A stretch of DNA of 64,000 nt from a virus. Shown one piece after another: positions 1 through 64,000 of the stretch. The position numbers were made by a program, and so were the translations under genes. Each line of letters starts with the position of its first letter. Positions within the stretch are counted from its first letter, which is position 1. The DNA lies in IMG/VR virus record IMGVR_UViG_3300044734_000006, positions 15,088 to 79,087 of that record. The stretch is one strand, 5' to 3'. Under the pieces are notes generated by a model. It was not told the origin of the DNA. It searched no databases and saw only the letters and a list, made by a program, of their open reading frames with translations.

Positions 1-3000
1 ACGCCTCGTCAAGGTTGCGCTCGAACGTCTCGCGGTCCACCGGTAGGCCACGCTCTCGTGCCTCCGCTGCGACCCGTGCCTGTGTGGCGTAGGCGTCGTT
101 CCACCCAGACGGTGCGGTCGTGCTGACGGGCTCGGCATTCCTTTCCGTGCCCTCGCGCAGCCACGACGTGTCGGTGAGCGGGTTGGGGGAGCTCTGTCGC
201 GGGGCACCCGTGCTGGCCTGCTGCTCCCACATCGGCGCTGCGTCACGGAGGCGTCCAGACTGCTCACGGCCGACCGGGACCGTCTGCATCTCCCGTAGTG
301 CCGATGCCTCAGTGATCTGCTGGAGTAGGTCGGGCTCCTGCGAACCAGCCTCGAGCCGCGCACGCTCTGCGGTCGGCAGGCCAGCGTGACCGTTCCCTAC
401 CGCTCCCGCCATGTCCACGATCTCTGCGGTGACGGGCCGGCCGTCCACGCGCGTCACCACGGGCTGCGGTGCATGCTCCGGTGTGGCTGCGATTCCACGG
501 CGCTCCGCGTTGGCTGCGAACCCGTCGAACCCGTCCCGGCCTACGGCGTCGTGCGCTGGAGTATCCAGCGGCAAGGTGCGGACGTCGGCGACAGGCTGGC
601 TCTCAGGGGTGGCGACGCGGTCCTGTGTGTGTGCCTGATCGGCGGCAGCCATCCGTGCTGCGCGCTCCTCGCGCTCCGCCGGGGTATGGAGTTCGTCGCG
701 CAGATTCGGCACGACCTCGCCGTTCGCCCTACGTATGTCGTTCTCGGTGGTGCCTGGTGGCAGGCCGTTCAGGTCGTCAACCATCCACGCGTCGTTGATT
801 GGGTCAGACCGACGCTGCTCGTCCATCCGCTGAGCGAACCGCTCCAACCGGTCGTTGCGGCCCACGTCTGGATCCACCACCGCGATCTGCTCGGCGCTGT
901 GGAGTTCTCTGCGGAGGCTCCTGTTGACGCCGTTTCCCAGCGCAAGGTCGACATCGGAGTGGGACAGATGCGTGCCGAAGTCACTCTCTCGGTCGATGTC
1001 TGAGTAGTCACGCCGCCGTGCCGCTCCACTGTGCTGGATTACGGTTAGTCCTTCCGCCTCAGCCGCCTCACGGATGCGCTGTGCGGTATCTGGGGTGGCG
1101 AATCCTTCCACTGCCGCGTTCTGGTGAAAGATCGCTCCGGTCGCGCCCACGCTGTTCGCGATGCCTGGCTGCGATCCGTGGGTCACGAATCCGGCCTGGT
1201 TCATCCTGACGAGCGGATCATTGATCAGGGCTGTCTCTGGGTCCGGGTCGGGATGGCCGTTCGGATGTGCGAGATTGCCGGGCAGGAATTGCTCCGCAGT
1301 CACCTTGCCAAGGTGGTTGGTCGTCGTGGCATCGCCCCAGTCGCGGATGACGCGCTGCTCGCGAGCGGGCCTTTCCGCAGCCAACACGTCCGGTACCGAC
1401 TCCTTCACCAACCCATGCTGCTTGGCGAGAACGGACGCGGCCGTGCCCTCTTCGTGGCCGTTGATCCTGTCGACTTGCCGTAGTTCCTCAAGCGAAGGCA
1501 CTCCAACGACCTTGCCGTCCTTGTCGAGTGCGAGCGTGGAGGTGTTCGTCTCAACCCCACCGCGGAGGAATAGCGAGTTTTCTGCCGCCCTAGCCGCGCG
1601 CTGAGCACGCGGAGAGGCGACGGACTGCGACACGGCGGCTGCGTTGGCCACGGCCTCCTCGCGCTGTATGCCGTCGAGGGACCGTATTCCTCGCTGAACA
1701 CGCTGCTCCTGAGCAGGTGTCAGGGTGACAACTCCGGCAGTGTTGCGCTGCGGTGTCCGTGGCTTCCGTCCGCCGACCACGGGCACGCTGGAGCCGAGGG
1801 CGTCCGCGATGCTCGCCACGGAGGGGATGCGGCGTGGCTTGCTGGTAGGGCTCTGTGTGCTGCGGCCGCTGCTCCCGCCTCCTCCCCCGCCGTTTCGCGC
1901 TGCGCTGGCCGGTGGCGTGGCTGCGGTCCTGCTGCGTGCGTCCGGCTTGGGCGGTTGCTTCTCGCCGCATGCGCTGACTACCTTGCCGCCGATGCCGGCG
2001 ACGAACGACCCGCCGCCACCCTCGCCGACTTCCAACTCGAACAGATCGCGGACTTGACCCGTCTTCTCTCCACGCTGGTTGCGCAGCCACGAGTGGTTGC
2101 CACCACCGCCATGTCCGCCATCCAGCCGTGCGGCTTGGTACTTGGGCCGGAACGGAGACCAGACGGGGGTGATGTCCGTGCGCTCGCCAAGGGTCTCTGC
2201 GACGAGCCGTGCCCCCGTCACCAAGAACGGTGAAGCGGTCGGCAGCGGCCTCCAGTCCGGGCCGTAGTAGCCCTTCAGCAGCGCACGACGGTGGTCCTCA
2301 TCCATTCCCAGCGCCCATGGCGGGACCGTCTTGGTGTGCGGCTTGTCGCCGAAGTGCTCCGCAAGCCACTTCGCCTGAGCCTGATCGCGCCCCTCGAACG
2401 TGACGCCGCCGCCCTTATCCTCGCGTCCCGTCCAGCCCGTGAGATGCTGGCGGATGGCTTGTGCCTCTCGCCGATCGGTGGCCTTGATCGTGATGCGGTC
2501 ACCGTTTATGGTTCCGCTGCGCAGGTAGTTACCGACGAGATGCCACTCCTCGGGCGAATCCGGCGCGCCTGCGGGGATCGGAAGCGGATCGAAGTGCGTC
2601 GGCGTGGCCCACTCGTGGATCTTCGGGTTGAGCAGTCTCGGCGCCACCCATGCCGGCGATCCGTCCTTCTGACGCACCAACACGGGGTGACTGTCCGATG
2701 CCTCGATCGGTGGATGACCGTCGCCCGAGATGCGCGCAGTCGGTCCCTTGTGCCTGTGTGACTTGGTGACCTTAGCCCACCGGCCGTTGTGGTCGACGAC
2801 TTGGTCACCCTGGCGCACGTCCTCGATGAACACGATCCCGCGATCGGTCACCACGGGCGTTCCCTTGGGGAACCCCTCGGGCTTGCGCTTTCCGGGGTTA
2901 GGGATGTGTGTGGTGGCGGGGGCGGCGTTGGATTGGGTTGGCACAGACGTACCTTCATGAGCGATGGCGCTTTGCTCTTGCAGTCCGCGCCTTTGGGCTT

Positions 3001-3640
3001 CGTCGTAATGGCGTCTCTTCAGTTTCTCGGCTCGGTGGTATGCCTTCCAGCCAGTGCGCTGAGCGCGTTTGTCATCACTGTGTGCTCCAGCCCACCACTC
3101 ATTTTTGAGGCGAATGATCTCGGCCTGAGTTGCGGCGTCGGGAGGTGGTAGCAACTCCTCGCGGTGCTCGTCCTCTAGTTCGTCAATCTGGCGCTGGAAC
3201 TTCCGGTCGGCTGCATGCTTGTGGGCCAGCGCCATGGCAACGTCGCGGTCGCCATCGATGACGGCCCAGTAGAAGCGCATTTCGGGTGGAGCAGATGGTC
3301 CACGCCAAGGGTCTTCGCCACGCTGGACGGCGGCGGCGATGTCCTGTACCGCGGGGTGATCCGTTACGGCGTCCACAAGCTCGTGCGTCCACACTGCGCC
3401 CTCGTTGTCACTGAGTTCGAACCCTTGCTGTACACGCTCCCACGCATCGGGTTTGGGCGATGGAGCCTGAGCGTGGACGTCCTTGGCGTCCGTCCGGGCG
3501 TCCTCGGAACCCTCGCCGAACAGAGAGTCGACATAACGTGCATTACGCGCAGCCGCGAGTAGACGATCAACTCGCTGTTCAAGGCGCCGACGCTCGGCAA
3601 CTTGCTCGAACAGTTCGTCGCTACCGCTATGGCTGGCCAT
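1..3640 (-). CDS. Giant multidomain protein (>1200 aa, 3' end outside window) containing a degenerate intein and a possible DUF6919-like domain
   Basis: ATG at 3640 follows an AGGGGA SD and an in-frame TAG. Manual translation (MASHSGSDELFEQVAERRRLEQ...) stays open toward base 1, and the ORF track has no minus-strand ORF in this frame because no stop lies in the window. The segment DPETALINDPLVRMNQAGFVTHGSQPG...HQNAAVEGF resembles DUF6919 (from memory, unverified). Confidence 0.85.
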   Translation of the reverse strand, partial: MASHSGSDELFEQVAERRRLEQRVDRLLAAARNARYVDSLFGEGSEDARTDAKDVHAQAPSPKPDAWERVQQGFELSDNEGAVWTHELVDAVTDHPAVQDIAAAVQRGEDPWRGPSAPPEMRFYWAVIDGDRDVAMALAHKHAADRKFQRQIDELEDEHREELLPPPDAATQAEIIRLKNEWWAGAHSDDKRAQRTGWKAYHRAEKLKRRHYDEAQRRGLQEQSAIAHEGTSVPTQSNAAPATTHIPNPGKRKPEGFPKGTPVVTDRGIVFIEDVRQGDQVVDHNGRWAKVTKSHRHKGPTARISGDGHPPIEASDSHPVLVRQKDGSPAWVAPRLLNPKIHEWATPTHFDPLPIPAGAPDSPEEWHLVGNYLRSGTINGDRITIKATDRREAQAIRQHLTGWTGREDKGGGVTFEGRDQAQAKWLAEHFGDKPHTKTVPPWALGMDEDHRRALLKGYYGPDWRPLPTASPFLVTGARLVAETLGERTDITPVWSPFRPKYQAARLDGGHGGGGNHSWLRNQRGEKTGQVRDLFELEVGEGGGGSFVAGIGGKVVSACGEKQPPKPDARSRTAATPPASAARNGGGGGGSSGRSTQSPTSKPRRIPSVASIADALGSSVPVVGGRKPRTPQRNTAGVVTLTPAQEQRVQRGIRSLDGIQREEAVANAAAVSQSVASPRAQRAARAAENSLFLRGGVETNTSTLALDKDGKVVGVPSLEELRQVDRINGHEEGTAASVLAKQHGLVKESVPDVLAAERPAREQRVIRDWGDATTTNHLGKVTAEQFLPGNLAHPNGHPDPDPETALINDPLVRMNQAGFVTHGSQPGIANSVGATGAIFHQNAAVEGFATPDTAQRIREAAEAEGLTVIQHSGAARRRDYSDIDRESDFGTHLSHSDVDLALGNGVNRSLRRELHSAEQIAVVDPDVGRNDRLERFAQRMDEQRRSDPINDAWMVDDLNGLPPGTTENDIRRANGEVVPNLRDELHTPAEREERAARMAAADQAHTQDRVATPESQPVADVRTLPLDTPAHDAVGRDGFDGFAANAERRGIAATPEHAPQPVVTRVDGRPVTAEIVDMAGAVGNGHAGLPTAERARLEAGSQEPDLLQQITEASALREMQTVPVGREQSGRLRDAAPMWEQQASTGAPRQSSPNPLTDTSWLREGTERNAEPVSTTAPSGWNDAYATQARVAAEARERGLPVDRETFERNLDEA
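1970..2875 (-). mobile_element. Degenerate intein (Hint plus LAGLIDADG-like endonuclease relic), about 302 aa, in frame
   Basis: Block A GFPKGTPVVTDRGIVFIEDVRQGDQV; block B IEASDSHPVLV; block C WHLVGNYLRSG; blocks D/E KTVPPWALG...RALLKGYYGPD; block H TASPFLVTGARLVAETLG; blocks F/G LFELEV...SFVAG...VVSA followed by +1 Cys. Confidence 0.8.
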
Positions 3641-3652
3641 CTAAGTCCCCTG

Positions 3653-3760
3653 TCAGTGGTGGTGATGCAGGGGGATGACGCCGGTCACCAGACCGGAGAG
3701 GATCAGTGTCACCACCAGCATGAGCATGGGGTGTTTGCCGAACGCGATACCAAAGAGCAC
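3653..3760 (-). CDS. 35-aa membrane peptide (MLFGIAFGKHPMLMLVVTLILSGLVTGVIPLHHHH)
   Basis: GTG after a GGGAGA SD, hydrophobic stretch, tight gene packing; below the ORF-track cutoff. Confidence 0.6.
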   Translation of the reverse strand: MLFGIAFGKHPMLMLVVTLILSGLVTGVIPLHHHH

Positions 3761-3772
3761 CCGAGTTCTCCC

Positions 3773-3952
3773 TTAGTAGTGGCCGTGGAGCCCAAATGTG
3801 TAGACGCCATACACGCCGAACATGATGAACATGGCGCTGATCACGACGGTCGGGATGACCTTCTGGCGGATCCCCTCCCTCATCGTGCCGAACCACCACC
3901 ATGCGATGTAGGCACCCATGACCGCGAAGACGAGGTCTGGTACGCGTTCCAC
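3773..3952 (-). CDS. 59-aa two-TM membrane protein
   Basis: GTG start, MERVPDLVFAVMGAYIAWWWFG...VVISAMFIMFGVYGVYTFGLHGHY; SD GGAGGGG. Confidence 0.7.
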   Translation of the reverse strand: MERVPDLVFAVMGAYIAWWWFGTMREGIRQKVIPTVVISAMFIMFGVYGVYTFGLHGHY

Positions 3953-4020
3953 CTAGACCCCTCCGCACCCACGGACGATGTAGAAGACAATCGCGAGCGG
4001 CGCACCGATCCGGGCACAGC

Positions 4021-4227
4021 TCACAGCGGGTAGATCCCGTGCGCGAAGTGGAACACGGTGACCACGAGGAAGGCGGCCACCAAGGCATGCCACCAACTCG
4101 CTCGCCTCATGGCCTCGAAGATCCCCCACACCACGCAGAGGTTGGCGAGCCAGATGTAGGAGAGGAAGACGGAACCGAAGGCCACACCGGGCTGAGCGAC
4201 TGCGGCGAGGAGGAGGGTACTGGTCAT
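4021..4227 (-). CDS. 68-aa membrane protein
   Basis: Two hydrophobic segments; ATGA overlap with the upstream gene. Confidence 0.7.
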   Translation of the reverse strand: MTSTLLLAAVAQPGVAFGSVFLSYIWLANLCVVWGIFEAMRRASWWHALVAAFLVVTVFHFAHGIYPL

Positions 4228-4481
4228 GGCGTGGTCTCCCCGTCAAATACCGCGTCCATGATCCTCACCACGTTGCGCGGTCGGTACTTGCCGTCAGATG
4301 GGCGCGGCAGATAGGCGTACTGATGGCGCCAGCGGCCATGCACGGCGACCTGTCTCCACTCGCCGAGCCGTGGATGGCAGTTCCCGGGCCGTCGCCACGT
4401 TCTGACTCGGGCGCAGTCGCTCACCTCGTAGTCGGGAGCCCACGGGATCGGTAGCCAGCGCTCCTCGGTCTCGTCGGTCAT
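4224..4481 (-). CDS. NUMOD4-domain protein without an HNH domain
   Basis: EERWLPIPWAPDYEVSDCARVRT NUMOD4 motif; start re-assigned to the ATGA overlap at 4481. Confidence 0.7.
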   Translation of the reverse strand: MTDETEERWLPIPWAPDYEVSDCARVRTWRRPGNCHPRLGEWRQVAVHGRWRHQYAYLPRPSDGKYRPRNVVRIMDAVFDGETTP

Positions 4482-4888
4482 CGCCGAGCCATGAGCAGTG
4501 CGGCGATCAGCAGGCACCCGTGGTGGAGAGCCTGATCAGCTTGGTATGGACCGTTCACCGGGGTGGACATCTCTGCGAATCCCGCCGAGCCCGTGTGTCG
4601 CAGCAGCCAGCGCACCGACCATCTCCGGTCGATGAACGCGTGCGTGGCGCTCGAGAACATCATGCCGACCAGCAGAGCCCGCAGGTTGCAGCGCATCCCC
4701 GTGGCTGCGAGCACCGCACCGACCGCCACCGCCTGCGTGGCCTGATAGCCAGCAACGTGCCCGGCCATGGCGCGCCAACTCTGCGCCTTGCGCACGGCTT
4801 GATGGTCGGTCTGAACGAGGTGGTCACCCACGTTGTGCGCGGCCCATAGCGTGGGGAGCAGCGCGGCGAACCTCAGCGCATCAGTCAT
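4478..4888 (-). CDS. DUF3307-like membrane protein
   Basis: AHNVGDHLVQT...HVAGY...THAFID...DQALH His/Asp pattern with TM helices. Confidence 0.75.
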   Translation of the reverse strand: MTDALRFAALLPTLWAAHNVGDHLVQTDHQAVRKAQSWRAMAGHVAGYQATQAVAVGAVLAATGMRCNLRALLVGMMFSSATHAFIDRRWSVRWLLRHTGSAGFAEMSTPVNGPYQADQALHHGCLLIAALLMARR

Positions 4889-5244
4889 CGCTCGCTGCCA
4901 TACTTACGAATGGGGCGCGTTCGGTTGACCCTTCGTGGAACGTACTCACCGAGCCGGTTGCGTACCCAGCCCGTGGCGCTGACACCAGTAACCTCGGAGG
5001 ACTGCTGCATGAGGTCGACGAGTACGGAGCGGTCGGTACCACGCATTTCATGCACGGTGTTCGCATACCTGCCCTGCCGTTGCCAGAGCTTCCATCCGAT
5101 CTGATGCATCCCCTTGCCGAGGCTCGCGAACTTCAACATAGGGCTGATCGCCCAGCCGTCCTCGCCGATCTGATCCCATGTGCTGATGATGGTCTCGTCT
5201 GCGGGCGATGCGTTCATCGTGGATCCTCCGCCCTCGGCAGTCAT
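4885..5244 (-). CDS. Hypothetical protein
   Basis: First gene of the leftward operon; ATGA overlap with the next gene. Confidence 0.6.
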   Translation of the reverse strand: MTAEGGGSTMNASPADETIISTWDQIGEDGWAISPMLKFASLGKGMHQIGWKLWQRQGRYANTVHEMRGTDRSVLVDLMQQSSEVTGVSATGWVRNRLGEYVPRRVNRTRPIRKYGSER

Positions 5245-5259
5245 CTACTCATCCCCGAA

Positions 5260-5399
5260 GCGGTGGGCCCGGCGGCCAAGTGCAGATCTGAGTAACGCCG
5301 CCGGGCCACCGCCATGAGAGAACGCGCGGGAGAGGGTTGCACTGCTGGTGCGCCTACGGGGAGGGAGTTGTGTCGCGCGTCCATGTTGGAGGTAGTCTA
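5260..5399 (-). promoter_or_regulatory. Extended -10 promoter (TGC-TAGACT, 5394-5399) with a structured leader
   Basis: 16-bp stem 5260-5276/5297-5312 with one bulge just upstream of the 5244 start. Confidence 0.5.
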
Positions 5400-5448
5400 G
5401 CACGACGGCGGTCCGATGGCGTGCCATTCCCATGATACGATGGAGGGC

Positions 5449-6339
5449 GTGATCGAAGTTAGCAAGACGTGGTCACTTGTGCCATGCAAGTTTCGTCCTG
5501 GAGTTTCAAGGGAGCGAGGAGTCCACGCCCAGGAGGCGCGGGCTGGCAAGTATCGCGGCGCCCATGTCTGGGCTTGGATGGATGCCAACGGCGGTGTGCC
5601 GCCTCCTAAGGGCATGTGCGTGTGCCATCACTGCGATGTTCCGCCCTGCATAGAAGCTGAGCACCTGTTCCTCGGTACATACGCTGACAACACCCATGAT
5701 GCGCAGGCCAAGGGGCGGATGCCTATCCGCGCACCGCGCCACGTAGCGCGTCGTGCTGGAACACAAACCTATGTTCGGAGTATCGCGATGCTACGATCGC
5801 CCACCGACCCGCCACTCGACCACCAAGAGAGCGCCGATGAGCCCGTTCGACGTGATCCAGCCGATCTCGCAGACGTGAGCCCTCCAACCGACCCGCACCA
5901 GCCCAGAGCGCGTAGTGTCCACTGGCCTGACGAACTTCACGTCTATGTTGCGGCCGTGGCTCGGGAGGGTGAGGTCCAGGGGTACACGCGGGCCGAGTTC
6001 AACATCTCCACCGTGGCGCGTGAGGCCCTGCATCGTCTCCGTGATCGCCTAGAGGAACCCGCCACAGCAGCCGCTGCCATCATCCGAAGCTGGCGAAAGG
6101 ATGACGATGGTACGGCGCCGCCCCCGTCCAAGGCTCGCAGTGTGTGGTGGGACGACGAGCAGCACGGGTGGCTCGAGGACGTCGTCCGCGAAGGGAAGCG
6201 TGCCGGCAGCAAGGCGTTCAACATCAGCGTGGTGGTCCGCGAGGCGCTGTACCGGTTCCGTGCCCGCTACCCGGAGCCTGCCAAGGCCGCCGAGGCGATC
6301 ATCCGGGGCTGGGAGCGAGAGGCGAAGCGCGAAGGCTAG
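5449..6339 (+). CDS. HNH endonuclease fused to two tandem ribbon-helix-helix-like repeats
   Basis: HNH: VCHHCDVPPCIEAEHLFLGTYADNTHD. Repeats: RSVHWPDELH..NISTVAREAL and RSVWWDDEQH..NISVVVREAL. GTG lies 7 nt after TACGAT. Confidence 0.75.
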   Translation: MIEVSKTWSLVPCKFRPGVSRERGVHAQEARAGKYRGAHVWAWMDANGGVPPPKGMCVCHHCDVPPCIEAEHLFLGTYADNTHDAQAKGRMPIRAPRHVARRAGTQTYVRSIAMLRSPTDPPLDHQESADEPVRRDPADLADVSPPTDPHQPRARSVHWPDELHVYVAAVAREGEVQGYTRAEFNISTVAREALHRLRDRLEEPATAAAAIIRSWRKDDDGTAPPPSKARSVWWDDEQHGWLEDVVREGKRAGSKAFNISVVVREALYRFRARYPEPAKAAEAIIRGWEREAKREG

Positions 6340-6847
6340 GCGTATCCTTTGGATACTGCGGCCCGGTCTCCGCTACCTCGTGAGGCCGAAGACTACGAGA
6401 AGGAAGATGACGACGAGCAGCAAAAGCACCCCGGCCTGACTGCTCATCGGTCCACCGGCGACATCGGCGAACACTCGGCTACTCACGCCTGACGCCTCGG
6501 CACGAACGCCCAGAACCACAACGCCAGTATCACGACCATGGTGAGCCCGGTCGCCCAGCCCAGCGGGGAGATGTAGACGGCAGCGCAGGCGACCACTCCG
6601 GCACCTACGCCGAGATCCGAGACGGTCACGCACGGCTGGCTGCGGATCATCGGTTCACGTGGGCTGTTCGGTGGCAGCCATCGTACCGCCGTGACTGTGT
6701 GGACCACGAACGTGGCAACCAACCATCACGCACCGATCACCGTCGATTATGCGCCATTCCGGAGCGTAGCGGTCTAGCAGTGCCTCTAGTTCGGCGATGC
6801 GGCCGAGGGCGCACTCGTGCTCGGCCATCGTAACGTGCGTGCTGAAC

Positions 6848-7096
6848 TCACCCACGGTCGTGCTCATGAGAACGCTCACTATCAGGAGTTCCGCGCACGA
6901 TATCCTCCCATGTCCATCCCTGCGCCGCCTTGCAGCCGGGACACAGAATACCCCGTGTCGCGTCGTACTCGTGTGTGAAGCTACAGTCGGTCAGGTCGTG
7001 TGTGCAGACGGCCCGTAGCGGGTGAACGTAGTCCCTCACGCCCTGTGGCTCGCGGAGATGCCACTCGTGCCTGACCGTGTCGAGGTAGAACGTCAT
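6848..7096 (-). CDS. Small Cys/His-rich hypothetical protein
   Basis: MTFYLDTVRHEW...; CxxC motif; coupled to the upstream gene. Confidence 0.5.
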   Translation of the reverse strand: MTFYLDTVRHEWHLREPQGVRDYVHPLRAVCTHDLTDCSFTHEYDATRGILCPGCKAAQGWTWEDIVRGTPDSERSHEHDRG

Positions 7097-7356
7097 CACT
7101 CTGCCGTCACTCCATTCGCTGCGAGCTCGAAGGCAGGGGTGAAGGCGCCGTCGCCCGGTATCCCCAGCCAGCGGTCGAGCATGTTGCCGAGATCGTAGAG
7201 CATCTGCGCCGCCCGCTCGGCGTTCGCGGTGAGGCAGCCGCACTCCACGATGGTGCCCATGCGCGTGTCGGGATCACGCTCCACGTCGTGGCCCTCGCCG
7301 CCGCATGCCTCGCAGCGTGGGTCCGCGCCGACCGTCAGGACCGGAGACAGTCTCAT
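7096..7356 (-). CDS. Small zinc-ribbon protein
   Basis: CEACGGEG...ECGC; SD GAGGGAG. Confidence 0.55.
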   Translation of the reverse strand: MRLSPVLTVGADPRCEACGGEGHDVERDPDTRMGTIVECGCLTANAERAAQMLYDLGNMLDRWLGIPGDGAFTPAFELAANGVTAE

Positions 7357-7586
7357 CGCGCTCCCTCGGTGTGCATGTCGCATTCCAACGTCGCGAAGCA
7401 GATCGGGCACTCGGGGCAGCCCTTTGGCGCCAGTTCGGACGCAGCGTGCAGGGCTGCGACGACGTAGGTGGGCAGGCTGGCCCCGTCCTCCTCAGCCCTC
7501 AGCAGCGCACCTGACGCGGCCAAGGCGACGGCGCTGGGGGTCATGGGCTGGATCTGTGCGTCGATCATCCGCAGTGCCATGGTCAT
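7353..7586 (-). CDS. Hypothetical protein with CxxCxxC
   Basis: SD AGAGG; ATGA coupling. Confidence 0.55.
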   Translation of the reverse strand: MTMALRMIDAQIQPMTPSAVALAASGALLRAEEDGASLPTYVVAALHAASELAPKGCPECPICFATLECDMHTEGAR

Positions 7587-7676
7587 GCCTCTGGGTCAAA
7601 GGCGGGAGCCGGTGTCATGCGGCCCCCGCCTCATCTGACGAGGGCTGTTCTCCTGTCCCGCCGCGGCCATGTCCCT

Positions 7677-7712
7677 CATACCGACACGATACCACGGCAT
7701 CGGAATGCCGTC
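7677..7712 (-). promoter_or_regulatory. Leaderless sigma70-type promoter with palindromic operator, copy 1
   Basis: TGGACG-17-TATCGT-6nt-ATG; spacer holds ACGGCAT-n4-ATGCCGT; 36 bp identical to 13114-13149. Confidence 0.8.
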
Positions 7713-7740
7713 CAGCACGCGTTACCGTACCGCGACGGGC

Positions 7741-8277
7741 TCAGGCGGCCAGCGCTGGATCATCGCCCCAGACCGTCCAGTTGTCGCGGGGGCGCCTAGC
7801 AAATAGTTCCGCGTACCGCATCCCCGGCCAAGTCGTCTCTACCCAGCGGTGCAGATCGTCGGGCTTCTGCGAGTGCCGCGTGGCGGGGGCGTGGATGACG
7901 CTCGGCAGTAGCAGGCCGGGCCGCGGCGCCGGGAATCGACCACGCCGGCCGAGCAGGTACACTTCGTGCTGAGAACGCAGCCACTTTCCCGTGCCAGAGC
8001 GAGGCTTCGCCCAGACGCCAGAGGTGCGGAATCGAAACCCCCACGCAGCCATGACCTCGAGTCCGAGATGCAGGCGGTTCGCGGGCACCCAGAGCAGGAG
8101 CAGGGAGTCGCGAGCCGTCAGGGCTTCCACCGGCATCGCGCAGATATCGGGTAGGGACATGGTCGCGTAGTGGCGGGTGATGGAGCGGGAGCAGGTTTTT
8201 CCGAAGCATTCTGGCCACGGATTATCTGCGATGACGATGTCGAATTGCCCCACAGGCCACGGCTGGCGCGTGCTCAC
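7741..8277 (-). CDS. MT-A70 family adenine methyltransferase
   Basis: FDIVIADNPW, YATMS, LLLWV, WGF, HSQKP, ELFAR motifs; GTG start at a GTGA overlap. Confidence 0.9.
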   Translation of the reverse strand: MSTRQPWPVGQFDIVIADNPWPECFGKTCSRSITRHYATMSLPDICAMPVEALTARDSLLLLWVPANRLHLGLEVMAAWGFRFRTSGVWAKPRSGTGKWLRSQHEVYLLGRRGRFPAPRPGLLLPSVIHAPATRHSQKPDDLHRWVETTWPGMRYAELFARRPRDNWTVWGDDPALAA

Positions 8278-8490
8278 GTCCTCTCCCGCAGCCACACGTC
8301 TACCTCGGCAGGCACGTAGGGATGCACCTCGCCCTTGCGCAGCTTCCGGCATACGGTCGGGTCGGCTGGGTCCGCAGGCTGTCCTCCGGACGTCACGGTG
8401 CGCTCTGGTAGGTCTCGGCTGCACACATCGCGGACCACGTCGGCTGCGGTGCGGACGATGGCGGTGGGCTTCCTCACTCCGTAATGGTAC

Positions 8491-8808
8491 TCACGGTGCG
8501 GGCTTGCTCTCACTCAGAGCGTCGTATGCAGCCTGTAGGTGCGCGTGACGCATGGCTGCAGAGGTTGCGTGGAGACTGCAACTATCCCACGGATCACCGC
8601 CAGCCAGCACGTCGTTGGTGCATCTGCCCTCATGTTCGCCTTGCTTGATCGCCTCACCTGCCATTCGTGCAACCCGCATCAGCGCCTCGCCGTGCTCCAC
8701 CAGCCAGTCCACGTACTCAGCCATGGCCCACAACCCACCACCGTCATCCACACCCTGCTGGCGCAACTCCTCGCCCCTAGCGAGCACGTCGTCAGTGCTG
8801 GTCATCAC
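8491..8808 (-). CDS. Hypothetical protein
   Basis: Operon packing, ATGA overlap. Confidence 0.6.
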   Translation of the reverse strand: MMTSTDDVLARGEELRQQGVDDGGGLWAMAEYVDWLVEHGEALMRVARMAGEAIKQGEHEGRCTNDVLAGGDPWDSCSLHATSAAMRHAHLQAAYDALSESKPAP

Positions 8809-8993
8809 GCCTTCCGCATGGCCCGATCGGCCTCTCGCAGGAGCCCAAGGGCATATCCAACGTAGCTAACGGCGTAGACCAACCCTACGGCGGATATGCC
8901 CCCATATATCTGGGCCGTCACGTACCAGATGCAGACGTAGGCGGTAGTGAGTATGCCGATGGCGATCCACCACGGCAGCGCTCGTAGAATCAT
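8805..8993 (-). CDS. Small two-TM membrane protein
   Basis: Hydrophobic; SD GGAGGAG. Confidence 0.65.
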   Translation of the reverse strand: MILRALPWWIAIGILTTAYVCIWYVTAQIYGGISAVGLVYAVSYVGYALGLLREADRAMRKA

Positions 8994-8994
8994 G

Positions 8995-9390
8995 TCAGTA
9001 CTCCTCCCTACGCGCCGATCCTCGACGCCTCATCGACCAGTGCATCCCGAGATAGCAGCCCACGACCAGGAGCACGCCCTGCAACGTAACGGCATGTCGG
9101 AGCGCCATCGTGGCGACGACCGCGGCGCCGATGACGACCAGCAGGCATCCGAGGGCGCTATGTCTTCGCGCATGGGCGGCGTTCCGTCGTGAGTGAACAC
9201 GCTCGATGTACCCCGGCCCGGGCGGGTCGATGACCGTGCGCGAGCGGTTCCGTCCGAAGGTGCGGTGGTACCATTTTGGCCCGACCGTGACGGATGGTCC
9301 GCCGAGGCTGAGGTTGAGGCGTACGCCGGGGAGCACCTTGCGGCGCCACTGCCAGCGTGCGTGCCAGCGACCACGACGGCGCGTCGTCAT
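8995..9390 (-). CDS. DUF4236-like protein with two C-terminal TM helices
   Basis: RRKVLPGVRLNLSLGGPSVTVG...PGPG motif. Confidence 0.75.
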   Translation of the reverse strand: MTTRRRGRWHARWQWRRKVLPGVRLNLSLGGPSVTVGPKWYHRTFGRNRSRTVIDPPGPGYIERVHSRRNAAHARRHSALGCLLVVIGAAVVATMALRHAVTLQGVLLVVGCYLGMHWSMRRRGSARREEY

Positions 9391-9833
9391 GCCGACCGCT
9401 TCGTGGGACGGAGTTCGACAGTTGCACCCTCGGCGCGCAGGGCGTTGACGATGGCTACCGCGTCGCCTGCGTAGATGTCTTCGCGCACCACAACGGGGGC
9501 GGAATCGACCAACTGTAGGGCGCCTCGGAGTTCCATTCCGGGGATCGCCCAGCGGACCTCCTTGATCACGTTGATCTTGCGCGGTCCGACCTGGGTGAGC
9601 ACAACGTCGACACGCTGCTTGCCCGCTGGCTCCACGGTCACCGTGGGCTCGCCCTCCACGTACATGAGCGGGTCGTTCCGGTAGTTCTCGGCGTCGATCG
9701 CAGCCATCTCTTCCGGGTCGGTTTTGCCTCCGTAGTCGGACGGGTTCGCTGTGTACGTCCAGCGGAAGGTGACGGTGGCGACGAGTTCGACCGCTCCGTC
9801 CTCTGGCGTGTGGCTGGGATGCTCGGTCATCAC
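9387..9833 (-). CDS. Ribosomal protein bL12 (L7/L12) C-terminal-domain fusion protein
   Basis: From aa 75: VDVVLTQVGPRKINVIKEVR..GMELRGALQLVDSAPVVVRE..LRAEGATVELR; the N-terminal 74 aa are unrelated to the bL12 NTD. Confidence 0.9.
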   Translation of the reverse strand: MMTEHPSHTPEDGAVELVATVTFRWTYTANPSDYGGKTDPEEMAAIDAENYRNDPLMYVEGEPTVTVEPAGKQRVDVVLTQVGPRKINVIKEVRWAIPGMELRGALQLVDSAPVVVREDIYAGDAVAIVNALRAEGATVELRPTKRSA

Positions 9834-10156
9834 TCGCTCTCCTCTGGCACGTAGGCTCTGGCGCGCGCAGGCAGGTTCACCCCAGGCCGTCCAGCAAGAT
9901 TCAGGCGGTCCTCATGCGCGAAGGTGAGGTCCGAAATCTGTCCGTGACCACGGTCTATCAATACGCGGTGGCCCTGACGTAGTTCGTCGTCCAACCATGC
10001 TCCGCGAGACACCTCGTCGCGCAGCACGTCCGCTATGGTCTGTCCACGCTCCAAAGCCATGCCTGCGAGGAGGCGATAGACGCTCTCGGAGAACTCAACG
10101 GTGAACCTCTCCGCGCTCATGGCGTTTGTACCGGTTTGGAGTTGCTCGGTCATCAC
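9830..10156 (-). CDS. Ribbon-helix-helix (CopG-like) regulator
   Basis: RFTVEFSESVYRLLAGMALERGQTIADVLR. Confidence 0.7.
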   Translation of the reverse strand: MMTEQLQTGTNAMSAERFTVEFSESVYRLLAGMALERGQTIADVLRDEVSRGAWLDDELRQGHRVLIDRGHGQISDLTFAHEDRLNLAGRPGVNLPARARAYVPEESE

Positions 10157-11003
10157 TCACTCTCCCCGGGCATGTAAAGACGGTCCAGGTGCTGGGGCGG
10201 GCTCTCTCCTAGCGCGCTGCTCACTCGGGCCAGCCACACGTGCTTGGTGCCGTACATCCGGAGTCGAGCGCCGTCAGCGTGATCGTGCTCCGATGCCCAT
10301 ACGATCTGTCGACCTTGCTCCAGCAGTCTGCGGTAGTCCTGGACCTCATCTATCAGGGCACCGGCTGCCGCTGGGGAGATGCGTCCCTCACTGTCGACGA
10401 CGATCTTGTCAATGTCGATGCGGTCCGTCATGACCGAGCCCTCCGCGCGATGTACCCCTTGATCGCCATGCTCTCTGCCATGTCCGCGCCTACCTGCGCC
10501 ACCATGCAGTCGGGATGCCACGGCCGTCCGTCACCGTCGTGAGCCGCCGCAGCGTCGTCAAGGCTCACGGCGCACTGCACACACCAGACCCGTACTCGGT
10601 CCGTCATGGCTCGAACACTACGCGCAGGGACAGCTCGCAGTCGTGGCAGACGAGCCAGAACATCTCTGCCGCGGATCGTCGCTTCTCCAGGTAGTGCTTG
10701 CGTCGGCACTCCTCGCAGGTGACCGTGATGGGCTTGGGTGAGCCGGAGGCGGGGGCGTGTGGGCTGGTAGGGCCGACGCCGAACACTCCCCAGCGCGAGT
10801 CGTAGTCGGTCTGCGTGGTCACGCTGTCTCCAGTAGGCTCTGTGCTTGGCGGTCGAACATCGCAGCCCAACCCAGCCGTCCGTCGTCTCGGCGCAGGATG
10901 GTCGCTGTGAGCGCGTCAGCCGTGAGCGTGATGGCGCGTCGGGTTGCCTCGCTCGGGCGGTTGCGGTGAGCGGCAAGGTCCTGGTCGAGTTGCCACGGCG
11001 CGG

Positions 11004-11444
11004 TCATCCACGATCCTCCGTGGGCAGCAGATCGGCGAGGGCGTCGAGGGCGTCGCATGCCTCGTCAAGGCGGGCCAAGGTCGAGTTTTCTGCGAGCTCC
11101 AACGAGATGTGTCCTTGCTGGCGCAGAGTGGCGATCTTGCGCACCACCTCCAGCGTTGCATTCCAATCGTTCCGGTACCGACCGCCGTCCGGGATCCCCA
11201 GCACCTTGGCGAAGTGGGCCTCACGCTCACGCTGGAAAGCGATCGTCTCACGCTGGCTCTCGTTCTCTGCGCGTAGCCTCCGTAACTCCTCCGGGTCGAT
11301 CCACGGCGCGACCGGCACGTCCTTCAGGTTCTCGAATCCACCCGTGCCGAACCCAACTGCCAAGTGCCTGCCGTGGTCCTGCCGGAACACGCATCCGCGC
11401 ACAGCCACAAGGTCGTCCGCCTTGGGGGAGTAGTTCGACGCCAT
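11004..11444 (-). CDS. Hypothetical protein
   Basis: SD GGAGGAG; N-terminus resembles 44046-44369. Confidence 0.65.
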   Translation of the reverse strand: MASNYSPKADDLVAVRGCVFRQDHGRHLAVGFGTGGFENLKDVPVAPWIDPEELRRLRAENESQRETIAFQREREAHFAKVLGIPDGGRYRNDWNATLEVVRKIATLRQQGHISLELAENSTLARLDEACDALDALADLLPTEDRG

Positions 11445-11864
11445 CTCAGTGCTCCTCCACGCAACCGGAACCCTGACGCAGCCTGCCGGCTACCTCCTCC
11501 AGCCACTGCCTGCACGGAAGGCATGTCACGAAGGATCGACGGTGGGTGCTGACGATCGACCGCCCACGAGGTGGGGAATCACAGCCACACGGCGGCCACA
11601 TATGTCCCGACAAGGTGAAGTGCGTCGGCCCCCACTGCATCTCGCGTGCTCCGATATCCATCTCAGTGCACCCCGATGCAGGAGAGAACCAGCAGGGCCA
11701 GCAGGGAGAACGCCAGCCAGCGCGGCATGCCGAGGATCATCGCGTTGGTCCTCCGATAGGTCTGACGCCGAGGCGCGCGGGTGGCGGTGTGCGTCTTGGG
11801 GATCCCGCTCACGACGACGAGCGGACCTACCCTGCGGGCGTGAATCGTGGAGGTGGTTGCCATG

Positions 11865-12086
11865 TCAGAAGATCACCACGATGCCGATGAGCGCCAAGCC
11901 GATGGCGAAGATGGTCGCGCCTGTAGCCAGTGCCTCGGGGTGCGCTCCCATCGGGTCGAACCGGAGCGCGATGTATACGGCTGGCCCAGCGATGTAGAAC
12001 ATCATCCCAGCCAGCGCGAGACACAACTTCCACTGGATCACGTTCGGGTTGCTAAAGGCGTCCATGAACGCCAGCGTCGCTCTCAT
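11865..12086 (-). CDS. Two-TM membrane protein
   Basis: MRATLAF...; two hydrophobic helices. Confidence 0.6.
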   Translation of the reverse strand: MRATLAFMDAFSNPNVIQWKLCLALAGMMFYIAGPAVYIALRFDPMGAHPEALATGATIFAIGLALIGIVVIF

Positions 12087-12087
12087 G

Positions 12088-12621
12088 TCAGCGCACCACC
12101 GTCTTCGACACGGCATCGGCGCCCTTGGCGAACTCCTCGGCCTGCACCTCGGCCAGCTTGCGGAACGCCTCCACGATGGCAGGAGCCATCTCGCAGAACC
12201 GCAGCCGCTCCTCTCCGGTGGCCATGTGCAGGTCGTACATGCCGCCCGGGTTGTACTCGTACATGTTGATGTGCCGACCGACCTGAGATCCGACCGCTCC
12301 CACCACGGGACGGGTGGAGTAAACCGTGCTGTCGATGACGAGAGCGTTGGTCCCATGCTTGTGCGGCTTGTCGTTATCGTCTGTCGGCCACGTCACCCGC
12401 TCCACGCTGGCCGTGACCGTCTCGGATGCGGACCGCTCGTCGCCAACCTCAGCCACCCAGCCCGCCTGCGTCCGGTAGATGGTCACGCTGTCCCCGGAGC
12501 GGAACGGCCCGACGATGGCCGCCGCGATGCGCTCCGTCGCTGCGTCGAGTTCGGCCCGTGCGATCTGCCGTCCCTTCGCCGCAGCGGTCATGTCCACGAT
12601 GGCCTGTGCCAGGTCTGCCAT
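12088..12621 (-). CDS. Hypothetical protein
   Basis: SD GGAGGAGG; 177 aa. Confidence 0.75.
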   Translation of the reverse strand: MADLAQAIVDMTAAAKGRQIARAELDAATERIAAAIVGPFRSGDSVTIYRTQAGWVAEVGDERSASETVTASVERVTWPTDDNDKPHKHGTNALVIDSTVYSTRPVVGAVGSQVGRHINMYEYNPGGMYDLHMATGEERLRFCEMAPAIVEAFRKLAEVQAEEFAKGADAVSKTVVR

Positions 12622-12663
12622 GTCGATGCCTCCTCCCCGGTCGTACTGCCGGGGCCATGTCGG

Positions 12664-12695
12664 GCAGGTGTACTACCTGCTCCGTGCTAGGTCAA
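12664..12695 (-). promoter_or_regulatory. Sigma70-type promoter with an inverted repeat over the -10
   Basis: TTGACC-17-TACACC; GCAGGT-n5-ACCTGC at 12664-12680. Confidence 0.5.
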
Positions 12696-12918
12696 CGCTA
12701 CGCCGTCTTCGACTTGCGCCTCTTGTCGGCTGTCGTGGCACGGCGGACGAGCGCCATGGCGGCGTCCATGTCGTCGAACGCCTCCTGCATCCAACGCTGT
12801 CCCGAGACGGTCACCTTGATGTCACTGCCATCTGTGGCGTGCGACACGGTGATGATTCGTCCTGTGGCGGTGACCGACTCGTAGGCCATCACCCGTCCAC
12901 CGACCGACCGAGTGTCGC

Positions 12919-13116
12919 TCATCTCTGCCCCTCGTCGTCGCGGATGTTCATATAGGTCGGCGCGAAGGTCGGGTGTTCGTGGTGGATGCGGGCCACGTCG
13001 ACCCGGAACTTGCTCACGTCCCGAGCGTCCCATTCGCACCCATCCTGACGGCACGTCGACCGCCAGCCCATGGCCGGGGTTACCGCTGCGCCTTCGAGGA
13101 GACTCTGGTGTGCCAT
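12919..13116 (-). CDS. Leaderless small Zn-binding protein
   Basis: ATG 6 nt after TATCGT; C-x4-C...HH-x-H. Confidence 0.65.
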   Translation of the reverse strand: MAHQSLLEGAAVTPAMGWRSTCRQDGCEWDARDVSKFRVDVARIHHEHPTFAPTYMNIRDDEGQR

Positions 13117-13151
13117 ACCGACACGATACCACGGCATCGGAATGCCGTCAA
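13114..13151 (-). promoter_or_regulatory. Leaderless sigma70-type promoter with palindromic operator, copy 2
   Basis: TTGACG-17-TATCGT-6nt-ATG. Confidence 0.85.
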
Positions 13152-13364
13152 CGGCCGCGACGGCCCCGTGTCCGGAGCCTCCGCAACCTGCGCCCGATCC
13201 GGGTATGGGGACGCTCCGGCGGTCGTCTGAGAACGCCTGCGGTGTAGCGGAGCACGCAGAGGACGCCGAGGACCAGCAGCGCGAGGACGGCGAGGTGGAA
13301 GGCGGTCATCCCCTCAGCATGGCGAGGCAGGGTGTCGCGCCCATGTAACGGATGGCACAGGGGG

Positions 13365-13393
13365 TTGCGGAGTACCTAGTAGCTAGGTATACT
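13365..13393 (+). promoter_or_regulatory. Rightward early promoter with operator
   Basis: TTGCGG-17-TATACT; TACCTAG-n3-CTAGGTA at 13373-13389. Confidence 0.8.
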
Positions 13394-13426
13394 CTAGTCA
13401 TCAGCCAGCCCGCAGGAGACACCGAG

Positions 13427-13627
13427 ATGAGCACCACCACCAAGACCGCCACACCCCGGCCGCGCATCTTCAACTGCCCCGGATCGGGCCAGCGGTGGAC
13501 CGACGAGTACAACCACGACCTCGCCGCACGAGGCGTCATCACCACGACGGAGGCTATCTGCCACCACTGCGGCGACCACCAGTCGGTCAAGCGCGATGGC
13601 ACCTTCTACCGGCATCGCACTCCCTGA
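13427..13627 (+). CDS. Small Zn-finger protein
   Basis: SD AGGAG; CPGSG...CHHC...H. Confidence 0.7.
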   Translation: MSTTTKTATPRPRIFNCPGSGQRWTDEYNHDLAARGVITTTEAICHHCGDHQSVKRDGTFYRHRTP

Positions 13628-13636
13628 CCCTACCCC

Positions 13637-13696
13637 TCCCGTCGCGGGAAGCCTCCCGCCTGAAGGAGAGCCGGACAGCTACCGGCCGAAACGGGA
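13637..13696 (+). ncRNA. Hammerhead ribozyme, type III, with a 1-nt core insertion
   Basis: Stem III UCCCGU/ACGGGA; GUC cleavage triplet (cut after 13643); stem I GCGGGA/UCCCGC; core CUGAAGGA; stem II G(A)GCCGG/CCGGCC; then GAAA; loop-loop AGC/GCU complementarity. Confidence 0.75.
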
Positions 13697-13703
13697 ACAC
13701 GAA

Positions 13704-13868
13704 ATGGACACCGAGATCACCCGTCGCTGCCTCGCCTGCGGAGCCAGCCACACCCGTCTCGGCCTCTGCCCCGGCTGCGAGCGCAAGGCCGAGGAGTACG
13801 CCGTAGGCAGTATCGCCCCGCGCATCCTCGCTGGAATGAGGCGCGAGCGCACGGAGAAGCGAGGATGA
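13704..13868 (+). CDS. Small C4 Zn-finger protein
   Basis: CLAC...CPGC; SD GGGA lies in hammerhead stem III. Confidence 0.65.
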   Translation: MDTEITRRCLACGASHTRLGLCPGCERKAEEYAVGSIAPRILAGMRRERTEKRG

Positions 13869-13987
13869 TGATCATGATTCTGCTGAGCCTCGTGTTGCTG
13901 TCGATGCTGACGGGGCAGCCGTGGTTCCTGCTGGGGCTAGGACTGCTGTATCTAGTGGTGGCACTGCGGATAGTGGGCGCGAAATGA
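13865..13987 (+). CDS. 40-aa membrane peptide
   Basis: MMIMILLSLVLLSMLTGQPWFLLGLGLLYLVVALRIVGAK; ATGA overlaps at both ends. Confidence 0.6.
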   Translation: MMIMILLSLVLLSMLTGQPWFLLGLGLLYLVVALRIVGAK

Positions 13988-14064
13988 GCACCAAGATCAC
14001 GCTGCTGGTGAGCGCCACCGTCCTCGGGTTTTCCGCAGAGGGACGGCGCTGGCGGCGCCGGTAA
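13984..14064 (+). CDS. 26-aa leader ORF running through the twister
   Basis: MSTKITLLVSATVLGFSAEGRRWRRR; ATGA-coupled; its TAA is the predicted twister cleavage site. Confidence 0.45.
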   Translation: MSTKITLLVSATVLGFSAEGRRWRRR

Positions 14065-14104
14065 TGCGCAAGTTCCGGTCCCAAGCCCGGGCGCAAAGGA
14101 GGAT
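14020..14104 (+). ncRNA. Twister ribozyme, type P5
   Basis: GCA-GAGGG; P1 CGGCGC/GCGCCG; U^AA (14062/14063); P2 UGC(G)/(C)GCA; T2 GC; P4/L4 CCGGUCCCAAGCCCGG, matching the O. sativa twister P4/L4 as recalled; P5 GUCCUC/GAGGAU. Confidence 0.8.
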
Positions 14105-14110
14105 CCACCG

Positions 14111-14374
14111 ATGACCGACATCGCCAGGAACGACGCCGTATGGGTGCGACGCACCGAGCCACAACCGTGCTCCTACTGGTTGACCATCGGCGAGCGTCAG
14201 TGGGCCGTCCTGCCCGAGATCGGCGGACATGGCTGGGAGGTGTGTGTCTACGAGCACGACGGCGTGGAGTTCGTAAATGACGCAGCGACGGTCGCCGAGG
14301 GTAAGCGCATCGCTGAACGGGATGCGACTCGGGCGGCAAGAGTGGACGCTGCGCGGATGAGCACAACCCGATGA
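14111..14374 (+). CDS. Hypothetical protein
   Basis: SD AAGGAGG overlaps twister P5. Confidence 0.7.
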   Translation: MTDIARNDAVWVRRTEPQPCSYWLTIGERQWAVLPEIGGHGWEVCVYEHDGVEFVNDAATVAEGKRIAERDATRAARVDAARMSTTR

Positions 14375-14414
14375 CCTTCCCAAGTCTCGGGGAAGCCACA
14401 AGGAGGAACGACCG

Positions 14415-14972
14415 ATGACCGACATCACGGCGACCCGCGGGCTGCCGAAACTCCACCCGCAGATGTACTCCTACCCGGTAGACCACTACCGGATGCTCGC
14501 TGCCCAGCCCGACCGCCTTGACCTCAACCCGCCCTACCAGCGTGGCTCGGTGTGGGGTGTGGAGCGCAAGCGCAACCTCATCAAGTCGTTGCTCATGGGC
14601 CTGCCGGTTGGCGCGGTGTTCCTCAACAGTCGACACATCATGCAGCCCGACAGGGTGGTGGACGGCAAGCAGCGCATCGAGGCCATCCTCGACTTCCTTG
14701 GCGATCGGCTCGCGGTGCCCGCCGTATGGTTCTCCGAGGACGATCTGACTGAGGCGACAGCAGGGCAGTGGGGCAGCGGGAACCTTACCACGGACATGGT
14801 GTCGTACTCCGATCTGACCCTTCCCGTGCAGCGTCGGTTCAACGATTCCACCGTCGCCACATACCAGACCAAGCTCCGCACCGAGGCCGAGGAGCGCGAA
14901 CTGTTCCTGCTCATCAACTACGGCGGGGTGGCGCAGGGCGATATGGACGCCGATGCGGGGGACGGGCGATGA
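14415..14972 (+). CDS. Stand-alone DUF262 (GmrS/ParB-fold) protein
   Basis: PPYQRGSVW, LIKSLLMGLPVG, VVDGKQR, ELFLLIN. Confidence 0.9.
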   Translation: MTDITATRGLPKLHPQMYSYPVDHYRMLAAQPDRLDLNPPYQRGSVWGVERKRNLIKSLLMGLPVGAVFLNSRHIMQPDRVVDGKQRIEAILDFLGDRLAVPAVWFSEDDLTEATAGQWGSGNLTTDMVSYSDLTLPVQRRFNDSTVATYQTKLRTEAEERELFLLINYGGVAQGDMDADAGDGR

Positions 14973-15228
14973 GCACCGACTTCGACGTTGACGCCGAAAT
15001 GGACCGCTCACGTGATGAGAGCAGATGCCTGGACCCGCGCCTTGACGAAGCGTTGGAGCGTATCGGCACACTGGAGAGGCTTGTCAGACGCATGGCGCGT
15101 TCTCTAGCGGGCGACGATGGTGCGGACATCGAGGAGGACGTCCGCATGTCGACAGCCTGCTCGTGCGATCTCGCTGAGTGGGGCAGCCACATCCACGACT
15201 GCCGGTTCGCCCCAGAGGATCGACGCCG

Positions 15229-15501
15229 ATGACCATCCGCCGCGAGTTCCCGCTCGGCATGAAGGAGATCGCAGCCCTCCTCGGCGTGAAGCAGTCCGCA
15301 GTCTGGCAGTGGGAGAAGAACCGCAAACTACCTCCCGAGGACGGCTGGATTAGCGGACGTAAGGGCTGGTGGCGGGCGACCATCTTGGCGTGGGACGCAG
15401 CAGGGAGGCCACGAAGGTCGGCGCCGCTCGCGGAGGCAGGCGTGACTGAGGTTTGCCCAGAGTGCAGCAGTTATCACGATGGTGGACCGTGCGAGTGGTA
15501 A
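15229..15501 (+). CDS. AlpA/excisionase-like HTH protein
   Basis: LGMKEIAALLGVKQSAVWQWEKNRKLPPED...WWRATILAW. Confidence 0.75.
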   Translation: MTIRREFPLGMKEIAALLGVKQSAVWQWEKNRKLPPEDGWISGRKGWWRATILAWDAAGRPRRSAPLAEAGVTEVCPECSSYHDGGPCEW

Positions 15502-15505
15502 GGGA

Positions 15506-15533
15506 TTGACGGACGTGGGCTTATCACTACAAT
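15506..15533 (+). promoter_or_regulatory. Sigma70-type promoter with no downstream gene
   Basis: TTGACG-16-TACAAT. Confidence 0.6.
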
Positions 15534-15580
15534 AGAAGCCACACGGCTATCACGCTCACCGCTGGGAAGTGCAGCGGACC

Positions 15581-15611
15581 AGAGGCCACTCCTAGCGCTG
15601 GAGTGGCCTCT
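15581..15611. terminator. Bidirectional terminator-like hairpin
   Basis: Perfect 12-bp stem AGAGGCCACTCC/GGAGTGGCCTCT between convergent units. Confidence 0.75.
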
Positions 15612-15614
15612 CTG

Positions 15615-17735
15615 CTATCCAGCCCTCCGCTGACCCTTCCAGTGCCTGATCAGGCGGCCCATCTCGGACTCGCTCACGTAGGCACCCTGCATCCGGCGCG
15701 TCTCTCCGTCGTCGTTCAACCGGCAGAGCATGTCTCCGCGGCCCGCCAGTTTCTCCGCTCCCATCTCGTCGAGAATGACGCGGGAGTTCACGCCGCTCGA
15801 GACGCGGAAGGCGATGCGGCTCGGGAAGTTCGCTGTGATGTCCGCGGGGATGAGTTCCGCCGAGGGACGCTGGGTCGCTGCGACAAGGTGGATACCGGCC
15901 GCCCTGGCAAGCTGAGCCAGCCGCTGTAGCGCCTCCTCCACGTCATCCTTTGCCCGGAGCACAAGGTCGGCGAGCTCGTCGATCACCACCACGATCCGGG
16001 GCAGGGGCTCAGCCCTGGTGTTGTGCTGGGCGATGTTCTTCGACCCACTGCCGGCGAGGATTCGGTACCGCTTGTCCATCTCGTCGACCACCTCGCGGAG
16101 CGCCTCCACCGCCTCATCAGCGTCGTTGACGATCGGCCGCAGCAGATGAGGGATTCCAGCGTACCCTTCCAACTCGACCACCTTGGGGTCGATAAGCACG
16201 ATCCGTAGTTGATCCGGGGTGGCCTGCAACAGCAGCGAGGCGAGCAGGACGTTGATGTAGACGGACTTGCCGGAGTTCGTCGCGCCGCCGATCAGCAGGT
16301 GCGGGGTGGTCGTCAGGTCTCCGACCGCGGACTGCCCGGACAGGTCGGCGCCGAGTGCGATGGCCAGCCCGGTACGGGCCACGATGCGGAAGGCCGGGGC
16401 CTGCACGAGCGACCGCAGGGTGACCAGCTGCGCCGCCTTGTTCGGCACCTCGATGCCCACGGCGGCCTTGCCGGGGATCGGCGCTTGGATGCGGATGGTC
16501 GCGGCAAGAGCGAGGGACAGGTCGGTCTGCCGCGTGGTGATGCGCCGGACCGACACGCCGGGGGCAGGCTGCAGGACGTACTGCGTGACCCGTGGGCTGG
16601 GGTTGACCTCGATCACCTTCCCCATGACGCCGAAGGATTCCAGCGTGGATTCGATCAGCGAGCGGGTGTCGCGGATCTCCGCGTCCTGCCGAACGCGGTC
16701 GGTCTTGCCCTCGTCGAGTAGGTCGATGGGGGGCAGGAGCCACTCTGAGTGCCCCGTCTCCAAATCTGGCAAGACCATGAGCGCGGTCTGTCCGGAGTCG
16801 CCAGCTGGATACTGCCCGTCATCCGTGGCGGGTTTTGGAGACTCCGATGGGCGCGGAGGGTTCGCCATGGCCTCTCGCATCGGGCCGGCCAGCCACGGCA
16901 CGCCCTGCCAGTTGCGTCCAGCCTGAGCGGGAGCGTGCGTCTCGTCCTCCGCAGGCTCCTCCGTGTCGCCGCTCTCCTCGCCACGGATCCATCCCCACAG
17001 TCGCTCAGACCGTAGCCCACGCCGCATCCCGTCGCGCATCGCACCGGCCACCACCGGCACATCAAGGTCCACGGCTAGCACCAGGCCGAGGCACGTCAGG
17101 CCGACGAACAGCACCACCGACCACCACGGCCCGACCCAGCCAGCTGCCGAATCCGCCAGCGAACCTCCGACCGACCCTGCCCCGCCCCGCGTCCACGGCA
17201 CCAACGCGGTCAGCCCGAGCAGCCCCGGGATAGCGATGCCCACCCCCGCAGCCGAGGCGTGACCGTGCCCCAGCAGCAACCGAACTCCGACCAGCAGCAG
17301 ACCGGCCACGAGCAGAGCATCCCCGACCACCCCCAGCCAGTCCGTGAGCATCGAGCCCTGCGGGATGAGCAGGAGCGGGATGGAGAGCAGCGCCGCGATG
17401 AGCGCCCCGACGCCGTGCAGGTTGCGCCGCTGGTCGTGGGTGACCTTGGGCGCCTTGGCGGTACGCCTTGCCGGTCGTCTGGTCCGGGTCGCCATCACGC
17501 CTCCTGCGGGAAGGTCGGGGAACTTGCGGCCGTGCTCTTTCTCATGGCACGGACGGCAGAGCACCATGAGGTTCGCACGCCTGCAGTCGTTCGGTCTGCG
17601 GTTCTTGTGGTGAGCCTGTAGCGCCCGATCCGTCTTGCACCGCTTGCATCTCTGGCCTTGGCGAAACTCGCGGCTGAGCTCTTGCCAACAGGGCGGGTAG
17701 TCCGCTCCTGGGTAGACGCGGAACCGTGCAGCCAC
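15615..17735 (-). CDS. ftsK: FtsK/SpoIIIE DNA translocase (TM region plus motor, no gamma domain), in frame with an upstream HNH; internal start at 17495
   Basis: PHLLIGGATNSGKS, LIDPK, VVVIDELADL, ARAAGIHLVAATQRPS, GAEKLAGRGDML. N-terminal CKRC..AHH..NLMVLCRPCH. SD AGGAGG precedes 17498/17495. Confidence 0.93.
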   Translation of the reverse strand: MAARFRVYPGADYPPCWQELSREFRQGQRCKRCKTDRALQAHHKNRRPNDCRRANLMVLCRPCHEKEHGRKFPDLPAGGVMATRTRRPARRTAKAPKVTHDQRRNLHGVGALIAALLSIPLLLIPQGSMLTDWLGVVGDALLVAGLLLVGVRLLLGHGHASAAGVGIAIPGLLGLTALVPWTRGGAGSVGGSLADSAAGWVGPWWSVVLFVGLTCLGLVLAVDLDVPVVAGAMRDGMRRGLRSERLWGWIRGEESGDTEEPAEDETHAPAQAGRNWQGVPWLAGPMREAMANPPRPSESPKPATDDGQYPAGDSGQTALMVLPDLETGHSEWLLPPIDLLDEGKTDRVRQDAEIRDTRSLIESTLESFGVMGKVIEVNPSPRVTQYVLQPAPGVSVRRITTRQTDLSLALAATIRIQAPIPGKAAVGIEVPNKAAQLVTLRSLVQAPAFRIVARTGLAIALGADLSGQSAVGDLTTTPHLLIGGATNSGKSVYINVLLASLLLQATPDQLRIVLIDPKVVELEGYAGIPHLLRPIVNDADEAVEALREVVDEMDKRYRILAGSGSKNIAQHNTRAEPLPRIVVVIDELADLVLRAKDDVEEALQRLAQLARAAGIHLVAATQRPSAELIPADITANFPSRIAFRVSSGVNSRVILDEMGAEKLAGRGDMLCRLNDDGETRRMQGAYVSESEMGRLIRHWKGQRRAG

Positions 17736-18079
17736 ATCACGCTGCGGTACGGCGAGCTTGAGTGCGGTGGGCGGTCAACTCAGACTGGCTCCGGTGGGAC
17801 GGCCTTGTCGATACGCGCGCAGAGGTCACGATCCTCCGCGAAGATTGACCCCACGCCCCACTGCCCTCGTGCCTCTCGTAGCAGAACGGTGAGTTCGCCT
17901 GTGTGTGCCTTGGCTGCGTCCGCCTCTGCCTCCATCGCCGTGAGCCTAGCCTCTAACTCAGCGATCCGGGCCAGCCTCTCCCGTTCGATCGCCATGCACC
18001 ACTCGTCGGAGTGGGTACGGCGCGGCTCGTCGGTCATCGGTCCTCCTCCTCGGGTCGGCAACGGAGATGTGACGGGGTG

Positions 18080-18117
18080 TTGCATATAAGGCTGGTTATG
18101 CGTATACTACTGGCATG
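18080..18117 (+). promoter_or_regulatory. Leaderless sigma70-type promoter
   Basis: TTGCAT-17-TATACT-6nt-ATG; 21 bp (18102-18122) identical to 41669-41689 on the minus strand. Confidence 0.8.
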
Positions 18118-18260
18118 GACACCACACCACGGAGCACCGAGATGACCAGCAGCCCCAGCCGCCAGTGCGTAACCCCCGGTTGCACCAACACCACCACCCA
18201 CATCATCTGCGCGAAGTGCGAGACCAAGGCCCGCATCCTCGTCAACCGCCTCACTCGGCC

Positions 18261-18539
18261 ATGAGCATCACCGCCCCCGCCGTCGCCGACCCCGTCTACC
18301 TCTGCGTCTACTGCGAGCGGTTGTTCGACGAGCCTGCCGAGTTCCGGGCACACAGCCTCGCCGACCATCCCGCCGAGTGGACCGACGTGGCCGAACTTGA
18401 CTGGGAGATCGCCGATCAGGCACGGATCTACACATGGGCCGAGGAGATGGAGCGTCGCAACCTCGTTCTGCGTGCCATCCGCGGGCACTACGGCTATATC
18501 CCCGACCAGAGTGCCGTGCTCGCCGACTGGCCTCGCTGA
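18261..18539 (+). CDS. C2H2 Zn-finger protein
   Basis: YLCVYCERLF...FRAHSLADH. Confidence 0.65.
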   Translation: MSITAPAVADPVYLCVYCERLFDEPAEFRAHSLADHPAEWTDVAELDWEIADQARIYTWAEEMERRNLVLRAIRGHYGYIPDQSAVLADWPR

Positions 18540-18842
18540 GTGCCATTCACCACCAACCACCTCACGAGGACACAAGGCATGTGCAACCGAGCTGATCAAT
18601 CCGAGCCCATCAGCCTTCCACGCGAGGTAGTCAGGGAGGATGTGGCGTGGTTCTCCCCCAAGCGCGATGGGGCCGTCCTCTACGGCAACGCCGATCGGGC
18701 GATCATTCGTGGCGACGCGACCATCTACGGCAACGTTGTGGAACTCCACACACGGCCGGGAGCGAGGGTCACGATCTACGGCAATGTGCTGGTGGATCGC
18801 TCGTCTCGTGGCACGGTGACTTGGATGAACGGGAGTCGCTAA

Positions 18843-19049
18843 ATGCCACGCCCCCGCTCCGTCGAGATCGTCCCGGCGATCCTCAGCGATGGCCTGCGGC
18901 AGTGCCCCCAGTGCCTGCTCTGGTTCGCCGTCCTCACCGCTGACCCGGATCGCCCCAGCCGTGGACGACGTGACCGTGTCTACTGCTCGGCTACCTGTCG
19001 GACGCTGGCATCGCGAGATCGAGTATCCATTTCTCCCAGCCCGGAGTAG
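18843..19049 (+). CDS. CGNR-type Zn-finger DNA-binding protein
   Basis: CPQCLLWF...YCSATCRTLASR. Confidence 0.7.
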   Translation: MPRPRSVEIVPAILSDGLRQCPQCLLWFAVLTADPDRPSRGRRDRVYCSATCRTLASRDRVSISPSPE

Positions 19050-19072
19050 CCCGTCGCCAACTGGATACTGGC

Positions 19073-20806
19073 TCACGCCTCTTCCTCAGTTTTTGGAGAC
19101 TCCATCGGCAGGATGGCCAGGGTCGGCTGCTCGCGTGCCATCGACCACTCATGGACCACCTCGGTAACCTCATCGGTGGCGGCGTAGTAGCGGGGGCCAG
19201 TGAGGCGCTCCTGCCCCACCGCGGGCGGATAGAGAGCCTTGGCGATGGCAGGGATTTTCTTGCCCGAGCGCCACATGGCGATGATCTGATCCGCCAGCGC
19301 GTCTCCAACGCGCGCACGCGCCTGCGCGCGAGAAACACCCGAAACAAGATCAGATTCGCCGTTTCCGACGTCCCGTGTCGGGGCATCCAGAAACAGGGTC
19401 TTGGGGGGTGTTATGGCCCCGAAAAACGGGTTTTCGAGCCTGTTTCCGCTTGCCCCGTTCGATCGCTGCGCGGCGGCCATCCGCGCCACCTCGACGAGGT
19501 CATCCGCCTCCAGGCGGGGGATGTTCAGCCGCACCGGACCGACGCCCGGAGCGAAGACCACGGCCTCGCCCTGCTCCAGCGTGTTGATGCCCTCGGGGAG
19601 GCTGGCTGAGCGCATCCCGGAGACCATGCGAGCGTCGATGGTGCGGCAGCGGTGGATGATCCCCGCGGAGAGCACGTCCCGGACCATACCGCCGCCGACC
19701 GACGCTGTGGCCCACTGCTGGGCGAGAAGCAGGGCGATCACGGAGCGCTGTGGACCGGCCTGCAGGATGTCCGCGAGCATGCGGGGCAGTTCGGTGGCGA
19801 GCTCTCCGCGGAGGGTGGTGGTCCACTCGTCCATAGCGAGCACCAGGAGGCGTTCCTTGGGAGCCGGCTCGCCGGGACCGTGGTCCTTGCGCCACTGCAT
19901 CTGCCGCTTCTGTCGCACCTTCAACTCGCCGTGGACGGTGCGGACTGCGGAGAGGATGGCCTTGTCGTCCACAGCGGTCGGGAGCAGGAACAGGCCCGCC
20001 TCCTCGAGCGGTGCTAGGCGGGTGGCGAGGCTGCGCTTGCTGCCGGCTTGGGGGTCGCAGAGGACGTGATCGGCACCGCGGAGGACGTGCTGGGCGATGA
20101 TGCCGGCGGCGGTGTTCGACTTGCCAAAGTTCGGCATGCCGGCGATGCCGATGGAGAACTCCTCCGCGCCCTCGTGGCGGACGTCTCCGCTCTCGCCGTA
20201 GCCCAGTAGGAGGGGACGGTTGCCGCCCACCTCGCCGGCCGCGATCAGCCTGCCGAACGGAGGCACGTCCGGGATGCGCGAGATGGTCAGTGCGGGCTCC
20301 TCGGTGAGCGCCGTGGGGCCGGTGATCCGCGGCGAGTTGACGGTGTGCAGGTTCACCAGCCCGTGCGGCAGGGCGGGGTTGACGGCCAGCAGGTTGCGGG
20401 TCTGCACGGCTGCGGAGTTGACGGCAATGCGGAGTTCCGGCGTCAGGCCGCGGTACGCCACTGCCCCGGTCGCCTTGTCCGGCATGTCGCGGTTGTGCCA
20501 GAGATGCAGCCCACCAGCGACGGCCCCGGCAGGCACGCAGACGGTCAGGGTGGCCAGCGCCCCGATCTCGAGCAGCCGCAGCCAGGTCGAGGCGCGGTCG
20601 ACATGCCACTCCGAGTCGAGCTTGGCGTTCGCAGCGTCGATCTGGGCCTGTTTCTGCTCCTGCGAGAGGTGGAGGGCCTGCGCCTGCGTCTCGATCTTGA
20701 TCTGCTCGGGCGTTGGGCCGGGCGTCTTGAGCGAGTTCCACGTCCAGCCGATGCCGAGGGCGCAGAACCCGGCCGCTGCGAGAGAGCCAGCCATGCGAAC
20801 ACTCAC
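19073..20806 (-). CDS. Second FtsK/HerA-superfamily ATPase (TraB-like) with N-terminal TM segments and a C-terminal HTH-like tail
   Basis: IGIAGMPNFGKSN (Walker A), VLCDP, LVLAMDEW (Walker B), ALLLAQ; the family R-finger region reads QAGPQRS. Confidence 0.75.
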   Translation of the reverse strand: MSVRMAGSLAAAGFCALGIGWTWNSLKTPGPTPEQIKIETQAQALHLSQEQKQAQIDAANAKLDSEWHVDRASTWLRLLEIGALATLTVCVPAGAVAGGLHLWHNRDMPDKATGAVAYRGLTPELRIAVNSAAVQTRNLLAVNPALPHGLVNLHTVNSPRITGPTALTEEPALTISRIPDVPPFGRLIAAGEVGGNRPLLLGYGESGDVRHEGAEEFSIGIAGMPNFGKSNTAAGIIAQHVLRGADHVLCDPQAGSKRSLATRLAPLEEAGLFLLPTAVDDKAILSAVRTVHGELKVRQKRQMQWRKDHGPGEPAPKERLLVLAMDEWTTTLRGELATELPRMLADILQAGPQRSVIALLLAQQWATASVGGGMVRDVLSAGIIHRCRTIDARMVSGMRSASLPEGINTLEQGEAVVFAPGVGPVRLNIPRLEADDLVEVARMAAAQRSNGASGNRLENPFFGAITPPKTLFLDAPTRDVGNGESDLVSGVSRAQARARVGDALADQIIAMWRSGKKIPAIAKALYPPAVGQERLTGPRYYAATDEVTEVVHEWSMAREQPTLAILPMESPKTEEEA

Positions 20807-21017
20807 GGCGCTGGCTCGGTGGTGCCCAAGACGTCGTCGATGTCGGCGACCGCCTTGCGGATGGACTTGGCCCAATCGTCCACGGGTGGCATTTCCTTGG
20901 AGTATCCGACGATCACCGCGCGCATCTCTCGCAGTAGCACTGTCAGGTCGGTGATGAGCGCTTCCCGTGCCAAGCACTCGGGGCAGTCGTAGGCGAAGCG
21001 GTGAACATGACGCCCCT

Positions 21018-21287
21018 TCATGCCGCGTCGTTCCTCCCGCCTCGGATGGCCAGCGCCTCTTGGCTGGGGATGCGGTAGACGTCTGGCCGGTGGACGATCA
21101 CGCCGCGGACTGGCCTAGCGGCAGGCCGGTAGACCGCGGGCTGGCTGATGCGGACAAGCGCCCACACGAAGCCGAGCAGGAACATCGGGATGCCGACGTC
21201 GGCCATCAGCAGTTGCCAGATGGGGGCGCCGAGAGCGTGCCCGACGACCGTGGCCGCGGCGACGAGCAGGGCGGCAGCCGGGATCAT
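21018..21287 (-). CDS. Two-TM membrane protein
   Basis: MIPAAALLVAAA...; SD GGAGGG. Confidence 0.6.
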   Translation of the reverse strand: MIPAAALLVAAATVVGHALGAPIWQLLMADVGIPMFLLGFVWALVRISQPAVYRPAARPVRGVIVHRPDVYRIPSQEALAIRGGRNDAA

Positions 21288-22295
21288 TCGTCGCCCTCCT
21301 CGGCGTTCGCTGCATCTGCACGGATCTCCTCCAGCACCTCGTCCGGGTGACACATCGCCACCCGGATCGAGGCACGGATGACCCGCGAGAGGGCGAGGAG
21401 CCGGGCGGGCTCGGTGACGATGCTGCCGTATAGAGCGAAGGCCCGCGCCGTCATGTCTCGCAGCCAGTCGCGCTCGGCGCCTCCGAGGTAGGTCCGTACC
21501 GCGTGCTTCCGCGTCCCGCCCGCCATCTCGGTCAGAAACTGCCGATTCCGCGCGCCTGCATCGGACTGCCGTGCTCGTCCGTGATGCGAACGATCGTGGC
21601 CTCGTTCGACCCGACCCGCCGCTTGAGGTACTTGACCTTCTCGTGGAACTCGTCCCACGTCATCTCGGCCTCGAAGACGATGGTGGCGGTGCGGTGGTTC
21701 TCCTCGGGAACGTCCGAGTGTGTCGCCGCGCCGGCGAGGTTGGTCCGGGGTGCCATGGGCTGTGCCTCCGTGGGTTGGTGATGGTGCGGATCATACAGGG
21801 CTCGGGGGTTGCAGGGCTACGGGGCCGCGGTAGTGCGATGCCGTGGCATTCCCATGCGCGTCCGCCCACACGTGATGCGCACCTGACCCGCGTCACACGT
21901 GTGCGTGCGAGGATCGCGGGTCAGATCCAGCCCGTAGAGTTGCACCCGAGACCACGGGTTTGCTCACGACTTGCACACCACCACTGCGCATGGTGTATCT
22001 TTCGCAGCGTGACGGCTTGCGCGGATTGGGAAGGTTGCCAGCCACAGAGAGGCGGTGGATCAGCGGCCCGTCTGCTCCGCACCTCGCCACACTCATCCGC
22101 AGATGAGGAGCAAGCCGCCGGGAGACCGCGAACGACAGGCGCATCCCGCACCACCATGCTGACTGACGATGTTATGGCACTTGCAGCGGAACTCTTTGAC
22201 GATCTGCGCTCCCAACAACTTCCATGGACTTGCCCAGCGTGTCAGGCGGTGATGCTGGCGAAGTGCTCCGAGGGTATCGAGGCGCGAGCGCAGCC

Positions 22296-23081
22296 GTGAG
22301 CACCGACCCGAAGCCGTTGTGGCAGATCATGCCCGAGATGAGCGAGGCAGAGTTTCAACGCTTCGTGAGCCGCATCGCTGCGCATGGCTACCTGTCCAGC
22401 CAAGAGGTACTTGTCGACCGCGATGGCCGGATCATCGATGGCCACCACCGGGCTAGGGCCTGCGCGGCACTGGGTATTGAATATCCGCGCCGCGTTCTTG
22501 ACCAGGAGATGACCGACGACGAGAAGTGGGAGATCGTCTGGCTCATCAACGTCTCACGCCGTCACCTGACCCTCGATCAGCAGCGTGACCTCGTCCGCCA
22601 GTGGTTGAAGCGGCACCCTGAGACCTCCAACCGCAGCGTGGCAGCCGACGTAGGTGTGGATGACAAGACTGTCGGCAAGATCAGGGGCGAACTGGAGGCG
22701 TCTGCGGAAATTCCGCAGACGGTGCGTCCCCACCAGCGTCAGGACCAGAGGCGCAACGGTGTGCCTACCGACGATCCGGAGCCTGACACCGTCGAGGCTG
22801 ACGAGCGCGAGTTGATGACCGACGTGGCCGACCACCGCAACGGCGTGTGGTTCGAGGTCACCATCGGCTACCCGGCTCCGAGCCAAGTCGCACGCCAGCG
22901 TGGCGACCTACCGTACTCGCGGGAATCAGAGCGCCGTGAGTGGCACTCCACGCGGCTGTACCTGACCGCTCCAGCCCCGCAGTCTCTGATGGATGGCGCT
23001 TCGGTGGTGAAAGAACTCGCCGAATCCCTCTGGCGTCAGGTGCAGGCCGACCCCTTGCTCACGATGCTGATCCATGCCTGA
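22296..23081 (+). CDS. ParB N-terminal-domain plus HTH protein
   Basis: IIDGHHRARAC, NVSRRHLT, SNRSVAADVGVDDKTVGKIR. Confidence 0.85.
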   Translation: MSTDPKPLWQIMPEMSEAEFQRFVSRIAAHGYLSSQEVLVDRDGRIIDGHHRARACAALGIEYPRRVLDQEMTDDEKWEIVWLINVSRRHLTLDQQRDLVRQWLKRHPETSNRSVAADVGVDDKTVGKIRGELEASAEIPQTVRPHQRQDQRRNGVPTDDPEPDTVEADERELMTDVADHRNGVWFEVTIGYPAPSQVARQRGDLPYSRESERREWHSTRLYLTAPAPQSLMDGASVVKELAESLWRQVQADPLLTMLIHA

Positions 23082-23515
23082 GACGCGCCCGACCTTCGCC
23101 GACGAGGTGGACGCGATGCTGATGGCAGAGCGAGAGCCGCCCGACTACACCATGGCCGCCTCCTGCGTGACGTGCGGCGTGGAGATGCAGCCCGAGCCGG
23201 TGACCACCGAGGCTGGCGTGGTGAACTGGCAGTGCCCAACGTGCCATGTGGTGGTGAAGGTGCGCGTCCGATGAGCGAGCAGGAACGCCGCCGAGCCCGC
23301 GTCTGGACACACAGTGGCTGGGAGGTATGCACGCATGGCGGCATACCGGTGGCCTTCGCCCGGTATCCGTGGCTGCGCGACCCGTCCCACTATCGCGACG
23401 GCGGTCCGGCAGAACCCGGTGATCTCACAGAGCACGAACTATCCGAGCACATCTGCGGGATACGCGGACCGGACGTAGGGCTGCTCTGTCCGCTCGTGCG
23501 ATCGGTGACGAAGGT

Positions 23516-23815
23516 ATGACCGACACGCCCGCGCAGAACGTCTACCCCGAACTTGTGGCCCGCTACCGCGACGCTCGTCGTCAGTACCGTCAGCCCGGTG
23601 TGTCCAACTCTGCGGCTGCACTGGGTATGGATGAGCACGAATACTGCCGCAGGTTCGTCGCGGAGTTGGGACCGATCGTCACGCAGACCAGCACGGTGAG
23701 CATGGCGAACATCGCGTGGCTGGAAGGTGCTGCATACGATGAGGCTGGGTTGCAGGATGCACGTGCGTCGGGGCTGAGCGAGACGGTCGGACGCGCTGGT
23801 CAAGTCAAGCCATGA
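23516..23815 (+). CDS. Hypothetical protein, paralog of 30167-30451
   Basis: RYRDARRQYRQP..EYCRRFVAELG. Confidence 0.7.
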   Translation: MTDTPAQNVYPELVARYRDARRQYRQPGVSNSAAALGMDEHEYCRRFVAELGPIVTQTSTVSMANIAWLEGAAYDEAGLQDARASGLSETVGRAGQVKP

Positions 23816-23909
23816 GGCGCGACCACGACGAGCAGGAAGACCGGCGTGACGCACCCGAGCCCATCGTGCTGCCGCTGCCCGTGCCTCAGCCTGCGGAGCC
23901 CGTACCGGC

Positions 23910-24497
23910 ATGAGCCCTCCGATCGTCGGATACCGCGCATGGCGGGTTGTGGGCGACGAACTGAGCAGCCTGTTCGTCGAGCAGATCGCATGGCCAGCAG
24001 GCGAGCGGATGGTCGCAGAATGCATGCCGCACAGGCTGCATAGCCAGCTAGCGCCGCACGATGCCCCGTGTCAGCAGTGCGACTGCGGCATCTACGCACG
24101 GACGACGCTACCCGGCATCTTCGATGAACTATGGAGTCGCGGGATGGCATCACTGGACACGGTCGTCGGTGCTGTGCTCCTTTATGGCGTCACGTACCAC
24201 GGCAAGAGCGGACCGCACGTCATCCGCGCTCAGTACGCCCAGCCGATCTGCCTGCTTGCCGATGATGCGTGGTACCCGCTCAGGCTGACGGACGATGGTA
24301 TCGACCTGCAGGAGTGGCGGGCCATGCTGGAGCGTGTGTCGCAACGGTATGGGTTGCCGGTCGTGCGGCGTGACAGTATCGAGCGGTACGCAGCGGAGTT
24401 CGGCGAGCCGCTGTGCACGACCGAGGACGAACGGGTCACGCATGCGTCTGCTGATCCCCGTTGGCGCTCCTGGTGGCCGTGGGGCTTGGGATCGTAG
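23910..24497 (+). CDS. Hypothetical phage protein
   Basis: IVGYRAWRV...C..H..P...CDCGIYA pattern. Confidence 0.75.
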   Translation: MSPPIVGYRAWRVVGDELSSLFVEQIAWPAGERMVAECMPHRLHSQLAPHDAPCQQCDCGIYARTTLPGIFDELWSRGMASLDTVVGAVLLYGVTYHGKSGPHVIRAQYAQPICLLADDAWYPLRLTDDGIDLQEWRAMLERVSQRYGLPVVRRDSIERYAAEFGEPLCTTEDERVTHASADPRWRSWWPWGLGS

Positions 24498-24540
24498 TGG
24501 GCGACACCATGCTCGATGTGATCCGCACGCGGACCTGAGC

Positions 24541-25113
24541 GTGCCTCGCTTGCGCTGGACCGACGAGGAGCGTGCCGAGGCCATTCGCCTGTATGAGAAG
24601 GTAGGGCCAGCAGAGGCAGCACGGCGTACCGGGATCCCTCTCGGCACGGTGAAGTCGCTTGCCAAGAGGGCTGGGGTAGCAACCGGATGCATCCCGTCCT
24701 TGGTGGCCGCGACCACAGTCGCTGCACTGACCCTCAAAGATCGCCGGCAGCGGTTCGCGGTCGCCCTCCAAGATCAGGCCGAGAAGTTCCTCGAGCACCT
24801 ATGGGCACCGAGCACGGCGTTCCACTGGGGCACGGTGAGCGAGCAGGACGGAGATGTGACGACCACTCGCACCGAGTTCATGGAGCATATCCTTGAGCGG
24901 CCGACGTTTGGAGATCAGAAGGCGATCATGTCCACCATCTGCATGGCCGTGGACCGATCGATGAAGCTGACTGGCGACGACGCCGCACCTGTGGGGGCGG
25001 GCATCCTCGTCCAGATCCAACAGCGGCTTGCGGGCGGACTGGACGCGCAGACGCGGGTGCAAGTGGCCGCACTGCTCGACACCATCGAGGCCCCGACCGA
25101 GCCGGCGGCATGA
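24541..25113 (+). CDS. Probable terminase small subunit (N-terminal HTH)
   Basis: WTDEERAEAIRLY..GPAEAARRTGIPLGTVKSLA; lies directly upstream of TerL. Confidence 0.65.
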   Translation: MPRLRWTDEERAEAIRLYEKVGPAEAARRTGIPLGTVKSLAKRAGVATGCIPSLVAATTVAALTLKDRRQRFAVALQDQAEKFLEHLWAPSTAFHWGTVSEQDGDVTTTRTEFMEHILERPTFGDQKAIMSTICMAVDRSMKLTGDDAAPVGAGILVQIQQRLAGGLDAQTRVQVAALLDTIEAPTEPAA

Positions 25114-25123
25114 GCGGCTGACT

Positions 25124-25936
25124 GTGGCCACCCTGTCTCCCGCTCGTCGGCTGGCAGCTGCCCTTGACCCGGTGGTGCGGATGCAGCACGGTGGCATGAC
25201 AGCCGACCCGTGGCAGGCGCTGATTCTGCGTACCGAGGCACGGCGTGTCATCGCGCTCACATCGCGCCAGACGGGTAAGTCGACCACGGCTGCCACAGAC
25301 GCCCTGCATACCGCCGAGACCGAGAATAGTGGCGACATCATCATCGCTGCGGCCAAGCAGGATCAGGCAGCAGAGATGTTGCGCAAGTCGAAGGCGCTCT
25401 ACAGCATCGGCGGGAGCATCTACGACGACGACCTCGGCGTCGATTCCGTGCTCCGCATCGAGATGCCGAACCGTTCGCGCATCTTGGCTGTGCCAGGCAA
25501 GGCCGCCACCGTCCGTAGCTTCACAGCGAAGAAGCTCATCGTTGATGAGGCCGCTTACGTCCCAGACGAGTTCTACATGGCTGTCTTCCCAATGCTCGCC
25601 GTGTCGCATGGACGCATCTCGCTATACAGCACTGCGCATGCCAAGTCAGGGGCGTTTTATGACATCTGGACTGAGGCGCCTGAATGGGACTTCCGACTGC
25701 CACCCGAGGCGCAAGAGGAAGCGTGGCTCAAGATCAAGGTGCCGTGGTGGGAGTGTCCACGTATCCGACCGGAGTTCATCGAGGCAGAGCGGCGTAGATT
25801 CGGGGAGCAGTACGTGCTTCGAGAGTATTGTTGCGAGTTCGCCGACGCCATCACCGCTGCCTTCCGCTCCGAGGACATCGAGGCCATGGCGCGCGACGAC
25901 GTGGAGCCGTGGGCCATCGCAGGGTGGGCGCGGTGA
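25124..25936 (+). CDS. Terminase large subunit, ATPase half
   Basis: PWQ, SRQTGKST, LIVDEAA, YST coupling motif, REYCCEF; no nuclease domain. Confidence 0.9.
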   Translation: MATLSPARRLAAALDPVVRMQHGGMTADPWQALILRTEARRVIALTSRQTGKSTTAATDALHTAETENSGDIIIAAAKQDQAAEMLRKSKALYSIGGSIYDDDLGVDSVLRIEMPNRSRILAVPGKAATVRSFTAKKLIVDEAAYVPDEFYMAVFPMLAVSHGRISLYSTAHAKSGAFYDIWTEAPEWDFRLPPEAQEEAWLKIKVPWWECPRIRPEFIEAERRRFGEQYVLREYCCEFADAITAAFRSEDIEAMARDDVEPWAIAGWAR

Positions 25937-25973
25937 TCCTGTGGCAGATCGCGTCTGCGCCTACTCTGCCCGG

Positions 25974-26195
25974 ATGCCTGAGTTGGACATCGATGCAGCC
26001 AACGGTCTCTGGTACTGCGCAGTCCGCGATGGCCTCGTGGAGATGTACGCCGAGGACGCGTCCACATGGGCGCTGACCGACCGCGGGCTGGAGGTGGCCT
26101 ACCGGCGGGCGTTCACGCAGGGCGCGGATCCAGAGTTCCTCTCTGCGAGCCAACTTATCTCCCTCGCGGTGTACGGCATCACGGACATGGGGTGA
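25974..26195 (+). CDS. Small moron between the terminase halves
   Basis: ATG 6 nt after TACTCT; WALTDRG is wHTH-wing-like. Confidence 0.6.
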   Translation: MPELDIDAANGLWYCAVRDGLVEMYAEDASTWALTDRGLEVAYRRAFTQGADPEFLSASQLISLAVYGITDMG

Positions 26196-26222
26196 GTCCG
26201 TATCCAATGGATACTGGCCCTG

Positions 26223-27071
26223 ATGCGGCTTAGGGTAGGAGTCGACCTTGGCAAGGTGAATGACTCTAGCGCTGTGACCGTGTGTGAGGTGACCGACGCA
26301 CCCGCAGCGCTGGGTCATGTTACCGCAGCGGACGTGGACTCGATGAGCATCGGTATCGACCCGCTCAGCCCACTCGGCATCCTTGGCGTGAGGCATACGC
26401 AGCCGGTGTACATCGACCCGCTCGACCACCTGCCAGGACCGCGCGTGCCGTCGCTCGAACCGCTCTACACGGCACGTCACATCGAGCGCGCACCGCTCGG
26501 CACACCTTATACCGACGTGGCGATCGGCGTGAGGGTCATCGTCCAGTGGCTCCGGCAGCAGTTTCCTCGCATCGTGCCAGAACTCTACGTCGATGCCACG
26601 GGGGTCGGTATCCCGGTGGTGGACATCCTGCGGCGAGAACTGGCAGGCATTTCGCATCGGCTCGTGCCAGTCACGATCGTCAGCGGGGACGGGTATCACG
26701 ACGTGGTCACGGCAGACGGTGCGGACCGCAAGGGCAGGGTCGTGCCGAGAAGTGCGCGGGGGCTGAAGGTCGGCAAGGGCTTCCTCGTGTCGCGGTTGCA
26801 GGCGTTGCTGCAGACGCAGCGCCTTGTCGGTCCGCGTACGATGGTCGCCGAGTTGCAGGACGAGTTGCGGGTGTTCGAGACGCGGGCGAAGGAGGGGCGG
26901 GACGTGTATGGCGCGAAGGTGGGGGCGCACGATGACCTAGTTTTGTCTGCTGCTCTCGCCGTGCTTGACAGACCGCGGCAGGATGCACGCCGCGTGGTGG
27001 AGACGCTGGAGACGATCAGCGGCCCGAGCATCGTCGGTGGCGGGCCGGCGGGAGCGTGGGACATTGGCTGA
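26223..27071 (+). CDS. Terminase large subunit, RNase H-like nuclease half
   Basis: VGVDLGKVNDSSA, YVDATGVG, HDDLVLSAALA. Confidence 0.88.
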   Translation: MRLRVGVDLGKVNDSSAVTVCEVTDAPAALGHVTAADVDSMSIGIDPLSPLGILGVRHTQPVYIDPLDHLPGPRVPSLEPLYTARHIERAPLGTPYTDVAIGVRVIVQWLRQQFPRIVPELYVDATGVGIPVVDILRRELAGISHRLVPVTIVSGDGYHDVVTADGADRKGRVVPRSARGLKVGKGFLVSRLQALLQTQRLVGPRTMVAELQDELRVFETRAKEGRDVYGAKVGAHDDLVLSAALAVLDRPRQDARRVVETLETISGPSIVGGGPAGAWDIG

Positions 27072-27674
27072 GGTGCTGGTGGATCATGCCAAGGACAACG
27101 GGTTGATTGCAGACGCGGGTGACAGGTGGATCGGTGGTCACGGGATCACATGCCGCCGCCTCGCCGGTACGGGCCGTTGGATCTACTGCAAGTACTGCTA
27201 CAAGAGCGTTGCGCCGTGGACACTGGAGGAGACCGTACCGGAGACGGGCGTGTGGCGGATGGTCTGCTGCGGAGAGTGCGGGGCAGGCTTGACACGGTCT
27301 GAGCAGGTAGAATCGGGATATGAGTGAGATCGTCGAGGAGCGCCGGTGCCGTTCTGGCAGCCAGATAGAGGAGCGTGATGACAATCGCGGACGATCGGCC
27401 TGATTGCGTGACGTGTGGGGCTAGTCTTACGGGTGCTGCCGACGTGGCCTACTGCAAGGTCTGCCGTGTAGAGGCTGCCGCGGCCCGCTGGTTTACGAGT
27501 GGTGAGCGATACGGAGACGTTTTGGCTGCTACTGGGGTTGACGATGGCGAACTCGAAGAGGCACTTGAGCGCAGGTTTGACCGTATACTGGCGATCGTCA
27601 ACCGGATGTGCGGTCTGTCAGCGACAGATACGACTAGGTACCCGCCGCCTTAGTCAAGCATTTGGGATCTAGTG

Positions 27675-28037
27675 CTAGGCAAGGGTGTGGGACAGCGGCC
27701 CCACACTCCCGTCTGCGCTAGACCAGTAGAATGTCACCACCGTTCCTGTCTCCCGCTGGCTAGGCCTGTGCTTCAGGTAGCAGCCAATGTGTCGCGGTAT
27801 GGGTTCTAGGTTCGTGCAGACCGGGCACTCGATGCGGTGATCTAGATGTCCCTCTACGTTCTGGAAGGCGTGGTCGCAGCGCCATCCCACCACCCGTGAT
27901 GGATGGCTCCGCTCGCAGTTCTGACAGGGTGGCATCTTGCTGCAATGGTGGTCGTCCATGCATCTCTGGCACAGACGCTTCACGCAGTGTGGACATCGAC
28001 CCACGCTATCCACCCCGCAACCACGAGAGCACCTCAT
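27675..28037 (-). CDS. Cys-rich moron (multiple Zn-binding motifs)
   Basis: ATG 7 nt after TAGAAT; several CxxC; lower GC. Confidence 0.6.
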   Translation of the reverse strand: MRCSRGCGVDSVGRCPHCVKRLCQRCMDDHHCSKMPPCQNCERSHPSRVVGWRCDHAFQNVEGHLDHRIECPVCTNLEPIPRHIGCYLKHRPSQRETGTVVTFYWSSADGSVGPLSHTLA

Positions 28038-28277
28038 GACATCCATTCTACCCCGACGTAGGGCAACCCCGTCCCGCGTCCCACGATGCGTCCCACGATG
28101 GGACAGGGACAGCCGACACCCAAGGCCACGCTGAGATCGCGGGTCCGTCGCACCCTACATCTGCGTGTCCCGTCCCTGCGGCCGGTGAGCGGAAGCACCA
28201 CAAGCACGAACAGCGCCGCGACTAGGCACCTCCCGCCAGCGCAGACCACAGACCACTACATGGCTCAGTACCTGTAG

Positions 28278-30170
28278 GTGGCGACGCTCCTCGGGCCTGA
28301 CGGTCGGGCGTTCCCCAGGACCACACGCGCCGAGTTCGCCGCGGCACAGTCCGCGCTGGCGGCCATGCCGGCAGAACTGCGACGTGCGGTGAACCTCGAC
28401 GAACTCGGCGTCAGCGGTACGCAGATCATTGGCGGCTTGGTCTACGAGGAACGCGCCCCCGAACTCGCAGGCTCCAAGGGCATGGAAGTCTGGCGCGAGA
28501 TGGGGCACGACGCCACCTTGGCGATGTGTGTGCGCGCCACCATCAACCCGCTGCGCAGTGCGGACTGGTTTATAGAACCTGCGAGCGAGGAACCCGATCA
28601 CGTTGAGCAAGCCGACCTCGCGCACTGGTGCCTGTGGGAGTTCGGCACGATGTCATACGACGATCTGCTGCGCCAGCAGATGCGTGCCATGAAGCAGTAC
28701 GGGGTTGGGGCCTCGGAGGTGTGCTATCGACCGATCCCATCCGGGGAGTTCGCTGGAAAGTGGGGGTGGGAGAAGCTCGCGTGGCGCAGTCCTCTGAGCC
28801 TGTATCGCTTCGACGTCGAGCCAGTGCAGACCGAATATGGCGGTACTAGGCGCGAACTCGTGACGATCGTACAACGCGATCCTGCATCGGGGACGCTGTT
28901 CTACCTGCCGAAAGACAAGGTGCTGCTGTTCGTCAACGACCTCGAGGGCGAGAACTTCTTGGGGAGAAGCGCATTCCGCGAGTGCTACGAGGCATGGCGG
29001 TACAAGCGTGCCATCGGTCGCCTGGAGGCCATTGCCCTCGAGCGTTGTGGCATGGGTCGCCTGAAGGCCACGCTCCCGCAGGACTACTCGGACGAGGAGC
29101 GCAAGATGGCTCGGCAGATCGTGGAGAACGACCGCATCCATGAGAACGCTGGCATCGTCACCACCGAGGCTGTACCGGTCGACGTGATCCACAACTCGCT
29201 GGAGGGCGCGGCCTTTCGTGCGGCATGGGAAGCCTACGATGCGGCGATGTGCTTTCCGTTCCTCGCCCAGTACCTGCTGCTGGGCCAGCGTGGCAACAGC
29301 GGCGCGTACTCGCTCTCCCAGGACCACTCGCAGATCCAACTCACGCAACTCAACGGCGACGCCAACCAGTTCGAGCAGGTGCTCAACCTCAGTCCGGGCA
29401 TCCCGCTGCTCATCTCCATCAACTACCCGAACGCGGACCCGAGCAAGATGCCGAAGTTGCAGCACGGGGACATCGGACGCAAGGACATGGAGCTGATGGG
29501 TAAGACCCTGCTCGCCTTGTCGCAGGGTGGGTGGGTCATGCCGACCGCGCAGGATGAGGACACGCTGCGCAAGTTCGTAGACCTCCCGGAGCGCGACCCG
29601 ATGCTCGGCCCGGAAGCCTTGGTGCCGCTCATCCAGCAGGTGTTACCGCCGACGTGGTGGGGGACGCCGCATCAGGCTGGACAGGCGGTGAACCCTGCGG
29701 CCAAGGCTCTGGTCGGCTCTGGCGTGCCAGCGCCGCAGGGCCAGCAGGTTGCGGGGCAGTTCTCCGAGCGCGAGTGGGCCGCCATGGCTGAGCGCTCGGT
29801 GAGGGCGCGGATGCCATGGCGCCGCCCGCAGATTAAGGGTGGACGCGTCACCGCCGAGGATGCCGTGAGGGTGCGGATGGGAGAGTATCTGTTGGACTAC
29901 TTCGAGCAGGCCGACAAGCCACGCATGCAGAAGCCTGATCCGCCCAGCGTACGCCTTGCCAAGCGGCGTAAGCCATACCAGATCGCGCGCATGTCCTCCG
30001 ATGCGGCCAAGGTTGTGGAGATCAACGCACGGGCCAAGGCGGGCGGTGGGAGTGCGAACGGTAAGCGCAAGGTGGTCGTGAGCCCAGCGGATATCGTTGC
30101 ACGGCAGGGTCGTAGGTCGGTGCAGGACGTGCTTGCAGTGCTCGGTGCGAAGAACGGGAGCGTAAAGTGA
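28278..30170 (+). CDS. Portal protein (Mu gp29/DUF935-like)
   Basis: Position after terminase; NFLGRSAFRECYEAW..ERCGMG, GAYSLSQDH; basic C-terminal extension. Confidence 0.85.
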   Translation: MATLLGPDGRAFPRTTRAEFAAAQSALAAMPAELRRAVNLDELGVSGTQIIGGLVYEERAPELAGSKGMEVWREMGHDATLAMCVRATINPLRSADWFIEPASEEPDHVEQADLAHWCLWEFGTMSYDDLLRQQMRAMKQYGVGASEVCYRPIPSGEFAGKWGWEKLAWRSPLSLYRFDVEPVQTEYGGTRRELVTIVQRDPASGTLFYLPKDKVLLFVNDLEGENFLGRSAFRECYEAWRYKRAIGRLEAIALERCGMGRLKATLPQDYSDEERKMARQIVENDRIHENAGIVTTEAVPVDVIHNSLEGAAFRAAWEAYDAAMCFPFLAQYLLLGQRGNSGAYSLSQDHSQIQLTQLNGDANQFEQVLNLSPGIPLLISINYPNADPSKMPKLQHGDIGRKDMELMGKTLLALSQGGWVMPTAQDEDTLRKFVDLPERDPMLGPEALVPLIQQVLPPTWWGTPHQAGQAVNPAAKALVGSGVPAPQGQQVAGQFSEREWAAMAERSVRARMPWRRPQIKGGRVTAEDAVRVRMGEYLLDYFEQADKPRMQKPDPPSVRLAKRRKPYQIARMSSDAAKVVEINARAKAGGGSANGKRKVVVSPADIVARQGRRSVQDVLAVLGAKNGSVK

Positions 30171-30451
30171 TGGATGTGTCGATGTCGTGCAGCGGAGTAG
30201 GCGCCATGCAAGTGGCGGACATTCACGCCGAGATGGTCAGTCGTTATGCGCGGGCTCGACGTCAATACCGCGAGCCGCGTATCGCCGAGGCGTGCGCCCT
30301 GGTCGGTCTGTCCGAGCGCGAGTACTGCGAACGCTACGTGGCACAGATGGGAGTTATCTACATGACGTGTAGCGCCACCAACCCTGTGACCGTGTGTGAT
30401 GCCTTCGCCCATGCCGGTGTGTTGCTTGCACAGGAGAGCGGTGATGGATAG
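30167..30451 (+). CDS. Hypothetical protein, paralog of 23516-23815
   Basis: RYARARRQYREP..EYCERYVAQMG. Confidence 0.65.
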   Translation: MMDVSMSCSGVGAMQVADIHAEMVSRYARARRQYREPRIAEACALVGLSEREYCERYVAQMGVIYMTCSATNPVTVCDAFAHAGVLLAQESGDG

Positions 30452-31031
30452 CGGCATGGACGTAGAGACCACGGGAGGATATCGCGTCCCGCTGGACAAC
30501 TGGAACGACCTTGCCAACTACCTCGCCATGCAGCGGGTCAAACTGACCGCCTCGTTCGTCACGAAACTGACGATACTGCGGTCACAGGAACCAGAATACC
30601 GAACGTTTAGGGAAGAGCAGGGTCGAGCCTGGAGGTGGATACACGAGACCACGGAACAACACCCGTGACCGTCGAGGTCTGGATTGCCTCCGCTGTCGCC
30701 ATCGCCGAGGCATGCGCGGGCGTGGCTATCTGCGTGATGTGGCATGTCGATGCGAGGACCCATGGGCACTGACCACGGAGCGCACGAGATGACCGACGCT
30801 GAGCATCGCGCTTGGCACTATGCCTTGCGGGTTGTTGGTGACCGACCCGACTTTGAGGCCATCGGTAATCCTCCCATCCGTAATACCTACCCGCTGTCGA
30901 CAGTGCGCGAGATGTTGCGCCGAGCCTACGTCGCAGGCTGGGTTGCTGCCACAGAACCACCTCCACCACCGCATGATCTCCGCAACCCGTGTGAATCGCT
31001 GGGACGACATGGGCACTGAGGCGTCGCGCTA

Positions 31032-31385
31032 GTGTCTGGCGACCATCTGGCAGACCGCCTTGTCGCGCTGATCGGCTCGTGGCCGTTCCTGCTCGCTCAG
31101 GCTGTGGTGCTCATCCTATGGGTGGCCGTCAACGCGAGCGGGTATGCCCACCGTTGGGACAATCCGCCGTTCGTACTGCTGAACCTGTGTCTCAGTGTGG
31201 AGGCCGCCTTTGCTGCTCCGCTCATCCTTGTCGCTGAGAGACGGTCCACGCAGGCGTTGCAAATCAAGCTGGACGAACTCATCCGGTCCATCCCGAGTGC
31301 GCGGGATGAGATCATCGCTGCGGAGAAGTTGCCAGCCGAGGAGATTGACCGGCTGAGCGAGGAGTGCCAGAACAGTGATGTCTGA
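31032..31385 (+). CDS. DUF1003 / low-affinity iron permease-like membrane protein
   Basis: GSWPF, WDNPPFVLLNLCLS..AAFAAPLI, LQIKLDELIRS. Confidence 0.75.
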   Translation: MSGDHLADRLVALIGSWPFLLAQAVVLILWVAVNASGYAHRWDNPPFVLLNLCLSVEAAFAAPLILVAERRSTQALQIKLDELIRSIPSARDEIIAAEKLPAEEIDRLSEECQNSDV

Positions 31386-32616
31386 CCGTATCGAGCTCGC
31401 ACACCCAAGCGACACCCGTCAGGCTGCACTCGACGCCCTGCCCGTACATGGGTCGCTGCGCAAAACAGCCGCAGCGCTGTCCGGGCCAGACAGAAAGGGT
31501 CCGAGTAAAAGCTCAGTGCACCGATGGAAGCAACGCGCATCGGCAACCACAGACACTCCTGCACCACCTGATGCGTCCGATCTCCCAGAGCCCGACACCA
31601 CGCAGAGCGCTGCGGACGATCCCGTCGTGCAGGCCGAGTCCGAGTACATCGACCCGGCTGGCGCCGCACCGGAGCCCGGCCCAACCTTCGCTGACCGTCT
31701 GACCGACCCGACCTTCCTCCGCGCCCTGCACCGCTACCTCGACCTTTGTGCCACGGGGACGCGACCGGATATTGCATGGGAAGGTGCGAAGGTGATCGAC
31801 CCGTTCTTCTCGCTCTCCGATAGCGAGGATGCTGACCTACGTGCAGCGGTGGAGCGGTTCACGGGGGCAGAGACAGAGCGCGCCATCTTCGCGCTGTCCG
31901 AGCCGCTGTTCGTCTCTCAGACCGCCTCCGCGTTTCACTTCGACAGTGCCTCCACCAACGATCTCCTCGACGCGCTCACGGCTGTGCGCACCGACGGCTA
32001 CATGGCGGGGATCAACGCTGGCCTCACCGCGCACGGACGTGATCCGCTCACCGACATCACCGATCCTGCCACATTGCGCCAGCTCCAGTTGGATACGGCG
32101 GACATGGTGAACTCGGCGGTGAAGAGTTGGAACTCCGACGCGTCGGCAGCGACATGGCGCGCTTGGGGTGCGGTGAAGGATGACCCTTCGCTTACCTCTG
32201 ACGCCGACCGGCGAGCCGCCCTGACTGGCGCGATGTCTGACTGGCGCGACGGACGCTCTGCATCGAAGGCAGATCAGTGGTCTGGCGACAACGCTGCAAG
32301 CGGCATGTATGATGCTGCCAGCCAGTTTCAGCAGGAGAACAAGACCGGCACGCAGGCATGGGTTGAACCGCAAGACGCCAGTTGCGATGTTTGCCAGGAA
32401 ATGGTTGACATGAGCAGCGAGCAAGATCCTGCCGACGCCGACACTATGCTGGCATTAGATCTTCCAGCGCACTCGCATTGCCCGCATTATCTAGTAGTGG
32501 TCCAGGCGGACGTTCCCGCCGATCAACCGCTGTGGGGCAGCGATCTTGGCCCGACCGGCAGCGGTGGGGACGCAGCGCCAGCCGATGCATCTAGCGCCGA
32601 CGAGGCGGCAGCGTAA
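31375..32616 (+). CDS. Minor head morphogenesis protein (Mu gpF / SPP1 gp7-like) with N-terminal HTH
   Basis: C-terminal CDVC...LPAHSHCPH; position after the portal. Confidence 0.65.
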   Translation: MMSDRIELAHPSDTRQAALDALPVHGSLRKTAAALSGPDRKGPSKSSVHRWKQRASATTDTPAPPDASDLPEPDTTQSAADDPVVQAESEYIDPAGAAPEPGPTFADRLTDPTFLRALHRYLDLCATGTRPDIAWEGAKVIDPFFSLSDSEDADLRAAVERFTGAETERAIFALSEPLFVSQTASAFHFDSASTNDLLDALTAVRTDGYMAGINAGLTAHGRDPLTDITDPATLRQLQLDTADMVNSAVKSWNSDASAATWRAWGAVKDDPSLTSDADRRAALTGAMSDWRDGRSASKADQWSGDNAASGMYDAASQFQQENKTGTQAWVEPQDASCDVCQEMVDMSSEQDPADADTMLALDLPAHSHCPHYLVVVQADVPADQPLWGSDLGPTGSGGDAAPADASSADEAAA

Positions 32617-32967
32617 AATGGGTCGGATGAGTGACGAGAGCGCCACGGCCATCACGGGCATCATCTCGTGCGTCGATATCACGGACGCAGAGTGTCCAGA
32701 GTGCTGTGTGAGTTGTCACTATGAGTGGGATTACGGCTACGGCGAGGGGATGGGGCCGACCGCCAAGGCGTACGACCTGAACGACAAGTTCTCGCTGTGC
32801 TGCACGGTGGCGACTTGGGTTGACGCGCTGCCAGAGGAGCGGATCAGGGCCATGGTACGCGCCTTGCTGGGATCGACCTTGCCGCCGTGACCGGCCACCG
32901 CGACACACTGCACATCAGCGGGTACCATCTCGCCATCAGTATCGACCGACACTATCGGAGGATCATC

Positions 32968-33300
32968 GTGTCCACTCTGCTCTCCACAGTTGCCCCAGGA
33001 AATACCGCGAGCTTCCATGCCACCGCATATCTCGACATCGCCCAAACTCAGATCGACCCACGCGCCACCATCTCGTGGAAGATCGACAACGAGGCAGCAG
33101 CCACGGTAGTGGACCATGGATCGACCGGAGGTGTCGGCTCCTGCACTGCGACGAGCGTGGCGGAAGGTGCTGCCGTCCTCACGGCGGTCGCCACGGACGC
33201 GGACGGACATTCCGTGGACAGCCTGACATGGCCGATCGCGGTAGCTGTGCCGGTGCCCGACGCGGTGGCGGTGGTCATCACGCAGGATCCGGCGGTCTGA
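32968..33300 (+). CDS. Ig-like beta-rich protein
   Basis: SD GGAGGA; ATISWKIDNEAAATV...EGAAVLTAVA. Confidence 0.55.
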   Translation: MSTLLSTVAPGNTASFHATAYLDIAQTQIDPRATISWKIDNEAAATVVDHGSTGGVGSCTATSVAEGAAVLTAVATDADGHSVDSLTWPIAVAVPVPDAVAVVITQDPAV

Positions 33301-33534
33301 TGCATAGTGTCGCCAAGGACCGTATCGCCCTGAAGGTCTGCGCGATCGGCGCGTCACTGGGGGTAGTCGGTGGGGTAGCCACAACCATCCTTGGCATCCC
33401 GTGGTGTAATGGCGGCTCGGTCATCGGCGGCTTCATCGCTGGCGTCAGCTTGGGGCTGCTCAGCAGCCTCTTCTGGTGGCACACGGCGAACGATTACCGA
33501 GACATGTACGAAAAGGCTCGATCGCGGCGATAGG

Positions 33535-34617
33535 GTGCGCGTCCGCTACTACCCCGCCTCCCGCTATGACGGCTGTGCGATGTACCGGCTCGTCTTCCCT
33601 GCGAACGTCCTTGCTGCGCAGGGGATGGACGTGGCTGAGGGCAGGCGGGAGGACATACAGGCCGTGTGGCGCCAGACGTCGGACGGGCCGCGGGTGGCAT
33701 GGGCCGAGCCGCTCGACTGCGACGTGGCGGTCTTCCAGCGGGTGTGCAGGCGTGACATCGTGGACTGCATCCCGTCCTGGCAGCGGCAGGGCACGGCGGT
33801 GGTGATGGACGTGGACGATCTACTCTCGGCGGTCGACCCGGGGAACCCGGCGTTCGCGGCCTACCACCCGTCCAACCCTGCGGAGAACTGGCATCACCTC
33901 GAGCGGGCGTGCAGGATGGCCGACATGGTCACGGTGAGCACCCCGGCGCTGGCTGAGCGGTACGGGCGGCATGGGCGGTTCAGGGTACTGCGCAACTGCG
34001 TGCCAGAGTGGTATCTTGGCGCGGATGGGGCATGCTCGATGGACGGAGGGTCGCAACCTCAAGTCGTCGCGGCCTCTGCCCCAGTCTTAGGCTGGGCTGG
34101 CAGGGTCGAAGTCCACGCTGCGGACCTCGCCGTGGTTGGGACGGCCGTCGCTCAGGCCATGCGTCAGACCGGTGCAACCTTCCGCGCGGTGGGGGATGAG
34201 GCCACCCTGACGGCGCTCGGGGTAGAGGGCGAGGTGGTGCCGTTCATGCCGTTCGCGGAGTACCCTGTGGAGGTGGCACGGTTGGACGTGGGGATCGCAC
34301 CGCTGGCGTATACGGCGTTCAACCGCGGGAAGTCTGCCCTCAAGCCGCTCGAGATGGCCGCGCTGGGGGTGGCGTTCGTCGCCTCGCCGCTGCCCGAGTA
34401 CGCACGCCTTGCGGAGCTTGGTGCCGGCTACCTCGCATCCCGCCCACGCCACTGGCTGGCTGGCCTGCGTCGCCTGCTGACCGATGCGGAGTACCGTGCA
34501 GAGCGGGCAGGACGGGGGCGCGAGGTGGCCGCTGGGCTCACGTATGAGGGCCACGCTGAAAATTGGGCGACAGCATGGGGCGAGGCGCTCAGGGTGCGGC
34601 GGGAGAATGCGGCGTGA
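33535..34617 (+). CDS. GT-B (GT4-like) glycosyltransferase
   Basis: YRL..P, DVAVFQR, VMDVDD, ADMVTVST, LGWAG, DVGIAPL..FNRGKSALKPLE. Confidence 0.9.
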   Translation: MRVRYYPASRYDGCAMYRLVFPANVLAAQGMDVAEGRREDIQAVWRQTSDGPRVAWAEPLDCDVAVFQRVCRRDIVDCIPSWQRQGTAVVMDVDDLLSAVDPGNPAFAAYHPSNPAENWHHLERACRMADMVTVSTPALAERYGRHGRFRVLRNCVPEWYLGADGACSMDGGSQPQVVAASAPVLGWAGRVEVHAADLAVVGTAVAQAMRQTGATFRAVGDEATLTALGVEGEVVPFMPFAEYPVEVARLDVGIAPLAYTAFNRGKSALKPLEMAALGVAFVASPLPEYARLAELGAGYLASRPRHWLAGLRRLLTDAEYRAERAGRGREVAAGLTYEGHAENWATAWGEALRVRRENAA

Positions 34618-34747
34618 GGCGATTTCTAAGGGCTATTCAGCACGGCGCCTGGTACGTCCGCTGGGTGCTCGCTGGTCGTCCGCCTGTGCATATCGACGCC
34701 TCACTTACCGCCATCAGCGTGCCCTATCACGAAGACGACCACGCGCC

Positions 34748-35437
34748 GTGATCGCTGTTTGCTCCACCCTCACGCACTTCGCCATGGGTCACCCGGACAT
34801 CTGGGGAGCGTGGCTGTATAACGCTGAGGCGATGCAGGCTAGTCACCCTGACGTGCGGTTCTTCTGCGCCATCGAGACGGACGCACGCGGGCTGGAGCCG
34901 TTCGCGTCGCTGATGTCGCGCCTAGATGATGTATGCGGTGAGTGGTGGACGTACCACCTTGACGACGGGCGTAGCGTGGTGACTACTGAGAACCGCGGTC
35001 GCCATCTGGTATGCGGCCAGAACCTCGCCACCGACTACGCCACGTCCATCGGAGCGACGCACCTCCTGTTCCTCGCTGCAGACTGTGAGCCACCACCTGA
35101 CGCCATCCCCAAGCTGCTGGAGGTGAACTGGCCCATTGTCGGTGGTCACGTGCCGGGGTACTGCCTGGACGGCCCCGTGGTGCCCGGGTATGCCTTCCCG
35201 GTGAAGCGCCACATGGCGACCGCGGCGTTCGTCATGCTGCAACGGTCTATCTTTCGTTCAATCCGCTGGCGCTGGGACATCGACCTTGGGCTCACGGATG
35301 ACCCCTGCCTCTATTGGGATGCCAAGCGGCTATACGGAGTGGACACCTACGTCCGTCACGATGTCGTGGGGCGACACTACCCCGAGGCGCTATGTGGCAT
35401 CGAGGAGCGCGGGTACGACCTGAGCGTGGCGCAGTGA
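34748..35437 (+). CDS. GT-A (GT2-like) glycosyltransferase
   Basis: GQNLA, ATHLLFLAAD, PIVGG, TDDPC. Confidence 0.75.
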   Translation: MIAVCSTLTHFAMGHPDIWGAWLYNAEAMQASHPDVRFFCAIETDARGLEPFASLMSRLDDVCGEWWTYHLDDGRSVVTTENRGRHLVCGQNLATDYATSIGATHLLFLAADCEPPPDAIPKLLEVNWPIVGGHVPGYCLDGPVVPGYAFPVKRHMATAAFVMLQRSIFRSIRWRWDIDLGLTDDPCLYWDAKRLYGVDTYVRHDVVGRHYPEALCGIEERGYDLSVAQ

Positions 35438-35551
35438 GACGCATCGACGCACTGGTGGGAGCGTGGTTCTGGACACTGACCGTCATCACCGCGGCTGGCG
35501 TCGCGCTGGTGGTCTGGGCACTGCTCCAGTGATACTGTTCACTGCTGCGTT

Positions 35552-36064
35552 GTGAGACTCAACGTTGGGTGCGGGGAGTGGCGAGCCGAGGGCTGGCTGA
35601 ACATCGACGTGGTGCAGAACGAGCATGTCGCCTCTGACCTCGTAGCGTCGGTCACGGATCTGCCGGCGCACGTCTCCGGTCTCACCGCGGTGTATTGCGG
35701 CCATGTCCTCGAACACATCCCGCATGACGCCGTCGTCCCTGCCCTGCGTGTGCTGAGGGAGCGGATGGTGCCGGGGGCGCCCATCATGTGCGTCGGGCCG
35801 GACGTCCTCCGCGCTGAGGCCATGTTCCGCGCGGGAGAGATCGACGAGACGACGTGCCGCTCCTGCCATGCGGAGACCCGACCGCCGCGATGGGCTGGCG
35901 ACGCTCATCACTGGGACTGCCACGAAGCGGAACTCGTCACGCTGCTCACGGAGGCAGGATTTGCCGACGTACATGCGGTGGACGTTGGTGGGCGGTACCT
36001 GCTCACCGAGTGGCCGCTGGTATCGGGTGTCGGCTGGCAGTGTGCCGTGGAGGGCTCGCGGTGA
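35552..36064 (+). CDS. Class I SAM-dependent methyltransferase
   Basis: LNVGCG..GWLNID, HVLEHI. Confidence 0.85.
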   Translation: MRLNVGCGEWRAEGWLNIDVVQNEHVASDLVASVTDLPAHVSGLTAVYCGHVLEHIPHDAVVPALRVLRERMVPGAPIMCVGPDVLRAEAMFRAGEIDETTCRSCHAETRPPRWAGDAHHWDCHEAELVTLLTEAGFADVHAVDVGGRYLLTEWPLVSGVGWQCAVEGSR

Positions 36065-36975
36065 AGCGCGCGCTGGTCACCGGAGCGGCCGGGTTTATCG
36101 GCAGACACTTCGCTGAGCGGCTTATGGAGGACGGGTGGCTGGTTGATCGGGTTGATCCGATGTTCACCTGCGGTGCCGAGGGCCGTGACTGTCGCGATTG
36201 GTTCCCGTGCCATGGCGGTGCTGGACTTGACCACTTCGATCTTGCTGTCCACTGCGCTGCCCAGATTGGTGGCCGCGTGATGATCGACGGTAGCCCTCTG
36301 TTCTTGGCGACCAACCTTGAACTCGACGCGGCGTTCGCATTGTGGTGCCAGCGGACCCGACCCGAGCACGTCGTGTACTTCTCTAGCAGCGCCGCGTACC
36401 CGGTCGACCTGCAAGACCCGAGACAGATGGGCCTCAGTCACTACGCACTACGTGAGACGGACATCGACCTCGACGCCATCCGCCAGCCTGACGCCATCTA
36501 CGGACTCACCAAGCTGGTCGGCGAGACGCTGATGCGCCACCTCGAGCGGGCCGGGGTGCGCACCCACGTGTTCCGGCCGTTCAGCGGGTACGGGCCTCCC
36601 GGTGACCAGTCGTGCGACTACCCCTTCCCCTCACTCATCAGCAGGGCGTTGCATCGCGAGGATCCGTTCGTGGTCTGGGGCGACGGTCAGCAGGTGCGCG
36701 ACTGGGTAGCGGTGGAGGACATCGTCGGGGCGGTCATGGCGACGGTTGACCAGGACGTCCGAGGCCCGCTCAATGTCGGCTCAGGCGTGCCGGTCAACTT
36801 CGACGAACTCGCCGCCATGGTCTGCGCCGCCGCCGGCTACAGCCCGACCATCCAGCACCTCACCGATGCCCCCACAGGCGTCCGCTACCGGGTGTGTGAT
36901 CCGCGTAGGATGCTGGAGGTCTACCAGCCTAAGGTCATGCTGGAGGAGGGCATCAGGCGGGCGCTGGCGGGGTAG
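36061..36975 (+). CDS. NAD-dependent nucleotide-sugar epimerase/dehydratase
   Basis: LVTGAAGFIG, FSSSAAY, YGLTK, WGDGQQVRD. Confidence 0.93.
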   Translation: MKRALVTGAAGFIGRHFAERLMEDGWLVDRVDPMFTCGAEGRDCRDWFPCHGGAGLDHFDLAVHCAAQIGGRVMIDGSPLFLATNLELDAAFALWCQRTRPEHVVYFSSSAAYPVDLQDPRQMGLSHYALRETDIDLDAIRQPDAIYGLTKLVGETLMRHLERAGVRTHVFRPFSGYGPPGDQSCDYPFPSLISRALHREDPFVVWGDGQQVRDWVAVEDIVGAVMATVDQDVRGPLNVGSGVPVNFDELAAMVCAAAGYSPTIQHLTDAPTGVRYRVCDPRRMLEVYQPKVMLEEGIRRALAG

Positions 36976-36984
36976 AATCGGGCT

Positions 36985-37374
36985 GTGAGGCTACTCATCG
37001 CCGGTTCGCGGTATTGGGACGACCCCGTGCCCATCCGGCAGGCGTTGGAGCGTGCGCGGCCCACGGTCCTCATCCACGGGGCTGCGAGAGGAGCAGATAG
37101 CATCGCGGCACGGCTAGCCTACGCCATGGGGATCGAGGTGGTGGCGTTCCCCGCAGACTGGAGCATCGGTCGTGCCGCAGGGGTGATCCGCAACCAGCGC
37201 ATGCTGGACGAGGGACGACCGGACTGGGCGATCCTGTTCGCAGACTACATCGCCACCTCGTACGGGACACGGGACATGCTCAGGCGGGCAGAGCGGAGCC
37301 CCGACGTGAAACGGATCCATACATGCTCGCACGTAGTCGGGTGGCGAACAGTGCGGGAGGCGGTAGCGGCGTGA
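36985..37374 (+). CDS. DUF2493/YspA SLOG-family protein
   Basis: IAGSR, IHGAARGAD, PADW..GRAAGVIRNQRML; GTG 6 nt after TAGAAT. Confidence 0.88.
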   Translation: MRLLIAGSRYWDDPVPIRQALERARPTVLIHGAARGADSIAARLAYAMGIEVVAFPADWSIGRAAGVIRNQRMLDEGRPDWAILFADYIATSYGTRDMLRRAERSPDVKRIHTCSHVVGWRTVREAVAA

Positions 37375-38001
37375 ATCAGTACGCGCGTCTGGTCGGGGTG
37401 AGTATTGGCGGCCACCAATGGGAGGTAACGTACGGCGCCAACACTGTGATGCTAGTGGTCGATGGCGTGACCGAGGCAGCCATGCTGGATCCCGAATCGC
37501 TGGACCGTGACGCTGGCTTGACCGCTCTGCGCGTCGAAAACGCCGAACTTCGTGCTGCGCTGGACGCGCTTGTGCCCCACCGCTGCGAGTGGGATATCTA
37601 TCCTTCGGGGCGTGCCCGAGTCTGCGCACTCTCGTCCACACAGGCGGTCACTTGTTGGGATGGAGAGGCCGTGTACCGACTGTGCGACGGACATGCGGAG
37701 GTCGCCGGCAAGTGAAGGCAGGCGCTTGGTCACAGCACCCGGACGGTATCGAACTCATACCGCGACCTGAACCATCGGCTGCGGATATGGGCGGCGACTA
37801 CCTCATGACGTGGCGCAACGAGCACATGCATGCTCGGATCTATGAAGCGAGAGTGGCTGGCCGTGTGGGGCAGGTGGTCATCAGCGATGTTGAGATCACG
37901 ACCGCGCAATATCCAAACGACGTCTATCTCGAACGCACGAACAGGCTGGTCGCGTCGTTAGCGTCCGCAACCGGAGTCGCCAGTCTGGATACTGGCAGCG
38001 G

Positions 38002-38229
38002 CTAGCGTTGCTGCTCCTCTCTGATGGCACGCATGACCCTGTCGACCAAGTCCGGCGGCGGCGGTGGTGCAGCGATGCCGGAAAGGAGTCGGTCTACCTC
38101 TGCGAGCGAGTCTGCGAATTCTACGCAGGCAGTGCAGGTAGCGAGGTGGGCACGGACGGCAGGGTGGTCGGTCCAGCCTTCCGCTAAGGCCTGCTGGCAC
38201 TCGTCGTGGGATAGGGTTCCGACCGTCAT
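38002..38229 (-). CDS. Stand-alone zinc-binding anti-sigma (zf-HC2/ZAS) domain protein
   Basis: VRAHLATCTAC (HxxxCxxC), PPPDLVDRVM; no TM; SD GGAGG. Confidence 0.8.
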   Translation of the reverse strand: MTVGTLSHDECQQALAEGWTDHPAVRAHLATCTACVEFADSLAEVDRLLSGIAAPPPPPDLVDRVMRAIREEQQR

Positions 38230-38339
38230 GGCTAGTTCCTCCGTGACGTTGGTCTGTCACCCATATAGACGCTGCGGCGAGGCGAAATGACGGGATGGGC
38301 GGCTCAGGGCGACTATGCGTCGGTGGACGAGGGCGTGGC

Positions 38340-38798
38340 CTAGCTACCGAGCCTGACGTGGCGACGTTTGGCATGCGGATGGGGCCAGTGCCGGCGAACC
38401 TCTGCCCACCCTGCGTCGGTGAGTGCGTACCAATCTAGCATCTGGCCATCGCTAGACCACGGACCATGGAAGTCCAGCCAACCACGCTTCGCAAACTCTG
38501 CGAGGAGCGAGTGGGCGGTACGTTGTGGGATACCCATGTCATGGCTGAGGTTGTCGGCGCTGGTGGCACGTCTCGCGGAGAGCAGTAGCAGCACGTTCAC
38601 GCGCAGGGTGGTCGGACGTAGTCGCCAGAGACGCACTCTCATCGTTGGCTGTCGGTTCTCGGCTTCTGAGCGGACCGGTACTGCTCCACGGCCGTGTCTC
38701 CACCGTCCCAGCATGCGAAGCACCAGAACTGCGGCGGTGTCGTCCAGACGATAGCGGCTGCGGTGGACCGCTGTACGGGCGTCCCGCAGGTAGCGCAC
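38340..38798 (-). CDS. Winged-helix (PadR/MarR-like) regulator
   Basis: LSHDMGIPQRTAHSLLAEFAKRGWL...YALTDAG; start uncertain. Confidence 0.7.
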   Translation of the reverse strand: MRYLRDARTAVHRSRYRLDDTAAVLVLRMLGRWRHGRGAVPVRSEAENRQPTMRVRLWRLRPTTLRVNVLLLLSARRATSADNLSHDMGIPQRTAHSLLAEFAKRGWLDFHGPWSSDGQMLDWYALTDAGWAEVRRHWPHPHAKRRHVRLGS

Positions 38799-38802
38799 TT
38801 AC

Positions 38803-40758
38803 TCATCGGCGTGGTATCCAGCCGTCACAGATGGCGGCAAGGCGTTCCTGCCAAGCGGCGAACTCGGTGGACACGCGGACATAGTCAGCCAGCTCTGTGT
38901 CCGTGAACTCGCAGCACGGTTGTGTCTTGCAGTAGCCGTCCTCGAACAGCGTGTAGAACGGGTACAGTTCGGTCACGTCGACGCACCGCTCAGCCATATC
39001 AGCGTCCCCACATCTTGCGGTAGAGATGGTGGCGCTGGCCTTTCGTTAGGGTCAGCCAGAGCCACAGACGGCGACGGCGGGAGGGAGGCGGGCGTAGCAG
39101 CGCGATGAGCCCGAGTGCCTCCCACGTCCTGTCCATCTCTGCGACCACCTCGGAGGCGTAGCCGGTCTGCTCCACGGGGGTACGCACACTCGTCGCCGCT
39201 GCGTCCAGCATGAGTAGCGACGGGAACCCGCGCGTGGCCTCTGCGACGGCCCGCATGCGCTCGGCGGCTTCGCTGGACGTGATGGCCCATACGTCCGGAT
39301 GCGGCAGGCGGAATCGGTCGTCCGTGGTCATTTTGTTGACTCCGTCTTGGTACGCTTACGGCGTGGCTTGCGCGGGGGTGGCAGAAAATCTAATGCGACG
39401 TCCAGCGCCACCTTCGCTGTGATGAGGTCGTCCCGTGCGAGTGCCGCCCGCGCCTCAATTGCGGCTTGCGTGACGTCAACTAGCCAGCCGCACGCCTCTT
39501 TGTCCACCTCGTACTTAGAGGAGCCCGCCACGAACTCCTCTGCCACTGCCAGCCGCTCCTCTGCCGTGGTGGCAGAGTCGAAGGTACGCGGGGTGTATTC
39601 GACGTCAGTCTCGTCAGCGATCGTCTCGTCGTCACCCATACTCGGACTCATCTACGCAGTCCTCCCGTCCCCGGCATTCGGCACAGGGCGATGCGATGCC
39701 TCCATGATCGTGCGCACCGCATCGACCATATCGTCCCTCACGAGTTCGTCGAGGGGACGGATGAGGACATCGACCATGTCCACGTCGTGCCGGATGACAC
39801 CAGCCAAGAGGAGGGCACGGAGGGCATCACGGTGGCCGAACTCATCGCCGTGAAGGTGTGGCGACGGAAGGTCGCAGTCGGGTCGCTGACAGTCGCTCAT
39901 CGCCGTCCGCACTCCCCGCAGGGCTCAGGACGTGGCGGTAGCAGGATCGGGTCACCCGTTTGCTCCACATAGACATCAAGGGACCGCAGGGCCTGAGCCA
40001 GTGGCGTATCGTCGCGCTCGCGGACAGTGATCTCCCGTGCTGCGTGGATGACCCTAGCCATTCGCGTATAGAGATCGGGGTCTGCCCCCATCTGGGCGAT
40101 GGCGTCGCGCCAGCCTTCCTCCCTCGCCTCTATGACCATGTGCGCTATCTGCTCAGTGATGCTCATACGTAGCCTCCGTGTGTGGGTACTGGGTGGTTCT
40201 CATGCCGAGGATCGCTGGGAGGGAGCACGCACCATCCGGGCATGCAGTCGGCGTGGGGATCGGAATCTGGTGCAGCCAACCTACCGTCCATGATGGCCTT
40301 GGCGACGGCGTGTGCCGCAGCTGTGACATTCTGAACCCATCGGCCCCAGTCCTCAGCGTCCCACGACGGGCTACCAGCCACAAGGTCATCCCACTCGCAC
40401 TGAGCGCTGTCGCTTGCCTTGACGAACTCGTCGAGTTGGTGGCCTGCGGCGTCGAGGTACGGTGGGTCGCGCAGGATCTCGTTCATGCTGGGTCTCCTTG
40501 GTGGTTGCGCCGATGTGCTGCCGATGGGCCGTGGTACTGGCGTGTGTATGCGAGGACACCGGGGTACAACTCTTCAAGCGCCGCTACTAATTCCCGGATA
40601 CGGTCTGCGGGAACCAACATGCTGCCTTGCGCACGCTGTAGGCGACGTTCGTCGACATGCGCCGCCAAGTCTGACGCCGCGAGTGCAAGACGCTTCACTC
40701 GTACGGGCTTCGGCGAGTTAGGCGGAAGGCCCTCCTCTGAGTACGCCAAGTCGATCAT
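38803..40758 (-). other. Run of about 7 small coupled hypothetical genes
   Basis: 38803-38997, 38999-39331, 39328-39651, 39652-about 39900, 39897-40166, 40163-40486, 40483-about 40758; abutting or ATGA-coupled. Confidence 0.6.
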
Positions 40759-41003
40759 CCCGCGCCTCCCTTCAGTCGATATGCTGCTTTCCGGCACGTC
40801 GCCGAGCAGAACCGCTTTGTGCTCCGCTCCCCTGCCATCGGCTGACGGCACTGCTCGCAGACTTGGACGAGGTTGAGCGCGTCGAGGTCGATCGCCAACT
40901 CCGCGACGAGGTGGGAGCCGTCTATCCGCAGGCTGGTGACCTTCACGGAAAGCTCGGTCACGACTGCGGATGCGAGCAGGGACGGATTGCGCCGATACTC
41001 CAT
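40755..41003 (-). CDS. CGNR-type Zn-finger protein
   Basis: CEQC...KRFCSATCRKAAYR. Confidence 0.7.
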   Translation of the reverse strand: MEYRRNPSLLASAVVTELSVKVTSLRIDGSHLVAELAIDLDALNLVQVCEQCRQPMAGERSTKRFCSATCRKAAYRLKGGAG

Positions 41004-41274
41004 CCCTGACCATCTTCACACTCGATGACAAGCCAGCAGCACCGACAACTCCGACAGATGTAGCCAGCAGCACTGAGCAACGAGAAGCGGGATGACCCCG
41101 AGACTTTGCCGACCCAAGCCTGTCCGGGTGTGTGGCCAGCGCGTCGCATCCTGCCCATGAGTGCTGCACGGGCTGCATCAATGGACGAGGCGTGGGTCAC
41201 GGTCTCAGGCTGAGCCGCGTAGGGTCGGCTGCCCTCAGTCCGCAGGGAGGTGATCCGCGCTCCGGTGAGATCGG

Positions 41275-41676
41275 TCATCGAGATTCGCGCACCGACCGAC
41301 GAACATCGTCGATCCATGGGCGAGTTTTCCACGCCAGCCATCCGTGGGTGAACCCGTAGATAACGTCGCGGACGAACAGTTCGGCCCCCTCCTGCGTCTC
41401 CACCCACTTGCGCAGGCAGTTGAGCGAGAACGATGAGTGAAAGCCGCCTGCACCTTCGACGCCGATCCTGACGGCAGCGCCAGCGGTTCCATGCGGCGTT
41501 GTGACACCCGGCTCCAGCGTGACAATGGTCCCATCTGGTGTCTCACGTCGTACGCGGTTCGCCAGCCCCATCATCCACTCGTCGAGCCAGTCCTCAGGAT
41601 GCTCGCCGACCACCTTGATGCCGTTGGTGACAGTCTCTGTCCGTGTGGTCTCGGAGGTTCGTGTCGGTGTGTCCAT
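41275..41676 (-). CDS. Leaderless hypothetical protein
   Basis: ATG 6 nt after TGG-TATACT; operator CCACGCTA-n7-TAGCGTGG at 41689-41711. Confidence 0.75.
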   Translation of the reverse strand: MDTPTRTSETTRTETVTNGIKVVGEHPEDWLDEWMMGLANRVRRETPDGTIVTLEPGVTTPHGTAGAAVRIGVEGAGGFHSSFSLNCLRKWVETQEGAELFVRDVIYGFTHGWLAWKTRPWIDDVRRSVRESR

Positions 41677-41760
41677 GCCAGTAGTATACCACGCTAGCCG
41701 CCGTAGCGTGGCAACCCATCACGGCAACCTGCGTCGGGTGTCGCCAGACTGGATACTCGC

Positions 41761-42060
41761 TCAGGGCGAGGGCGACGGGCTCGGGCTGGGCGGCGCTGAG
41801 GGCCGTGGCTGCCGCTGTGCGTGGGGTCGGGCTGGGTGCTGGCCTGCGGGGCGGTACGGGGCGCTTGTAGCCCGCTGGCGTGGCCATCCACCGTTCGGCG
41901 CGGGTCGGCTGCTCGAGGACGGCGAGCCTGTCCCGCCTCCGTGTCCTGCCGGCGACTCTGAGCAGGGCGGGGTGCAGGCTCGGGCCAGCTGCGTACCTGT
42001 GATGGGGATCAGGACGGCTGCGGCGGTAGCGAGAGCCACCAGGGTGCTGCGTGGGTGCAT
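41761..42060 (-). CDS. Small secreted Pro/Ser-rich protein
   Basis: SD GGAGG; signal peptide ending ARA; PSPSPSP tail. Confidence 0.6.
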   Translation of the reverse strand: MHPRSTLVALATAAAVLIPITGTQLARACTPPCSESPAGHGGGTGSPSSSSRPAPNGGWPRQRATSAPYRPAGQHPARPHAQRQPRPSAPPSPSPSPSP

Positions 42061-42109
42061 GTCGGTCGCCTCCGTGCGTGGGCTGCGCACGTATGACGAT
42101 CCGAGGCAC

Positions 42110-42475
42110 GAGAATCCTGCTAGCGTCACACGGTTTTCGCGCGGCGGGTTTTTCCGCTTAGGGTGCCTCTCAACCACGCGCGTGCCCTTACCACGTCTCC
42201 AGTGGTGCATCCGCTGCGCTCAGCCCGTGCCACGTCTGCCTCCGACCCTCGGCCTGCGCTCCCATGGCCAGCCCTACGCGCCGCCGGTCGCCCTCAGTCT
42301 TACCGTGAGCGCTCTCTGCGTTCGCATGCTCACTACGAACAAGTGGAATCCGCCACGGGCGTGCTAACGCCCCCCCAACGCCCCCCCGCTCAAGTCGGGT
42401 GGTGTGGGTTTGCAACGTCCTCACTTGGGGCTCGAAGCCGGTCGGTTTCCCTCCAGCCCCGCCCCAAGCTGTGAG
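42110..42475 (-). ncRNA. Candidate large structured RNA
   Basis: About 370-nt gap with many stems, including a long hairpin capped by a GAAA tetraloop (42420-42475). Confidence 0.4.
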
Positions 42476-42858
42476 CTAGGGTTCGCGGACCCTGCGGTCT
42501 TTGGGCGATTCGATGCGGAGGAGGTGTGGTCGGCACGCCCTGGTGCCCGACCTCAGCCGCACGCGATCACCCGGAGTAGGGACGGATCGCTCGACCGGGT
42601 TTCTCTCCTCGGGAGCGAGCGACCCGCGCTGGTCGAAGGGGCAGTTGCAGGAGCCGCAGAGCACGACGTTCACCGGACCTCCCCTGTCCGCACCATCGAC
42701 ATGTGGTACCTCATGCGGGTACGATGAGCCCGCAAGGCGGCGGCTAGAACGGTCAGCGCCGTTCCCTCGGGTAGTAGCCGAGGTGTTGGGAGCAAGTATC
42801 GCTCACGCTGGCCGCCCCTTGCAACCACCGCCGCAGCCAACGTGTGTATACTGCGTGC

Positions 42859-43083
42859 ATGAACACACCCCCACCGTGGCGCATCCCCAAGCCGAGGCCG
42901 CCAGCTCGCGAAAGTCGGCTTCGAGCGAACATCTACATGCCCGCCCCACTGGTGGAACGACTAGACCGTCTCCGGGAGCAAGGTGTCGAGATCGCGGTAA
43001 GCCGGGTGTGCCAAGACGCTCTGTGGGAAGCCTGCAACGTCGCGGAAGAGGACGCCAAGCGGCGCAGGCGGCGTAGCACATGA
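42859..43083 (+). CDS. RHH (CcdA-like) regulator, leaderless
   Basis: RANIYMPAPLVERLDRLREQGVEIAVSRVCQDAL; ATG 6 nt after TATACT. Confidence 0.7.
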   Translation: MNTPPPWRIPKPRPPARESRLRANIYMPAPLVERLDRLREQGVEIAVSRVCQDALWEACNVAEEDAKRRRRRST

Positions 43084-43766
43084 CCGCCTTGCGTGAGTTT
43101 CGCGATCCCATGGGACCGGTGCGTCACGTCCTCCCCCACGACATGGTCCGTGGGATAAGGGGGCGCATCCTCCGCGACATGGTGGCTGAACTTCCGGACA
43201 CCTCGCAGTACACGCCACAGTTCGTTCACTACGAGGCGCTTCGCCCGCGAGCGGTCAGGTGGAAGACGGAGCGTCCGACAGTGATGGTTGAGGAGGAGGA
43301 CGCCGAGTTGGTGCAGGCTTGCCTGTGCCCGAACTGTCACGTTGATCTCGTACCCGATGGCCTCCTTGCGAGCAGCACACGGAGGAAATACGGTCCATGG
43401 ATGGCTTGTCCAGAGTGTCAGTGGGTCTTTCGCGTGGTGATCCCGCAGGCACTACGGCCGCCGCCGGAACCGCCAGAGATAACGCCTCGGCGCGATCCTG
43501 TGAGTGTGGCACGGGCGAAGGCGGTCGAACTTGAGTGGCTCTGCCCGTACTGCCTGACGACGATGGTGGAGGTCATCCCCGTAGGGAAGTACAGGGAATA
43601 CAAGAGCCGCGTGCTGACGGCTGACCACATCGTTCCTCGCAGCCGTGGTGGGACGAACTCCCCCGAGAACATCAGTCCGTCATGCCGAACCTGCAACCAC
43701 GATAAGGCGAGCCTTCTGCTCTCGGAGTGGCGCAGCCCACGGCGCTGGTGGAATCCGCCGAGATAG
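43080..43766 (+). CDS. HNH endonuclease with Zn-ribbon
   Basis: CPYC...TADHIVPRSRGGTNSPENISPSCRTCNHDK. Confidence 0.88.
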   Translation: MTALREFRDPMGPVRHVLPHDMVRGIRGRILRDMVAELPDTSQYTPQFVHYEALRPRAVRWKTERPTVMVEEEDAELVQACLCPNCHVDLVPDGLLASSTRRKYGPWMACPECQWVFRVVIPQALRPPPEPPEITPRRDPVSVARAKAVELEWLCPYCLTTMVEVIPVGKYREYKSRVLTADHIVPRSRGGTNSPENISPSCRTCNHDKASLLLSEWRSPRRWWNPPR

Positions 43767-43795
43767 CAACCAGCGCGGGTGTACGATGGTTGCCG

Positions 43796-43910
43796 AGCGG
43801 GCCGGGCCACCCCACACTCGCATGCGCAGACAGGCCCCTCCGAACCTCCAGGTCGGAGCGCTGAGGGCTGAGCCGGTCTGAGGGATCGGCGGTAACTCTC
43901 GCGGCCCGCT
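43796..43910 (+). ncRNA. Candidate sRNA, about 115 nt
   Basis: TACGAT 8 nt upstream; 9-bp closing stem AGCGGGCCG/CGGCCCGCT enclosing two hairpins; pyrimidine tail. Confidence 0.45.
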
Positions 43911-44045
43911 TCTCTCCTTGGTCCCCAGTATCCAAAGGATACGGCTGGAGCCAACCTACGGGGATGCGGCGTCCACGGCTGCGACGGCCTTCGCCGCGCT
44001 GATGCCCTGCACGGAACTAGATCGTACCGCAGTCGGTGGGCTGGG

Positions 44046-44369
44046 CTAGAGAGCGGCCTCGCGGAGCAATCGCCACTCGCAGTCAGGCTCATGGTCAGCC
44101 AGCGTGGCCGGATCGCTCTTGTGGCAGTAGGCGCACCAGTTGAACTCGATCGCCTCGACCATGGGCGCGTCTAGGTTGCGGACCGTGGCGACCAGCGCCT
44201 CCAGCAGTGCCATCCTCTCGGCATCCGGCCACGGCGCGATCTCATCGTTGGCCGTCCATTCCTCGTCGCCACCGATCAGAGCGATGTGACCACCGATGTG
44301 AGCGTCGGCGCATAGCCGCAAGTACGCCGCCCGCACAGCCACCACGTTCCCCGGCTTGTAGCCGCTCAT
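44046..44369 (-). CDS. Hypothetical protein
   Basis: ATGA coupling; C-terminal CAYC..H..DC. Confidence 0.65.
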   Translation of the reverse strand: MSGYKPGNVVAVRAAYLRLCADAHIGGHIALIGGDEEWTANDEIAPWPDAERMALLEALVATVRNLDAPMVEAIEFNWCAYCHKSDPATLADHEPDCEWRLLREAAL

Positions 44370-44566
44370 GGCTGGGCATGGTAGCGCGGATCGATCTCAG
44401 CCTTGCGTCGCCGTAGGTCCATGATTCCGCATGCCTTGGAGCAGAACAGAGCGTCAGAGCGCTTCGGCAGGAACCATACTCCGCAGCGAGGGTTGTGGCA
44501 CTGCGTGAGGCCGTCTGGCAAGGCTCGGACGATGACGCGTGACGCGGTCTTGCGTGTTCCGCTCAC
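44366..44566 (-). CDS. CGNR-type Zn-finger protein
   Basis: DGLTQCHNPRCGVWF..FCSKAC; GTGA overlap. Confidence 0.7.
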   Translation of the reverse strand: MSGTRKTASRVIVRALPDGLTQCHNPRCGVWFLPKRSDALFCSKACGIMDLRRRKAEIDPRYHAQP

Positions 44567-45498
44567 CGAGTGCTCGCAGTATGCAGGCGGTAGTCCTTCT
44601 CCACGCGGCCGTTCTGTGCGTCGCCTCGGGCATGCTGCGGTACCCAGAACTTGCCCTCCAGCTTCCCGAACAGGAGGCCACGTCCGTACTTGGGGCCGTA
44701 GTGATGGAAGGAGCCGCGAACGCTGGTGAGTGGTATGCCCCCGCTCTGGTTCCCTGCGCCCCCGCGGGTCGATCGTCCAACGGGGAACACGTTGAGCGTT
44801 TTCACGGTCACGCCTGCCGCGGCGAGGCGACGGCGCTCTGCACGCGGACGCTGAGGCTCTTCGAGTTCCACGTTGCGGCACGAGAGGAAGTTCAGGGTGC
44901 CGAGCAATACGAGCAACGTTCGGTCTTGGCTGATGACATAGTCGTCACCAAGATCAGGCAGGGTACGCCCCCACAGATATCCGCCTTGAATATTGGCGGG
45001 AGATCCGTCCTCGTAGATGTAGATTTCCCAACCGTGACACGGTCCCATGGTAGGGAGCGATGGGCCACTGAGCCATGCGATCGCATGCATGCTCCAACGC
45101 ACCCGGTCCCAGTCGATGGTTCCTGTGGGGTTCGATGGCAGGAAAGTGCGGCTCTTGGTGGGGCTCAGGGATCGCTCTATGGGCAAGGTGTCCGTGGCCT
45201 CCGAAGCAACCATGTGAAGCACACAGACGCAACCTTGTCGGTCCACGTAACCGATGGCTGCCTCGCCGAATGGTGGCGCGATGCACGGATAGTCCCCGTA
45301 AACTGTGGTCGCCCGAGCGGACTGTGGGATGGATCGGTAGATCTCGGTAGCGTCGATCACTGTTGGGGATGAGCCAGAGATCAACCGCAGGGCTCCCGCC
45401 GCAGAACCTTTCGTGTGCTCCGTTTCGGGAAGTTCGAGAAGACGAACGCGACCTGAGCGAAGATCGCTAACGACCTTGGCGATGGGTTCGGCGGTCAT
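44563..45498 (-). CDS. Leaderless hypothetical protein (311 aa)
   Basis: TTGCCG-18-TATCAT-6nt-ATG; C-terminal VRGSFHHY..FWVPQH. Confidence 0.75.
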   Translation of the reverse strand: MTAEPIAKVVSDLRSGRVRLLELPETEHTKGSAAGALRLISGSSPTVIDATEIYRSIPQSARATTVYGDYPCIAPPFGEAAIGYVDRQGCVCVLHMVASEATDTLPIERSLSPTKSRTFLPSNPTGTIDWDRVRWSMHAIAWLSGPSLPTMGPCHGWEIYIYEDGSPANIQGGYLWGRTLPDLGDDYVISQDRTLLVLLGTLNFLSCRNVELEEPQRPRAERRRLAAAGVTVKTLNVFPVGRSTRGGAGNQSGGIPLTSVRGSFHHYGPKYGRGLLFGKLEGKFWVPQHARGDAQNGRVEKDYRLHTASTR

Positions 45499-45684
45499 GC
45501 GAGCATGATACCGCACCCGAGTTGCGATCGGCAACATGCGGCGACGTGACCGCGGTGACCACCGCCTGACGCAGCGGGTAGGCGCGGGCAAACCCACAGG
45601 CACGGCGATCCTGCGCCCGTGGCGACCGATACCAAGACCACCGAGGCCGACGCACAGGTCGTAGAGCACGTCCACGCCGTCGAG

Positions 45685-46173
45685 CTACGTCTGCCTACTC
45701 CGTCGTCGAGCCTTGGCGCGGCAGATGCGGCACTGCCGGGCGCCTCGTGGGTCCACGTAGGTGGTCGCCTCGTTGAAGGGATGGCCATGGACGCACTGGG
45801 TCCTCTGGGAGTTCCAAGGTCGCTCCGGCGCCCGACGGGCGTTTTCCACCGCGGAGCACACGTCGAGGTGCTCTGGTCGGCAGCAGAGGGTGGTCCTGCA
45901 GAGGTGGTCCACGGTCATTCCTTCGGGGATCTGGCCGCGGAACAGTTCGTAGGCCAGACGGTGGATGTACATCCTTTTTCCGCCGTCGGTGATCACGCCG
46001 TAGACGTTCCGCCTTCCCTTCCTCACGTCCACGCTTCCGGTCCAACCCCAGCAGTCGTCTCCGATCACCAAGCTGATCACGAACCGTTCTATGAGTGGAC
46101 GCCTTTGGCCAGCATCAACGCGGCGCGGACTTATGGCTGGTAACACCGTGGACGACAAGGCTATCTCCCACAC
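45685..46173 (-). CDS. HNH homing endonuclease (start uncertain)
   Basis: CWGWTG, IHRLAYELFRGQIPEGMTVDHLC..CCRPEHL..EN, CVHGH..RQCRIC. Confidence 0.88.
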   Translation of the reverse strand: MWEIALSSTVLPAISPRRVDAGQRRPLIERFVISLVIGDDCWGWTGSVDVRKGRRNVYGVITDGGKRMYIHRLAYELFRGQIPEGMTVDHLCRTTLCCRPEHLDVCSAVENARRAPERPWNSQRTQCVHGHPFNEATTYVDPRGARQCRICRAKARRRSRQT

Positions 46174-47827
46174 TCACGTGAAGGCCGGTGGTGGCAAGTA
46201 TGACCACTCCCACGCAATCACGGGCACGAAGGCACACGGTCACGCCGTAGACGCGAAGGACAACGGCTCCACGACCGAACTCCTGCCCACCGTGGCGGCG
46301 ATGAGCGAGACCTCGCCCGGGGTGATGGCGCTGCGGTTCCCCCAGCAGGCCAAGCTCTCCGAAGGCGCGCCGATTGACTACATGTGCACGGGGGAATGGA
46401 CGTTCCCGGCGCTGAACGGCGGACGGCCGATCTCGGTGACACGCGACGACCTCGCCGACGTGAAGCGGCTGTGGGATGAGAACGCTTACGGCCAGCGCCT
46501 ACCGATCATCGATGAGACCCACGACAAGGACCGAGCCGTGGGCTGGATGAAGTCGCTGGACTGGCACCCGACCGATCCTGACCGTCTCGTGGCAGTCCCG
46601 GAGTGGAACGAAGGCACGAACAGGCTGGTCGCGGACGGCAGTTACGGCTACACGTCCCCCGTCCTGCTACTGAACTGGCGCGACCCGGTGTCCGGCACGG
46701 TGTACCCCGTCGTCCCCGGCGGGCTCGGACTGGATCCGAACGACCCCGAGGGCGACACCAGCGGACTAGCGCTGACGAACCACCCGAAGATCAAGAAGCT
46801 GTCCGCCAAGTTCGCAGCCTCCGAGAGCGGTGACACGCAGGCTGCACTGATCGCCTTTGGCGAGGCAGGCACGGTGTTCAGCGGCGTTGCGGCAGACACC
46901 GCCCGCGCACTGCTGGCCGAAGGTGATGGCGCGCCGATCGACTTCGCTTCGGCCGACGCCTCCGCGGACATGACCGATCTGCCGCCGTGCAGTTGGGCGC
47001 CGCCCTATGCCGAGTACAACCGCTGTCCGGGATACACGCGGGTGCTCGCAGATGGTGACGGCGACGCTCCCGGCGACATGCCCGGATGCTGCCGACTGGC
47101 GGCGCAGTGCAATGGCTACTCCCCGGTCCCGACGGGGACTGTTCCACCGTATCAGCGCTCCTACTACAGCGAGGGACACAGCATGGCCGACAACCCGGCC
47201 CAGCCGGCCGGAGTGCCGGCCGCCAATCCGTCTCCGGTACCCAACGCGCCGCAGACCGCCCCGCCCGCGGCCCCGCAGCCGCCTCCTGCACCACCGCCCC
47301 CTGCTCCGACACAGTCCGCCCAGCACTCCGCGGACATGGGGGAGATGCAGCGCATGCTCGCCGCAGAGACCCACCAGCGCGAGACGATGCAGACCGAGGT
47401 CGCACGGCTCGGCGAGGAGCTGAGGCGCCGCGATGAGGACGACAAGATCCGCGGCGTCGTGGTCCGGCTGTCCGAGCTCGCGAAGCGCTTTCCCCCAGCG
47501 GTGCTCGACAGCCTCGCCGGAGCCGCAAAGAACGGTGTTCGCGACCGCACCCGCCTGCTCAGGCTGAGCGAGCATCCGGTGGGGATCGAGGCGCTCGAGG
47601 CCATCCCCCAGGTGAAGGGTGGTGCGGTGTCGCTGAGCGAGATCGGCACTGGCGCAGAGGCCGACCCCGAGACCTCCTACTCGCGGCTGCGGAAGTTCGC
47701 CGAGGAGTTGCGGACGGCTGACCCGAGGCTCACCCGCGAGCAGGCGATGCTCAAGGCGAGCGAGGACCACCCTGACCTCGTCGCTGCGTACCGCGCCGAG
47801 AAGTATGTGCCCGGCGCGGCTGGCTGA
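46133..47827 (+). CDS. Capsid maturation protease plus scaffold (Mu I/Z-like)
   Basis: ETH..AVGW, YGYTSP, LALTNHP; Pro-rich linker and coiled coil; internal SD plus ATG at 47183. Confidence 0.85.
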   Translation: MAGNTVDDKAISHTHVKAGGGKYDHSHAITGTKAHGHAVDAKDNGSTTELLPTVAAMSETSPGVMALRFPQQAKLSEGAPIDYMCTGEWTFPALNGGRPISVTRDDLADVKRLWDENAYGQRLPIIDETHDKDRAVGWMKSLDWHPTDPDRLVAVPEWNEGTNRLVADGSYGYTSPVLLLNWRDPVSGTVYPVVPGGLGLDPNDPEGDTSGLALTNHPKIKKLSAKFAASESGDTQAALIAFGEAGTVFSGVAADTARALLAEGDGAPIDFASADASADMTDLPPCSWAPPYAEYNRCPGYTRVLADGDGDAPGDMPGCCRLAAQCNGYSPVPTGTVPPYQRSYYSEGHSMADNPAQPAGVPAANPSPVPNAPQTAPPAAPQPPPAPPPPAPTQSAQHSADMGEMQRMLAAETHQRETMQTEVARLGEELRRRDEDDKIRGVVVRLSELAKRFPPAVLDSLAGAAKNGVRDRTRLLRLSEHPVGIEALEAIPQVKGGAVSLSEIGTGAEADPETSYSRLRKFAEELRTADPRLTREQAMLKASEDHPDLVAAYRAEKYVPGAAG

Positions 47828-47838
47828 GGAGATAGGAC

Positions 47839-48207
47839 GTGGCGTACGATTTGCAAGGCGCAGGGGGGATCATGTCCCTCCTCGCCCTCGCGGACATGAC
47901 CGGGTCGCAGTACCTCGCCGTTGCGGGCGACGTGGCATCGGGAGCCGTGGTGGTGAACACCTCCGCAGGCAGCCGCTCGCTCGGCGTGTTGCAGAACAAC
48001 CCCCGCCTCGGACAGCCGTGTGCGATCTGGAGGGGGTCGAGCATCACGAAGTGGGTCGCGGGAGCCACCATCGCACAGTTCGCTGTGGTGACGACCGACA
48101 CCGCAGGAAAGGCCAAGACTGCCACTGGCGGTGACATCGTCCATGGGGTAGCGCTGGAAGCAGGCGTCACAGGCGCGCTCGTGACCGTGGCGCTGGGAGG
48201 CATCTGA
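47839..48207 (+). CDS. Head decoration/cement protein (DUF2190-like)
   Basis: GVLQN, AGATI, GVALEAG; position before the major capsid gene. Confidence 0.8.
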   Translation: MAYDLQGAGGIMSLLALADMTGSQYLAVAGDVASGAVVVNTSAGSRSLGVLQNNPRLGQPCAIWRGSSITKWVAGATIAQFAVVTTDTAGKAKTATGGDIVHGVALEAGVTGALVTVALGGI

Positions 48208-48208
48208 C

Positions 48209-49201
48209 ATGCAGCCAACCCCGAACAGCGTCTACGTCGATCCGCTGCTAAGCGATATGGCCGTCGCGTTCATGCAGGACGCGACATCATTCATCAGCGA
48301 TCAGGTCTTCCCGACCGTCCCGGTCCAGTACCAGACTGGCAAGTACGACTACTACGACCGCGGCGCGTGGTACAGCATCCGTGCCAAGCCGCGCGCTCCC
48401 GGAGAGGAATCGGCGGGTGGTGGGTACACCCTGCAGCAGAAGACCTACGCGGTCATCCCCTACGCGGTGCACTCCGACCTCGACGCGCAGACCGCAGCGA
48501 ACGCCATGCCGCCCGAGGACCCGCGACGGAACAAGACCCGCTGGTGCACCATGCAGTTGCTCCTGCTCAAGGAGAAGCTCTGGGCCGACGGGTTTTTCAA
48601 GGCGGGCGTGTGGACCACTGACATGACCGGCGTCACCGGAACGTCGCCTACCTCCGTGCAGTTCACGCAGTGGAGCAACCACACGTCCAGCACTCCGATT
48701 GAGGACGTCGAGGCCCAGGTCACGGCCATGGAGCAACTGACCGGCTTCTCGCCCAACACCTTGGTCATCGGGCGGTCGACGTGGGCGGGGCTGAAGAACC
48801 ACCCGCAGCTCGTCGATAGGATCAAGTACACGCAGCGCGGCATCATGACCGAGGATCTGCTCGCCGCGGTCCTGGGGCTGGACAAGGTGCTCGTCAGCAG
48901 GGCGACCATCGACACCGCTCCCGAGAGTGGCGCGTCGCCTCCCACGGGGGATGTGTACTCGTTTTTGATGGGCAAGGGCGCGCTGCTCTGCTACTCCGCT
49001 CCCTCGCCGTCCACCGAGATGCCAAGCGCTGGCTACCACTTCACGTGGACCGGGTATTTGGGTGCGAGCGCGAACGGCAGCGTGGTGTACGAGATCCCCG
49101 CGCCGCTTCGCAAGTCCGTGCGCATCGAGGGCGAGCTGGCCACGTCGCCGACCATCGTGGCTCCCGACCTCGGTACCTTCTTCGCCTCTGCGGTCGCGTA
49201 A
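48209..49201 (+). CDS. Major capsid protein (HK97 fold)
   Basis: VDPLLSDMAVAF, VFPTVPV, PNTLVIG..LKNHP, PSAGYHF; 330 aa; synteny. Confidence 0.9.
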   Translation: MQPTPNSVYVDPLLSDMAVAFMQDATSFISDQVFPTVPVQYQTGKYDYYDRGAWYSIRAKPRAPGEESAGGGYTLQQKTYAVIPYAVHSDLDAQTAANAMPPEDPRRNKTRWCTMQLLLLKEKLWADGFFKAGVWTTDMTGVTGTSPTSVQFTQWSNHTSSTPIEDVEAQVTAMEQLTGFSPNTLVIGRSTWAGLKNHPQLVDRIKYTQRGIMTEDLLAAVLGLDKVLVSRATIDTAPESGASPPTGDVYSFLMGKGALLCYSAPSPSTEMPSAGYHFTWTGYLGASANGSVVYEIPAPLRKSVRIEGELATSPTIVAPDLGTFFASAVA

Positions 49202-49779
49202 CAGTGCAGTACATCGTGAAGCGGCGCATCTCTGGGCTGTCTCACGCCGTTGGGGACGTGCTCAGCGATGCCGACGTCGGTGGGTGGAGCACGTTGAAGT
49301 CGCTCGTCAACCTCGGCTGGCTGGAGGCGGTGCAGACCTGTCCGCGGTGCGCATGGCCGTCTTCCGAGGCACCACCTGATCCGCCTGCACACACACCGCC
49401 GCCCCGCAAGGTTCCGGCGAAACTGGACATCGACCTCAGCCCGGTCGGGAGGCGGTAGGTGGCCGCAGGGTTGCAGATCACCGTAGGGCCGTCGGTCGTC
49501 AAGGTGACGGTCGACAGCGTCAAGTACACGCTGTCTGCTGGTTCCCCGGGGTACGTGCCACTCGAGCACCGCCAAGGTGCGGTCGACGCCGCTGCGGTCA
49601 AGGGAATCACACTGACGGCTGCCGTTATCTGATGGCCGTGTGATGTGCAGCCTGACCATCACCGCTGTGGCCGTCACCGTCTGCGTCGGGCTGGCGGTAT
49701 TCCGCGGTCCACGCTGGCTTCTCGTCGGAGCCGTCGTCGGAGTAGGCGGCTACACGATCAGCAGGAGAACCCGCGTTCC

Positions 49780-49935
49780 GTGATCCCGCTGCTCCTCGTT
49801 CTGCTGCTCATCGTTGTTCTGTTCGGCGCGGGGTCTGCTATGAACCTGCTGTACTGGGTGGCGATCATCGCGCTTGCGGTGTGGCTGGTCGGCTTTGCAA
49901 TGCACGGCCCGGATGGACGGTGGTACCGGTGGTGA
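49780..49935 (+). CDS. Small hydrophobic membrane protein
   Basis: IPLLLVLLLIVVLFGAG...GRWYRW. Confidence 0.7.
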   Translation: MIPLLLVLLLIVVLFGAGSAMNLLYWVAIIALAVWLVGFAMHGPDGRWYRW

Positions 49936-50134
49936 ATGCAGCCGCGCACTTCTGCAAGCGGTGTCATGTCGTGCATCTGGCGGCGCAGTGTCCGAGCGAT
50001 CTGTGGGACGCAGACGAGGCTGAGCGTAGGGACGTTGCTGTCGCCCGCTCCACCTTCACGCGGTGGGCGTCCGGATACCTCGCCAGCCTGTCCGGTCTCG
50101 CAGCGGCAGGCGTGAAACTCGGAAAGGAGCAGCC

Positions 50135-50545
50135 GTGACGGCCGAAGTTGGCAAGAAGTACCGCCTGCGGGAGCACGTCGGGTACATGCCGGATATCAAC
50201 CCGCACCACGACTATGAGAAGTATCTCGACCGGCACTATCCGCTGTTCGCAGGGCAGGAGGCCGAGGTGGTCGGTCTGAGCCCTGCAGGCGAGCACGGCG
50301 CGGGGCCGCACGACCAGGACACCGTGGTGCTGCGTCTCGAACACCGCACGCTAGTCGTGCCGCCGTCAACTCCGGCCGCAACTGCGCACGCCGCTGGACC
50401 ACCTGGACCGCTGCCCGAGGAGCATCAGGTGTTCCACCCCACCGAGCCGGAGCACGAGCCCACGGATCCGCCGACGGTGCGCCATTGGTCGTGCACGCTG
50501 GAGCAGCTTGACGAGTTGTTCGAGCCCATCGACGGGGAGGGATAG
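50135..50545 (+). CDS. Hypothetical virion-operon protein
   Basis: SD AAGGAG; GTGA overlap. Confidence 0.7.
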   Translation: MTAEVGKKYRLREHVGYMPDINPHHDYEKYLDRHYPLFAGQEAEVVGLSPAGEHGAGPHDQDTVVLRLEHRTLVVPPSTPAATAHAAGPPGPLPEEHQVFHPTEPEHEPTDPPTVRHWSCTLEQLDELFEPIDGEG

Positions 50546-50548
50546 GTC

Positions 50549-51226
50549 ATCGCTGGGGAATTTTCGCGCAACTCTAACTACCGCGGGCTCAACACTGCGC
50601 TGAGCATCGGCGGACCGTCCGGCGCCAACCTCGGCGACATCGTTGCGACCGTCACCACCGGCATCACCGCCGGTACGACAGCCACCACGTCGATCGTCTG
50701 CTCTGGCGGTCTGTCCCGCGCACTCCCGTCCGGCACGGTCATCATCTGCACGTCAACCACCGGCACGAACACCGAGGCGTACCTACTGAACGGTGCGCAC
50801 GCCGCCGCTGTGACGACGCTGACCGTAACCTCGCAGACCGCCAACCGCGCACGCGTGAGCGGTGATCTGGTGTGGGTCTTGCAGGTGCCGCAGCCGTATC
50901 TCGCGCTCATCACCAACGCCACGGCGCCGCTGGACAACGTGCTTGGCTCTGAGTACGCCGCAGTCGGTTACGCTCGCATGCCTGTGACTTGGAGCGCCCC
51001 AACCGCCGCCGATCCGCCCGTGACCGGCAATACTGCACTCATCACGTGGGGGCCGATGACGTCCAGCACCGGCGCGGTTCTCGCCAGCCTATCGTTGATG
51101 GAACTGGCTACCGCAGGCACGGCAGCGAACCAGATGGCATGGTGGACATTGGCTGCAACTAAGACCCCCGGGGTCGGCGACTCGGTCACGACGGCAATTC
51201 AGGGCGTGACGATGAGCCTCTTGTAG
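50549..51226 (+). CDS. Virion protein with probable non-canonical AUC start
   Basis: GGAGG 8 nt before ATC-GCT-GGG; open for 87 codons before the first GTG; YLALIT..GYARMPVTW. Confidence 0.7.
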   Translation: MAGEFSRNSNYRGLNTALSIGGPSGANLGDIVATVTTGITAGTTATTSIVCSGGLSRALPSGTVIICTSTTGTNTEAYLLNGAHAAAVTTLTVTSQTANRARVSGDLVWVLQVPQPYLALITNATAPLDNVLGSEYAAVGYARMPVTWSAPTAADPPVTGNTALITWGPMTSSTGAVLASLSLMELATAGTAANQMAWWTLAATKTPGVGDSVTTAIQGVTMSLL

Positions 51227-51475
51227 TGGCCAAGCATGGACCCAACATGCGGACGGTTGCCATGGACGTGATCGATGACGACGAGGCGGTGCGGACCGTC
51301 ATCGCGCTGGCGGACATGCTGAACGAAGGCTCGCGCGTCGTCCTGTTGCGACGGCCCGACCTTCCTGATGACGTGTGGAACGCCGTGTCTCCGGTGCTCA
51401 TGGCGAGGGCGAGTGCGGCGTTGCATGGCGCTCCGGTTGAGGCGCCTGCTCCCGAGTAACCCGGAGGGCTGACCC

Positions 51476-54373
51476 GTGGCGGCCCCAGTCCTCGTCCAGC
51501 ACGTCGGCGGTACGGCGGTCAGCGGCACGTCCGCGATCTACACCGTCACGGCCACCGGTCTTGCAGCAGGTACGGGGCTCGCCATCGTCATCGGCTGGCG
51601 CATCACCGCCGCCGCCAGTCAGACAATCACCTCGATCACGGACAACAAGGGCAACACGTGGGCAGTGGAGGACCGCGACAACGACGCCACGTCCACGCAG
51701 AAGGCCGATATCTGGTCGGTCAACCCCAGCGTCTACGTCAGCGGCGTCACGACCATCACGGTCAACTTCAGTATCGCGGCGTCGTCAAACTTCGACTTCT
51801 ACGAACTGAGCGGCGGCGACATGGGCGGGGCATGGGCCGACACTGGCGGCGCCAACCACGCCAGTAGCACGGCACCCACGGTCACCTCTGGCACGCTCGC
51901 TGGTGCAACGGAGTACGCCATCGCCGGCATCGCGTGGGCCTCCAGCGCCAACACCATCTCCGGGCTCACCGCTGGCTGGACGACGGAGACGCTACAGACC
52001 ACGGCAGGCGCGCCGAACCAGCGATTGCAGTCCGCGCATCAGACCACGGCCGCCACCACTGCGCTGACCTACGCGGGAACGCTCTCGGCCTCCACTCGCT
52101 GGGCTGCTGTCGTCTGTCCGTTCAAGGGCTCATCGGGGTCGGCGCTTCCCGTGACCGCAACTGGGTCGGCGGCCGCGTCCGGTACGGCAGCGGCGATCCT
52201 CATTATGCCGGTGGGGGGGACGGGGGCGTCCGCGAGTTCCGGGACGGCGGCGCCCAATCTGCTGCTGCCTGCTGCGGCGTCCGGTGCATCCGTGAGCAGC
52301 GGAAGTGCGTCGTCTGTCCTGAACATGCCCGTCAGCGCGAGCGGGACAGCGACTTCCGCCGGGACCGCAACACCCACGGCCACCTACGTTGTCGCGGCTA
52401 CGGGTGCGTCCGCAGCTTCGGGGACCACAACTGCACGGCTCACGATGCCGGTGTCAGCGAGCGGCGCGTCTGTGACAAGTGGCACGGCTGCGATCACGTC
52501 TGGCCAGCCACCGGCCCAGGTGCAGAACGTCGTGCGCGTCAGCACCGTCAACAACGAGACGACGACGGGCAGCATCGCCGTCACCTCCACTCAGGCCGGG
52601 AACCTGCTGCTCATCAGCGTGGTGTTCAACTCGCTCACCTCTGGCCAGAGCGTCACCGCGGTGTTCGACAGCGCGGGGCAGACATGGACGAACGTCGTGG
52701 ACATCACGTCCGGCACGATGAGTTGCGGTATCTGGGCCGCGACGAACTGCCTTGCAGGGACGACGACGGTCACGGTCAACTACTCCGCGGGCGTCGCCGA
52801 CATCGTCCGGTTTCAGGAGGTGTCCGGCGTCCTCGCAAGTTCTCCGCTCGACGTGGTGGCGAGCAACAACGGGACGAGCACGACGCCGAACACCGGCACG
52901 ACGGCAACCACCGCGCAGGGCTCGGAGTGGATCGCGGCCGTCTACGGGTTCACGTACACCGGCAGTATCCCCACGGAGAGCGGGTTCCCGTCAGGGTTTA
53001 TCGAGGACACGGTCCAGCACACTGCGTTCGGCTCTGGCACGCAACTCGCGGAGCGTCATGGGTACGAGGCGGTTACCTCTACCGCGACGTTCAACTTCTC
53101 ATCCACGCTCAGCACGTCGTCGCCGTGGATCGGCAGTATCGCAACGTTCCGGGCTGCTGCGGCTGGCGGACCTCTCCCCGTAACGGCGTCGGGCTCCGCT
53201 GTGAGCTCTGGATCTGCCGCGGCGGTGCTCTCTCAGCCCGTGTCGGCCGTGGGTTCATCGCCTGCCGCAGGAACCGCCGCGGTCGGAGTGGTCACGGGGA
53301 TCTCCGCTGCGGGTGCTTCCGCGGCCGTGGGATCGGCGAGCGCTGCCCTGACCATGCCGGCGAGCGCGTCTGGCTCATCTGTAGCGACCGGATCCGCGAC
53401 CGTGGCGCTGACCCTCGCTGTGAGTGCGTCTGGCGGTGCGGTGTGCGTCGGGACTGCGGCCCCGGCGGTGTCCATGCTGGCTTCGGGCGCGGGAACGTCG
53501 GTGGCGGGCGGGTCGGCGTCTGCTGGTCTGTCCATGCCAACCACCGCGGTAGGTGTGTCATCAGCCAGCGGTAGCGCGGCCGTGGTGGTGCTCGAGGCGG
53601 TTGCGGCTGGTGGCGCGGCCGGCGCGGCAGGGGCGGCTGCGGTCGTCTTGCTTATGCCCATCTCCGCGGCAGGGGCGAGCGCTGCATCGGGGTTGGCGCT
53701 GGTGTCGTCGGGATCTATCTCTGCCGGTGGCGCGGCCGTATCGTCGGGCTCAGCCACAGTGGCGTTGCGTCTCGTGGTGACCGCGTCCGGGGCCTCTGCG
53801 ACGGCCGGGAGCGCCACCGTGGCGGTGCTGGTGCCATTGTCCGCTGTCGGGGCGTCATCTGCCGTAGGGACGGCGTCTGCGGGCCTCACGATGCTGCTGG
53901 TGGGGATCGGCGCGTCGTCGTCTGGCGGGGCGGCCAGCGTGGTCGTACTGCTGGCGGTCTCCGGGGCAGGGTCAGCGGTGACGAGCGGAGCGGGCGCGCT
54001 TGTCCTGCTCCTACCGGCGACCGGTGTGGCCTCTGCGGTCGCATCCGGCACGGCCACGGCCCGCAGCGTGGAGACGGTCTCGGCTGCCGGTGCGGCGACA
54101 GCGACCGGGGTGGCGACCATCGCGCTGCTCCTGCCCGTGGCGGCATCTGGCGCCGCGCAGGCCACTGGATCCGCAGCGCTCGCCATCCTGCTGCCGCTGA
54201 GTGTCGCTGGTACGTCTCATGCGTCCGGTTCTGCCGCCGTCCTACTCCTCACGTCAGCCAGCGGAGCAGCGGTCAGTGCGGGCTCGGCGACGCTGGTCCT
54301 CATCCTGCGCATCCCGTATCTGGTCGTCTACGGGACGGCCAGGACACCTGTGGTGGTCGGATCAGCGTCCTGA
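51476..54373 (+). CDS. Fibre-like virion protein: two beta-domains plus 20-aa A/S/G/T/V repeats
   Basis: Repeat PVSASGASxxSGTAxxxLxM; duplicated domain (ITDNKGNTW / VFDSAGQTW). Confidence 0.8.
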   Translation: MAAPVLVQHVGGTAVSGTSAIYTVTATGLAAGTGLAIVIGWRITAAASQTITSITDNKGNTWAVEDRDNDATSTQKADIWSVNPSVYVSGVTTITVNFSIAASSNFDFYELSGGDMGGAWADTGGANHASSTAPTVTSGTLAGATEYAIAGIAWASSANTISGLTAGWTTETLQTTAGAPNQRLQSAHQTTAATTALTYAGTLSASTRWAAVVCPFKGSSGSALPVTATGSAAASGTAAAILIMPVGGTGASASSGTAAPNLLLPAAASGASVSSGSASSVLNMPVSASGTATSAGTATPTATYVVAATGASAASGTTTARLTMPVSASGASVTSGTAAITSGQPPAQVQNVVRVSTVNNETTTGSIAVTSTQAGNLLLISVVFNSLTSGQSVTAVFDSAGQTWTNVVDITSGTMSCGIWAATNCLAGTTTVTVNYSAGVADIVRFQEVSGVLASSPLDVVASNNGTSTTPNTGTTATTAQGSEWIAAVYGFTYTGSIPTESGFPSGFIEDTVQHTAFGSGTQLAERHGYEAVTSTATFNFSSTLSTSSPWIGSIATFRAAAAGGPLPVTASGSAVSSGSAAAVLSQPVSAVGSSPAAGTAAVGVVTGISAAGASAAVGSASAALTMPASASGSSVATGSATVALTLAVSASGGAVCVGTAAPAVSMLASGAGTSVAGGSASAGLSMPTTAVGVSSASGSAAVVVLEAVAAGGAAGAAGAAAVVLLMPISAAGASAASGLALVSSGSISAGGAAVSSGSATVALRLVVTASGASATAGSATVAVLVPLSAVGASSAVGTASAGLTMLLVGIGASSSGGAASVVVLLAVSGAGSAVTSGAGALVLLLPATGVASAVASGTATARSVETVSAAGAATATGVATIALLLPVAASGAAQATGSAALAILLPLSVAGTSHASGSAAVLLLTSASGAAVSAGSATLVLILRIPYLVVYGTARTPVVVGSAS

Positions 54374-54395
54374 GTATCCAGTCTGGAGACTCGGG

Positions 54396-55049
54396 CTAGG
54401 CGGCTGCCTTGCGGTTTAGGTTGGCCATGAGGTGCGTACCGATCAACTCTGTATATGCAGGAGGTATCGCCTCCTTGAGCTCGTCCCATGTCATCCAGTC
54501 GATGCCCATGGCCTCGCGCCCCTCAGCCAATGTCCGCGCCGTCGTTCCGCCGTGCGGAACATGGTCGCCCATCCGATGGTAGACGCCAATCGGGCGCCCT
54601 TGGAGGGAGTGCAGGCACGGTGGCGACAGGGTGAGGAAATTGCTCTCGAAGATCCGGTGACGGCGCACACCAAGACCGAACGCTGAGCCACACAGGATGA
54701 TGCCATCGACGGGGGCGCCTTCGACATTCTCGATGACGTAGGGGAGGCCAGATGCCTGCAGTCGAGCACGGATCGGAGCCACTACGTTGCGAGACGATGC
54801 CGTCCCACCCTGTGCGTCCCTGAGACGACCCGCGCGGGAGAAGCCTTGACACGGAGGGCTGGCGTGGACTGCGTCGAAGCCGTCCAGTGGGAACGTCAGC
54901 GCATCGCCTCGGATGAACTCGTCGCCTGCGTAGTTAGGCTGAGGCTCAATGTCTACACCCACGACGTAGAAACCTGCCAATTGATACCCGCGAGCCGCCC
55001 CGCCAGCCTTGCAGCAGAGATCCAGTAGACGGGGTTTGGTTGGACGCAC
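54396..55049 (-). CDS. DNA (cytosine-5)-methyltransferase moron
   Basis: LDLCCKAGG, ASPPCQ, VIENV, RRHRIFE, EAIPP; GTG 6 nt after TAGACT. Confidence 0.9.
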   Translation of the reverse strand: MRPTKPRLLDLCCKAGGAARGYQLAGFYVVGVDIEPQPNYAGDEFIRGDALTFPLDGFDAVHASPPCQGFSRAGRLRDAQGGTASSRNVVAPIRARLQASGLPYVIENVEGAPVDGIILCGSAFGLGVRRHRIFESNFLTLSPPCLHSLQGRPIGVYHRMGDHVPHGGTTARTLAEGREAMGIDWMTWDELKEAIPPAYTELIGTHLMANLNRKAAA

Positions 55050-55116
55050 GTCTACAGTCTAACGGTTCGCGCGACCACACACGGGCAACCACCCGCACGC
55101 CGTGATCCTGCGCTGA

Positions 55117-55464
55117 GTGAGCCGACTCAAGCTGAACAACGTTGGCGGAAATACGGGCGCGTCGCTCGGCTCGTCGTCGTCGGGCACGTCGCAGGCGATC
55201 ACCGGACTCTTCGCGGTCGCCCCTGCCTTCGCCACCATCGTCGCGCCCGACTACTACGTGGTGATCTTCGAGCCGAACACGGCCGCCGAGGAGATCACGT
55301 ACCTGACCGTGTATTCAACCGGCGCGCCGCTCGACGCAACCATCACTCGTGGGCAAGAGGGGACGGGGGCACCAGCGCATGCACTGGGGGTCTCATGGAC
55401 ACACGGACCGACCGCGCAGGACTTCGCTCCGACGTACAAGCCCGCGGCGTTTTTCCTTTCGTGA
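55117..55464 (+). CDS. Small virion protein
   Basis: TITRGQEGTGAPAH motif, echoed in 56375-59821 (ITARGANATTAVTH). Confidence 0.7.
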   Translation: MSRLKLNNVGGNTGASLGSSSSGTSQAITGLFAVAPAFATIVAPDYYVVIFEPNTAAEEITYLTVYSTGAPLDATITRGQEGTGAPAHALGVSWTHGPTAQDFAPTYKPAAFFLS

Positions 55465-56183
55465 TGGCGCTCTCGCGTCTGCTCCTGCTGCTCGGGCTGG
55501 TCACGCTGATCGGCGGGTGCGGAGGCAGTACGTTCGCCGCCGGGATCGTGCCTGCGTCCACGGGGCACGTCGTCGCTCTCGGCGACAGCCTGACGTACGG
55601 CCACGGCAACGGCGTCACCGATCAGTGGTTCGGCCCACCACAGCCGCACTCCTACCCGTGGGACATGGAAGCCGACCTCGGCATGCCCGTGGTCAACGCC
55701 GGGATCACCGGGACGACGGCGTACTCTGTCCTGCATCCGGAGACCCTACCCTGCTGCCCACGGCCGGTGGAGTATCAGCTTCCCGCCCTGCTCGCACAGC
55801 ATCCGCGCCTGATCGTAGTCGGCTTTGGCACTAACGAGGCGAACTACCGCCACCCGATCGCGCAGACAGTCGCTGACTTCCAACTCCTGCTCTACCAGAT
55901 CGCGAACGCAGGCGTGCCCATCGTTCTGTTCGGCGTCCACGTCGACTGCACCGTCCAGCCATGCACGCCACCCGGTCCGGGAGAGACAGCGCAGGTGTAT
56001 ACGACAGCGTGGGACCAGGCGCTGACCTCGCTCGCAGCGCAGTACCACGCGGGGCTGGTGCTTGACATCCAGCACGGGTTCACCTCGGCCGACATGACGG
56101 ACTGGATTCACTGCAACGCGCAGGGCTATCAGAAGATGGCGAACCAGATCGAACCGGCTGTGCGGTCGAAGTTGGGCATCTAG
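55464..56183 (+). CDS. SGNH/GDSL hydrolase, probable lipoprotein
   Basis: LIGGC lipobox-like; LGDSLT, NAGITG, FGTNE, DWIH. Confidence 0.88.
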   Translation: MALSRLLLLLGLVTLIGGCGGSTFAAGIVPASTGHVVALGDSLTYGHGNGVTDQWFGPPQPHSYPWDMEADLGMPVVNAGITGTTAYSVLHPETLPCCPRPVEYQLPALLAQHPRLIVVGFGTNEANYRHPIAQTVADFQLLLYQIANAGVPIVLFGVHVDCTVQPCTPPGPGETAQVYTTAWDQALTSLAAQYHAGLVLDIQHGFTSADMTDWIHCNAQGYQKMANQIEPAVRSKLGI

Positions 56184-56374
56184 TTGGTGATCTGGAGCGA
56201 TGCCGTGCACTGGCCATGGCGTACCGGGACGAGCGTTCACCGGACAATCTACGGCTGTCCGCCCGGATCGACCCACCGCAGTGGCGAGGTGCTGATCGGC
56301 ATGATGGACACGCCCGATCTCGCCCGCGAGGCTGTCGACGCTCACAACGAACGTCTCGCGTCGGGCAGGCTGCC

Positions 56375-59300
56375 GTGATCACACTCGCCGCTACCAACAC
56401 GATTCAGGGTAGTGCGGGAACCGCTACGGCGGTCACGTACACGATCACGGGGATGACGCTGTCCAGCCTGAACGCCGAAACTTACGCGGTCCTTGCGCAA
56501 GGCCAACTCGCAACGTCCGCCGCTGCGCTCTACACCGTACCCGCGAGCACATCGGCGCTCGTCAAGGAAATCCTGCTCGCCAACGTCACGGCCGCAGCCG
56601 TATCGGTCAAGCTGTTCATCAACGGCACCGCGGCGGCGAACCAGATCACCAGCCTGAACATTCCGGCCAACGGTGAGGCGAAGTTCGATCACACGGGCTG
56701 GGGCGTGTACGACAGCAACGGCAGCCTGCTGACCACGACGCTCTACGCGGTCCCAGCGGCAGGGTCGTTCCCCGAGGCGTCGGTCGCCAACCTCGGCATG
56801 GATCTGACCGTGCTGACCGCGGCCATCGCGGACAACGGTGTGGATTCTGGCTGCGCGGTGACGTGGGTGTCGGGCCTGAACGTTGCCATCGCCGCAGGCA
56901 TCGTGCGCATCGGCGGCGGGCGGTACAACATCGCAGCCGTCGCATCACAGGCACTGAACACCGCCGATCCGAACTACGCGCGCTGGGACATGATCACCGC
57001 GAACACCTCGTCCGCCGTGGTCTACACCGCAGGCACCGCGGCAGCATATCCGGTCGTCCCGGCAATCCCCGCGAACTCCGTCGTGCTGGCGATCATTCCC
57101 GTCTACGCTGGCAACAACCCGGCGCTGTCGGGCGCAGCGATCGTGGACAAGCGCATCATCCTGCCGTCCACCAACCTCAATCTGCCGCCGGTGTTCGACC
57201 CGTCCGGTGGGTTGAAGACATGGCGCGCGGCGGTGGCGAACAAGGAAAACAAGCCCGCGGACATCCTGTTCATCGGCGACAGCATCCACGAGGGCTACTA
57301 CAGCAGCGACGACGCGCACCGGTACGCCTCGCTCGTCAGACGCAGGCTACAGAACTACTACAACCCCACGCACATCCCCGGCGGCGAGGGCTTCATCCCC
57401 GGGACACACGTGCAGGGTTCGGGCGCGGGCAACGGGTACATCGCACTCGCACAGCGGTGGACGGTCGTCGGACCAACCCTACCTCCGACCGATCTGGGTT
57501 ACGGGTTGGGGCGGCGGTCTGTTCCGCTCACCGCCGCAACGCACACTGCGACCATCGGCGGGCTGCTCGCGGACCGGTTCTGGATCTACTACACCGCGAC
57601 AACGACGTCAGGCTGGATCGGCATCGCCATCGACGGCAAACTGACCACGGTGGCGACGCAGGGCGTTCTGTCCGGCACCGGTACGGGCACGTTCACGACG
57701 ACACTCGCGACGGGATGGCCGGGTGGCACGTTCACGCTCACCGTGGACGACGAGGACATGACCGTCACGGCGAACGGCGCCACCATCACGATCACCGCTC
57801 GAGGCGCCAATGCCACCACCGCGGTGACGCATGCCGTTGGTGCCACGGCGCAGTGGGCTCCCGCGGGTGTGAAGCGCGCCAACACCCTCGGCGCCGCGAT
57901 CAAGGGAGGGCGCATGTGGGATTCCGGTGCGCTGACCCGCGGCATTCACTCCGTGACCGTCGTGCCGATCAACCGTGCCGGAGGCGGGTCCACCTACAAC
58001 GTCAACCTCGACGGCGTCATGGTGTTCGACGGGGATGGCGGGCCGGGGCCGGGGACGTTCACTGATGGCGTCCTCGTCGGCACCACCACCACAGGCGTTC
58101 AGACGCTCCCCATATCGACCATCAACGTCACTTCCACGACGAACTTCCCCGCGTCTGGCCAGGTGAACATCGTGACCTCGTCGGGGGCGCAGACCGTCAC
58201 CTATGCGGGCGTCACCGCCAACACGCTGACAGGGTGCTCGAACGGCGTCGGCAACACCTCGGCTGGCGGGGCCGTCACATCCCAGACATTCCAGAGCGCC
58301 ACGGCAGCCTTCACCGCGGCCGACGTCGGGCAGTACATCTACGCGGTCGGCATCCCCGTGCACACGACGATCACCGCCGTTGTGAGCGCGACGCAGATCA
58401 CGCTGTTGCAGCCGGGGACGATCACCAGCTCGGGCATCACCTTCGAGATCAACGGACGATCCGCAGGAGTGCGCATGTGGGATGGCGCGCACTCGACCAT
58501 GACATCAGCGGGCATGGCTGGTCCGGCGGGTGCGATCAACGGGTGGTGGGCTGACGCGCTCGACACAGTGGACCCTGACCTTGTGGTGATCGAGTTTGGC
58601 ATCGTGGACTTGATTCTGGCCGTGACGGGCGCAACCTACTACGCGAACCTCACGTCGATGGTCAGCCTCATCAAGTCGAAGTGTCCCGGCAACCCGTCCA
58701 TCTGCTTCTTCGTCGCGTGGCAGCCCGGTGACTACACGGCGGCGCAGTGGGCGGTGTTCACCAACGCGATGTACCTCGTGGCCCAGCAGAACGGCTGCGC
58801 GGTGTTCGACTTCTCGCTCAGAGTCTCTGCTGCTGCGGCGTCCGGCTCTGGCTCCGTGATGTTCACCGACACCATCCACCCGAACGATGCTGGTGCGCAG
58901 GACATTGCGCTTGAGTTCACCAAGTACCTCGTCGGGCATGAACTCGTGCAGCCGATCAAGAGCCCGTGGTTCGGTGATGGCTCGGACGGCGCTGTGGTAT
59001 TCGATGGCACGACGACGATCCTCGGCATGGCCCCCTCGTCGTCGGTGTACACCTTGACCCGCGATCTGTTCGTCACCAACATGCAGGTCAACAACGGCGT
59101 CACGATCAAGACGGCTGGGTTCCGTATTTATGGGACCGGCACGCTGATGACGCCGATACAGGCTGTCGCGTCCACGGGGATCATCGACTGCTCGGGCGGT
59201 AACGCAGCAGGACAGACGGCCGGGGCGGCGACTGCGAACCAGTCGCTCTCGGGCAGCGTTGGTGGCGGCGCGGGGGGAGCGATCGGCGGTGCGGGTGTGG

Positions 59301-59821
59301 CTGGCGGCACCCTCACCGCAGCGGGGACAGGACCGCTCATGGGTGGCGTCGGCGGGATCGGTGGAGCCTCGACAGGAGCAGCTGGTGCTGCGGGCGCGAA
59401 CACGAATGCCGCGGCGCAAAACCTGCTCAACGCCCGCACGGTCCACACCGCTACGACGGGCTGCGCCATGGGGTCGTTCGGCGCCTTCCAGAAGGTGCTG
59501 TACGTCCAGCCCGGTCAGGGTGGTGGTGGCGGCGGCGGCGGCGCGGCGGTCGGTGGTGGTGGTGGCGCTGGAGGCGGCATCGTCCTGCTCGCCTTCGCGA
59601 CCATCAACTTCCTCGGACCCATCCTCGCGAACGGCGGCAACGGCGGCAACAGCACGGGTGGGGCGGGCGGAGGCGGTGGCGGCGGCGGGGCGATCTACCT
59701 CACCTGCGCCAACCTAGGACTGCTTGGCCCGGTCACGGCCGCAGGCGGGTTCCCTGGCACCGGCACGGCGGGCGCACCGGCCTCGGGTGGAGCGGGCAGC
59801 GTCATCATCACCCGCGTCTGA
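56375..59821 (+). CDS. Large fibre/spike protein with interrupted SGNH domain and Gly-rich C-terminus
   Basis: FIGDSIHEG...DLVVIEFGIVD...DTIHPND; FGDGSDG followed by Gly-rich repeats. Confidence 0.82.
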   Translation: MITLAATNTIQGSAGTATAVTYTITGMTLSSLNAETYAVLAQGQLATSAAALYTVPASTSALVKEILLANVTAAAVSVKLFINGTAAANQITSLNIPANGEAKFDHTGWGVYDSNGSLLTTTLYAVPAAGSFPEASVANLGMDLTVLTAAIADNGVDSGCAVTWVSGLNVAIAAGIVRIGGGRYNIAAVASQALNTADPNYARWDMITANTSSAVVYTAGTAAAYPVVPAIPANSVVLAIIPVYAGNNPALSGAAIVDKRIILPSTNLNLPPVFDPSGGLKTWRAAVANKENKPADILFIGDSIHEGYYSSDDAHRYASLVRRRLQNYYNPTHIPGGEGFIPGTHVQGSGAGNGYIALAQRWTVVGPTLPPTDLGYGLGRRSVPLTAATHTATIGGLLADRFWIYYTATTTSGWIGIAIDGKLTTVATQGVLSGTGTGTFTTTLATGWPGGTFTLTVDDEDMTVTANGATITITARGANATTAVTHAVGATAQWAPAGVKRANTLGAAIKGGRMWDSGALTRGIHSVTVVPINRAGGGSTYNVNLDGVMVFDGDGGPGPGTFTDGVLVGTTTTGVQTLPISTINVTSTTNFPASGQVNIVTSSGAQTVTYAGVTANTLTGCSNGVGNTSAGGAVTSQTFQSATAAFTAADVGQYIYAVGIPVHTTITAVVSATQITLLQPGTITSSGITFEINGRSAGVRMWDGAHSTMTSAGMAGPAGAINGWWADALDTVDPDLVVIEFGIVDLILAVTGATYYANLTSMVSLIKSKCPGNPSICFFVAWQPGDYTAAQWAVFTNAMYLVAQQNGCAVFDFSLRVSAAAASGSGSVMFTDTIHPNDAGAQDIALEFTKYLVGHELVQPIKSPWFGDGSDGAVVFDGTTTILGMAPSSSVYTLTRDLFVTNMQVNNGVTIKTAGFRIYGTGTLMTPIQAVASTGIIDCSGGNAAGQTAGAATANQSLSGSVGGGAGGAIGGAGVAGGTLTAAGTGPLMGGVGGIGGASTGAAGAAGANTNAAAQNLLNARTVHTATTGCAMGSFGAFQKVLYVQPGQGGGGGGGGAAVGGGGGAGGGIVLLAFATINFLGPILANGGNGGNSTGGAGGGGGGGGAIYLTCANLGLLGPVTAAGGFPGTGTAGAPASGGAGSVIITRV

Positions 59822-59828
59822 CCCGACC

Positions 59829-62591
59829 ATGAGCTACGGCGGGGATCGCTTCGGCGTCGTCCGCTACGCGGGGCAGTCCACAACGGGTGCGGTCCTGCCC
59901 ATCTCTGCGGTGGGTGCGTCCTCGAGCACGGGCACCGCCAGCCTGACGCTCGTCATGCCGGTGTTGGCAGTGGGTGCATCTGCATCTACTGGCACGGCGA
60001 CAGCAACGGTCACGTACGGGATCACGGCGTCCGGTTCTGCCTCGACCACCGGCGCAGTGACCGCTGCGTTGACCATGCCGGTTGCGGCCATAGGATCTGC
60101 TGCGAGTTCGGGCACGGGTTCGGTCGCGCAGGTCATTGCTGTCGCTGCGACCGGCGCGTCGGTGGCCTCAGGGACGGGCGCATCGACCCTGACTCTGCTG
60201 GTCTCGGCCTCGGGATCGAGTACAGCGGTCGGAACCGTCAGCGGCGCTCTGGCCCTGTCTGCGATGGCGACGGGTGGCAGTGCGGCTGCTGGCGCTGCAT
60301 CCGTGGGACTCTCGCAGCCTGTGACGGCAGCAGGGGCGTCAGTCAGCACGGGAGGCGGGTCAACCGCTCTCGTCATGCCGGTCACCGGGACCGGTGGTTC
60401 GGTGGCTGGCGGGTCCGCGGCAGTCGTTCTATCGATGGCGGCCACGTCCTCTGGCCAGTCTGCCGCATCCGGATCGGCCGTGGTGGTCACAACGCTAGCG
60501 GTGAGCAGCGCAGGGACGTCTACGGCTGGTGGCGTGGCGACGATCACGCTACGCATGCCGATATCAGCGTCGGGGTCCGCGGTGAGTTCCGGTGCGGGAT
60601 CCGCTGTGCTGACGGTACCGGTCAGCGCAACGGGGAGTGCAGCGACCTCTGGCATATCAGCGGTCAGCCTGTCGCTGGCGGTGCTGGCCTCCGGTGCGGC
60701 TGTGGCCTCTGGCGGCGCTGTGGCAGTCCTGATTCTCGCCGTGAGCACCGCGGGTACTGCGTTGTCGGCAGGGACGTCAGCGGTGACGCTCAGCACGCCC
60801 GTCTCGACTGTGGGCGCGTCAACCTCGGTGGGTGGTGCGGCGGTCGTGCTGCTCCTGCCAGTATCGGCGGCGGCGTCATCGACAGCAACCGGCGCGGCGA
60901 CCGTCAGCCTCCGCGCACCGATCACGGCTGTCGGGCTGTCCACATCAGCAGGGGGCGGCACTGTCCTCCTGGTCATGCCGACGTCGGGAGCGGGAAACGC
61001 GGTCGCGGCAGGGACGGCGACCGTTGGGCTGCTGCTGCTGATCTCCTCATCCGGAGCGTCGGTGAGCATCGGTACGTCATCCGTCCTGCTCGCCCAGCCG
61101 GTCTCCACCACTGGTTCAGCAGTGGCGTCCGGGGCGGCGTCGGTGACCCTCGTCATGCCTGCCGCTGCGCTCGGCACGTCCTCTGCGGCCGGCTCTGCGG
61201 CCATCGTGTCGGTCGTCGTCGTGTCCACAGCGGGGTCGGCGTTGGCTGCAGGCGCGGCGAGTGTGGCTCTGCGTATCCCGGTCACCGCAGCAGGGTCGGC
61301 GGTGTGTTCGGGCGTCTCGTCTGCCGTTCTGATCCTGCCGACCATCGCTACGGGTGGTTCTGCTGTGGGCGGAACGGCGGCGGTCATTCTGCGCGTGCCG
61401 ATCACCGGTTCGGGTGCAGCGGCGTCGTCCGGTGGGGCTGTCGTCGTACTGACTCTCGCCATCACCGCGACAGGAACGACCGTGGCCAGCGGTGGAGCGT
61501 CGGTGGTGCTCGTCCTGCCGGTTACCGCGACCGGTGCGTCTACGTCAGCAGGGACGGGCTCTGTCCTGTCTGGCGTCCCCATCAGCGCGGTCGGGGCAGC
61601 GGTCGGTGTCGGGTCGGCCTCTGTGGCACTGCTGCTGGCGGCCTCTGGGGGAGGCGCGTCGACGTCCGCGGGATCAGCGAGCGTTGTCTTGATCCTCGCC
61701 CTTGGCGCTACGGGTGTGAGCGTCGCGGCAGGGACGGCGGACGTCAACACGGGAGCACTCCGAGCCGCAGGGACATCCGTGGCCTCGGGGACGTCGGTCG
61801 TCGCCCTCCTGCTGCTGATCGCTGCCGGCGGGGCAGTGGTGTCGGCCGGAACTGGTGTCGTCGGTCTGACCATGCTGTCCGGCGCCTCTGGTGCGGCGTC
61901 GACTTCCGGGAACGCTGCGGTGGCGCTGGGCCTTGCGGTGGTCGGCGTGGGAGTATCGGTCTCGAGCGGAACTGCGGCGATCGTCGTACTCACGCCCCTG
62001 CCCGTGTCGGCGTCAGGGTCGACCGTGGCATCCGGTCTGGCGGCGGTCGGGCTCCTGCTCCCCATGTCGGCGCTGGGTTCGTCGTCTGCGGTCGGCTCGG
62101 CTCTGGGCGGTATCCCCGCGGTGGTGGCTGCGGGCGGCACATCGACCGCCGTGGGCGCTGCAACGGTCGTGCTGTGGCTCGGCGTCGGCTCAACGGGTGC
62201 GGCAGCGGGGAGCGGCACTGCGTCGGTCCGGCTGTCCGTGCCGATCATCGGTGTGGGGGCGGCTGTCTGCGCTGGCAGCGTCGCAGTGGAGGGAGACGGC
62301 GGCCTGATCGGCGTCGGCGTGGCGATCAGCTCCGGGTCGGCCACGCTCGTCCTCGTCTACCCCGTGCTCCGGTTCCTCGCCATGGGGATTAGCCTCACGC
62401 CCGTCGTGACCGGGGCAGGCGTCAGCGGAGGAGCGTCGGGCGGTGCGGTTGCTGCGGGGTCGTATGGCTTGGCGCGGAGCGGGGATGCTCGGGGCCTAAC
62501 GGTCGGCGCTGGCGCTACGGGCTCGGCTGTTGGCGGTGACGCTGCTGGGATGGTCAAGACGCCCGCCGTGGCAGGCTCCGTCCTACCGTGA
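59829..62591 (+). CDS. Fibre-like virion protein of about 40 20-aa repeats
   Basis: PISAVGASSSTGTASLTLVM-type unit throughout. Confidence 0.8.
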   Translation: MSYGGDRFGVVRYAGQSTTGAVLPISAVGASSSTGTASLTLVMPVLAVGASASTGTATATVTYGITASGSASTTGAVTAALTMPVAAIGSAASSGTGSVAQVIAVAATGASVASGTGASTLTLLVSASGSSTAVGTVSGALALSAMATGGSAAAGAASVGLSQPVTAAGASVSTGGGSTALVMPVTGTGGSVAGGSAAVVLSMAATSSGQSAASGSAVVVTTLAVSSAGTSTAGGVATITLRMPISASGSAVSSGAGSAVLTVPVSATGSAATSGISAVSLSLAVLASGAAVASGGAVAVLILAVSTAGTALSAGTSAVTLSTPVSTVGASTSVGGAAVVLLLPVSAAASSTATGAATVSLRAPITAVGLSTSAGGGTVLLVMPTSGAGNAVAAGTATVGLLLLISSSGASVSIGTSSVLLAQPVSTTGSAVASGAASVTLVMPAAALGTSSAAGSAAIVSVVVVSTAGSALAAGAASVALRIPVTAAGSAVCSGVSSAVLILPTIATGGSAVGGTAAVILRVPITGSGAAASSGGAVVVLTLAITATGTTVASGGASVVLVLPVTATGASTSAGTGSVLSGVPISAVGAAVGVGSASVALLLAASGGGASTSAGSASVVLILALGATGVSVAAGTADVNTGALRAAGTSVASGTSVVALLLLIAAGGAVVSAGTGVVGLTMLSGASGAASTSGNAAVALGLAVVGVGVSVSSGTAAIVVLTPLPVSASGSTVASGLAAVGLLLPMSALGSSSAVGSALGGIPAVVAAGGTSTAVGAATVVLWLGVGSTGAAAGSGTASVRLSVPIIGVGAAVCAGSVAVEGDGGLIGVGVAISSGSATLVLVYPVLRFLAMGISLTPVVTGAGVSGGASGGAVAAGSYGLARSGDARGLTVGAGATGSAVGGDAAGMVKTPAVAGSVLP

Positions 62592-62618
62592 TGAATCTGA
62601 GCGGCGTGGGCTACTAGC

Positions 62619-63485
62619 TTGGCTGCCTTTTTGCTCGGCAAAGCCGTAGTTTTGCAGAGCGTCTTCAAAGACCTGGTTACCGGCCAGCCAACAGACCCTC
62701 CCGGCGTCGCCTTCTCTATGGTTGACCCGCTCAGCGCAGTCACCTCAGCGACGTGGACCGGACCGGCGCCGGGTACATTCGCTGGCGCATCTGGCCTCTC
62801 ACGACTGTCGGTGGGTTCGTTCCAATTCGTCACGATTCCTGGCTACGCAGGCTCGCCATGGAGATGGTCGCTCCTCTCTACTGGCACAGCAACGCCCACC
62901 GAGTACGCTGCGCAGTTTTCGGTCATCAGCACTGCCTCATACCCCTACCCGTACGGCTACTGTGACTTTGTCGACGTGCGCAACCGGATCGTCGGGGGAA
63001 CATGGGACGAGACCGCCGCGGACAGTTCGATCATCCAGACGCAGGTAGCGGCGTTTATCGAGGAGGCCACCGCCGAGATCGACATGGCGCTGGCCAAGAG
63101 GGGATATTCGGTCCCGCTCGTTCCCCAAGTCAACATGCAGATCAGCGCGACCGTGTGGAACCACCTGCGTGGGATCTGCGGCATGCTTGCTGCTGGTAGG
63201 GTGGAACTCGCCCGCCACGGGTCGGGGGAAGCCGAGGTGGACAACGTCGGCAAGTCGCTCATCGCCATCGCCCGTGCGCAGTTGCAGCGCATCGAGACCG
63301 GCGCCGACAACCTGACCATCTTCGGCGTGGCCGGCCTGTCTGAGCCGCAGGTGGATTCGGGCGCGGGGATGAGCGAGGGAACGCTGGTCGGCCTGAACGG
63401 CAACGCCTACCCGCCCCTGTTCACGATCAGCGGCGATGTGCCCACGGTCGGCGTTCCCATCCCAGGCGGCGTGCAACCGTGGTGA
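62619..63485 (+). CDS. Head-tail connector (Mu gp36-like) with N-terminal beta-domain
   Basis: YCDFVDV..IEEATAEIDMALAKRGYSVPL..ARAQLQRIETG. Confidence 0.75.
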   Translation: MAAFLLGKAVVLQSVFKDLVTGQPTDPPGVAFSMVDPLSAVTSATWTGPAPGTFAGASGLSRLSVGSFQFVTIPGYAGSPWRWSLLSTGTATPTEYAAQFSVISTASYPYPYGYCDFVDVRNRIVGGTWDETAADSSIIQTQVAAFIEEATAEIDMALAKRGYSVPLVPQVNMQISATVWNHLRGICGMLAAGRVELARHGSGEAEVDNVGKSLIAIARAQLQRIETGADNLTIFGVAGLSEPQVDSGAGMSEGTLVGLNGNAYPPLFTISGDVPTVGVPIPGGVQPW

Positions 63486-64000
63486 TGCCGCCTCCGTCCA
63501 TCTCCGTCAGCATCGTCGGTGCCCGCGCGCTGTCGGGCCGGTTCGCCTCGATGCGCGATACGGGATTGCAAGCAATCCTCACCGAGCGCGCCGACGCCAT
63601 GGGGCAGGCCATCGTCCAGATCTACGCGAACCACGCCCCACGGTCGCCCGAAGGCGCCACCGCTCCCGCAGATGCCCGTACGCATTCCGCTCACTTCGCG
63701 GACAGTTTTTTCGCCACCACAACGGCACGGGCCGAGGGGTTCGAGGTCATGGTGGACACGTCCGAGCCTGATATCGAGGAGTTCATCCGGTTCGGCCACG
63801 GGGACATCTACCCAGTCAACGCCAACGTGCTGCGGTGGATCGACTACGCCTCTGGGAAGCCGGTCTTCGCCATGCATGTCAGGCCGGTGGCGCCGAACCC
63901 ATGGCAGGAGGAGGCGCAGGCCGAGGTGGACGCCGTGGTGGCCTTCGAGGGGCCGCGGATCGGGGTGGCGGTGAGTACGGCGCTCGGCGGGAAGCTTTGG
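63485..64000 (+). CDS. Neck/tail-completion protein (HK97 gp10-like), partial
   Basis: Open to the window end; IYPVNANVLRW..GKPVFAMHV..PNP. Confidence 0.65.
   Translation, partial: MPPPSISVSIVGARALSGRFASMRDTGLQAILTERADAMGQAIVQIYANHAPRSPEGATAPADARTHSAHFADSFFATTTARAEGFEVMVDTSEPDIEEFIRFGHGDIYPVNANVLRWIDYASGKPVFAMHVRPVAPNPWQEEAQAEVDAVVAFEGPRIGVAVSTALGGKLW

Follow-up and report, generated by a model that had tools for sequence, protein, structure and literature searches.

Within the 64,000-nucleotide stretch of viral DNA analyzed here (the window), a hammerhead and a twister ribozyme lie 0.4 kb apart, both on the + strand and both in junctions of one co-oriented block of small genes, and it is probable that both serve as processing and insulating sites in the mosaic small-gene operon of an uncultured soil phage. 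An earlier note on this DNA had reported the two ribozyme classes in these positions, which was confirmed by the matches to the Rfam model RF02684 and to our hammerhead model R1. Ribozymes between phage genes are a layout that has been known in phages since 2011. Why phages carry them between small genes has been an open question for just as long, and the present locus narrows this question without answering it. The relevant features are the following (coordinates in the window, strand, description):

13427–13627, +, upstream small gene of 66 aa (from the ORF list; no Pfam match)
13637–13696, +, type III hammerhead ribozyme (R1 model, 73.4 bits; family covariation)
13637–13642 with 13691–13696, +, hammerhead stem III, UCCCGU/ACGGGA (from the sequence)
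13643, +, hammerhead cleavage site, GUC, with C17 at 13643 (from the sequence)
13644–13659, +, hammerhead stem I, GCGGGA/UCCCGC (from the sequence)
13660–13667, +, core box of the hammerhead, CUGAAGGA, longer by one base at the A6/N7 site
13668–13687, +, hammerhead stem II (from the sequence)
13688–13691, +, hammerhead GAAA box (from the sequence)
13704–13868, +, cargo gene 1, a 54-aa zinc-ribbon-like protein (Pfam DZR_2, E 5e-4, below the cut-off)
13865–13987, +, cargo gene 2, a 40-aa hydrophobic, membrane-like peptide (overlaps the stop of gene 1; no Pfam match)
13984–14064, +, possible 26-aa ORF with ATGA overlap with the 13865–13987 gene (from the sequence; uncertain gene)
14020–14025, +, proposed P5 5' strand (anti-SD) GUCCUC (present in the window, not conserved)
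14034–14090, +, twister ribozyme, type P5 permutation (Rfam RF02684, clan CL00120)
14034–14037 with 14065–14068, +, twister P2, with closed P1, and the P4 hairpin at 14075–14090 (RF02684 alignment)
14096–14113, +, SD AAGGAGGA (14096–14103), spacer, and ATG 14111 (from the sequence)
14099–14104, +, proposed P5 3' strand GAGGAU, which overlaps this SD (from the sequence)
14111–14374, +, 87-aa gene after the twister (no Pfam match)
14378–14417, +, remnant of another twister, corresponding to the 3' half of an L002-type copy with SD and ATG (40 of 41 bases identical to the 3' end and RBS of the L002 twister)
14415–14972, +, GmrSD_N/DUF262-family gene of 185 aa (Pfam PF03235, E 6.6e-15)

The hammerhead is, as judged from its fold, a genuine self-cleaving motif with a predicted cut at C13643|G13644. 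The element, all its named parts, and the cut after C13643 were found exactly where the earlier note had placed them, in agreement with the sequence and with the R1 match (E 2e-20), which was the only R1 match in the window. The closing pairs are A13691-U13642 (A15.1-U16.1) and G13668-C13687 (G10.1-C11.1), and these two pairs, the GAAA box, and the cleavable H17 are invariant columns among the 30 distinct family members. In the R1 alignment, stems I, II, and III of the window hammerhead contain zero mismatches; a bulged A13669 follows G10.1, as a similar bulge does in most of the family. As MAFFT misplaced the cores of the members with a 1-nt N7, R1 was instead seeded with six cleanly aligned hammerheads from outside the window's clade, and the rest were realigned by Infernal. 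The seed search pattern consisted of the window's stem I and core; independent support therefore comes only from stems II and III, the GAAA box, and later hits obtained with the model alone. A pattern search anchored on stem II found just two close relatives. Of the two Rfam matches expected in the earlier note, the one to the twister-P5 model was obtained (59 bits), whereas the one to Hammerhead_3 (RF00008, clan CL00010) was not: the 1.1-kb scan gave no match at gathering or at E≤10, and only a scan of 96 nt yielded a score, which at 24.1 bits did not reach the gathering cut-off of 48.5. This low score is explained by the core, which has 8 nt (CUGA-AG-GA) instead of 7. As hammerheads with canonical cores (L004 and L005) likewise stayed below the Rfam cut-off, RF00008 is ill suited to judging hammerheads from this phage lineage.

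In the 30 distinct family members, 94.8% of the cells were paired, compared to 72.5% in shuffled controls and no more than 49% with slid partners. Compensatory changes occurred in 12 of the 17 pairs, with strong covariation in all three stems. In addition, loop I of the window (AGC, 13650–13652) is complementary to loop II (GCU, 13678–13680), and this AGC:GCU contact covaries to ACU:AGU, AAGU:ACUU, and GUC:GAC in relatives (p<0.0002 by cross-locus permutation; p 0.0008 by within-loop shuffle). An open frame from 13596 crosses the hammerhead in phase with the 13704 gene; we rejected a coding function because the frame differs in L003, because its start lacks an SD and falls within the upstream gene, and because the substitutions are compensatory for RNA helices and not synonymous. 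Some candidates were discarded from the family: L009/L024/L051, L030, and L052 matched the stem I and core pattern but are not of type III, L009 reading instead as a type II hammerhead with an open stem II, and L043 appeared to be a chance match within coding DNA.

The twister matched RF02684 over its full length (59 bits, gathering 37.6, E 1e-9, model positions 1–58 of 58), no non-standard pair was flagged, and P1, P2, P4, and the conserved loop bases were all present. It is thus by its consensus alignment a genuine self-cleaving motif, with a predicted cut at U14062|A14063, as the conserved UAA aligns there; the assignment as a twister-P5 ribozyme and the cut after U14062 in the earlier note were therefore both correct. 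The syntenic copies scored 49.6 and 54.4 bits and carry compensatory changes, namely G-C to A-U in P1 of L003 and CCGG/CCGG to CGAG/CUCG in P4 of L002. The UAA stop of the possible 26-aa ORF coincides with the twister cleavage site. The relic at 14378–14417 is now the leader of the DUF262 gene. Its P4 pairing and the entire 5' half are gone, and Rfam gave no match there; soil contigs join 14067/14070 to 14378, and a duplicated SD-ATGACCGACATC is present. It is a dead half-twister that marks a past swap.

The position of the ribozymes relative to the neighboring genes is conserved, with twisters generally flush with the upstream stop codon. The TGA stop of the 13427–13627 gene ends 9–10 nt before stem III, and in most family members the upstream stop lies 10–47 nt before the hammerhead. 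The hammerhead cut after C13643 is 60 nt before the next ATG, and about 23 of the 30 distinct hammerheads are followed by a canonical SD that begins 2–17 nt past stem III. The twister cut after U14062 is 35 nt before the next SD, which follows P4 by 5–22 nt in 17 of 20 phage twisters. For 16 of 18 other phage twisters, the upstream ORF has its end at −2 to +6 nt relative to the core; here, the window twister is an outlier, with either a 46-nt gap after the upstream stop or a 26-aa ORF that runs into the ribozyme. Other phages contain whole arrays, such as five twisters in 1.4 kb (L019) or four hammerheads in 1 kb (L029), as well as other combinations (hammerhead and pistol; type II and type III hammerhead).

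The genes around the ribozymes differ among relatives. With the DUF262 gene as a conserved anchor (96% and 75% identity), we located the syntenic relatives L002 and L003, in which the cargo before, between, and after both ribozymes differs from that of the window. The genes at the position of 13427–13627 are unrelated except for a common MST(T/A)T start, and from the hammerhead-linked ATG, L002 and L003 carry unrelated genes of 112 and 93 aa. Altogether, at least five unrelated cargo genes start at the ATG of the hammerhead module. A 93–94-aa gene at the post-twister position of both relatives is unrelated to the 87-aa gene of the window; the SD, spacer, and ATGA of this start are kept in both. 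No relatives of the 87-aa and 54-aa proteins were found in viral contigs, and a distant-mode blastn search of 13300–14500 against GenBank phages gave no match. Soil metagenome contigs diverge from the window at the ATG that follows the hammerhead, and exactly at the 5' edge of the twister (14032). Judged across these relatives, the conserved feature is the position of the ribozyme between stop codon and RBS, around swapped cargo, and this favors a role in processing and in insulation from the context.

That self-cleavage segments the mRNA is a reasonable reading of this arrangement, and also the published one (PMC3088659, PMC6765202), because the ribozymes sit in the junctions of a co-oriented block and neither a terminator nor an internal + strand promoter was found between 13350 and 15500. 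The ribozymes would mark the gene junctions of a polycistronic small-gene block, and the cuts would divide its transcript into pieces of gene length. The RNA downstream of each cut would then carry a 5'-OH, followed by a leader of fixed structure (hammerhead stems I and II, or twister P4) directly before the start region, which would be the same for each gene, whatever gene is located upstream. This fits with a region in which the genes themselves are swapped among related phages and the ribozyme-plus-start modules are retained. We infer that both ribozymes are carried on one transcript and cleaved in vivo, and that they have an insulating or stabilizing effect.

As an alternative, the earlier note had proposed cleavage-activated switches, in which the SD or start would be held in stem III or P5 and freed when its partner leaves with the 5' product. 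We regard this as quite unlikely. The geometry in the window is right, as GUCCUC can pair with GAGGAU over the SD and is located 5' of the cut; this 6-bp helix is, however, absent from both syntenic relatives, and the contig divergence exactly at the twister 5' edge places the anti-SD strand outside the conserved unit. In 17 twisters, the longest helix between the SD and the 5' flank had a mean length of 4.0 bp, versus 4.03 bp in the cross-locus control (p 0.72), P5 stems from the 5' and 3' flanks remained at chance level over 17–21 phage twister copies, and the flank-to-flank duplex energy in 21 phage twisters was no better than that of shuffles. The RF02684 model itself omits P5, a stem that is optional in the type-P5 twister class, and P2, P5, and pseudoknots would still join the products after a twister cut. 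The claim that stem III holds the SD of the 13704 gene was not supported either, as GGGA is at best a 4-nt SD match with one wobble and the SD lies outside stem III in those about 23 of 30 hammerheads. Nested-fold estimates, which ignore tertiary structure, predicted no unmasking of the SD by cleavage at either ribozyme, with accessibilities changing from 0.63 to 0.50 at the twister and from 0.53 to 0.60 at the hammerhead, and no published case of a phage ribozyme that naturally unmasks an RBS came up in our literature search. On this comparison, hiding of the SD is no part of the conserved design; the lack of conserved SD masking in two syntenic relatives, 17–21 twisters, and 30 hammerheads constitutes a clean negative test. 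In favor of a switch, the SD abuts stem III in L035 and L042. ATG 13704 lies 7 nt after stem III and is not preceded by a canonical SD; in the window's clade, where the ATG follows stem III at 8–9 nt and likewise has no canonical SD, stem III (about −10 kcal/mol when taken as a free duplex) would cover positions −13 to −8, so that its melting after the cut could matter there. We see a small chance that this clade carries a portable SD-less start module, composed of the hammerhead, an 8–9-nt A-rich spacer, and the ATG, and that translation from this ATG may depend on the ribozyme: once the RNA is cut and stem III has melted, positions −16 to −1 would become an A-rich leader without structure, preceded by two hairpins. 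Ribozyme-assisted translation initiation has recently been described in RNA viruses that infect fungi and plants (PMC13725137). If ribozyme-dependent, the SD-less module would be its bacterial counterpart and a new mode of bacterial translation initiation.

It was in principle also conceivable that the hammerhead is decaying or very slow and that the twister alone is active, in which case the bulge in stem II and the core of 8 nt would be signs of lost function. The box CUGANGA has seven bases, and the window core has one extra base between CUGA and G8-A9 with the rest being consensus, like the natural insertion after A6 ('A6a'), for which the only example assayed in vitro was of low activity (PMC3088659, section 8, Figure 5). 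Given this low activity, the window hammerhead may be slow or weak. Decay is nevertheless unlikely: in contrast to the single published case, the 8-nt core recurs in 7 of the 30 distinct family members plus soil contigs, and among the members that have it, stems II and III as well as the loop-loop contact have diverged through compensatory changes, which argues for selection for the hammerhead fold. The score of 24 bits against the Rfam cut-off of 48.5 would fit with decay, but canonical-core members fall below this cut-off too, and the bulge after G10.1 is common to most of the family. The family tally was 22 canonical cores, 6 CUGAACGA, and 1 CUGAAGGA; L003 has the canonical CUGAAGA, L002 has CUGAACGA, and the soil contigs have CUGACGA and CUGAACGA. 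The variation in core length is confined to the A6/N7 site, the one variable core site. The recurrence of the 8-nt A6a-type core with compensatory changes around it suggests that this core is tolerated or tuned rather than broken. A core known from one low-activity example thus recurs under structural selection, and strict descriptor and Rfam searches undercount such hammerheads. Another view, that the modules matter mainly as DNA homology patches for cassette exchange with RNA cleavage being incidental, would be in line with cargo that differs on every side of the ribozymes, with the breakpoints at module edges, with the half-twister relic before the DUF262 gene, and with a duplicated SD motif. 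We consider it very unlikely, as the compensatory changes, which affect every helix as well as the tertiary contact, indicate selection on the RNA fold and not on DNA identity alone, and as three unrelated ribozyme classes occur at the same kind of junction, which argues for a need for cleavage itself (PMC6765202). It is more plausible that recombination at the ribozyme sites follows from their being conserved. Extremely improbable, finally, is that the two cuts release a 419-nt RNA (13644–14062) that a host RtcB-type ligase circularizes into a stable circular mRNA for two small genes. Such products were raised as a possibility, circular or spliced, by Perreault et al., who searched for them and found none (PMC3088659). 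Exactly two ribozymes bracket the cargo here, but ribozymes in other phages form long arrays and not pairs. The released RNA would have a 5'-OH and a 2',3'-cyclic phosphate, and this end chemistry of ribozyme products suits RtcB; no RtcB (PF01139) was found, however, in the 79-kb contig, which is about 72% complete, and the phage RNA ligase is of the ATP-dependent Rnl type, which needs 3'-OH and 5'-phosphate ends.

The reading of both ribozymes as processing and insulating sites has parallels in engineered devices, which include RBS-sequestering hammerhead switches as well as ribozyme insulators upstream of the RBS, the latter being designed so that the start region is independent of upstream sequence. 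As in these devices, the ribozymes of the window are located directly upstream of the RBS, and the cut would remove variable upstream RNA. The natural elements differ in that SD pairing is not conserved and a ligand-sensing domain is lacking; without conserved SD pairing, they resemble the insulator design and not the RBS-unmasking switch. The twister class was described by Roth et al. 2014, as summarized in PMC6765202, where twisters and hammerheads were noted to share gene contexts with a function still to be determined. Like type-P5 twisters (RF02684), the window twister gives a full-length match above the curated cut-off and shares its gene neighborhood with hammerheads. Conserved P5 closing termini are, by contrast, missing in these phage twisters, in which the chain enters after the upstream stop and exits toward the next SD instead of being closed by P5. 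The closest known system is that of the prophage hammerheads of Perreault et al. 2011, which flank variable prophage genes and may process long transcripts (PMC3088659). This layout is found here as well, with two co-oriented ribozymes in small-gene junctions and flanked genes that vary, the cargo being unrelated in L002 and L003; in both systems, processing into gene-length mRNA is the proposed role and loop-loop pseudoknots stabilize the fold. Unlike those prophage loci, the window combines a hammerhead with a twister and has the rare extra base after A6, and its dead half-twister and exact breakpoints document the cassette exchange.

The two ribozymes lie in a plus-strand run of small genes that begins near 13350-13430 and extends to about 15500, and within this run we found no terminator-like site or internal plus-strand promoter. 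The source contig (79 kb, uncultured virus, IMG/VR, rated 72% complete) is represented in soil metagenomes by DNA of the window. The parts of the hammerhead were assigned by eye, and the twister was assigned with Rfam.

Ribozyme features in the window
13637-13696, hammerhead, consisting of:
stem III, UCCCGU/ACGGGA
cleavage site, GUC, with C17 at 13643
stem I, GCGGGA/UCCCGC
stem II, G(A)GCCGG/CCGGCC
GAAA box, present
14034-14090, plus strand, Twister-P5 ribozyme (Rfam 59 bits, cut-off 37.6, E 1e-9, full model length)

Across the 64 kb, no Rfam family other than Twister-P5 exceeded its curated cut-off, and the consensus alignment places the scissile step at U14062|A14063, exactly where the earlier note had expected cleavage. 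The Rfam search proposed there thus succeeded for the twister but not for the hammerhead: Rfam hammerhead models gave no match at gathering, nor at E<=10, whether over 1.1 kb or over the full contig, and Hammerhead_3 aligned along its whole length only on a 96-nt stretch scanned by itself (24.1 bits versus a cut-off of 48.5). The only oddity of this hammerhead is its 8-nt core, CUGAAGGA. As family members with canonical cores likewise stayed below the Rfam cut-off, the low score reflects the model.

L002 and L003, two viral contigs syntenic with the window, were reached via the neighboring DUF262/GmrSD_N gene and carry both ribozymes at the same places as the window. In their alignment, the hammerhead is almost invariant and the coding DNA around it is unrelated. 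The window has the core CUGA-AG-GA, L002 has CUGA-AC-GA, L003 has the canonical CUGA-A-GA, and soil contigs have CUGA-C-GA or CUGA-AC-GA, so that all length variation falls on a single unconstrained core site. A stem I plus core pattern matched 10 loci in viruses and 34 in metagenomes, and almost every one could be completed to a hammerhead with different stems II and III. From six of these loci, none belonging to the window's clade, we built the covariance model R1, which scored the window hammerhead at 73.4 bits (E 2e-20) as its sole match in the window and the rest of the contig; as stem I and the core of the window had served to find the seeds, the independent support comes from stems II and III, the GAAA box, and the matches made by the model alone. 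R1 retrieved 48 copies (30 distinct), many of which the text pattern had not picked. In the alignment, 94.8% of cells were paired (72.5% in shuffles, at most 49% with partners slid), both sides had changed in 12 of 17 pairs, and the covariation score was 0.46 versus 0.10 in shuffles. Loops I and II were complementary and covarying (AGC:GCU, ACU:AGU, AAGU:ACUU, GUC:GAC; permutation p<0.0002), and contacts of this tertiary kind stabilize active hammerheads (Perreault et al., PMC3088659). With all parts present and this family covariation, the hammerhead is real, as had been proposed from the sequence.

What is conserved around the ribozymes is their position. Twisters abut the stop codon of the preceding gene (-2 to +6 nt in 16/18) and lie 5-22 nt ahead of the next SD in 17 of 20 cases, and hammerheads sit 10-47 nt past a stop, often behind a strong hairpin and immediately ahead of the SD. 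Such a hairpin (GGGGCUUCGGCCCC) directly 5' of stem III was seen in several phages (L004, L006, L029, L032) and not in the window; it could shield the 3' end that the cut leaves on the upstream product. The arrangement extends to arrays with one ribozyme per small-gene junction, namely five twisters in 1.4 kb (L019, 4174-5621, plus strand) and four hammerheads in 1 kb (L029, 2363-3394, minus strand). In other phages, members of this hammerhead family are accompanied by a pistol about 1.1 kb downstream (L010, 7821-7886, minus strand) or by a type II hammerhead lying some 0.55 kb upstream of the type III one (L006, 1025-1089, minus strand), and in L009, L024, and L051 the same stem I occurs in a type II permutation. 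In the window, a 26-aa ORF (13984-14064), ATGA-coupled to the gene for the 40-aa membrane peptide, has as its stop the UAA at which the twister is predicted to cut, and cleavage would strip it of this stop codon; this may be incidental, since for 16 of 18 other phage twisters the upstream ORF ends -2 to +6 nt from the core.

The window, L002, and L003 differ in their genes ahead of the hammerhead, between the two ribozymes, and behind the twister. The leader of the DUF262 gene (14378-14417) is identical at 40/41 positions to the 3' end, SD, and ATG of the L002 twister, and forms a dead half-twister in which the 5' half is missing and P4 no longer pairs. Genes 14111 and 14415 both start with ATGACCGACATC. 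Together, the differing cargo, the relic, and the shared starts indicate that cassettes have been exchanged at ribozyme/RBS modules, and the latter two suggest that the 87-aa gene 14111 arrived by recombination at the twister/RBS module. The DNA 5' of the first small gene and its first codons are also conserved (window 13350-13440, L002 1875-1950, L003 1821-1930), reading …ISQPAG(D/A)TE in one frame and then MST(T/A)T. The remainder of each first gene is unrelated, which makes this another conserved start module ahead of swapped cargo.

The earlier note had proposed that each ribozyme masks the next SD until self-cleavage. At the twister, a helix of GUCCUC (14020-14025) with GAGGAU (14099-14104) does exist and covers the SD (AAGGAGGA, 14096-14103; ATG 14111), but five tests argue against it. 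In L002 and L003, the sequence 5' of the twister differs and offers no equivalent helix, and 68-80% of shuffles equaled or bettered the flank-to-flank duplex energy in the three phages. A looser core pattern yielded about 21 distinct phage P5-type twisters; none showed flank pairing above shuffles (fraction of shuffles equaling it 0.09-0.99). The longest helix between SD and 40-nt 5' flank averaged 4.0 bp in the 17 twisters with a clear SD versus 4.03 across loci (permutation p 0.72). Crude nested-fold estimates, which ignore tertiary structure, put the chance that the SD is unpaired at 0.63 for the precursor and at 0.50 for the 3' product. Soil contigs depart from the window precisely at 14032, which leaves the supposed anti-SD strand outside the conserved unit. 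The window helix is therefore best read as chance. In the nested-fold prediction only, the pyrimidine-rich flank CCGUCCU (14018-14024) could also pair with the twister's own GGGACGG (14040-14046), a competing fold that would break up P1.

At the hammerhead, the 3' strand of stem III contains only GGGA, a 4-nt anti-SD match including one wobble. A canonical AAGGAG or AGGAGG begins 2-17 nt 3' of stem III, and the start codon lies 14-30 nt 3' of the stem, in about 23 of the 30 distinct copies, so the family as a whole does not place its SD within stem III. The window's clade stands apart: lacking a canonical SD, it places an ATG 8-9 nt past stem III in 3/3 phages, opening unrelated genes, and soil contigs part from the window right at or after this ATG. 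Melting of stem III after the cut may matter for such an SD-less start.

We favor the view that the ribozymes would cut a polycistronic RNA at the junctions between genes. Every downstream product would presumably begin with a 5'-OH and carry a fixed, structured leader immediately ahead of the start region. This leader would uncouple each gene from upstream cargo and may alter stability. That the hammerhead is slow or decaying is unlikely, and would be compatible with processing; as the 8-nt copies differ among themselves by compensatory changes, the sequences make the variant look tolerated or tuned, not dead. A cleavage-activated RBS switch, for which the window's twister helix would speak, is quite improbable given the comparisons at both sites. 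It is very improbable that the modules serve as recombination homology only, since selection on the RNA fold contradicts this. Circularization of the 419-nt RNA released by both cuts has the slightest chance: RtcB was not found in the contig (72% complete by rating), the phage ligase is of the Rnl type, and circular products were sought in 2011 and none found (PMC3088659).

That ligase gene (PF09414, E 6e-17) lies upstream of the window on the containing viral contig G000 (12813-13499, minus strand; L056) and adjoins a VirD4/TraG-like coupling protein. Unprocessed ribozyme products are not substrates of ATP-dependent RNA ligases like this one, so the gene provides no link to the two ribozymes.

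The literature already describes both classes of ribozyme, their occurrence together, and their location around phage genes that vary. A processing role for phage hammerheads was proposed in 2011 (PMC3088659) and repeated in a 2019 review, which termed the shared twister/hammerhead gene context unexplained (PMC6765202). Our analysis adds a negative comparative test of SD masking, a documented half-twister relic, and evidence that a known core variant, A6a, recurs under selection. The family comprises 22 canonical cores, 6 CUGAACGA, and 1 CUGAAGGA, and the 8-nt core matches the natural 'A6a' insertion of Perreault et al. (PMC3088659, section 8), which was found in nature and measured to have low activity.

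Follow-up and report, generated by a model that had tools for sequence, protein, structure and literature searches.

The stretch of DNA analysed here (the window; 64,000 nt, positions 15,088 to 79,087 of IMG/VR record IMGVR_UViG_3300044734_000006) is taken from a 79-kb viral contig with an estimated completeness of 72%. The window has a GC content of 66%, and among its products are a Mu-type portal and a major capsid protein. Near-identical DNA was seen in soil metagenome runs only, with no RNA run among them, and the source is an uncultured, high-GC phage from soil. A DNA search of phage records with the window returned no match, and no cultured relative was found for the large protein encoded at 46091-47827.

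The locus of interest is a run of small genes (Table 1), probably an operon of the early class, in which a self-cleaving ribozyme of the twister family lies between two coding regions. The zinc-ribbon gene has a homologue, P0003, of 53 aa and 80% identity. The hydrophobic ORF that follows it has a Shine-Dalgarno pairing of -8 to -9 kcal/mol, and no homologue of it was found by tblastn of phage records or in the complete records of two related contigs, L016 and L017. These relatives are viral contigs that were found by way of the protein encoded at 14415-14972, which is 96% identical in L016 and 75% identical in L017; no relatives of the upstream and downstream genes were detected in viral contigs or metagenome contigs. 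The 14415-14972 protein itself consists of 185 aa and carries a GmrSD_N domain (DUF262, a ParB-like nuclease) without the C-terminal nuclease domain.

Table 1. Features of the ribozyme locus, with positions counted from the first nucleotide of the window.
Feature	Position	Strand	Remarks
Hammerhead-like intergenic element	13638..13703	+	Kept in L016 and L017; borders the swapped cassette on the left; runs up to the ATG of the following gene
54-codon zinc-ribbon gene, first in the cassette	13704..13868	+	GC3 0.83; weak Pfam DZR_2 match
40-codon hydrophobic (membrane-like) ORF	13865..13987	+	ATGA overlaps at both ends; GC3 0.80; codon score 0.57 bits per codon
26-codon ORF	13984..14064	+	Codons 1-17 lie ahead of the twister; codons 18-26 and the stop belong to it
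Type-P5 twister ribozyme	14034..14090	+	Rfam match, 59 bits
UAA: predicted cleavage (U14062^A14063) and stop of the 26-codon ORF	14062..14064	+	Placed on the consensus UAA 3' of P1
Shine-Dalgarno of the downstream gene	14096..14103	+	6 nt past the ribozyme; anti-SD pairing -12.1 kcal/mol
87-codon gene, function unassigned; cassette missing from relatives	14111..14374	+	No Pfam or PHROG match
Orphan 3' domain (P4 loop and 3' strand) of a second twister, with ribosome-binding site	14378..14414	+	From comparison with L016
185-codon GmrSD_N (DUF262)-like gene	14415..14972	+	Pfam PF03235, E 6.6e-15

A twister in the interval 13984-14104 had been proposed in the initial annotation of this DNA, and the Rfam search bears this out. 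The match to the Twister-P5 model (RF02684) at 14034-14090 is full-length, covering model positions 1-58 of 58, and its score of 59 bits lies above the gathering score of 37.6 (E 1e-9). Searching the whole contig gave the identical result, and the twister was the sole Rfam ribozyme match in the window, even at E<=1. The helices P1, P2 and P4 are present in the P5-permuted order together with both pseudoknots, T1 and T2. P1 is a loop-closed hairpin of seven pairs (14044-50 with 14054-60) seen both in folding and in the alignment, P2 has three pairs (14035-37 with 14065-67, GCA/UGC) followed by the GC of the second pseudoknot, and P4 has four (14075-78 with 14087-90); T1 joins GGG at 14040-42 to CCC at 14080-82, and T2 joins GC at 14068-69 to GC at 14085-86. 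The core bases and the UAA junction of the family are kept, as are all columns, invariant or conserved to 90% or more, of the 44-sequence alignment described below. Twisters cut the U-A step adjoining P1 (PMC5408937), and the junction UAA at 14062-14064 is placed by the Rfam alignment on the consensus UAA that follows P1; the scissile bond is therefore predicted to lie between U14062 and A14063. Judged by these features, the element is an ordinary type-P5 twister and probably active.

One structural detail had been taken as a departure from the family. The initial annotation read P2 as one base short of canonical and suggested a variant twister on this ground. The reading of a 3-bp P2 is right, and the Rfam consensus does show four pairs, but this is no essential difference: three pairs followed directly by the T2 dinucleotide are found in 38 of the 44 aligned sequences, and because this is the majority form the idea of a variant is wrong. 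Infernal aligns the twisters of L016 and L017 with a deletion at the fourth P2 pair.

The 26-codon ORF begins with an ATG that shares its ATGA with the TGA of the 40-codon ORF, which in turn shares an ATGA with the stop of the zinc-ribbon ORF. From there the frame enters the ribozyme by 31 nt, running through the 3' strand of P2 (14035-37), the T1 strand (14040-42) and the entire P1 hairpin, before it stops at the scissile triplet, its TAA at 14062-14064 being the U^AA at which cleavage is predicted. The RRWRRR at the end of its product consists of the CGG, CGC and TGG codons of the P1 hairpin in translation. Much of this had been noticed earlier, and the 26-aa ORF at 13984-14064, its ATGA start overlap, its RRWRRR end and the identity of its UAA with the scissile triplet were confirmed in the sequence. 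The path through the ribozyme had been given as P5, P2 and P1; it holds for the 3' strand of P2, for T1 and for P1, but no P5 helix is evident at this copy, because the flanks are taken by coding sequence and the ribosome-binding site. Two further points made at the time are supported: a ribosome on the ORF would unfold the ribozyme, as it must melt P2, T1 and P1, and by the geometry cleavage at U14062^A14063 would leave the upstream frame without a stop.

The first 17 codons of the ORF, which precede the ribozyme, have the composition of a coding sequence. GC3 is 16/17, and a codon log-odds model trained on 11 long, high-GC3 ORFs from the window gives them 12.1 bits. This score falls in the upper part of the in-frame distribution, and only 0.2% of off-frame windows of 17 codons attain it; for the other two phases the values are -24 and -7. 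This codon pattern argues for coding, either present or recent, and together with the two chained ATGA overlaps it suggests that the ORF is translated, so that the overlap with the ribozyme would have real physical consequences open to selection. The Shine-Dalgarno sequence of the ORF is weak, at -5.6 kcal/mol versus -11 to -12 kcal/mol for the two downstream genes, and its hydrophobic run extends over only about 14 residues. Homologues were sought by tblastn of phage records, in a large protein collection at near and longer lengths, with a degenerate peptide pattern in viral contigs and in the complete records of L016 and L017, and none turned up. Short soil contigs over 13978-14013 were considered as diverged copies of the ORF and rejected; they belong to a bacterial ABC-2 permease gene, and their 30/36 match to the ORF is due to chance. 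The meeting of the frame with the UAA has a likelihood of about 1 in 3, since one of the three phases that enter the twister stops there. The other two, one of which enters the frame of the next gene and one of which ends at 14112-14114, stay open for at least 50 nt.

A pattern search of viral contigs, with Rfam as the second step, yielded 44 further Twister-P5 copies, distributed over 14 loci on 13 other viral contigs. Copies in one locus all lie on the same strand, with up to eight within approximately 5 kb. An alignment of 44 sequences was assembled from the twisters of the window, L016 and L017 and 41 of the 44 further copies. In this alignment P2, T1, T2 and P4 are 97.9% paired, compared to 20-49% with slid partners, T2 is 100% paired, and changes on both sides are found at 7 of 12 pairs; P2, P4 and both pseudoknots show covariation or compensatory changes across the 44 copies.

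The position of the ribozyme relative to its neighbouring genes follows a family rule, in which a stop codon lies at the 5' edge of the ribozyme and a ribosome-binding site about 18 nt after its 3' end. In 31 of the 44 further copies, an upstream ORF of 40 aa or more terminates between -6 and +5 nt relative to the first base of the ribozyme, against 5.4% of random positions in the same loci (binomial p ~2e-29), and the stop at the edge is often a UAG whose AG forms the first two bases of the ribozyme. Beyond the 3' end, 41 of the 44 copies have a start codon with a Shine-Dalgarno sequence before it, at a median distance of 18 nt. The rule supports a message-processing model and shows that ribosomes are normally excluded from the catalytic fold. 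The window keeps the downstream half of this layout, with the Shine-Dalgarno at 14096-14103 and an ATG at 14111, 20 nt past the ribozyme, but has no stop at the 5' edge, its last well-supported stop being 46 nt upstream. A long frame ending at the UAA can be found in seven of the 44 further copies; these are not credible, because a higher-GC3 ORF ends at the 5' edge or codon periodicity is absent, and no credible gene ends at the UAA in any of the 44. A 117-codon frame that reaches the UAA of the twister at 9648-9718 of contig L012 was considered as a second example of the overlap and rejected, as the region upstream of it is without codon periodicity.

Closer relatives of the locus show a similar pattern. 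Both L016 and L017 carry the same twister as the window, with compensatory changes in P1 in L017 and at two P4 pairs in L016, and a lineage-specific twister pattern search returned these two contigs only. The gene upstream of the ribozyme is in each case unrelated to that of the window and is closed out of phase with the UAA, by a TAG lying 3 nt ahead of the ribozyme in L016 and by a TGA 6 nt ahead of it in L017. Among Logan contigs of four further soil runs there are at least two more unrelated upstream sequences that end in TAG just before 14032. Homology between the window and its relatives stops at 13706 and resumes at 14032, the edge of the ribozyme, with different genes in between; because homology breaks at both borders, 13707-14031 is best described as a swapped cassette between two conserved RNA elements. 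The locus is a clean natural case in which the borders of ribozymes match those of a swapped gene cassette. The window's cassette alone, compared with those of all relatives, has no stop codon at its right end.

Conservation of the frame in homologues had been named beforehand as the comparison by which a regulatory role of the overlap could be refuted. Among the two relatives and the fragmentary soil contigs that have this twister, none of which carries the window's upstream cassette, the frame is absent, and the interpretation of the ORF as a selected coupled leader fails in this comparison. Overall, the sequence-level observation stands, and part of its initial interpretation finds support.

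The element at the left border of the cassette (66 nt) is 91-96% identical in L016 and 86-88% identical in L017, with differing genes on both sides, and soil contigs span 13600-13706 and diverge beyond this interval. Its parts are a GUC, a 6-bp hairpin, a CUGA-type core, a second hairpin and a GAAA that closes a 4-bp stem. The core reads CUGAAGGA in the window and CUGAACGA in L016, each with one extra base, and is canonical in L017 (CUGAAGA) and in some of the soil contigs. The Rfam hammerhead models did not report the element in the relatives, nor in the window with E raised to <=10 on a stretch of 221 nt.

A further difference lies downstream of the cleavage site. The 87-codon gene is missing from L016, and the contigs of the relatives join 14067/14070 directly to 14378. 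The sequence at 14378-14414, the leftover P4 loop, 3' strand and ribosome-binding site of the resident twister, is nearly identical to the 3' part of the L016 twister (L016 2660-2720), and from this comparison it seems that the gene entered together with a twister 3' domain of its own, between the T2 dinucleotide and P4. The conserved core of the ribozyme would thus mark a point of insertion or recombination. The L017 twister (2647-2703) has CCCCAG in the P4 loop where 43 of the 44 aligned copies have an A (CCCAAG), and judging from this substitution it may be a slowed or disabled copy.

Two possible RNA-level interactions were considered and rejected. For pairing of the leader with the ribozyme the predicted ddG is -10.2 kcal/mol, the second strongest of 45, but this value is matched by 14% of dinucleotide shuffles and by 18.5% of natural 50-nt windows before the same ribozyme; on these controls the leader was not accepted as an anti-ribozyme strand. 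Masking of the next gene's ribosome-binding site by the ribozyme was also rejected, the site being unpaired in MFE and centroid folds both before and after cleavage. The pairing of this Shine-Dalgarno (-12.1 kcal/mol) is the strongest in the neighbourhood, and in the downstream cleavage piece the first 33 nt are predicted to form a hairpin that extends P4 and leaves the ribosome-binding site free.

The explanation we favour, and which we regard as reasonably likely, is that the twister is an intercistronic processing ribozyme and that its overlap with the mini-ORF is an incidental product of the cassette junction. The ribozyme would cut the polycistronic RNA co-transcriptionally between U14062 and A14063, separating the message of the upstream micro-genes, whose 3' end would consist of the P1 hairpin and a 2',3'-cyclic phosphate, from a downstream message that would start with a 5'-OH and a P4-based hairpin some 30 nt ahead of the strong ribosome-binding site. 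Cassette 13707-14031 would have taken the place of the gene found in relatives between the two conserved RNA elements, and the 26-codon ORF would be its last coding sequence, real or recently real. The frame runs into the ribozyme as far as the UAA because the cassette has no stop at the ribozyme's 5' edge, and the Arg-rich tail would be simply the P1 hairpin in translation. A ribosome on the ORF would transiently unfold the ribozyme, and after the cut ribosomes on the ORF would reach a stop-less 3' end and need rescue. Such unfolding and non-stop stalling are probably side products of a lineage-specific junction rather than a conserved regulatory device. As the relatives and the 44 further copies stop before the ribozyme, the overlap looks like a one-off of cassette shuffling; in these comparisons the arrangement is peculiar to this contig, and the overlap is probably accidental. 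Nothing suggests that the collision between translation and ribozyme has been selected.

A different account builds on the initial annotation and takes the mini-ORF for a selected coupled leader. Ribosomes would keep the twister unfolded, so that cleavage reports translation, and cleavage would produce a non-stop upstream mRNA that tmRNA and decay remove, thereby setting the ratio of upstream to downstream expression. The exact geometry of frame, UAA and ribozyme speaks for this account, as do the coding-like codons and the ATGA coupling to a well-supported upstream ORF, and a ribosome's footprint must cover P2 and T1, which by their pairing are needed for the fold (PMC5408937). Taken as one model, it nevertheless appears quite improbable: neither L016 and L017 nor the soil contigs that share the twister have the frame, none of the 44 further copies has a credible gene ending at the UAA, the usual stop at the 5' edge prevents ribosomes from entering P1 across the family, and P1 itself is dispensable for cleavage (PMC5408937). 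The pairing of leader and ribozyme, equalled by 14-18% of shuffled or natural controls, and the weak Shine-Dalgarno of the ORF count against it as well. The contrary view, that the 26-codon frame is untranslated and that 13988-14033 is a spacer or the dead stub of a former gene, we consider unlikely. It would fit the failure of every search to find a homologue, the weak Shine-Dalgarno and a hydrophobic stretch of about 14 residues, which is short for a membrane helix; high-GC DNA also keeps frames open by chance, and the phase match with the UAA is a 1 in 3 event. This view must contend with the GC3 of 16/17 and a codon score that so few off-frame windows attain (0.2%), and with the ATGA overlaps, which are the usual coupling device in this operon. 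An untranslated gap of 46 nt before the twister would also be unusual, because a gene abuts the ribozyme in 31 of the 44 copies.

Two other readings accept translation and assign it a purpose. The ORF could encode a functional tail-anchored mini-protein, whose Arg tail and stop are dual-coded by the ribozyme and which would be made mostly before cleavage. A hydrophobic segment followed by a positive tail fits small membrane proteins that follow the positive-inside pattern, the neighbouring ORF is also small and membrane-like, and the 26-codon ORF has the codon signature described above. Any CGG/CGC-rich P1 hairpin would give such a tail when translated, however, and no homologue was found, the twister part is non-coding in the relatives, and after cleavage all product would be rescued and probably degraded; we attach only a very slight chance to this reading. 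A slight chance is given to a timer that would translate once and then destroy, in which the lead ribosome, coupled over two ATGA junctions, holds the twister open and stops at the intact UAA, after which the RNA is cut. If this were true, later ribosomes on the mini-ORF would become non-stop complexes after the cut through the stop codon, and their rescue, with the decay that accompanies it, would give the upstream micro-gene RNA a shorter lifetime; the downstream RNA would retain its hairpin with the 5'-OH.

An intercistronic processing ribozyme, the reading preferred here, has precedents. Clustered hammerheads on either side of single, changing prophage genes were described in 2011, with a role in processing proposed (Perreault et al., PMC3088659), and a similar processing of phage transcripts has been suggested for twisters, in a publication that describes the biological role of bacterial and phage self-cleaving ribozymes as unsettled (PMC6765202). 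A processing ribozyme between phage genes is already known, and the new twist, the overlap, is not conserved. As in other ribozyme-punctuated phage operons, the ribozyme of the window occupies a short gap between small genes on one strand, its neighbouring genes differ from relative to relative and a ribosome-binding site follows close behind; the window differs in that its upstream frame is not closed before the ribozyme. It differs also in number, with one Rfam-recognised ribozyme on this 79-kb contig compared to arrays of five to eight elsewhere.

In the early genes of phage T7, RNase III cuts structured intercistronic RNA, giving single-gene messages with hairpin-protected ends. [quoted passage not shown] The upstream product also invites comparison with the substrates of tmRNA, which through trans-translation rescues ribosomes on non-stop mRNA. 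The predicted 5' fragment would resemble these in ending ...CGG-U without an in-frame stop; it would differ in being truncated by a ribozyme in cis, rather than by nuclease damage or premature termination, and in carrying a cyclic phosphate and a hairpin at its 3' end. Because the mini-ORF breaks the stop-edge rule, the locus makes a convenient natural test case for a collision between translation and a twister.

Several features of the further copies deserve mention in their own right. Contigs L003, L008, L009, L010, L011 and L012 contain same-strand arrays of five to eight Twister-P5 ribozymes within 4-7 kb, with one per gene gap. Four copies on the - strand of L010 (380-441, 1137-1194, 4057-4113 and 4447-4498) form a sub-type in which P2 is GGU/ACC (GGU/CCC in one copy) instead of GCA/UGC and the junction reads UAAACC; P2 is fully compensated in this sub-type, and its scores lie above the Rfam threshold. 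In the L008 copy at 6279-6335 a G replaces the U 5' of the scissile bond, and the T1 pair is compensated (GAGUG with GUCAC). Finally, the first twister of the L012 array, at 9648-9718, is preceded by a GC-rich stretch of about 450 nt (approximately 250-700 of the reverse complement) that reaches up to 80% GC, has no codon periodicity and contains many CCCGG/GGGCC repeats. This stretch may be a structured leader or a promoter region.
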